Source: Candidatus Thorarchaeota archaeon (GTDB taxonomy: Archaea > Asgardarchaeota > Thorarchaeia > Thorarchaeales > Thorarchaeaceae). Taken from it: a stretch of 16,928 nt of DNA. Below are positions 1 to 16,928 of this stretch, piece by piece. The DNA lies in contig JBHLQM010000068.1 in assembly GCA_048884785.1 (NCBI GenBank), positions 1-16,928 on the forward strand, read 5' to 3'. Each line of letters starts with the position of its first letter. Within the stretch, counting starts at the first letter, position 1. The notes beneath the pieces are model-generated. The model was not told the origin of the DNA. It ran no database searches and saw only the letters and a list, made by a program, of their open reading frames with translations. The position numbers and the translations under genes were made by a program.

Positions 1-147
1 TCCATGAGGGTTGTCTAGAACGCGATTCAATTCCTCCTGCATGTTGGTAATTGGCTTGACCTGCTTGGGAACGATCACTGAAGCGAGGTTCTTTTTGGGA
101 ATATCAATAGATACCTTGCCATCACCATAGGTAATGTCGATCTTCAT
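1..147 (-). CDS. larA: Nickel-dependent lactate racemase family protein, N-terminal fragment (runs off the left edge)
   Basis: Manual translation from ATG at 147: MKIDITYGDGKVSIDIPKKNLASVIVPKQVKPITNMQEELNRVLDNPHG. This matches the typical LarA-family N-terminus (M.I.L.YG.....I..P...L..NP.G). A GAGGT SD lies just upstream (GTGAGGTCAGAAG-ATG). Not in the ORF track. Confidence 0.75.
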   Translation of the reverse strand, partial: MKIDITYGDGKVSIDIPKKNLASVIVPKQVKPITNMQEELNRVLDNPHG

Positions 148-261
148 CTTCTGACCTCACTTTACGAGTGGCATCAATATCAGAAAAGGATTGACTATGG
201 TGCACAGTGATCATAGGTGCTTGGAGAAGACTGATAACTGATTCTGTCAGCCTTCTATGGC

Positions 262-579
262 ATGAACCCACAAGATGATAGACAAGGTTTCTCCGGAATG
301 GGTAGATGGCTTGCTATCGGGACAGAGCTTCCTTGTTCAGTTATTGCATTGCTTTTGGTTGGTCAGATTATTGGACAATCCATTGGTGGCCTATCTGGTG
401 CAACTCTAGGTGCGCTTCTAGGTGCAGTTATGGGGTTCTTTCTTGGCATCTATGGTGTCTATGCCACAATTCAGTATTATGACAAAATTGAACATAAATC
501 GAAAGTGAAACGAACTTACATGCCTCCTGAAGAGGAAATACTCGAGGATGTCAAATTCGACATCCCCGACAAGGAATAA
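262..579 (+). CDS. Small 2-TM membrane protein, AtpZ/Atp1 (ATPase gene 1)-like
   Basis: Two Gly-rich hydrophobic helices (LAIGTELPCSVIALLLVGQIIG; GALLGAVMGFFLGIYGVY) and a charged tail, similar in pattern to AtpZ/ATPase_gene1 proteins; lies near ATP synthase genes. Confidence 0.6.
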   Translation: MNPQDDRQGFSGMGRWLAIGTELPCSVIALLLVGQIIGQSIGGLSGATLGALLGAVMGFFLGIYGVYATIQYYDKIEHKSKVKRTYMPPEEEILEDVKFDIPDKE

Positions 580-583
580 GACT

Positions 584-1165
584 CTACAAGAACTCTGAGT
601 CGTCTGAATCTAGAACTTCGATTATGACCTTGGTTGCACTTCTTCCGACACCTGCAATGATTACCTGAATTAAAAGGGCGATGAAGAAAGCCCCGAGGGC
701 GTATGAGAATATCAGTAGGAGAATTGACTGGTTTGCAACAGCCCAAGGATTAAGGAAGTACTTGTGTATTAGATACCAGATGTAGATGCCAGTCACTCCC
801 ATGAGGGCAACCAGAATTCCATATGTATATACCACAGTCTTTACCCGAGGACTGTCCAACCGTACCTTCTCGATACCCGGCCCTATCACCACATTGCTAA
901 TTTTCCGTGAGAAGCGCGTGAAGACACTAAAGGCACCTAGAAATACAATTAGTGTGATGACACTGCCGCCTAGAAATAGTAAGACCTTCAGGTCATCGTT
1001 CAATCCTGGCAGGAGGTCTCCAATATAGAATCCAGCAAGAGCTCCCATCATGATAATGATCGAGATGATTTGAATGATGAAAGTAATCGTTGCTGAGCTT
1101 CTGAAGAGGCTGCCAATATCAAACAAATTTTCCGCAAAGCTATCATTCACTTCACTGTCAGACAT
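584..1165 (-). CDS. Uncharacterised 4-TM membrane protein
   Basis: Long ORF with four hydrophobic segments and acidic termini. ATG at 1165 (MSDSEV) preferred over TTG at 1174. Divergent from atpC. Confidence 0.75.
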   Translation of the reverse strand: MSDSEVNDSFAENLFDIGSLFRSSATITFIIQIISIIIMMGALAGFYIGDLLPGLNDDLKVLLFLGGSVITLIVFLGAFSVFTRFSRKISNVVIGPGIEKVRLDSPRVKTVVYTYGILVALMGVTGIYIWYLIHKYFLNPWAVANQSILLLIFSYALGAFFIALLIQVIIAGVGRSATKVIIEVLDSDDSEFL

Positions 1166-1256
1166 TATTCCCAACCAAATCAGGTTGAAGCAGTTGAACC
1201 ATATGAATCTTCGTTCTTTGGAGAAAAATCGGACGCTTACTGCTAGTTCGTCAACC

Positions 1257-1262
1257 TTATAT
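1257..1262 (+). promoter_or_regulatory. Putative TATA box for the atpC-atpK unit
   Basis: TTATAT about 65 bp upstream of atpC; GGTGA SD at 1318-1322. Confidence 0.35.
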
Positions 1263-1328
1263 CACGTGTGTATTTGGTCGTACATCACAGCATCAACGTC
1301 CACAACGAGACGCGCTTGGTGAATGAAT

Positions 1329-2393
1329 ATGGGTTCAAGAGCTGCTAACCAGTTTGGCTTTGTCAATGCCCGAATACGTGGCATGATGTCACGATTTCTG
1401 CGCATTGATATGTATGAGAATCTGCTGCAGTCCAAATCCTACGATGAGTTCATCAGGATGCTTGCTGGAACCTACTACGGTCCGATAATAAGCAGGGCTC
1501 ATCCCTCAGGAATTCCAACCCCTGATGAGCTGGCGCTTATTCTATCTGGTGATTTCGCTGAAGTGAGTCATAATCTGACAAAATCTCTCTCTGGTAAAGT
1601 GAGCGAATTTGCCTCAGCATACATGAAGATGTTTTTGGCCGAGAGTGTCAAATCCATGATTCGGGGCATACATGTTGGATTAGAGAAGTCAGAGATTCTA
1701 CGTTTTGCGGTACCAACCTCTCCAGAGGAGGCAAATGAGTTTGAACGCTTCGCAGACGCACGATCAGTACAGAGCTTCATTGAGGAACTTCCCTACTGGG
1801 ACCTGAAGGTGTCACTCTTAACAAAGATGCCTGCCTATGATGAGCTGGAATCCACTGCCCCTCTTGAGGTGGCAATTGAGACATGGTATCTACGAAACCT
1901 GATGAAAGTTCTCAATGGATTTCCAGAGGATGACCAGAAGAGAGTACTGGACATAGTAGAGGCACGAGTTGATCTTAGAAACGTATTGACAATGTTGAGA
2001 GCTCTGGCTCTTCAGCTGGACTCTCGAGCGATAGATTTCTCGTTAGTAGAGTTTACCGGACGGTCGAAGGCGATACTGGAAACCATCCGTGCAAAACCAA
2101 CGTGGCGAGAGGTCTTGGCTGCTCTAGATGGCACCAGATATGGAGAGCTGGCAGGAAGAATTGCCCGAATGTACGAGGAATCACAGAGCTTGGTCACTGC
2201 TGAACTCGCAATTGAGGACTATATAGCTCAGAGAGTTCGACAGCAGCTGACAGCGTACCCGTTTCATTTAGGCACTGTCATAGGGTTTTTTAACCTGAAG
2301 TTTTACGAAACTCGAAATATTCGGTCGATAGCTGTGGGCGTTGAACGAGGCGAGTCTGCCGAAAACATCAGACAAATGATCACACTATGGTGA
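1329..2393 (+). CDS. atpC: A/V-type ATP synthase subunit C (V0 subunit d homolog)
   Basis: N-terminal FGFVNARIRGMMSRFL and C-terminal PFHLGTVIGFFNLKFYETRNIRSIAVG are characteristic of the vATP-synt_AC39 family; about 355 aa. Start at 1329 chosen from SD spacing; the track gives 1323. Confidence 0.93.
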   Translation: MGSRAANQFGFVNARIRGMMSRFLRIDMYENLLQSKSYDEFIRMLAGTYYGPIISRAHPSGIPTPDELALILSGDFAEVSHNLTKSLSGKVSEFASAYMKMFLAESVKSMIRGIHVGLEKSEILRFAVPTSPEEANEFERFADARSVQSFIEELPYWDLKVSLLTKMPAYDELESTAPLEVAIETWYLRNLMKVLNGFPEDDQKRVLDIVEARVDLRNVLTMLRALALQLDSRAIDFSLVEFTGRSKAILETIRAKPTWREVLAALDGTRYGELAGRIARMYEESQSLVTAELAIEDYIAQRVRQQLTAYPFHLGTVIGFFNLKFYETRNIRSIAVGVERGESAENIRQMITLW

Positions 2394-2412
2394 TAAAGAA
2401 GGAGATAACCCA

Positions 2413-2808
2413 ATGAAAATAGATACACGGACAAGCAGTTTCATGTTGTTCATACTAGGAGCGGTCCTATTCGCAGCGGTATTGTCCATTCTGACCATCC
2501 CTGCTTCTGCAGTTGATGTTTCAAATGGTGCCGGTTTTGCGTCGCTTCAAGAAGCTGCCGACACATATGGCTATGCGATAATGGGACTTGCAATTGGTGC
2601 AGGTCTCGCCATTGGTTTAGCTGGAATTGGCGGTGGCCTTGGCATGGGTACCGCATCAGCAGCCGCACTTGGTGCAATTACTGAAAAGCCAGAGACCTTT
2701 GGCAAGTCAATCCTCTATGTTGTGTTTATAGAGGCCATCGCAATTTACGGCTTCGTAATTGCGTTTCTCTTAGTAGGATACATTCCATCGCTGATACCAG
2801 TTCACTAA
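2413..2808 (+). CDS. atpK: A/V-type ATP synthase subunit K (c, proteolipid): single hairpin with N-terminal leader helix
   Basis: GAGLAIGLAGIGGGLGMG...AALGAITEKPETFGKSILYVVFIEAIAIYG with the conserved ion-binding Glu; AAGGAG SD upstream. Confidence 0.96.
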   Translation: MKIDTRTSSFMLFILGAVLFAAVLSILTIPASAVDVSNGAGFASLQEAADTYGYAIMGLAIGAGLAIGLAGIGGGLGMGTASAAALGAITEKPETFGKSILYVVFIEAIAIYGFVIAFLLVGYIPSLIPVH

Positions 2809-2824
2809 GAATTGCGGATCGCTT

Positions 2825-2862
2825 AGAGAAGAAGAGGATGGGTTATCCCTCCCTCCTTCTCT
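2825..2862. terminator. Imperfect purine/pyrimidine hairpin between convergent atpK and atpE
   Basis: AGAGAAG (2825-2831) pairs with CTTCTCT (2856-2862), with an imperfect inner stem; pyrimidine-rich tracts on both strands. Confidence 0.4.
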
Positions 2863-2879
2863 TGTTCTGGCTTCCATTT

Positions 2880-3491
2880 CTATTCAAAAAGAATTGTAGC
2901 TATTTCATCTCGGATCTTCTTTTCAAGACGTTCCATTCGGGCTTCAAATGTATTATCTACCCATTTCGTTCTATCCTGATTTCTCACAATCAGTCCTCCG
3001 GAGGCTCGAATCGTGTCTTTCGCCATTTTGACCGTGACTTTCTTTCCGATGGCGTCAGAGATTCCCCTAGCAATGACGGCCGTATCAACATGACTCTCAT
3101 GACCTTTCGGAGTAATAATCTCCAAACTGTCCTGGCCCAATGCGATTCCTCCTGATACGGCGAGGGAATTCAAAACACTACCATAATTCTTACTCTTTGT
3201 TTCTTTTCTGAGGTTCTCTTCAGCAGTCTGAAGTATTTCTTTTAGCAATGCTTCCTTTGCTTCCAGCACCTTGTATTTAGACTGCAATTTGGCGCTCGCC
3301 TCATATCTCGAGAGTTCTGCCTTGCTGTCAAGCTCTGCCTTCTGGATTTTAGAGGATTGCACTGTTTCAGCTTTCTTGCGTGCATCTTCAAGAGTCTGTT
3401 TCTTGTACTTCTCGGCCTCTTTGATAATATCGTTAATCTTCTTCTGCGTCTTGGAGTCTATTATCTCCACGATATGTGATATACCGCTCAT
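2880..3491 (-). CDS. atpE: A/V-type ATP synthase subunit E
   Basis: N-terminal coiled coil; C-terminal SGGLIVRNQDRTKWVDNTFEARMERL...IATILF motif typical of subunit E. Confidence 0.95.
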   Translation of the reverse strand: MSGISHIVEIIDSKTQKKINDIIKEAEKYKKQTLEDARKKAETVQSSKIQKAELDSKAELSRYEASAKLQSKYKVLEAKEALLKEILQTAEENLRKETKSKNYGSVLNSLAVSGGIALGQDSLEIITPKGHESHVDTAVIARGISDAIGKKVTVKMAKDTIRASGGLIVRNQDRTKWVDNTFEARMERLEKKIRDEIATILFE

Positions 3492-3494
3492 TTC

Positions 3495-3815
3495 TCATTC
3501 CTCCAGCAACAGCTTCATAGCTGCAGCAATTGCATCACGTTTCTTCTTTTCAGCAGCGGCAACTAGGTTCTCCACACGCGCATCAGTGTCCTTCTTAATT
3601 TTACCTTCTAGTTTGCTAGAGTCTTTCGAGATGCTTTCAAGAAGCCTGGTTGCTTCTCTTGAAGCATCCTCTTCAGCACGCTGAAGGATTTGACGAGCCT
3701 CTCGATCAGCTTCTTCTCTCATCTCCCGAGCTTGCTTCTCGGCCTCTTCAATTCGCTTACGAGCTGCGTCCTCAGCCTCATGTATCTGTTCAACGCCGTC
3801 TTGGGTAGATTCCAT
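3495..3815 (-). CDS. atpH: A/V-type ATP synthase subunit H (G-like peripheral stalk)
   Basis: 106-aa charged coiled coil (IHEAEDAARKRIEEAEKQAREMREEA), 3 bp upstream of atpE, with a GAGGT SD. Confidence 0.85.
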   Translation of the reverse strand: MESTQDGVEQIHEAEDAARKRIEEAEKQAREMREEADREARQILQRAEEDASREATRLLESISKDSSKLEGKIKKDTDARVENLVAAAEKKKRDAIAAAMKLLLEE

Positions 3816-3841
3816 ATTTCATACCTCAATTTCCGAGGTTT

Positions 3842-3944
3842 GGCATTCAATAGCTAACCCTTGATAAAGATTAAGGCATGTCATAATGCTTATCTAGGGT
3901 TAGCTAGGCTGACTGATAAGCGCCTAGTTTGCGATTTGAATGCC
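3842..3944. repeat. Nested inverted repeats in the atpH/atpI divergent spacer
   Basis: GGCATTCAA 3842-3850 / TTGAATGCC 3936-3944; TAGCTAACCCT-T-GATAA 3851-3867 / TTATC-T-AGGGTTAGCTA 3890-3906; CTAGGC 3904-3909 / GCCTAG 3922-3927. Confidence 0.85.
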
Positions 3945-3985
3945 TTGAAGTTCATTAGTGCTGTTGAAAAGCGGTGATAAAAACT

Positions 3986-6166
3986 ATGGGTCTTAGAATG
4001 AGTCCCTCAAAAATGCTGGTAGCCAAGGTGGTTTCCCACAAAGACCTTGAGAGGAAGCTGATTCTCGCCTTGGAAGAGTTCGGATTATTCGAACCAATAG
4101 ATGTGCGTCATCAGGCAGGCATCCTTGAGGTAAAGAGAACACGCGAAGAAGAAACAGTATTCGCAGTCAGCGATAGAATATCCAACATTATCGAATCATT
4201 GGGATTGAATCCTTCCCGAGGTATTGGCATACGGACTGAAGTAGATGATCGTGAGCTCTCTGATTCTCTTGCTCACGTGTCCGATGTAATCCAATCTGTT
4301 GAAGCAGAAGTCATTGACAGCGACAAGGAGATTGCTGCACTCTCTCTTGAGCTTGACCGACAGAAGGGGATTAGAGACATTGCCCTCTCACTCAAGCCAT
4401 TAGGCTTGGACCTCGGAATGATAGGAGCTACTGAATATACATTCACTACAGCCGGCAAGATTGAGAGTGGTCGACTCAGCAAGCTTGAATGGAGTCTGAA
4501 TGAGCTTACAGAGGGTGCTTATGTCTTTAGAGCTGTACCGGCACCGAAGGGCAAAGAAACCCGAATAGCCAGTGTCAGCATCCCAATTGAGCGCAAGGAT
4601 GCCGCGGAACGAATCTTCACCGCAATCGGGTATGAAACCTTCATTGTTCCTGAGGATTACAAAGGATCTCCAGAAGAAATCGCATCTAATGCAGAGGAGG
4701 AGATCACCAAACTTGAGAAAACTCTTGAACAGCTCTATAACCGGAAGGAATCGGTGGCAAAAGAGTGGGGTCCCCAGATACTTGCCATTTGGGAAATCGC
4801 AGAGATTGAGAAGGCAAGAGTGTCAGTCAAATCATATTTTGTCTACACGGAGTCATCCGTAAAAGCATGGGGCTGGGTCCCAGAAGGGACACAGGAGAAA
4901 CTCGAGAAGCTTCTGAATGAGGTTGTAGGTCCTGCTCATGATCTTGCGTTTGATGAGCCTGATTTTGCCGAACATGACTCTCCAACCTATCTGGATAACC
5001 CATCTGTCATGAAACCAACACAAGATGTAGTTTCAGCCTATGGAATTCCATCAAAGCACGACCTGGATCCCACTAAGATAATGTGGCTTTCCTTCCCGTT
5101 GATTTTCGGGCTGGTGTTCGCGGATGTGGGACAAGGTCTATTGATTTTACTAATCGGTTTAGCTGCAATAAGAGCTACAAGAAGAGGGGACGATTGGGGA
5201 CAGATTATGGGCTATGTACAGAATGGTGGCACAGGCCTAGTAATGATGGGAATCTTCGCAATTATAGGTGGCTTTCTCTTTGGTAGCTTCTTTGGGTCTG
5301 AAACAGTCATCGAACCCATCTGGCCAATATTTGCCCATTACATCAACGGAGAGCCAAACCCGTATAGAGCCTCCCATATGCTGAAGCTCTCAATCGAGGT
5401 TGGAGTTATTCAGATATCCATTGGAATCTTGCTTGATATCTACAACAAATTGAAACACAGGGAATTTGAGGAATCGCTTGTTAGCATTGCCTACATGTGG
5501 TTATACCTTGGATTTGTAAATCTGCTCTTTGGTGTAAGTTACAACGACATCAATAGCTGGTTTAGTGGCGAAGGAACTGTCAACCTTTGGCTACCCATTG
5601 TTGGCATTGGATCAGGTGTTGGAAACAATGGTGTCTACCCGCTGCTACCAATTGCGCCAATGACATTCACGCTGGCAACATTTGTCGTTCCACTTGTGAT
5701 TATGGCATTACTATCCTTTAAGCACGGGATGGACGGTGCAGTGCATTTCCTTGAATCTGCACTTGGTATGATTAGTCATACTGTAAGCTATGCTCGTATA
5801 TTCGCTCTGAACACTGTGCATGTGATTCTCAGTGGAGTATTCTTCTCCTTCACCGCTGGTCTACTGGTGATTGAGTTTATGCCACTCAGTATTGGCGGAT
5901 TAGAGATTATTCCTGAGAGCTTTAACCATCACGGTGTGATCTCTGCGCCCGGAATGTCCCTTGTTGGCGCACTTGTTGGAACATTCATAGTTGGAATTCT
6001 AGAGGGACTACTGGCATTCATGCACACCCTGAGGCTTCACTTTGTAGAGTGGTTTAGCAAGTTTTACCATGCTGGAGGCATCGCGTTCGCGCCATTCACT
6101 GCAAGAAGAATCTTCACCGCTGCTTCTACGCCGGTCGCCGCTACGATTGCACTTGCACAGCAATGA
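3986..6166 (+). CDS. atpI: A/V-type ATP synthase subunit I (V0 subunit a homolog)
   Basis: Soluble N-terminal half, then GWVP, YGIPSKHDLDPT, FGLVFADVGQG, SHTVSYARIFAL (essential Arg) and HTLRLHFVEWFSKFY. ATG at 3986 follows a GGTGA SD; the track starts at GTG 3974. Confidence 0.96.
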   Translation: MGLRMSPSKMLVAKVVSHKDLERKLILALEEFGLFEPIDVRHQAGILEVKRTREEETVFAVSDRISNIIESLGLNPSRGIGIRTEVDDRELSDSLAHVSDVIQSVEAEVIDSDKEIAALSLELDRQKGIRDIALSLKPLGLDLGMIGATEYTFTTAGKIESGRLSKLEWSLNELTEGAYVFRAVPAPKGKETRIASVSIPIERKDAAERIFTAIGYETFIVPEDYKGSPEEIASNAEEEITKLEKTLEQLYNRKESVAKEWGPQILAIWEIAEIEKARVSVKSYFVYTESSVKAWGWVPEGTQEKLEKLLNEVVGPAHDLAFDEPDFAEHDSPTYLDNPSVMKPTQDVVSAYGIPSKHDLDPTKIMWLSFPLIFGLVFADVGQGLLILLIGLAAIRATRRGDDWGQIMGYVQNGGTGLVMMGIFAIIGGFLFGSFFGSETVIEPIWPIFAHYINGEPNPYRASHMLKLSIEVGVIQISIGILLDIYNKLKHREFEESLVSIAYMWLYLGFVNLLFGVSYNDINSWFSGEGTVNLWLPIVGIGSGVGNNGVYPLLPIAPMTFTLATFVVPLVIMALLSFKHGMDGAVHFLESALGMISHTVSYARIFALNTVHVILSGVFFSFTAGLLVIEFMPLSIGGLEIIPESFNHHGVISAPGMSLVGALVGTFIVGILEGLLAFMHTLRLHFVEWFSKFYHAGGIAFAPFTARRIFTAASTPVAATIALAQQ

Positions 6167-6168
6167 CG

Positions 6169-6193
6169 GGTTCGGGCTCTATTGGCCCGAACC
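6169..6193. terminator. GC-rich hairpin between convergent atpI and the 774-aa gene
   Basis: GGTTCGGGC (6169-6177) / GCCCGAACC (6185-6193): perfect 9-bp stem, 7-nt loop. Confidence 0.55.
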
Positions 6194-8503
6194 TCCAAGG
6201 TATAGAGCAATAAGCTCAGGTTCACCCTTATAGGTCGGCTCTTTGTCCATACTGATACGCTGGCGATTATCCCAGATACTTCTTGCAAGAAGATCTGCAG
6301 TTCTTGCCTTTCCATCAACATTCTGAGCTGCTTGCATATCTCCTACTTGTTGGAAGACCTGGGCTGCTACTGTATAGTTGCCAACTGCTTCTCTCAATTG
6401 ATCCTTTGCCTCGTCGAAATATCTGCTTGCCTTGTTCTTCTCGCCCTTTTTCGAGAGATATTCGCCCATGAAGTCACTTTTTGCCCCTTCAAGACGATGC
6501 TGGTCTCCCTTGAATTTCATTACCACGCCTCGTAGTTGCTGTACCTGAGACTCAACATTGTTCTTTTTCCTGATCATCTCTCCAGCAACACTATCCAACT
6601 CATCTGCAGCTCGCTCGAATGCCGCAACTGCGTGCATAATTCTTGAAATGGTTGAATCATGGGCCTTGAGAGCAACCTCAATGTTTTCATTATCATCATC
6701 GAAAATTGCCAGTTCATCCTCCAATCGGGTGAACGCATTTGCTCGCTCAATCTGCGCCCGAAACGCCCATTGCTCGGATTGCCTTGAGAAGACCTGTGCC
6801 TCCGATGCATAGGCTGTTGCCAAGGCGAGTTTCCCTAAATCTGTGAGCTCATTGGCAACGTCTTGACTTCCAATCACTCGATAGAATGCCGCAGACTCTG
6901 CTGCGTGGAGATTCTCAAGTATTCGCGACATGATGAACTTGACACCGTGCTGAAGATTGGCGCTAAGTCTGAATTGAATGACGTATTTTACATTGTTGAG
7001 TATTGCAAGAGTTTGGTTTCTGAGCTTTCCAACATCGTCATCATCCACTTCAAGGCTTAATAGAATTCCCAAACTGGTGAGTGCTTCACGTATACCCTCT
7101 AGCGACTCCGAAGGGTCTTCATTCATACTTGCTCGTGCTGAGTCCAACGCCTTGCTAACATCCTGAATGAGACCCTCCTTCCTAAGATCCTTCGCGAAAT
7201 CTATCTGTTGAGCAATGCCTGTTGCATCCTTTGGCTTCTTCTTTAGAAGTTCTTCAACGAAGGAGAAAATCCTTAGGTTCTCACGAATTGCGGCAGTTAG
7301 TGCTCTCGTCTTAGATAGGTTCTCTGCTTTCTTTAGGTCCTTGAAGATCTCATCTAATACTTTGAAAGCTTCATCAATATTATTCACTACAAGAAGTTCT
7401 GAGAGTGTCCGGACCGAAGCCTCTGCTTTGCAGAAGAAAGCCTGTGCCCTGTTTTGTTCTTTATCAATCCGTGACTGTTCTGCATTTCCCTGCAATGTCA
7501 CGATTTCTGTAAATAGCTTCTCGGCCCTGCCAAATGCGTCAGAAGATGTCTGATATAGTTTCGAAGCATCTTCTAAATTTCCAGCACGCATTTGCGCCTC
7601 TGCAATGTCATTGTAGGTCATGCCAAGATACACTTCGCTGAGTCCTGCAGTGTTGTTCTTCCATGCCTTTAGGGTAGTTAGCTTTTGTTTATCGAGTGAT
7701 TTGGATTTCTTGAAATGGGGAATCGCCTCATTATAGAGGTCTGTTGCCTGCTCAAATATGAATGAGCTAAGAATGTCTCGCCAAATGAGTTCATCAAAGG
7801 GATTGAATGCTTGCCTAAAGACACTCTCTTGCCCAATTAATTCATTGACAAACTCATCATAGAATTCGGCTTCTGCCGCCTTGTTCTTACCGAGAATCTC
7901 TGAGAGTTCATGACCATCTTTTTCTGCAGCTTCCTCAACCAGTCCATATGCCTTGAATCCCAGAGCTACCCTTCGAAGTTTTTGAGTTCCATCCACAGAT
8001 TCCGGAACAGCTGAGAAAGGCTTCTCTAGCATGGTGTAGACCGCAGCTAGGTGTCTTGATGCGCTTCTTTGCTTGTCTTCATGTTCTTGCTCAATGAAAG
8101 GACCACTTGCGGCGGCGGCTTGATGCAGCCATGCAAGCACCTTGGCCATCCAAACATCTGCAAGATTCGTCTGTGCCTGAGCCTGGATCTCCTTCATTGC
8201 CTCTTCTAATTGCTCTCGTGTTTCACCATCAGCTGTTGCAAGCCTATTTCTGAGGTATGCAAGGTCGAAATCCTCGCCCATGATTTCCTCTGAGAAGTTT
8301 GCCACTTCATCATAGAGTTTGGTAAATGCATCATGAAGGGCAATTCGTTTCTGCTCAAGCCCATCCTTATCGTCAATATCGTGGAGTGCAAATTCCCTTA
8401 CTGCATCTTGGGCTGTTCTGTTTAAATCATATAATTTGCTTGTGTACACAGTAGCTTTGCTATCCTTAGTTTCCGAACGACCCTTTTTACCCGAATTGCT
8501 CAT
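6179..8503 (-). CDS. Large alpha-helical repeat (TPR/SNAP-like solenoid) protein of unknown function
   Basis: 774-aa ORF rich in A/E/L/K with helical-repeat motifs (AEAQMRAGNLEDASKLYQTSSDAFGRAEKLF; SKKGEKNKASRYFDEAKDQLREAVGNYTVAAQVFQQVGD); GGGGGTG SD upstream. Confidence 0.75.
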   Translation of the reverse strand: MSNSGKKGRSETKDSKATVYTSKLYDLNRTAQDAVREFALHDIDDKDGLEQKRIALHDAFTKLYDEVANFSEEIMGEDFDLAYLRNRLATADGETREQLEEAMKEIQAQAQTNLADVWMAKVLAWLHQAAAASGPFIEQEHEDKQRSASRHLAAVYTMLEKPFSAVPESVDGTQKLRRVALGFKAYGLVEEAAEKDGHELSEILGKNKAAEAEFYDEFVNELIGQESVFRQAFNPFDELIWRDILSSFIFEQATDLYNEAIPHFKKSKSLDKQKLTTLKAWKNNTAGLSEVYLGMTYNDIAEAQMRAGNLEDASKLYQTSSDAFGRAEKLFTEIVTLQGNAEQSRIDKEQNRAQAFFCKAEASVRTLSELLVVNNIDEAFKVLDEIFKDLKKAENLSKTRALTAAIRENLRIFSFVEELLKKKPKDATGIAQQIDFAKDLRKEGLIQDVSKALDSARASMNEDPSESLEGIREALTSLGILLSLEVDDDDVGKLRNQTLAILNNVKYVIQFRLSANLQHGVKFIMSRILENLHAAESAAFYRVIGSQDVANELTDLGKLALATAYASEAQVFSRQSEQWAFRAQIERANAFTRLEDELAIFDDDNENIEVALKAHDSTISRIMHAVAAFERAADELDSVAGEMIRKKNNVESQVQQLRGVVMKFKGDQHRLEGAKSDFMGEYLSKKGEKNKASRYFDEAKDQLREAVGNYTVAAQVFQQVGDMQAAQNVDGKARTADLLARSIWDNRQRISMDKEPTYKGEPELIALYLGGSGQ

Positions 8504-8573
8504 GGTGGCACCCCCAGCGATATTCTCAGGTGAAGGTGCTCAACGTTCTACTTAAGAATAGCTGAACTGGTAC

Positions 8574-8596
8574 GAAAGTAGGACTTTCAGTAAAAA
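8574..8596 (-). terminator. Oligo-T tract plus short hairpin after the wHTH gene
   Basis: TTTTT on the minus strand just after the stop at 8601, followed by the GAAAGT-agg-ACTTTC hairpin (8574-8588). Confidence 0.35.
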
Positions 8597-8600
8597 TCGT

Positions 8601-8975
8601 TTACTCATCAGCTGTTCTGAACTTAACTTCTCTCCCGTCACGATATTTGACGAGTTTTCCATGTTCAACGAGTTTGTTCAGAACTTCGCTGGTGCGCGAT
8701 CTGGACTTACCCCATTGCTCAGCAGCTTCAGTAGCTGTGAGCCCTGATCCAGTTCTTTGAAGGAGGCTCATGAGCCGTATCCAGCTGGCATCTTGGCTCA
8801 GAGCGCTGTCCTCCGCAAAGATGCGGTATTCACTCTCAATGTCCTGAACTTGAATGGAGGATTTTGTCGCGACCTGTGATTTGAGGTCATCAATGGTCTT
8901 TGTAAGATCGTATACGGTGTCACGTAAGACTCGAATTTCCCTTCTGAGTTTCTCGAGTTCCTGCTCTTTCTCCAT
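8601..8975 (-). CDS. Coiled-coil plus C-terminal winged helix-turn-helix DNA-binding protein
   Basis: Heptad-patterned N-terminus (LEKLRREIRVLRDTVYDLTKTIDDLKSQV); HTH and wing GLTATEAAEQWGKSRSRTSEVLNKLVEHGKLVKYRDGREVKF; GAGGG SD. Confidence 0.85.
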   Translation of the reverse strand: MEKEQELEKLRREIRVLRDTVYDLTKTIDDLKSQVATKSSIQVQDIESEYRIFAEDSALSQDASWIRLMSLLQRTGSGLTATEAAEQWGKSRSRTSEVLNKLVEHGKLVKYRDGREVKFRTADE

Positions 8976-8986
8976 CGGATATCCCT

Positions 8987-9352
8987 CTATCCTCTATAGT
9001 TCTTCTTTGACTCCAAATATGCACCATTTTTCCTGTTTTTGAGTGTTTTTAGAGTGTCCTTCTTGTCTTGAAGTCCTAAGTCATCCGGTGGAGAATACTC
9101 CTCCATAACTTCTCTAATCTCTGGTTTATGGGAGGGAACGTCCATTTCAGCCTCAATCACGATTGTTTCGGCTGAACTCTTTATTTCCACCTCTGATGCC
9201 TCCTCAGCTAGAATGGCTTCCATTGCGTTTTTCACACGCACTGTTTCTGCACAGTCTATACACCCATATTCTTCCTTCTTGTTCTTCAAAACTTCTTCAA
9301 GAATTTCTTTTGTTTCTGGGCAGCACTTTTCCCGCTTATGTCTGTATGTCAT
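8987..9352 (-). CDS. Uncharacterised protein with His/CC/CxxC motif, acidic linker and basic tail
   Basis: MTYRHKREKCCPETKEILEEVLKNKKEEYGCIDCAET...; ends 11 bp before the wHTH gene. Start placed at ATG 9352 (alternative 9361); the track's extension to 9478 runs through the promoter repeats and overlaps trmI. Confidence 0.7.
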   Translation of the reverse strand: MTYRHKREKCCPETKEILEEVLKNKKEEYGCIDCAETVRVKNAMEAILAEEASEVEIKSSAETIVIEAEMDVPSHKPEIREVMEEYSPPDDLGLQDKKDTLKTLKNRKNGAYLESKKNYRG

Positions 9353-9365
9353 GGATCTCATACCC

Positions 9366-9419
9366 GCCGTCAGAAATCGACAGTAATCGACAACAATCAA
9401 CAGCCAACAATAATCGACA
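9366..9419 (-). repeat. 10-bp-phased direct repeats TGT(C/T)GATT, candidate operator array
   Basis: Plus strand AATCGACA at 9375, 9385 and 9412, AATCAACA at 9395, with degenerate copies at 9403-9409 and 9366-9372. Confidence 0.85.
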
Positions 9420-9423
9420 ATCT

Positions 9424-9439
9424 GAATATAAGCTTTTGC
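9424..9439 (-). promoter_or_regulatory. Putative BRE-TATA promoter of the Cys-protein/wHTH operon
   Basis: Minus strand GCAAAAGC-TTATATTC immediately upstream of the repeat array. Confidence 0.6.
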
Positions 9440-9446
9440 AAATCGA

Positions 9447-10232
9447 TTATTTCTCCGAGGTGGCCATAGCTCGTGCAAAGGTCATGTACCCTGTGTGTCC
9501 AACCATCCATGTTGTTGGACGTGTTTTTCCCTCCCGTACCATAATCTCCCTCTGCATTACTTCCAATGTCTTGATCATTCCCCATTTGCCACTCTCGCCC
9601 ATTGCTTGACAAGTCTTCATAACTTGCTCCATGGTGGGGCTATAACTGGCAATGAAGTGACTGGGTTTGAGAACCCTATGTGCTTCATCAACGGCTAGCC
9701 ATGGTGTGGCAAGGTCAAGGATTACTGCGTCAATATCACTTTCATGAATGCCCTCTAAGATATCCTTGTGATACATTGTTATACGTTCCATATCGGCATA
9801 GCGTTCAAGATTCTTCTTTGCACCCTCAAACATATCTTCTCGTATCTCATATGTGTAGACATGGCCACTGGGTCCTACAGCTCTTGATAGCACCCACGTC
9901 AAAGATCCGGATCCCGTCCCAGATTCTATAACTCTTGATCCGGCACAGATTCCCGTTTCGCTGATAATTATTGCAGCATCCTTTGGATAGATTATCTGTG
10001 TATTTCTCCCCAAAGATATCTGGATGTCATTCTGACTCGGTTTGTGTATCTGAAAGATAATGCCAGAATGGCTCTCAACTCTGACCCCAAACGGCTGGCC
10101 AATTATATCATCATACGAGATGATTCCCTTATTTGAATGGAATTTTTCACCAGCTTTTACTCTTCTAATCCAATTTCTTTTGGCATCAAGAAATATGTAG
10201 ACGATGCTTCCATCTTCAATCTGCTCTGGCAT
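9447..10232 (-). CDS. trmI: tRNA (adenine-N1)-methyltransferase, m1A57/58 (GCD14/TrmI family)
   Basis: RNTQIIYPKD, ESGTGSGSLT SAM-binding motif, YEIRED, LDLATPW, YSPTMEQV, RPTTWMVGHTGYMTFAR. Confidence 0.96.
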   Translation of the reverse strand: MPEQIEDGSIVYIFLDAKRNWIRRVKAGEKFHSNKGIISYDDIIGQPFGVRVESHSGIIFQIHKPSQNDIQISLGRNTQIIYPKDAAIIISETGICAGSRVIESGTGSGSLTWVLSRAVGPSGHVYTYEIREDMFEGAKKNLERYADMERITMYHKDILEGIHESDIDAVILDLATPWLAVDEAHRVLKPSHFIASYSPTMEQVMKTCQAMGESGKWGMIKTLEVMQREIMVREGKTRPTTWMVGHTGYMTFARAMATSEK

Positions 10233-10350
10233 ACTGTGAGATTTTCATATGAATCCGTTTTGAGTCTTGCTGAGTGTCCCGATTTCTTGTTGCGCGCTAC
10301 GCTACAAAGCTTTATTCGATTTCAACAATTCAGGCATAGGAGGGAGCCTA

Positions 10351-12546
10351 TTGGAAGAGCACGATGATTCAGAAACCACAGAACCACTAGGTGACGATGA
10401 AGAAGAAGGACCCCACGAACCCACGCCACCCGTTAAAGAACCAGTCAAGCTAATCCCAAAGAGTGTGCTGACTTATCACCCTCGTGTGTCTGAGCATCTG
10501 GAGTTGCTGACTGATGAGGAATTAGGAGTTGTTCTCGGTCGCTCCAAATCTTTTCACAGTAAGTATTCAGAAAGCGGTCTTGGTATGCTGGGGGCAGTCT
10601 CCGAAACAACAGATGACGTGCTCACCTCATACTTTGGAATGCCTGTTAGTCTTGACCTAATGAGCCCCCATGTTCTATTTGTTGCCGGAAAGCGGGGCTC
10701 TGGCAAGAGTTATACTCTCGGTACAATCGCTGAGGAATTAGCGCTTGCCATGGAGCGTCAAGAGATTGAAGTTGCGGCTGTTGTCATAGATACAGTTGAT
10801 GTATTCAGGCAGATGATTGATGCCAATGATGAGCAATCGGAACTCCTCGCAAAATGGAATCTCAAGCCTAGAGGGTTTCCCGCCGCAGTGTACATTCCTA
10901 AGACTACCTACAATAGCCTCCCCGATGAAGTCAAGAAGAAGGCACATCTCTATCCACTAGCTATTAGTCCGCGGGAATTGACATCCAGCGATTGGGGTTA
11001 TATCTTGGAGAAAGGCGGCCAGCTGAGTACAACTATGGACAATCTGATTGGTGATGTCCTTGAGGGTGTCAGACAAGGCTATGTCCTTGAGTCTGGTGCA
11101 AAGTTGAAAGAGAAACGTGATTTCAGTATTCGAGATATGATAACCTGCATTGAATCCAATCCCCGCATAACTGAGCTGTATCAACTCTCTACTAGAACTG
11201 CGTTGGTTCAGCGTCTTAGACGAGCGGACCGATTAGGTGTATTTCACACTGGTGGAACCAGTGCACAGGATCTAGCGGTTGGAGGGCAGATCACGATTAT
11301 TGATGTCGCACCTCTTGGGTCCGATGCAGAAGCAGTTCTGGCGATTCTCACAAATATGCTCTGTAGACAAGTCTTGACTTATCGGATGGCTTGGACGGAC
11401 GAAGGCACAAGCGCAAGAGAAGAACTACCTCCGACATGGCTGATAATCGATGAGGCGCATACTCTTGTTCCTAGGTCCGGCAGTACACCCGCCAAGGATG
11501 CGATAATTGGATACGCCAAACTTGGTAGGCGCTTTGGGTGCAGTCTTGTTCTCTGTACTCAGCAGCCCTCTGCAGTTTCAGATGATGCTATCTCACAAGC
11601 TGATCTGATAATCTCACATTCACTGTCTCATGATAATGACATTCGGGCTCTGCAACAGAGAGCTCCAGCTGTGATGCCTGAGCAATTCAGGGATAAAGTG
11701 TTCATTAGCAGTCTTCCACGGGGAGTAGCAATTGTCTTTGATCAAGCTACGGAGAACAAGCGCGGATTCATCATGCATGTTCGTCCAAGAGCATCTCAAC
11801 ATGGTGGATCGGATAGATTGTCAGGACTATTTGAAGCGGCGCGTCTTCGAGTACCTCAAGAACATGAAGACGTAGAAGAGCTACCTGAAGACGAGATCTT
11901 AGATGAATCTCAAGAAGAGGTTGATCTTCCAGAGGTTCCTCGTCCTCCCTTGAATCTGAGTGAAGAGGACTGGAAAGTGCTTGATGATTGGATGCAGCAA
12001 TATGTAGAAGCTCTATTTACAGAACGCATGCAGGAGTTTCGAATAACATCTGACCCTGCTCCACGTGTGGATGTTGGTCATGAATCCGAACCTATACCAA
12101 AGGAGCCCTTTTCCTCTGATGAAGTAGATGTGGACATTGAGTTGGATTTTGAGCATTTCATAATTCGCGACTTCGCACCACTCCAGCGCCAACTTCTGAA
12201 CAAGGCAATGACAAGGAAAGTTCTCTATTCTCCTGAATCGCACGAGTTTCTTTTTGGATCGCAAGTGAAACACAGAGAAACAGAATCCGTTGAGAGTGTC
12301 GGGGCAGATCCATTGAATCTGTTGAAACGTGTATTGGCTGTCCTAGTTGCTTCTGGTTTGAAGCTAGTGGACACAATCGAAGAGGATGGATTCTCCTTTG
12401 CCTTTCTGAGAGCGGATGGCATTAGAGCTTCTGTTTCAGCCGGTGTCAGTGTTGATGCAGTCAGCATTCCTGTTGTCATTGTTGGTGACAATCAGAAGAA
12501 GGTGACATCTATAGCTGACAAGCTGCGCACAGCACAAGGCCGATAG
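10351..12546 (+). CDS. HerA/FtsK-superfamily ATPase (DUF87-type) with acidic linker and extra C-terminal domain
   Basis: Walker A GKRGSGKS, Walker B LIIDEAH, AKLGRRFGCSLVLCTQQPS motif, VRPRASQHGG. Probable TTG start at 10351 after a GGAGG SD; the track gives 10267. Confidence 0.88.
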   Translation: MEEHDDSETTEPLGDDEEEGPHEPTPPVKEPVKLIPKSVLTYHPRVSEHLELLTDEELGVVLGRSKSFHSKYSESGLGMLGAVSETTDDVLTSYFGMPVSLDLMSPHVLFVAGKRGSGKSYTLGTIAEELALAMERQEIEVAAVVIDTVDVFRQMIDANDEQSELLAKWNLKPRGFPAAVYIPKTTYNSLPDEVKKKAHLYPLAISPRELTSSDWGYILEKGGQLSTTMDNLIGDVLEGVRQGYVLESGAKLKEKRDFSIRDMITCIESNPRITELYQLSTRTALVQRLRRADRLGVFHTGGTSAQDLAVGGQITIIDVAPLGSDAEAVLAILTNMLCRQVLTYRMAWTDEGTSAREELPPTWLIIDEAHTLVPRSGSTPAKDAIIGYAKLGRRFGCSLVLCTQQPSAVSDDAISQADLIISHSLSHDNDIRALQQRAPAVMPEQFRDKVFISSLPRGVAIVFDQATENKRGFIMHVRPRASQHGGSDRLSGLFEAARLRVPQEHEDVEELPEDEILDESQEEVDLPEVPRPPLNLSEEDWKVLDDWMQQYVEALFTERMQEFRITSDPAPRVDVGHESEPIPKEPFSSDEVDVDIELDFEHFIIRDFAPLQRQLLNKAMTRKVLYSPESHEFLFGSQVKHRETESVESVGADPLNLLKRVLAVLVASGLKLVDTIEEDGFSFAFLRADGIRASVSAGVSVDAVSIPVVIVGDNQKKVTSIADKLRTAQGR

Positions 12547-12575
12547 TTGAGAGCTGTGCAAATCTACTGCACAAA

Positions 12576-12591
12576 TGGCCTTATAAGGCCA
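12576..12591 (+). promoter_or_regulatory. TATA box embedded in a perfect 16-bp palindrome
   Basis: TGGCC-TTATAA-GGCCA; the TATA ends about 31 bp upstream of ATG 12618. Confidence 0.65.
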
Positions 12592-12617
12592 AATCTACAG
12601 TCCCGACTTGGTGCAAA

Positions 12618-12974
12618 ATGAGCAAGAAAGACATACGTCCTCCCGTAAATCTAAAGATTGCGAGCATGGCTGACCTAGCGAGGATGCTAGTATCATGGTC
12701 TCAACGAGACAGACCTGCAAGTATGTTATACTTTAAGCACGGTGGCCGCCATATCTACGGAACTCTAATCTCAAATCATGGCTACTATGAGATGTATGGT
12801 CTTCCCCTTTGGATTTACACAGAGAGTGATAGAGAACCTCCAGGGAATTTCTTGGCATATAGTGCTAGACCAAAGGAATCGGTAACTTTCGTTGATACAG
12901 TTGAATCTGAGCCAATGACAGTACATCTTCCTATCATTCGTCTTGCCGACCCTCTGGAAATCTTGGAAATGTGA
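12618..12974 (+). CDS. Conserved archaeal hypothetical protein
   Basis: Clean ORF with promoter and GGTG SD. The LADLAR...GYYExYGLP...PIIRL pattern resembles a small archaeal family of unknown function (recalled, not searched). Confidence 0.75.
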   Translation: MSKKDIRPPVNLKIASMADLARMLVSWSQRDRPASMLYFKHGGRHIYGTLISNHGYYEMYGLPLWIYTESDREPPGNFLAYSARPKESVTFVDTVESEPMTVHLPIIRLADPLEILEM

Positions 12975-12986
12975 GGCTACAATATA

Positions 12987-13427
12987 TCATCGGGATTTTG
13001 TCGACCAGAATGTCCGTCCTTCATTATTTAGCCAGTGTTTTAAATCGGCTAAGATAGTTGCATGATCGAATGCCAAGTCGTCAGGATTTATGGAATCGAT
13101 ATCAAACCATCTTGCTTCAGCCGCATCATCGCCGCCTTTTGGCTCACCGTCTACTAGACTGCCCACAAATACAATCGAAACCAAGTGGTCTCTAGGGTCT
13201 CTTGAGGGATCTGAATATACTCCAAGAATACCAATCAATTTTGTTTTGATGCTAGTTTCTTCCAATACCTCTCGCACAGCAGTATTTTCCACTGTTTCTC
13301 CATGCTCCACAAAGCCGCCTGGGAACGCCCATTTTCCCATGTATGGTTCTCGTCCTCGACGTACAAGAACAACTCGTCGATCTTTCAAAACGGCTACATC
13401 CGTTGTGGGTTTAGGATTCCTGTACAA
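12987..13427 (-). CDS. Nudix hydrolase (ADP-ribose pyrophosphatase-like)
   Basis: Nudix box GGFVEHGETVENTAVREVLEETS, with RDPRDH, GGDDA and LAFDH motifs; TTG start 1 bp after the upstream stop. Confidence 0.93.
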   Translation of the reverse strand: MYRNPKPTTDVAVLKDRRVVLVRRGREPYMGKWAFPGGFVEHGETVENTAVREVLEETSIKTKLIGILGVYSDPSRDPRDHLVSIVFVGSLVDGEPKGGDDAAEARWFDIDSINPDDLAFDHATILADLKHWLNNEGRTFWSTKSR

Positions 13428-13428
13428 C

Positions 13429-14475
13429 CTAGTACATCTCCCGCGAAGACGCCCGCATATAGTTCACAGCAAAGAGGCTCGCAAAGAGCAAGAATGCCAA
13501 CCAAATAGCAACTGTGACAATAATGACATCGAACTTGAAGAAAATCTCAACGATGAGGAACAAACCTACTATTACTATATTCACAGGGCTGCCAAGTGTA
13601 CTGTCATCCCGCACTCCTAGATACTGCTTAAGAAGAATGAGAATCACAACTATTGCCAGAGAGATATAGTTGATGAAACTGGTAAAGATGACCGATAGAT
13701 TAGGCAAGTCAATGATCATCCCTCCCGGCAGCGGAATGTCAGGTAGGTAGAGGGTTAGAAAGACTAAGAATAGGATAATCTGTCCTATTCGTATCCATGT
13801 AGTAGGAACATTTGTGTAAACTCTCCCATAGACACCTCTATCATATTGTTGTGCCCCAAAATAGATGAAATGGATTGGTGCAGCAAAGCTAAGTGCATTC
13901 ACTAGACATTGAGCAAAACCATAAACTACCTGAAACCAGAATGTGCTCCAGCTTTCAAGAATGACATCCCACACTTGAAGATAACCTGGCGTGAATTGCA
14001 GCATGACCAGAGCAGGCAATATGCACAATGCAAGTGCAACTAATACACCAATTGCAGAGGCTGCTTTTCCGCCGCCAAGTTTTCCGACTCCAACACGGTA
14101 GAACACATGTCCCGCAACAATCAGTCCTGAGAGTATTGCTAGCGGCGCAATAATCATGGGTAGGATAAAGAATCCAATAACAAATGCAGCGTTTGTGCCA
14201 TAGAAGATTCGCCATCGGAGAGGCACGGTAGTCGTGGTTTCACCGAAGAGTTGCACCGTATTCGCCAGTCTGAATCGGGCGTAGTAGATGTATCCAACCC
14301 AAGTCAGTGAGAAAATAGTTGGTGCAGCAATGAAGTGGAATAGAAAATCGTAGAAGGGATCTCCAAAAGGCACCATCTGAAATGGAAGCATCCACATCAA
14401 TAGGAAGAAGTAGATTGGACCCACAATTGAGAGAAGCACAACGGCCACGCGGGTCACTAACCAGTCTGGACTCAC
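13429..14475 (-). CDS. Uncharacterised polytopic membrane protein (about 9-10 TM)
   Basis: 348-aa highly hydrophobic ORF with GTG start and GAGGA SD; apparently translationally coupled to the Nudix gene. Confidence 0.8.
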   Translation of the reverse strand: MSPDWLVTRVAVVLLSIVGPIYFFLLMWMLPFQMVPFGDPFYDFLFHFIAAPTIFSLTWVGYIYYARFRLANTVQLFGETTTTVPLRWRIFYGTNAAFVIGFFILPMIIAPLAILSGLIVAGHVFYRVGVGKLGGGKAASAIGVLVALALCILPALVMLQFTPGYLQVWDVILESWSTFWFQVVYGFAQCLVNALSFAAPIHFIYFGAQQYDRGVYGRVYTNVPTTWIRIGQIILFLVFLTLYLPDIPLPGGMIIDLPNLSVIFTSFINYISLAIVVILILLKQYLGVRDDSTLGSPVNIVIVGLFLIVEIFFKFDVIIVTVAIWLAFLLFASLFAVNYMRASSREMY

Positions 14476-14559
14476 TGTATCCTCGCCTATTCAAGTTCTC
14501 AATCACATCTCATATAAGTTCTCTCGACATTATCAGTGATGGTATTCTAGGAGCTGAGG

Positions 14560-15342
14560 ATGATGTACAAACGGAAATTAGCGGCTGCAAGCTTCGTAAG
14601 GAAGAGCAAGTTGATTATCGGCCTTGATTTGGTTGCGAATACATCAAATCCAAAAATGATTCAAGGAGAAAGCGATAGAATTCAGCAGAAGGCGCTCAGC
14701 ATAATTGAGAAGACAGCGGATTATGCCGCAGCATTCAAGATTAATCACCATCTTGTCCTGCCTCTCGGTCTATTCGATGGAGTTCCTCGAATTCTTGAGG
14801 CGATACACAATGCTGGACTAACTGCAATTATGGACTGCAAGGCTAATGATATAGGAGATACAAACAGGCAGATTGCTCGACACTACTTTGATGCAGGATT
14901 TGATGCCTTGATCGCTAATCCTTTTGTTGGCTTGGAGGGCGGTCTCGATTCCATATTTGAGATTGCACAGGCTGAACATCGGGGAGTCATTACATTATGC
15001 TATATGTCACATCCCGCTTCACATGAGGGCTATGGACTCTATGCAACCGACAATGAAAAGGGGAAGAATATGGAACCCGTTTACAGGATGTTTGCACGAC
15101 GAGCAAGAAATTGGGATACCGACGGAGTAATCGTAGGTGCAACTTATCCCAAAATCATTAGGGAAGTCAAATCAATACTTGGAGATGCTGTTCCTATCAT
15201 TAGTCCAGGAGTTGGTGCTCAGGGTGCAAGTGCACGTGAGGCAATTGATGCCGGCGCTTCTTATATCATTGCGGCAAGATCAATTACTAATGCCGAAGAT
15301 CCCGCTCACACTGCAAAGAGCTTGGTAGAAGAAATGGAATGA
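14560..15342 (+). CDS. pyrF: Orotidine-5'-phosphate decarboxylase
   Basis: LIIGLD, catalytic DCKANDIGDT (DxKxxDIxxT), MSHP, VGATYP, SPGVGAQG, ARSI. Confidence 0.96.
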   Translation: MMYKRKLAAASFVRKSKLIIGLDLVANTSNPKMIQGESDRIQQKALSIIEKTADYAAAFKINHHLVLPLGLFDGVPRILEAIHNAGLTAIMDCKANDIGDTNRQIARHYFDAGFDALIANPFVGLEGGLDSIFEIAQAEHRGVITLCYMSHPASHEGYGLYATDNEKGKNMEPVYRMFARRARNWDTDGVIVGATYPKIIREVKSILGDAVPIISPGVGAQGASAREAIDAGASYIIAARSITNAEDPAHTAKSLVEEME

Positions 15343-15490
15343 CACGAGACTTCAGAAGTACAAAAATGAACATCGTGGCTCGGATTAGAACGTTATAACC
15401 GATGCCAAGTTAGAAACAGATAAAGGCATTCCAAGAGATTTTCTCACGAAATGTACAGAGTTGTACATGGGGATTTTGGAGTCGTTCCAG

Positions 15491-16759
15491 ATGGCGAATG
15501 ATAATGGATATACCTTCTCTAGCTGGACCTCCTTCATTGAGGAGTCTCAGATTCGTGCTCTTTTGAAATACAAAGTACATTACTACTTCGCAGGTGGCAA
15601 GCCTGGCATAATGCCCACTGATATTTTTGCAACAATTCTTGAACAGATTGGTGGTCTATATCGAGAAGATCCTCAAATGGCACTTGAGGATTTGAACTAT
15701 GGCCCCACAGGCGGACAGCCCTATTTTCTTAAGACGCTTGCAAAGAGACTCTGCGATGTTCGATCTATCCCAATTGATTGCGAGGATGAATGGGAACGTG
15801 TTTCTATAACCAATGGTTCCCAGCAGGCGCTCTATGCACTTCTTGATACTCTCATAGACCCCGGTGATGTGATAATAACTCCTTCACCTGCATATCTTGG
15901 CTTTTTGGTTCCAGCTGTTAAACTGGGTGCCCGAGTTATCACAATCCCAACAGATCTTGAAGGGATGATTCCTGAATATGTCGAAAAGGCAATATTTGCA
16001 TCAAAGGTGAAATTTGGCAAGAGTCCAGATATTCTATATGCTGTACCTGATTCTGACAATCCCAAAGGCACAACGATACCACAGAAGAGAAGACAGGCTC
16101 TCTTTGATCTTTGTGAGAATCATAATATTTTGCTAATCGAAGACTCTGCATATGCTGAGATACAATTCAAGAAGAATCCTAAACCAATCAAGGTTCTTGA
16201 CAAGGAGAATCAACGAGTTGCCTATCTTGGCACCACCAGCAAAGAGGCGGCCGTACTGAGAGTCGGCTACTCTGTCATGCCCGACCATGTGAGAGAGCAG
16301 GTTCTGAAGGATAAAGGGTATCTGGATCTCTGCACTGCATCGCTTGTTCAACGCATTCTAGATATCTACTACAGAGAATATATCGATGAAGCCATGCGAA
16401 AAGCTATTCCTCTCTACAAACAAAGATATGAGGCAATGGCCAAGGCAATTGATGCTTCATTTCCGGATGGTACTAGAACTGATCCGACAGGTGGATTTTT
16501 CATCTGGTGGGAGAGTGCAAACAAGAATTTTGATAGTGCAAAATTCATGCAGGAATATGCTATCCCTAATGATGTACTCTATGTCCCTGGAGGGCCATTT
16601 TATCCTATAGTTGGATACAATTTAAGCGCAAATGGAAATGATCTCATCCCAAGCAAACCAGAGCTTAACACTATGCGACTTGGATTCTCATATCGATCTC
16701 CAGAAGTTATTTCTGAGGGGATTGAACGACTCGGGAAACTCCTATCTGAGCATCAGTAG
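15491..16759 (+). CDS. PLP-dependent aminotransferase class I/II (LysN/aromatic/2-aminoadipate transaminase-like)
   Basis: FAGGKP, YGPTGG, ITNGSQQAL, PAYLG, NPKG, IEDSAY, PLP lysine in GTTSK, LRVGY, GGFFIW, VPGGPF, MRLGFS. Start at 15491 (MANDNG) follows GGAG; the track gives 15461. Confidence 0.93.
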   Translation: MANDNGYTFSSWTSFIEESQIRALLKYKVHYYFAGGKPGIMPTDIFATILEQIGGLYREDPQMALEDLNYGPTGGQPYFLKTLAKRLCDVRSIPIDCEDEWERVSITNGSQQALYALLDTLIDPGDVIITPSPAYLGFLVPAVKLGARVITIPTDLEGMIPEYVEKAIFASKVKFGKSPDILYAVPDSDNPKGTTIPQKRRQALFDLCENHNILLIEDSAYAEIQFKKNPKPIKVLDKENQRVAYLGTTSKEAAVLRVGYSVMPDHVREQVLKDKGYLDLCTASLVQRILDIYYREYIDEAMRKAIPLYKQRYEAMAKAIDASFPDGTRTDPTGGFFIWWESANKNFDSAKFMQEYAIPNDVLYVPGGPFYPIVGYNLSANGNDLIPSKPELNTMRLGFSYRSPEVISEGIERLGKLLSEHQ

Positions 16760-16793
16760 CCTTTCGAAGCAAACGGGTTTCCTCATCGGGCAA

Positions 16794-16928
16794 CTATATT
16801 GAGAAGTTGACAAAAAGTGTAGCTCCATTTTTCATCTCTGGAATGTATGCCCTCTGGTAAGGTCCAAAGAGGTCTGAAAATCCTGAGTTTATTGCCCAAT
16901 CAATCCACGCCCATGAAGACTCCTGAGC
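16794..16928 (-). CDS. C-terminal fragment of an unidentified gene entering from the right edge
   Basis: The only minus frame open from the edge to near the aminotransferase stop: AQESSWAWIDWAINSGFSDLFGPYQRAYIPEMKNGATLFVNFSI*, stop at 16794-16796. Confidence 0.5.
   Translation of the reverse strand, partial: AQESSWAWIDWAINSGFSDLFGPYQRAYIPEMKNGATLFVNFSI

Follow-up and report, generated by a model that had tools for sequence, protein, structure and literature searches.

An array of six short direct repeats lies between the TATA box of a two-gene operon, P1-P2, and the first gene of that operon in a Thorarchaeota genome. From the sequence comparisons presented below, we infer with a probability of roughly 60% that this array is a DNA operator for P2, the winged helix-turn-helix (wHTH) protein encoded by the second gene, and that the P1-P2 operon thereby regulates itself. 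The features of the promoter and the operon in the window (the whole stretch of 16,928 nucleotides that was analysed) are as follows.

9441-9448, minus strand: palindrome AATCGATT, upstream of the BRE
9425-9438, minus strand: BRE (AAAAGC) and TATA box (CTTATATT at 9425-9432) of the P1-P2 operon, sequence GCAAAAGCTTATATTC
9366-9419, minus strand: six direct-repeat units forming the array, with the family consensus RTTGTYGAYKRT and a period of 10 nt
9403-9419, minus strand: first part of the array, unit starts at +12 and +22 from TTATA
9412-9419, minus strand: TGTCGATT unit
9403-9409, minus strand: TGTTGGC unit
9366-9402, minus strand: units 3-6 (TGTTGATTGT, TGTCGATTAC, TGTCGATTTC and TGACGGC), core part of the array, covering the predicted start and 5' leader
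9395-9402, minus strand: TGTTGATT unit
9385-9392 and 9375-9382, minus strand: TGTCGATT units
9366-9372, minus strand: TGACGGC unit
9363-9368, minus strand: GGCGGG fused to the last unit, a putative Shine-Dalgarno-like element read from the sequence
8987-9352, minus strand: P1, a 121-aa orphan starting at the second ATG (MTYRHKR...)
8601-8975, minus strand: P2, 124 aa, with a leucine zipper, a flexible linker and a wHTH domain

Composition and uniqueness of the repeat array

On the minus strand, the array consists of three copies of TGTCGATT, one of TGTTGATT and two degenerate units, placed between the BRE/TATA (9425-9438) and the small gene P1. This is exactly the arrangement that had originally been described, namely four near-perfect and two degenerate units following a BRE-TATA. 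Successive units start 10, 7, 10, 10 and 10 nt apart, with units 3-6 starting at +29, +39, +49 and +59 from TTATA. TRF reports a period of 10 with 3.3 copies (9371-9403), and a repeat search of the sequence returned a three-copy family at 10-nt spacing. All three exact copies of TGTCGATT in the 16.9-kb window fall inside 45 nt on one strand, against 0.61 copies expected per window, while genome-wide the same word is about as frequent as expected by chance (117 copies in 7.2 Mb, both strands). In several orthologs the array ends in TGACGGYGG, 9-13 nt 5' of the conserved ATG.

The array is unique in the genome. Tandem TGTCGATTNNTGTYGA occurs a single time, at the array, which is also the only cluster of at least three loose units other than poly-Asp coding runs and provides the top matches of a two-unit PWM scan. 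A genome scan for further arrays, proposed with the original prediction, revealed no second one in this 3.6-Mb Thorarchaeota MAG. Likewise, a search for a wider regulon by loose-unit clustering, the two-unit PWM and the family-wide three-unit pattern found no second site, the other matches being poly-Asp coding runs. We found no paper on the motif or on the protein.

The palindrome that had been singled out upstream of the BRE is indeed present and overlaps the trmI stop codon (9447-9449), and a 9-nt inverted repeat (9409-9417/9443-9451) surrounds the TATA box. Neither was seen in the orthologous upstream stretches inspected, and the palindrome is probably not part of the system.

Conservation and register with the TATA box

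Two to six units are present 5' of the P1 start in all 71 of the 71 species-level Thorarchaeota loci compared, whereas of 730 windows drawn at random from these loci, 32 contain two or more; all genomes compared are MAGs of uncultured organisms. Conservation of the repeat upstream of orthologs, on which the original prediction had staked itself, is therefore complete among these loci. Spacings of 10 nt dominate (115 cases), followed by 7 nt (26) and 13 nt (15). A three-unit pattern applied to 81 family genomes matched in 40 of them, at one locus each, with no matches for the reversed-pattern control, and those of the matches that were cross-checked against P2 coordinates lie beside P2. The nucleotides of the array are conserved above the level of the coding region, and P1 itself falls to 18-53% identity.

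The position of the array is tied to the promoter. A BRE/TATA-type element, AAA[AG][CG][CT]TTATA[AT], precedes the array in 57 of the 71 orthologous loci, and unit starts cluster at +27-29, +37-39, +47-50 and +57-60 from TTATA, with a unit beginning between +25 and +31 in 52 of these 57. The distance from the TATA box to the ATG varies from 55 to 134 nt across loci (134 nt in L007), and the array keeps pace with the TATA box rather than with the start codon. The second family of the order, f2, has the array half-site as an inverted repeat, TTGTCGACG-gaat-CGTCGACAA, at +26. By analogy with mapped archaeal promoters (PMC2699501), transcription is predicted to start around 9401 ± 3, roughly 30 nt past the first T of TTATA. 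A start 5' of every unit would put the entire array in the leader. Judged by sequence, a conserved, single-copy array that is registered with the TATA box in the promoter of the putative regulator's own operon is consistent with the functional class of autoregulatory operators.

P2 combines a leucine zipper with an invariant DNA-reading surface

The two folded parts of P2 are located as follows.

8862-8969, minus strand: P2 residues 3-38, heptad leucine zipper, read from the sequence
8613-8786, minus strand: P2 residues 64-121, wHTH domain with recognition helix WGKSRSRTSEVLN and wing KYRDGR

The zipper heptads carry Leu at positions 10, 17, 24 and 31 and Ile/Val at 14, 21, 28 and 35. Among 56 P2 homologs, L17 and L24 are invariant and L10 and L31 are conserved in at least 90%. 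General coiled-coil rules suggest that such a zipper would form a parallel dimer. In the AF2 model, a helix spans residues 2-42, residues 39-61 have pLDDT below 50, and the wHTH domain occupies residues 64-121. The surface that reads DNA in wHTH proteins is fixed, with W88, G89, S91, R92, R94, T95, S96, E97, V98, L99 and N100 invariant in the 56 homologs together with the wing residues K110, Y111, R112, D113, G114 and R115, and the recognition helix SRSRTSEVLN is near-invariant in 25 orthologs, the second family included. The zipper and the linker drift while the helix and the wing stay fixed. A P2 ortholog is present in 24 of 24 family genomes.

Profile and structure comparisons assign the wHTH domain to the general ArsR/MarR group. 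P2 matches Pfam HTH_IclR (1.7e-6, 28.2 bits vs a cutoff of 22) and MarR_2 (PF12802 / PF01047 family; 3.5e-6, 27.5 bits vs 27.0), the latter match being above threshold but borderline and covering only the wHTH, residues 64-113; relatives of P2 score on Pfam TrmB. The Foldseek comparison that had been suggested for this protein matched DNA-binding ArsR/MarR repressors, with ZitR/AdcR as top matches and SmtB superposing at an rmsd of 1.4 Å over 63 residues. A sequence search of solved structures returned just generic coiled coils and ArsR-like wHTH domains. No ligand- or metal-binding residues were identified in P2, and conserved Cys or His residues are absent from the 56 homologs.

P2 does not fully match any of the established families that we considered. 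A full MarR fold, in which helices on both sides of the wHTH build the dimer interface and ligand pocket of a protein of about 140-150 aa, is contradicted by the one long N-terminal helix of P2, its disordered linker and a bare wHTH that ends the protein, and full-length Foldseek alignments to MarR proteins give rmsd values of 9-11 Å. As an ArsR/SmtB metalloregulator, it scores 20.9 bits on HTH_metalloreg (NCBIfam) vs a cutoff of 55, and of the alpha1-alpha5 dimer fold with metal sites that marks this family only the wHTH core superposes. ESCRT-II EAP30/Vps22-Vps36 proteins are defined by an EAP30 match above threshold and two tandem winged helices (about 220 aa), whereas P2 reaches 24.3 bits vs 26.8 on PF04157, at model positions 134-216, and has a single wHTH; there are no ESCRT genes in the window. 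An OmpR/PhoB response regulator is also excluded, as neither Response_reg nor Trans_reg_C matches and the N-terminus is a coiled coil.

P1 is a lineage-restricted orphan

P1 has no Pfam or NCBIfam family and is, by sequence, a lineage-restricted orphan, with 58 representatives of 74-146 aa among 1.84 billion proteins. An in-frame ATG at 9361 in the window is not conserved, and the conserved start is at 9352. The protein begins with a conserved N-terminus (MTYxHKRxxCxKETKEIL), continues with an acidic, variable middle and ends in a basic C-terminus (EKKKKRRNYxEFRxDY). Its Atlas model (pLDDT 0.42) predicts a mostly disordered protein and contains no DNA-binding fold. Two linked genes do follow the array, and the H..CC..CxxC motif noticed originally is present in P1, but the metal- or redox-sensing role attached to it had to be abandoned. 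Across homologs, CxxC is restricted to the genus of the window, CC varies and only a single Cys is common, and the predicted disorder and the lack of remote relatives of P1 likewise speak against a metal/redox site.

Conserved neighbours of the operon

The P1-P2 operon is part of a conserved cluster, TrmI-P1-P2-P4. The features downstream of P2 are as follows.

8546-8558, minus strand: TTCTTAAGTAGAA, conserved promoter-like element 5' of P4
6179-8503, minus strand: P4, a 774-aa TPR-like alpha-solenoid, a context gene linked to P2 across lineages

P4 is found in 26 of 26 family genomes and in the one genome of the second family. It is all-helical in the AF2 model (pLDDT 82), and Foldseek gave generic TPR/solenoid matches alone, with TM of 0.15 or less; weak SNAP/TPR hints appear in the Atlas. 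The linkage of P2 and P4 is kept even without P1, and in the genome G029 a P4 of 25% identity adjoins a P2-like gene. The element CTTAAGTA, mostly as TCTTAAGTAG, occurs in 16 of the 19 P2-P4 spacers, and the remaining three contain near variants; the element lies several tens of nt 5' of the P4 start, and the 9-mer occurs just 14 times in the genome. The presence of its own promoter-like element suggests that P4 is a separate transcription unit. Simple autoregulation leaves the conserved linkage of P2 to the array-less P4 unexplained. A role of P4 as a PUF-like RNA binder, considered because of the UGU-containing 8-mers, is unsupported, and the apparent array before an unlinked P4 in G021 consists of two TGTCGAA inside the coding start, which are probably there by chance. 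We also considered whether the array belongs to the upstream tRNA methyltransferase TrmI, as the units are faintly T-loop-like. This was rejected because the array is kept in four loci (L004, L006, L010 and L011) that have no TrmI match in the available upstream flank.

P2 relatives elsewhere in Asgard archaea

The motif co-occurs with P2-type proteins across different gene contexts. In a distant Asgard family (f21; three genomes of one genus), where neither P1 nor P4 is nearby, a P2 relative whose helix is almost the same (SRSRASELLN) is encoded divergently from a TFB paralog (PF00382, 5.5e-38). The promoter of this paralog carries TGTCGG/TGTTGAC/TGTCGG at +25/+36/+46 from the TATA box, and the start of the regulator itself is covered by another TGTTGAYYCATGTTGATTC pair. 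P2 relatives in G029 and G031, each a single genome, are accompanied by TGTTG/TGTCG repeats about 30 nt past the TATA box. Phased units are absent in another group (f22), whose P2 relatives have a different helix (RSRSTTSYHLN).

Proposed autoregulation and alternative explanations

In the proposed autoregulation, P2 would dimerise through its N-terminal leucine zipper, and the poorly conserved flexible linker of about 25 residues would allow the two winged-helix domains to reach adjacent units. The TGTYGA core would be read by the invariant recognition helix, with the KYRDGR wing touching the A/T-rich spacer, and two or three P2 dimers would cover the 2-6 units. Owing to the 10-bp unit spacing, the bound domains would all lie on one face of the helix. 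As the array begins at the predicted start of transcription or slightly 5' of it, its occupancy would block RNA polymerase recruitment or promoter escape, resulting in negative autoregulation. An archaeal regulator that binds 3' of its TATA box, across the start site, typically acts as a repressor, and by analogy regulation here is probably repressive as well. A parallel zipper naively favours palindromic sites; binding to direct repeats would lean on the flexibility predicted for the linker. Of the original hypothesis, the wHTH protein survives as the best candidate for the array binder, and autoregulation as the best reading of the sequence, while its Cys partner does not.

It is rather unlikely that the array acts in the mRNA leader instead, with GGYGG hidden, and translation or stability thereby controlled, either by a bound protein (P2, an unlinked factor, or P1, whose termini are basic) or by the pairing of units through their self-complementary UCGA core. 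In many loci the array does take up nearly all of the sequence from the predicted start to the start codon, its last unit ends 4-70 nt (median 13) 5' of the start codon with GGYGG fused to it, neighbouring units can pair (GUCGA with UCGAC), and four loci (L007, L016, L020 and L025) fold well, with z between -3 and -4.5. The putative leader, however, is no more stably folded than shuffled sequence, with a mean z of -1.07 across loci and of -0.2 in the window (dinucleotide shuffles), and the Rfam 15 covariance models gave no matches at E <= 1 over 8400-9700. In 23 of 57 loci there are units 5' of the predicted start, which argues for DNA rather than RNA action, as do the register with the TATA box instead of the start codon, the inverted half-site in f2 and the DNA-type wHTH of the co-inherited P2. 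An operator that is read by P1 or an unlinked regulator, leaving P2 with another target or a role as a partner of P4, is unlikely. It could draw on the conserved basic N- and C-termini of P1, the sub-threshold match of P2 to the ESCRT-II EAP30 winged-helix family and the P2-P4 linkage where P1 is absent, but P1 is predicted to be disordered without a DNA-binding fold, and it is a P2-type protein that the motif accompanies in f21, in the absence of P1 and P4. Furthermore, the motif is absent in f22 where the recognition helix differs, the invariance of helix and wing parallels that of the unit core, and a single array per genome is what is expected of a dedicated local regulator.

The single array per genome is also what would suit a site, centromere-like or chromatin-organising, along which the wHTH protein would spread, with any effect on transcription being secondary, an option raised in the original prediction. 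Arrays of short repeats that differ in number and orientation are reminiscent of partition sites on plasmids, and the archaeal centromere binder AspA is among the weaker Foldseek wHTH matches (rank 39). Nevertheless, this is very improbable, since the TrmI-P1-P2-P4 cluster contains no ParA/SegA-type NTPase and no NTPase family match, which sets it apart from partition centromeres of the ParB/ParR/AspA/SegB type with their adjacent NTPase. The array is just 20-60 bp long and is strictly positioned and in register relative to the TATA box, and the f21 units lie in a TFB-paralog promoter. Finally, chance or coding repeats, for example in an N-terminal extension of P1 from a TTG at 9478, can hardly be credited. 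The frame in the window is open from 9478 through the repeats, and translation of the repeats had been named at the outset as an outcome that would overturn the prediction; yet an in-frame stop lies at most 7 codons upstream of the MTY start in 13 of 24 loci, the conserved protein N-terminus begins with MTY, a 10-nt period with 7-nt insertions is incompatible with a reading frame, and the nucleotides are better conserved than those of the coding region.

Significance of the candidate P2-array pair

To our knowledge, experiments have revealed next to nothing about how individual genes are regulated in Asgard archaea, most of which are uncultured, and a clear regulator-operator pair is rare for them. 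An autorepressor on a repeat operator, as in the autoregulation proposed for P2, is an ordinary class of mechanism. The candidate pair consists of a 124-aa protein and a 10-bp unit with a clear consensus and a fixed geometry relative to the TATA box, and its architecture would be unusual, with a wHTH tethered to a zipper by a flexible linker and serving direct or, in one family, inverted repeats. A cassette of this type also precedes a TFB paralog in a different Asgard lineage, a hint that the choice of basal factor may be under its control. More speculatively, and with considerable doubt, the zipper-wHTH protein and the phased TGTYGA array may be an old Asgard-wide cassette, more than a plain housekeeping autorepressor, that gates an alternative TFB in one lineage, heads in Thorarchaeota a P1/P2/P4 module sensing a signal by way of the P4 scaffold, and possibly acts both on DNA and in an all-repeat mRNA leader. 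If true, this would be a master switch specific to its lineage, built on the HSF-like principle of a coiled coil and a winged helix on repeat arrays, among the archaea most closely related to eukaryotes.

Comparison with known systems

P2 shares its wHTH fold with the ArsR/SmtB and MarR autorepressors, including archaeal ones whose sites cover the transcription start 3' of the TATA box, and like them it is encoded in the operon that it most likely controls, with a candidate operator that covers the predicted start. It differs in that dimerisation, according to the model, would rely on a separate N-terminal zipper and a disordered linker rather than on helices packed against the wHTH, and in that 2-6 direct repeats of 10-bp period take the place of one palindrome. 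Head-to-tail winged helices on direct repeats about one turn apart, on one face of the DNA, recall OmpR/PhoB, but P2 has no receiver domain and would oligomerise via its zipper, and the site is located downstream of the TATA box in an archaeal promoter.

Eukaryotic HSF, by way of analogy, also combines a winged helix and a heptad coiled coil with arrays whose unit number varies between promoters. Its domain order is reversed, it is trimeric, and its 5-bp nGAAn units alternate in orientation; no sequence relationship between P2 and HSF was detected. Omega of pSM19035, ParR/parC and the MraZ boxes resemble the present system in their 7-11 bp repeats of variable number (in either orientation for omega), located in the regulator's own promoter and used for cooperative autoregulation. 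Their folds are ribbon-helix-helix or MraZ/AbrB-like, and they occur in bacteria or on plasmids, often in connection with partition, whereas a partition ATPase is absent here. Sso10a and the TrmB family are likewise small archaeal wHTH proteins with a coiled-coil dimerisation element. In these, the coiled coil follows the wHTH, and Sso10a, with its antiparallel coiled coil, is a general chromatin protein, whereas P2 has an N-terminal zipper and a single-copy target and lacks the sugar-binding domain of TrmB.

Organization of the locus

We consider the array of TGTCGA-like direct repeats (units) upstream of the small orphan gene P1 to be, with a probability of about 0.6, a single-target autoregulatory operator at which a zipper-tethered wHTH dimer would bind, most likely for repression. 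Of the original prediction, the array is confirmed and its probable wHTH-read autoregulatory role retained, whereas the Cys-sensor is not. The source MAG (3.6 Mb, 91% complete) belongs to Candidatus Thorarchaeota (Asgard archaea), judging by the names that its close homologs and 73 related loci bear; it carries trmI, P1, P2 and P4 in this order on the minus strand of the window:

9447-10232, minus strand: trmI (PF08704, 1.5e-43)
trmI-to-P1 spacer, 85-95 nt, minus strand: holds BRE/TATA and the array
TTATA first T at 9431, minus strand: BRE/TATA, AAAAGCTTATATT
Starts at 9419, 9409, 9402, 9392, 9382 and 9372, minus strand: the six array units
8987-9352, minus strand: P1
8601-8975, minus strand: P2 (leucine zipper, linker and wHTH), beginning 11 nt past P1
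P2-to-P4 spacer, 97 nt, minus strand
8546-8558, minus strand: near-palindromic element TTCTTAAGTAGAA, ahead of P4
6179-8503, minus strand: P4 (774 aa)

The spacer sequence matches the array and BRE/TATA as first described, with unit-to-unit spacings of 10, 7, 10, 10 and 10 nt (TRF: 3.3 copies, period 10). A reading-frame check ruled out the array as translated sequence. A perfect 9-nt inverted repeat, AATAATCGA / TCGATTATT (window 9409-9417 and 9443-9451), flanks the BRE/TATA in this genome only and was not seen in orthologs.

Conservation, specificity and promoter geometry of the array

P2 orthologs are present in 24/24 sampled genomes of the organism's own family and in the sole genome of the order's second family. 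[quoted passage not shown] The repeat expected upstream of orthologs was indeed found in the larger set, where strict units (2-6 per locus) occur in 71/71 species-level loci; only 32/730 random windows drawn from those 71 loci contained at least 2 units. Spacings in this set are 10 nt (n=115), 7 nt (n=26) and 13 nt (n=15), and the family consensus, RTTGTYGAYKRT, comes in two flavours, TGTCGATTRT and TGTTGACGRY. P1 has diverged to only 18-53% identity among orthologs, so the non-coding array is more strongly constrained than the P1 protein.

All three window copies of exact TGTCGATT fall inside the array; the genome holds 117 copies, with no enrichment, and the tandem form occurs once. The genome has no other such array, this being its sole cluster of at least 3 loose units apart from poly-Asp coding runs, and the array locus scores highest with a PWM for two adjacent units. 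A degenerate 3-unit pattern matched in 40/81 family genomes, at one locus each, and its reversed control gave 0 matches in the 81. A centromere-like site, originally offered as the alternative, is unlikely.

Unit starts form clusters at +27-29, +37-39, +47-50 and +57-60 relative to the first T of TTATA; 52/57 loci having a recognisable TATA show a unit at +25..+31. The array keeps to the TATA box (L007, L012) over a TATA-to-start-codon gap of 55-134 nt. Since mapped archaeal promoters have an 8-bp TATA box at about -31 to -24 (PMC2699501), the core array would begin approximately at the predicted transcription start. Relative to this predicted start, two extra units occupy -18 to -2 in the window, and units 5' of it occur in 23/57 loci. 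In the second family (G025), the +26 site is an inverted repeat built from the same half-site, TTGTCGACG-gaat-CGTCGACAA. One genus (L007, L038, L054) has an inverted copy, TGTTGACGACATTTGTAACGTCAACA, after the last unit, just downstream of the array; its leader is ~75 nt longer and, as a putative leader, folds well (z = -3.9).

The array in the leader may have a secondary RNA-level effect. The self-complementary TCGA core permits hairpins between units, and a Shine-Dalgarno-like GGYGG directly adjoins the last one, but an Rfam search of the array region gave no match, shuffled sequences fold as well as the putative leader of the window (z = -0.2), and the mean leader-folding z over loci is -1.07.

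P1, P4 and the element upstream of P4

P1 has a conserved N-terminus, a variable acidic middle and a basic C-terminus. Its proposed role as a Cys-motif metal/redox sensor finds no support, as CxxC is restricted to the window's genus and CC is not conserved. Profile searches found no family match, the structure model is of low confidence, and none of its 58 representatives among 1.84 billion proteins is fused to another domain.

P4 yields a confident AF2 model of an all-helical TPR-like solenoid, for which a structural search gave no specific match. A TCTTAAGTAG-type element, rare in the genome, is conserved ahead of P4 in the P2-P4 spacer: CTTAAGTA is kept in 16/19 orthologous spacers, with near variants in the remainder, and the 9-mer TCTTAAGTA has only 14 genomic copies. 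Judged from this conserved and rare sequence, P4 probably forms its own transcription unit. The TTCTTAAGTAGAA element could represent either an atypical TATA or a second, specific operator.

P4 identity across the family is 54-83%, on par with housekeeping TrmI, and TTG is the apparent start of many orthologs. A same-genus ortholog (G004:C106:20875-23163) contains one in-frame TAG, for which sequencing error, pseudogenisation and recoding are all conceivable. P4 adjoins P2-type genes co-directionally, divergently (G025) or convergently (G029; relative at L030:473-2692, 25% identity). In the G021 genus (L028, L029), P4 is on a separate contig from P1-P2, so the P2-P4 linkage has exceptions; in that genus two units, at +27/+37, are still present in the P1-P2 promoter. 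The operator model leaves this linkage unaccounted for.

The putative array binder

Evidence from outside Thorarchaeota is the strongest on the identity of the putative binder. With a distant P2-like protein as query, the architecture was found in four other Asgard families. One of these, f21, was sampled in three genomes of one genus, at the following loci:

L139:610-900 (G081)
L140:3860-4150 (G066)
L141:4040-4400 (G074)

The genes for the f21 regulator (recognition helix VSRSRASELLN) and a TFB (TFIIB-like) paralog (PF00382, 5.5e-38) are divergently oriented, and neither P1 nor P4 was found in the examined flanks. In the TFB direction, a TATA is followed by TGTCGG, TGTTGAC and TGTCGG at +25, +36 and +46, and an additional pair, TGTTGAYYCATGTTGATTC, overlaps the start of the regulator itself. 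From the preceding stop to the Zn-ribbon, the TFB gene shows no obvious canonical start codon. Relatives in G029 and G031 (helix ISRSHAS-ILN) have TGTTG/TGTCG repeats ~30 nt past a TATA, whereas the f22 relatives (helix RSRSTTSYHLN) have no such repeats. In these few, partly related cases, the motif therefore follows this kind of recognition helix rather than P1 or P4.

The AF2 model of P2 (56-sequence alignment, pLDDT 72) has a long helix (2-42), disorder (39-61) and a canonical wHTH (64-121). Leu 10/17/24/31 and Ile/Val 14/21/28/35 form a leucine-zipper heptad, a pattern that would favour a parallel dimer under general coiled-coil rules. Among the 56 homologs, neither the recognition helix WGKSRSRTSEVLN nor the wing KYRDGR varies, while zipper and linker drift. 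The zipper-tethered P2 wHTH dimer would occupy the start site, with repression the most likely outcome. For Asgard archaea, this would offer a clean and testable pairing of regulator and operator, together with an array type tied to a TFB paralog in another Asgard lineage. In Pfam, the P2 wHTH clears the HTH_IclR threshold and, by a small margin, that of MarR_2, and it superposes on SmtB/ArsR (rmsd 1.4 A over 63 residues) and on MarR proteins; unlike MarR/ArsR proteins, P2 lacks the dimerisation helices and is therefore not assigned to either family as an ordinary member.
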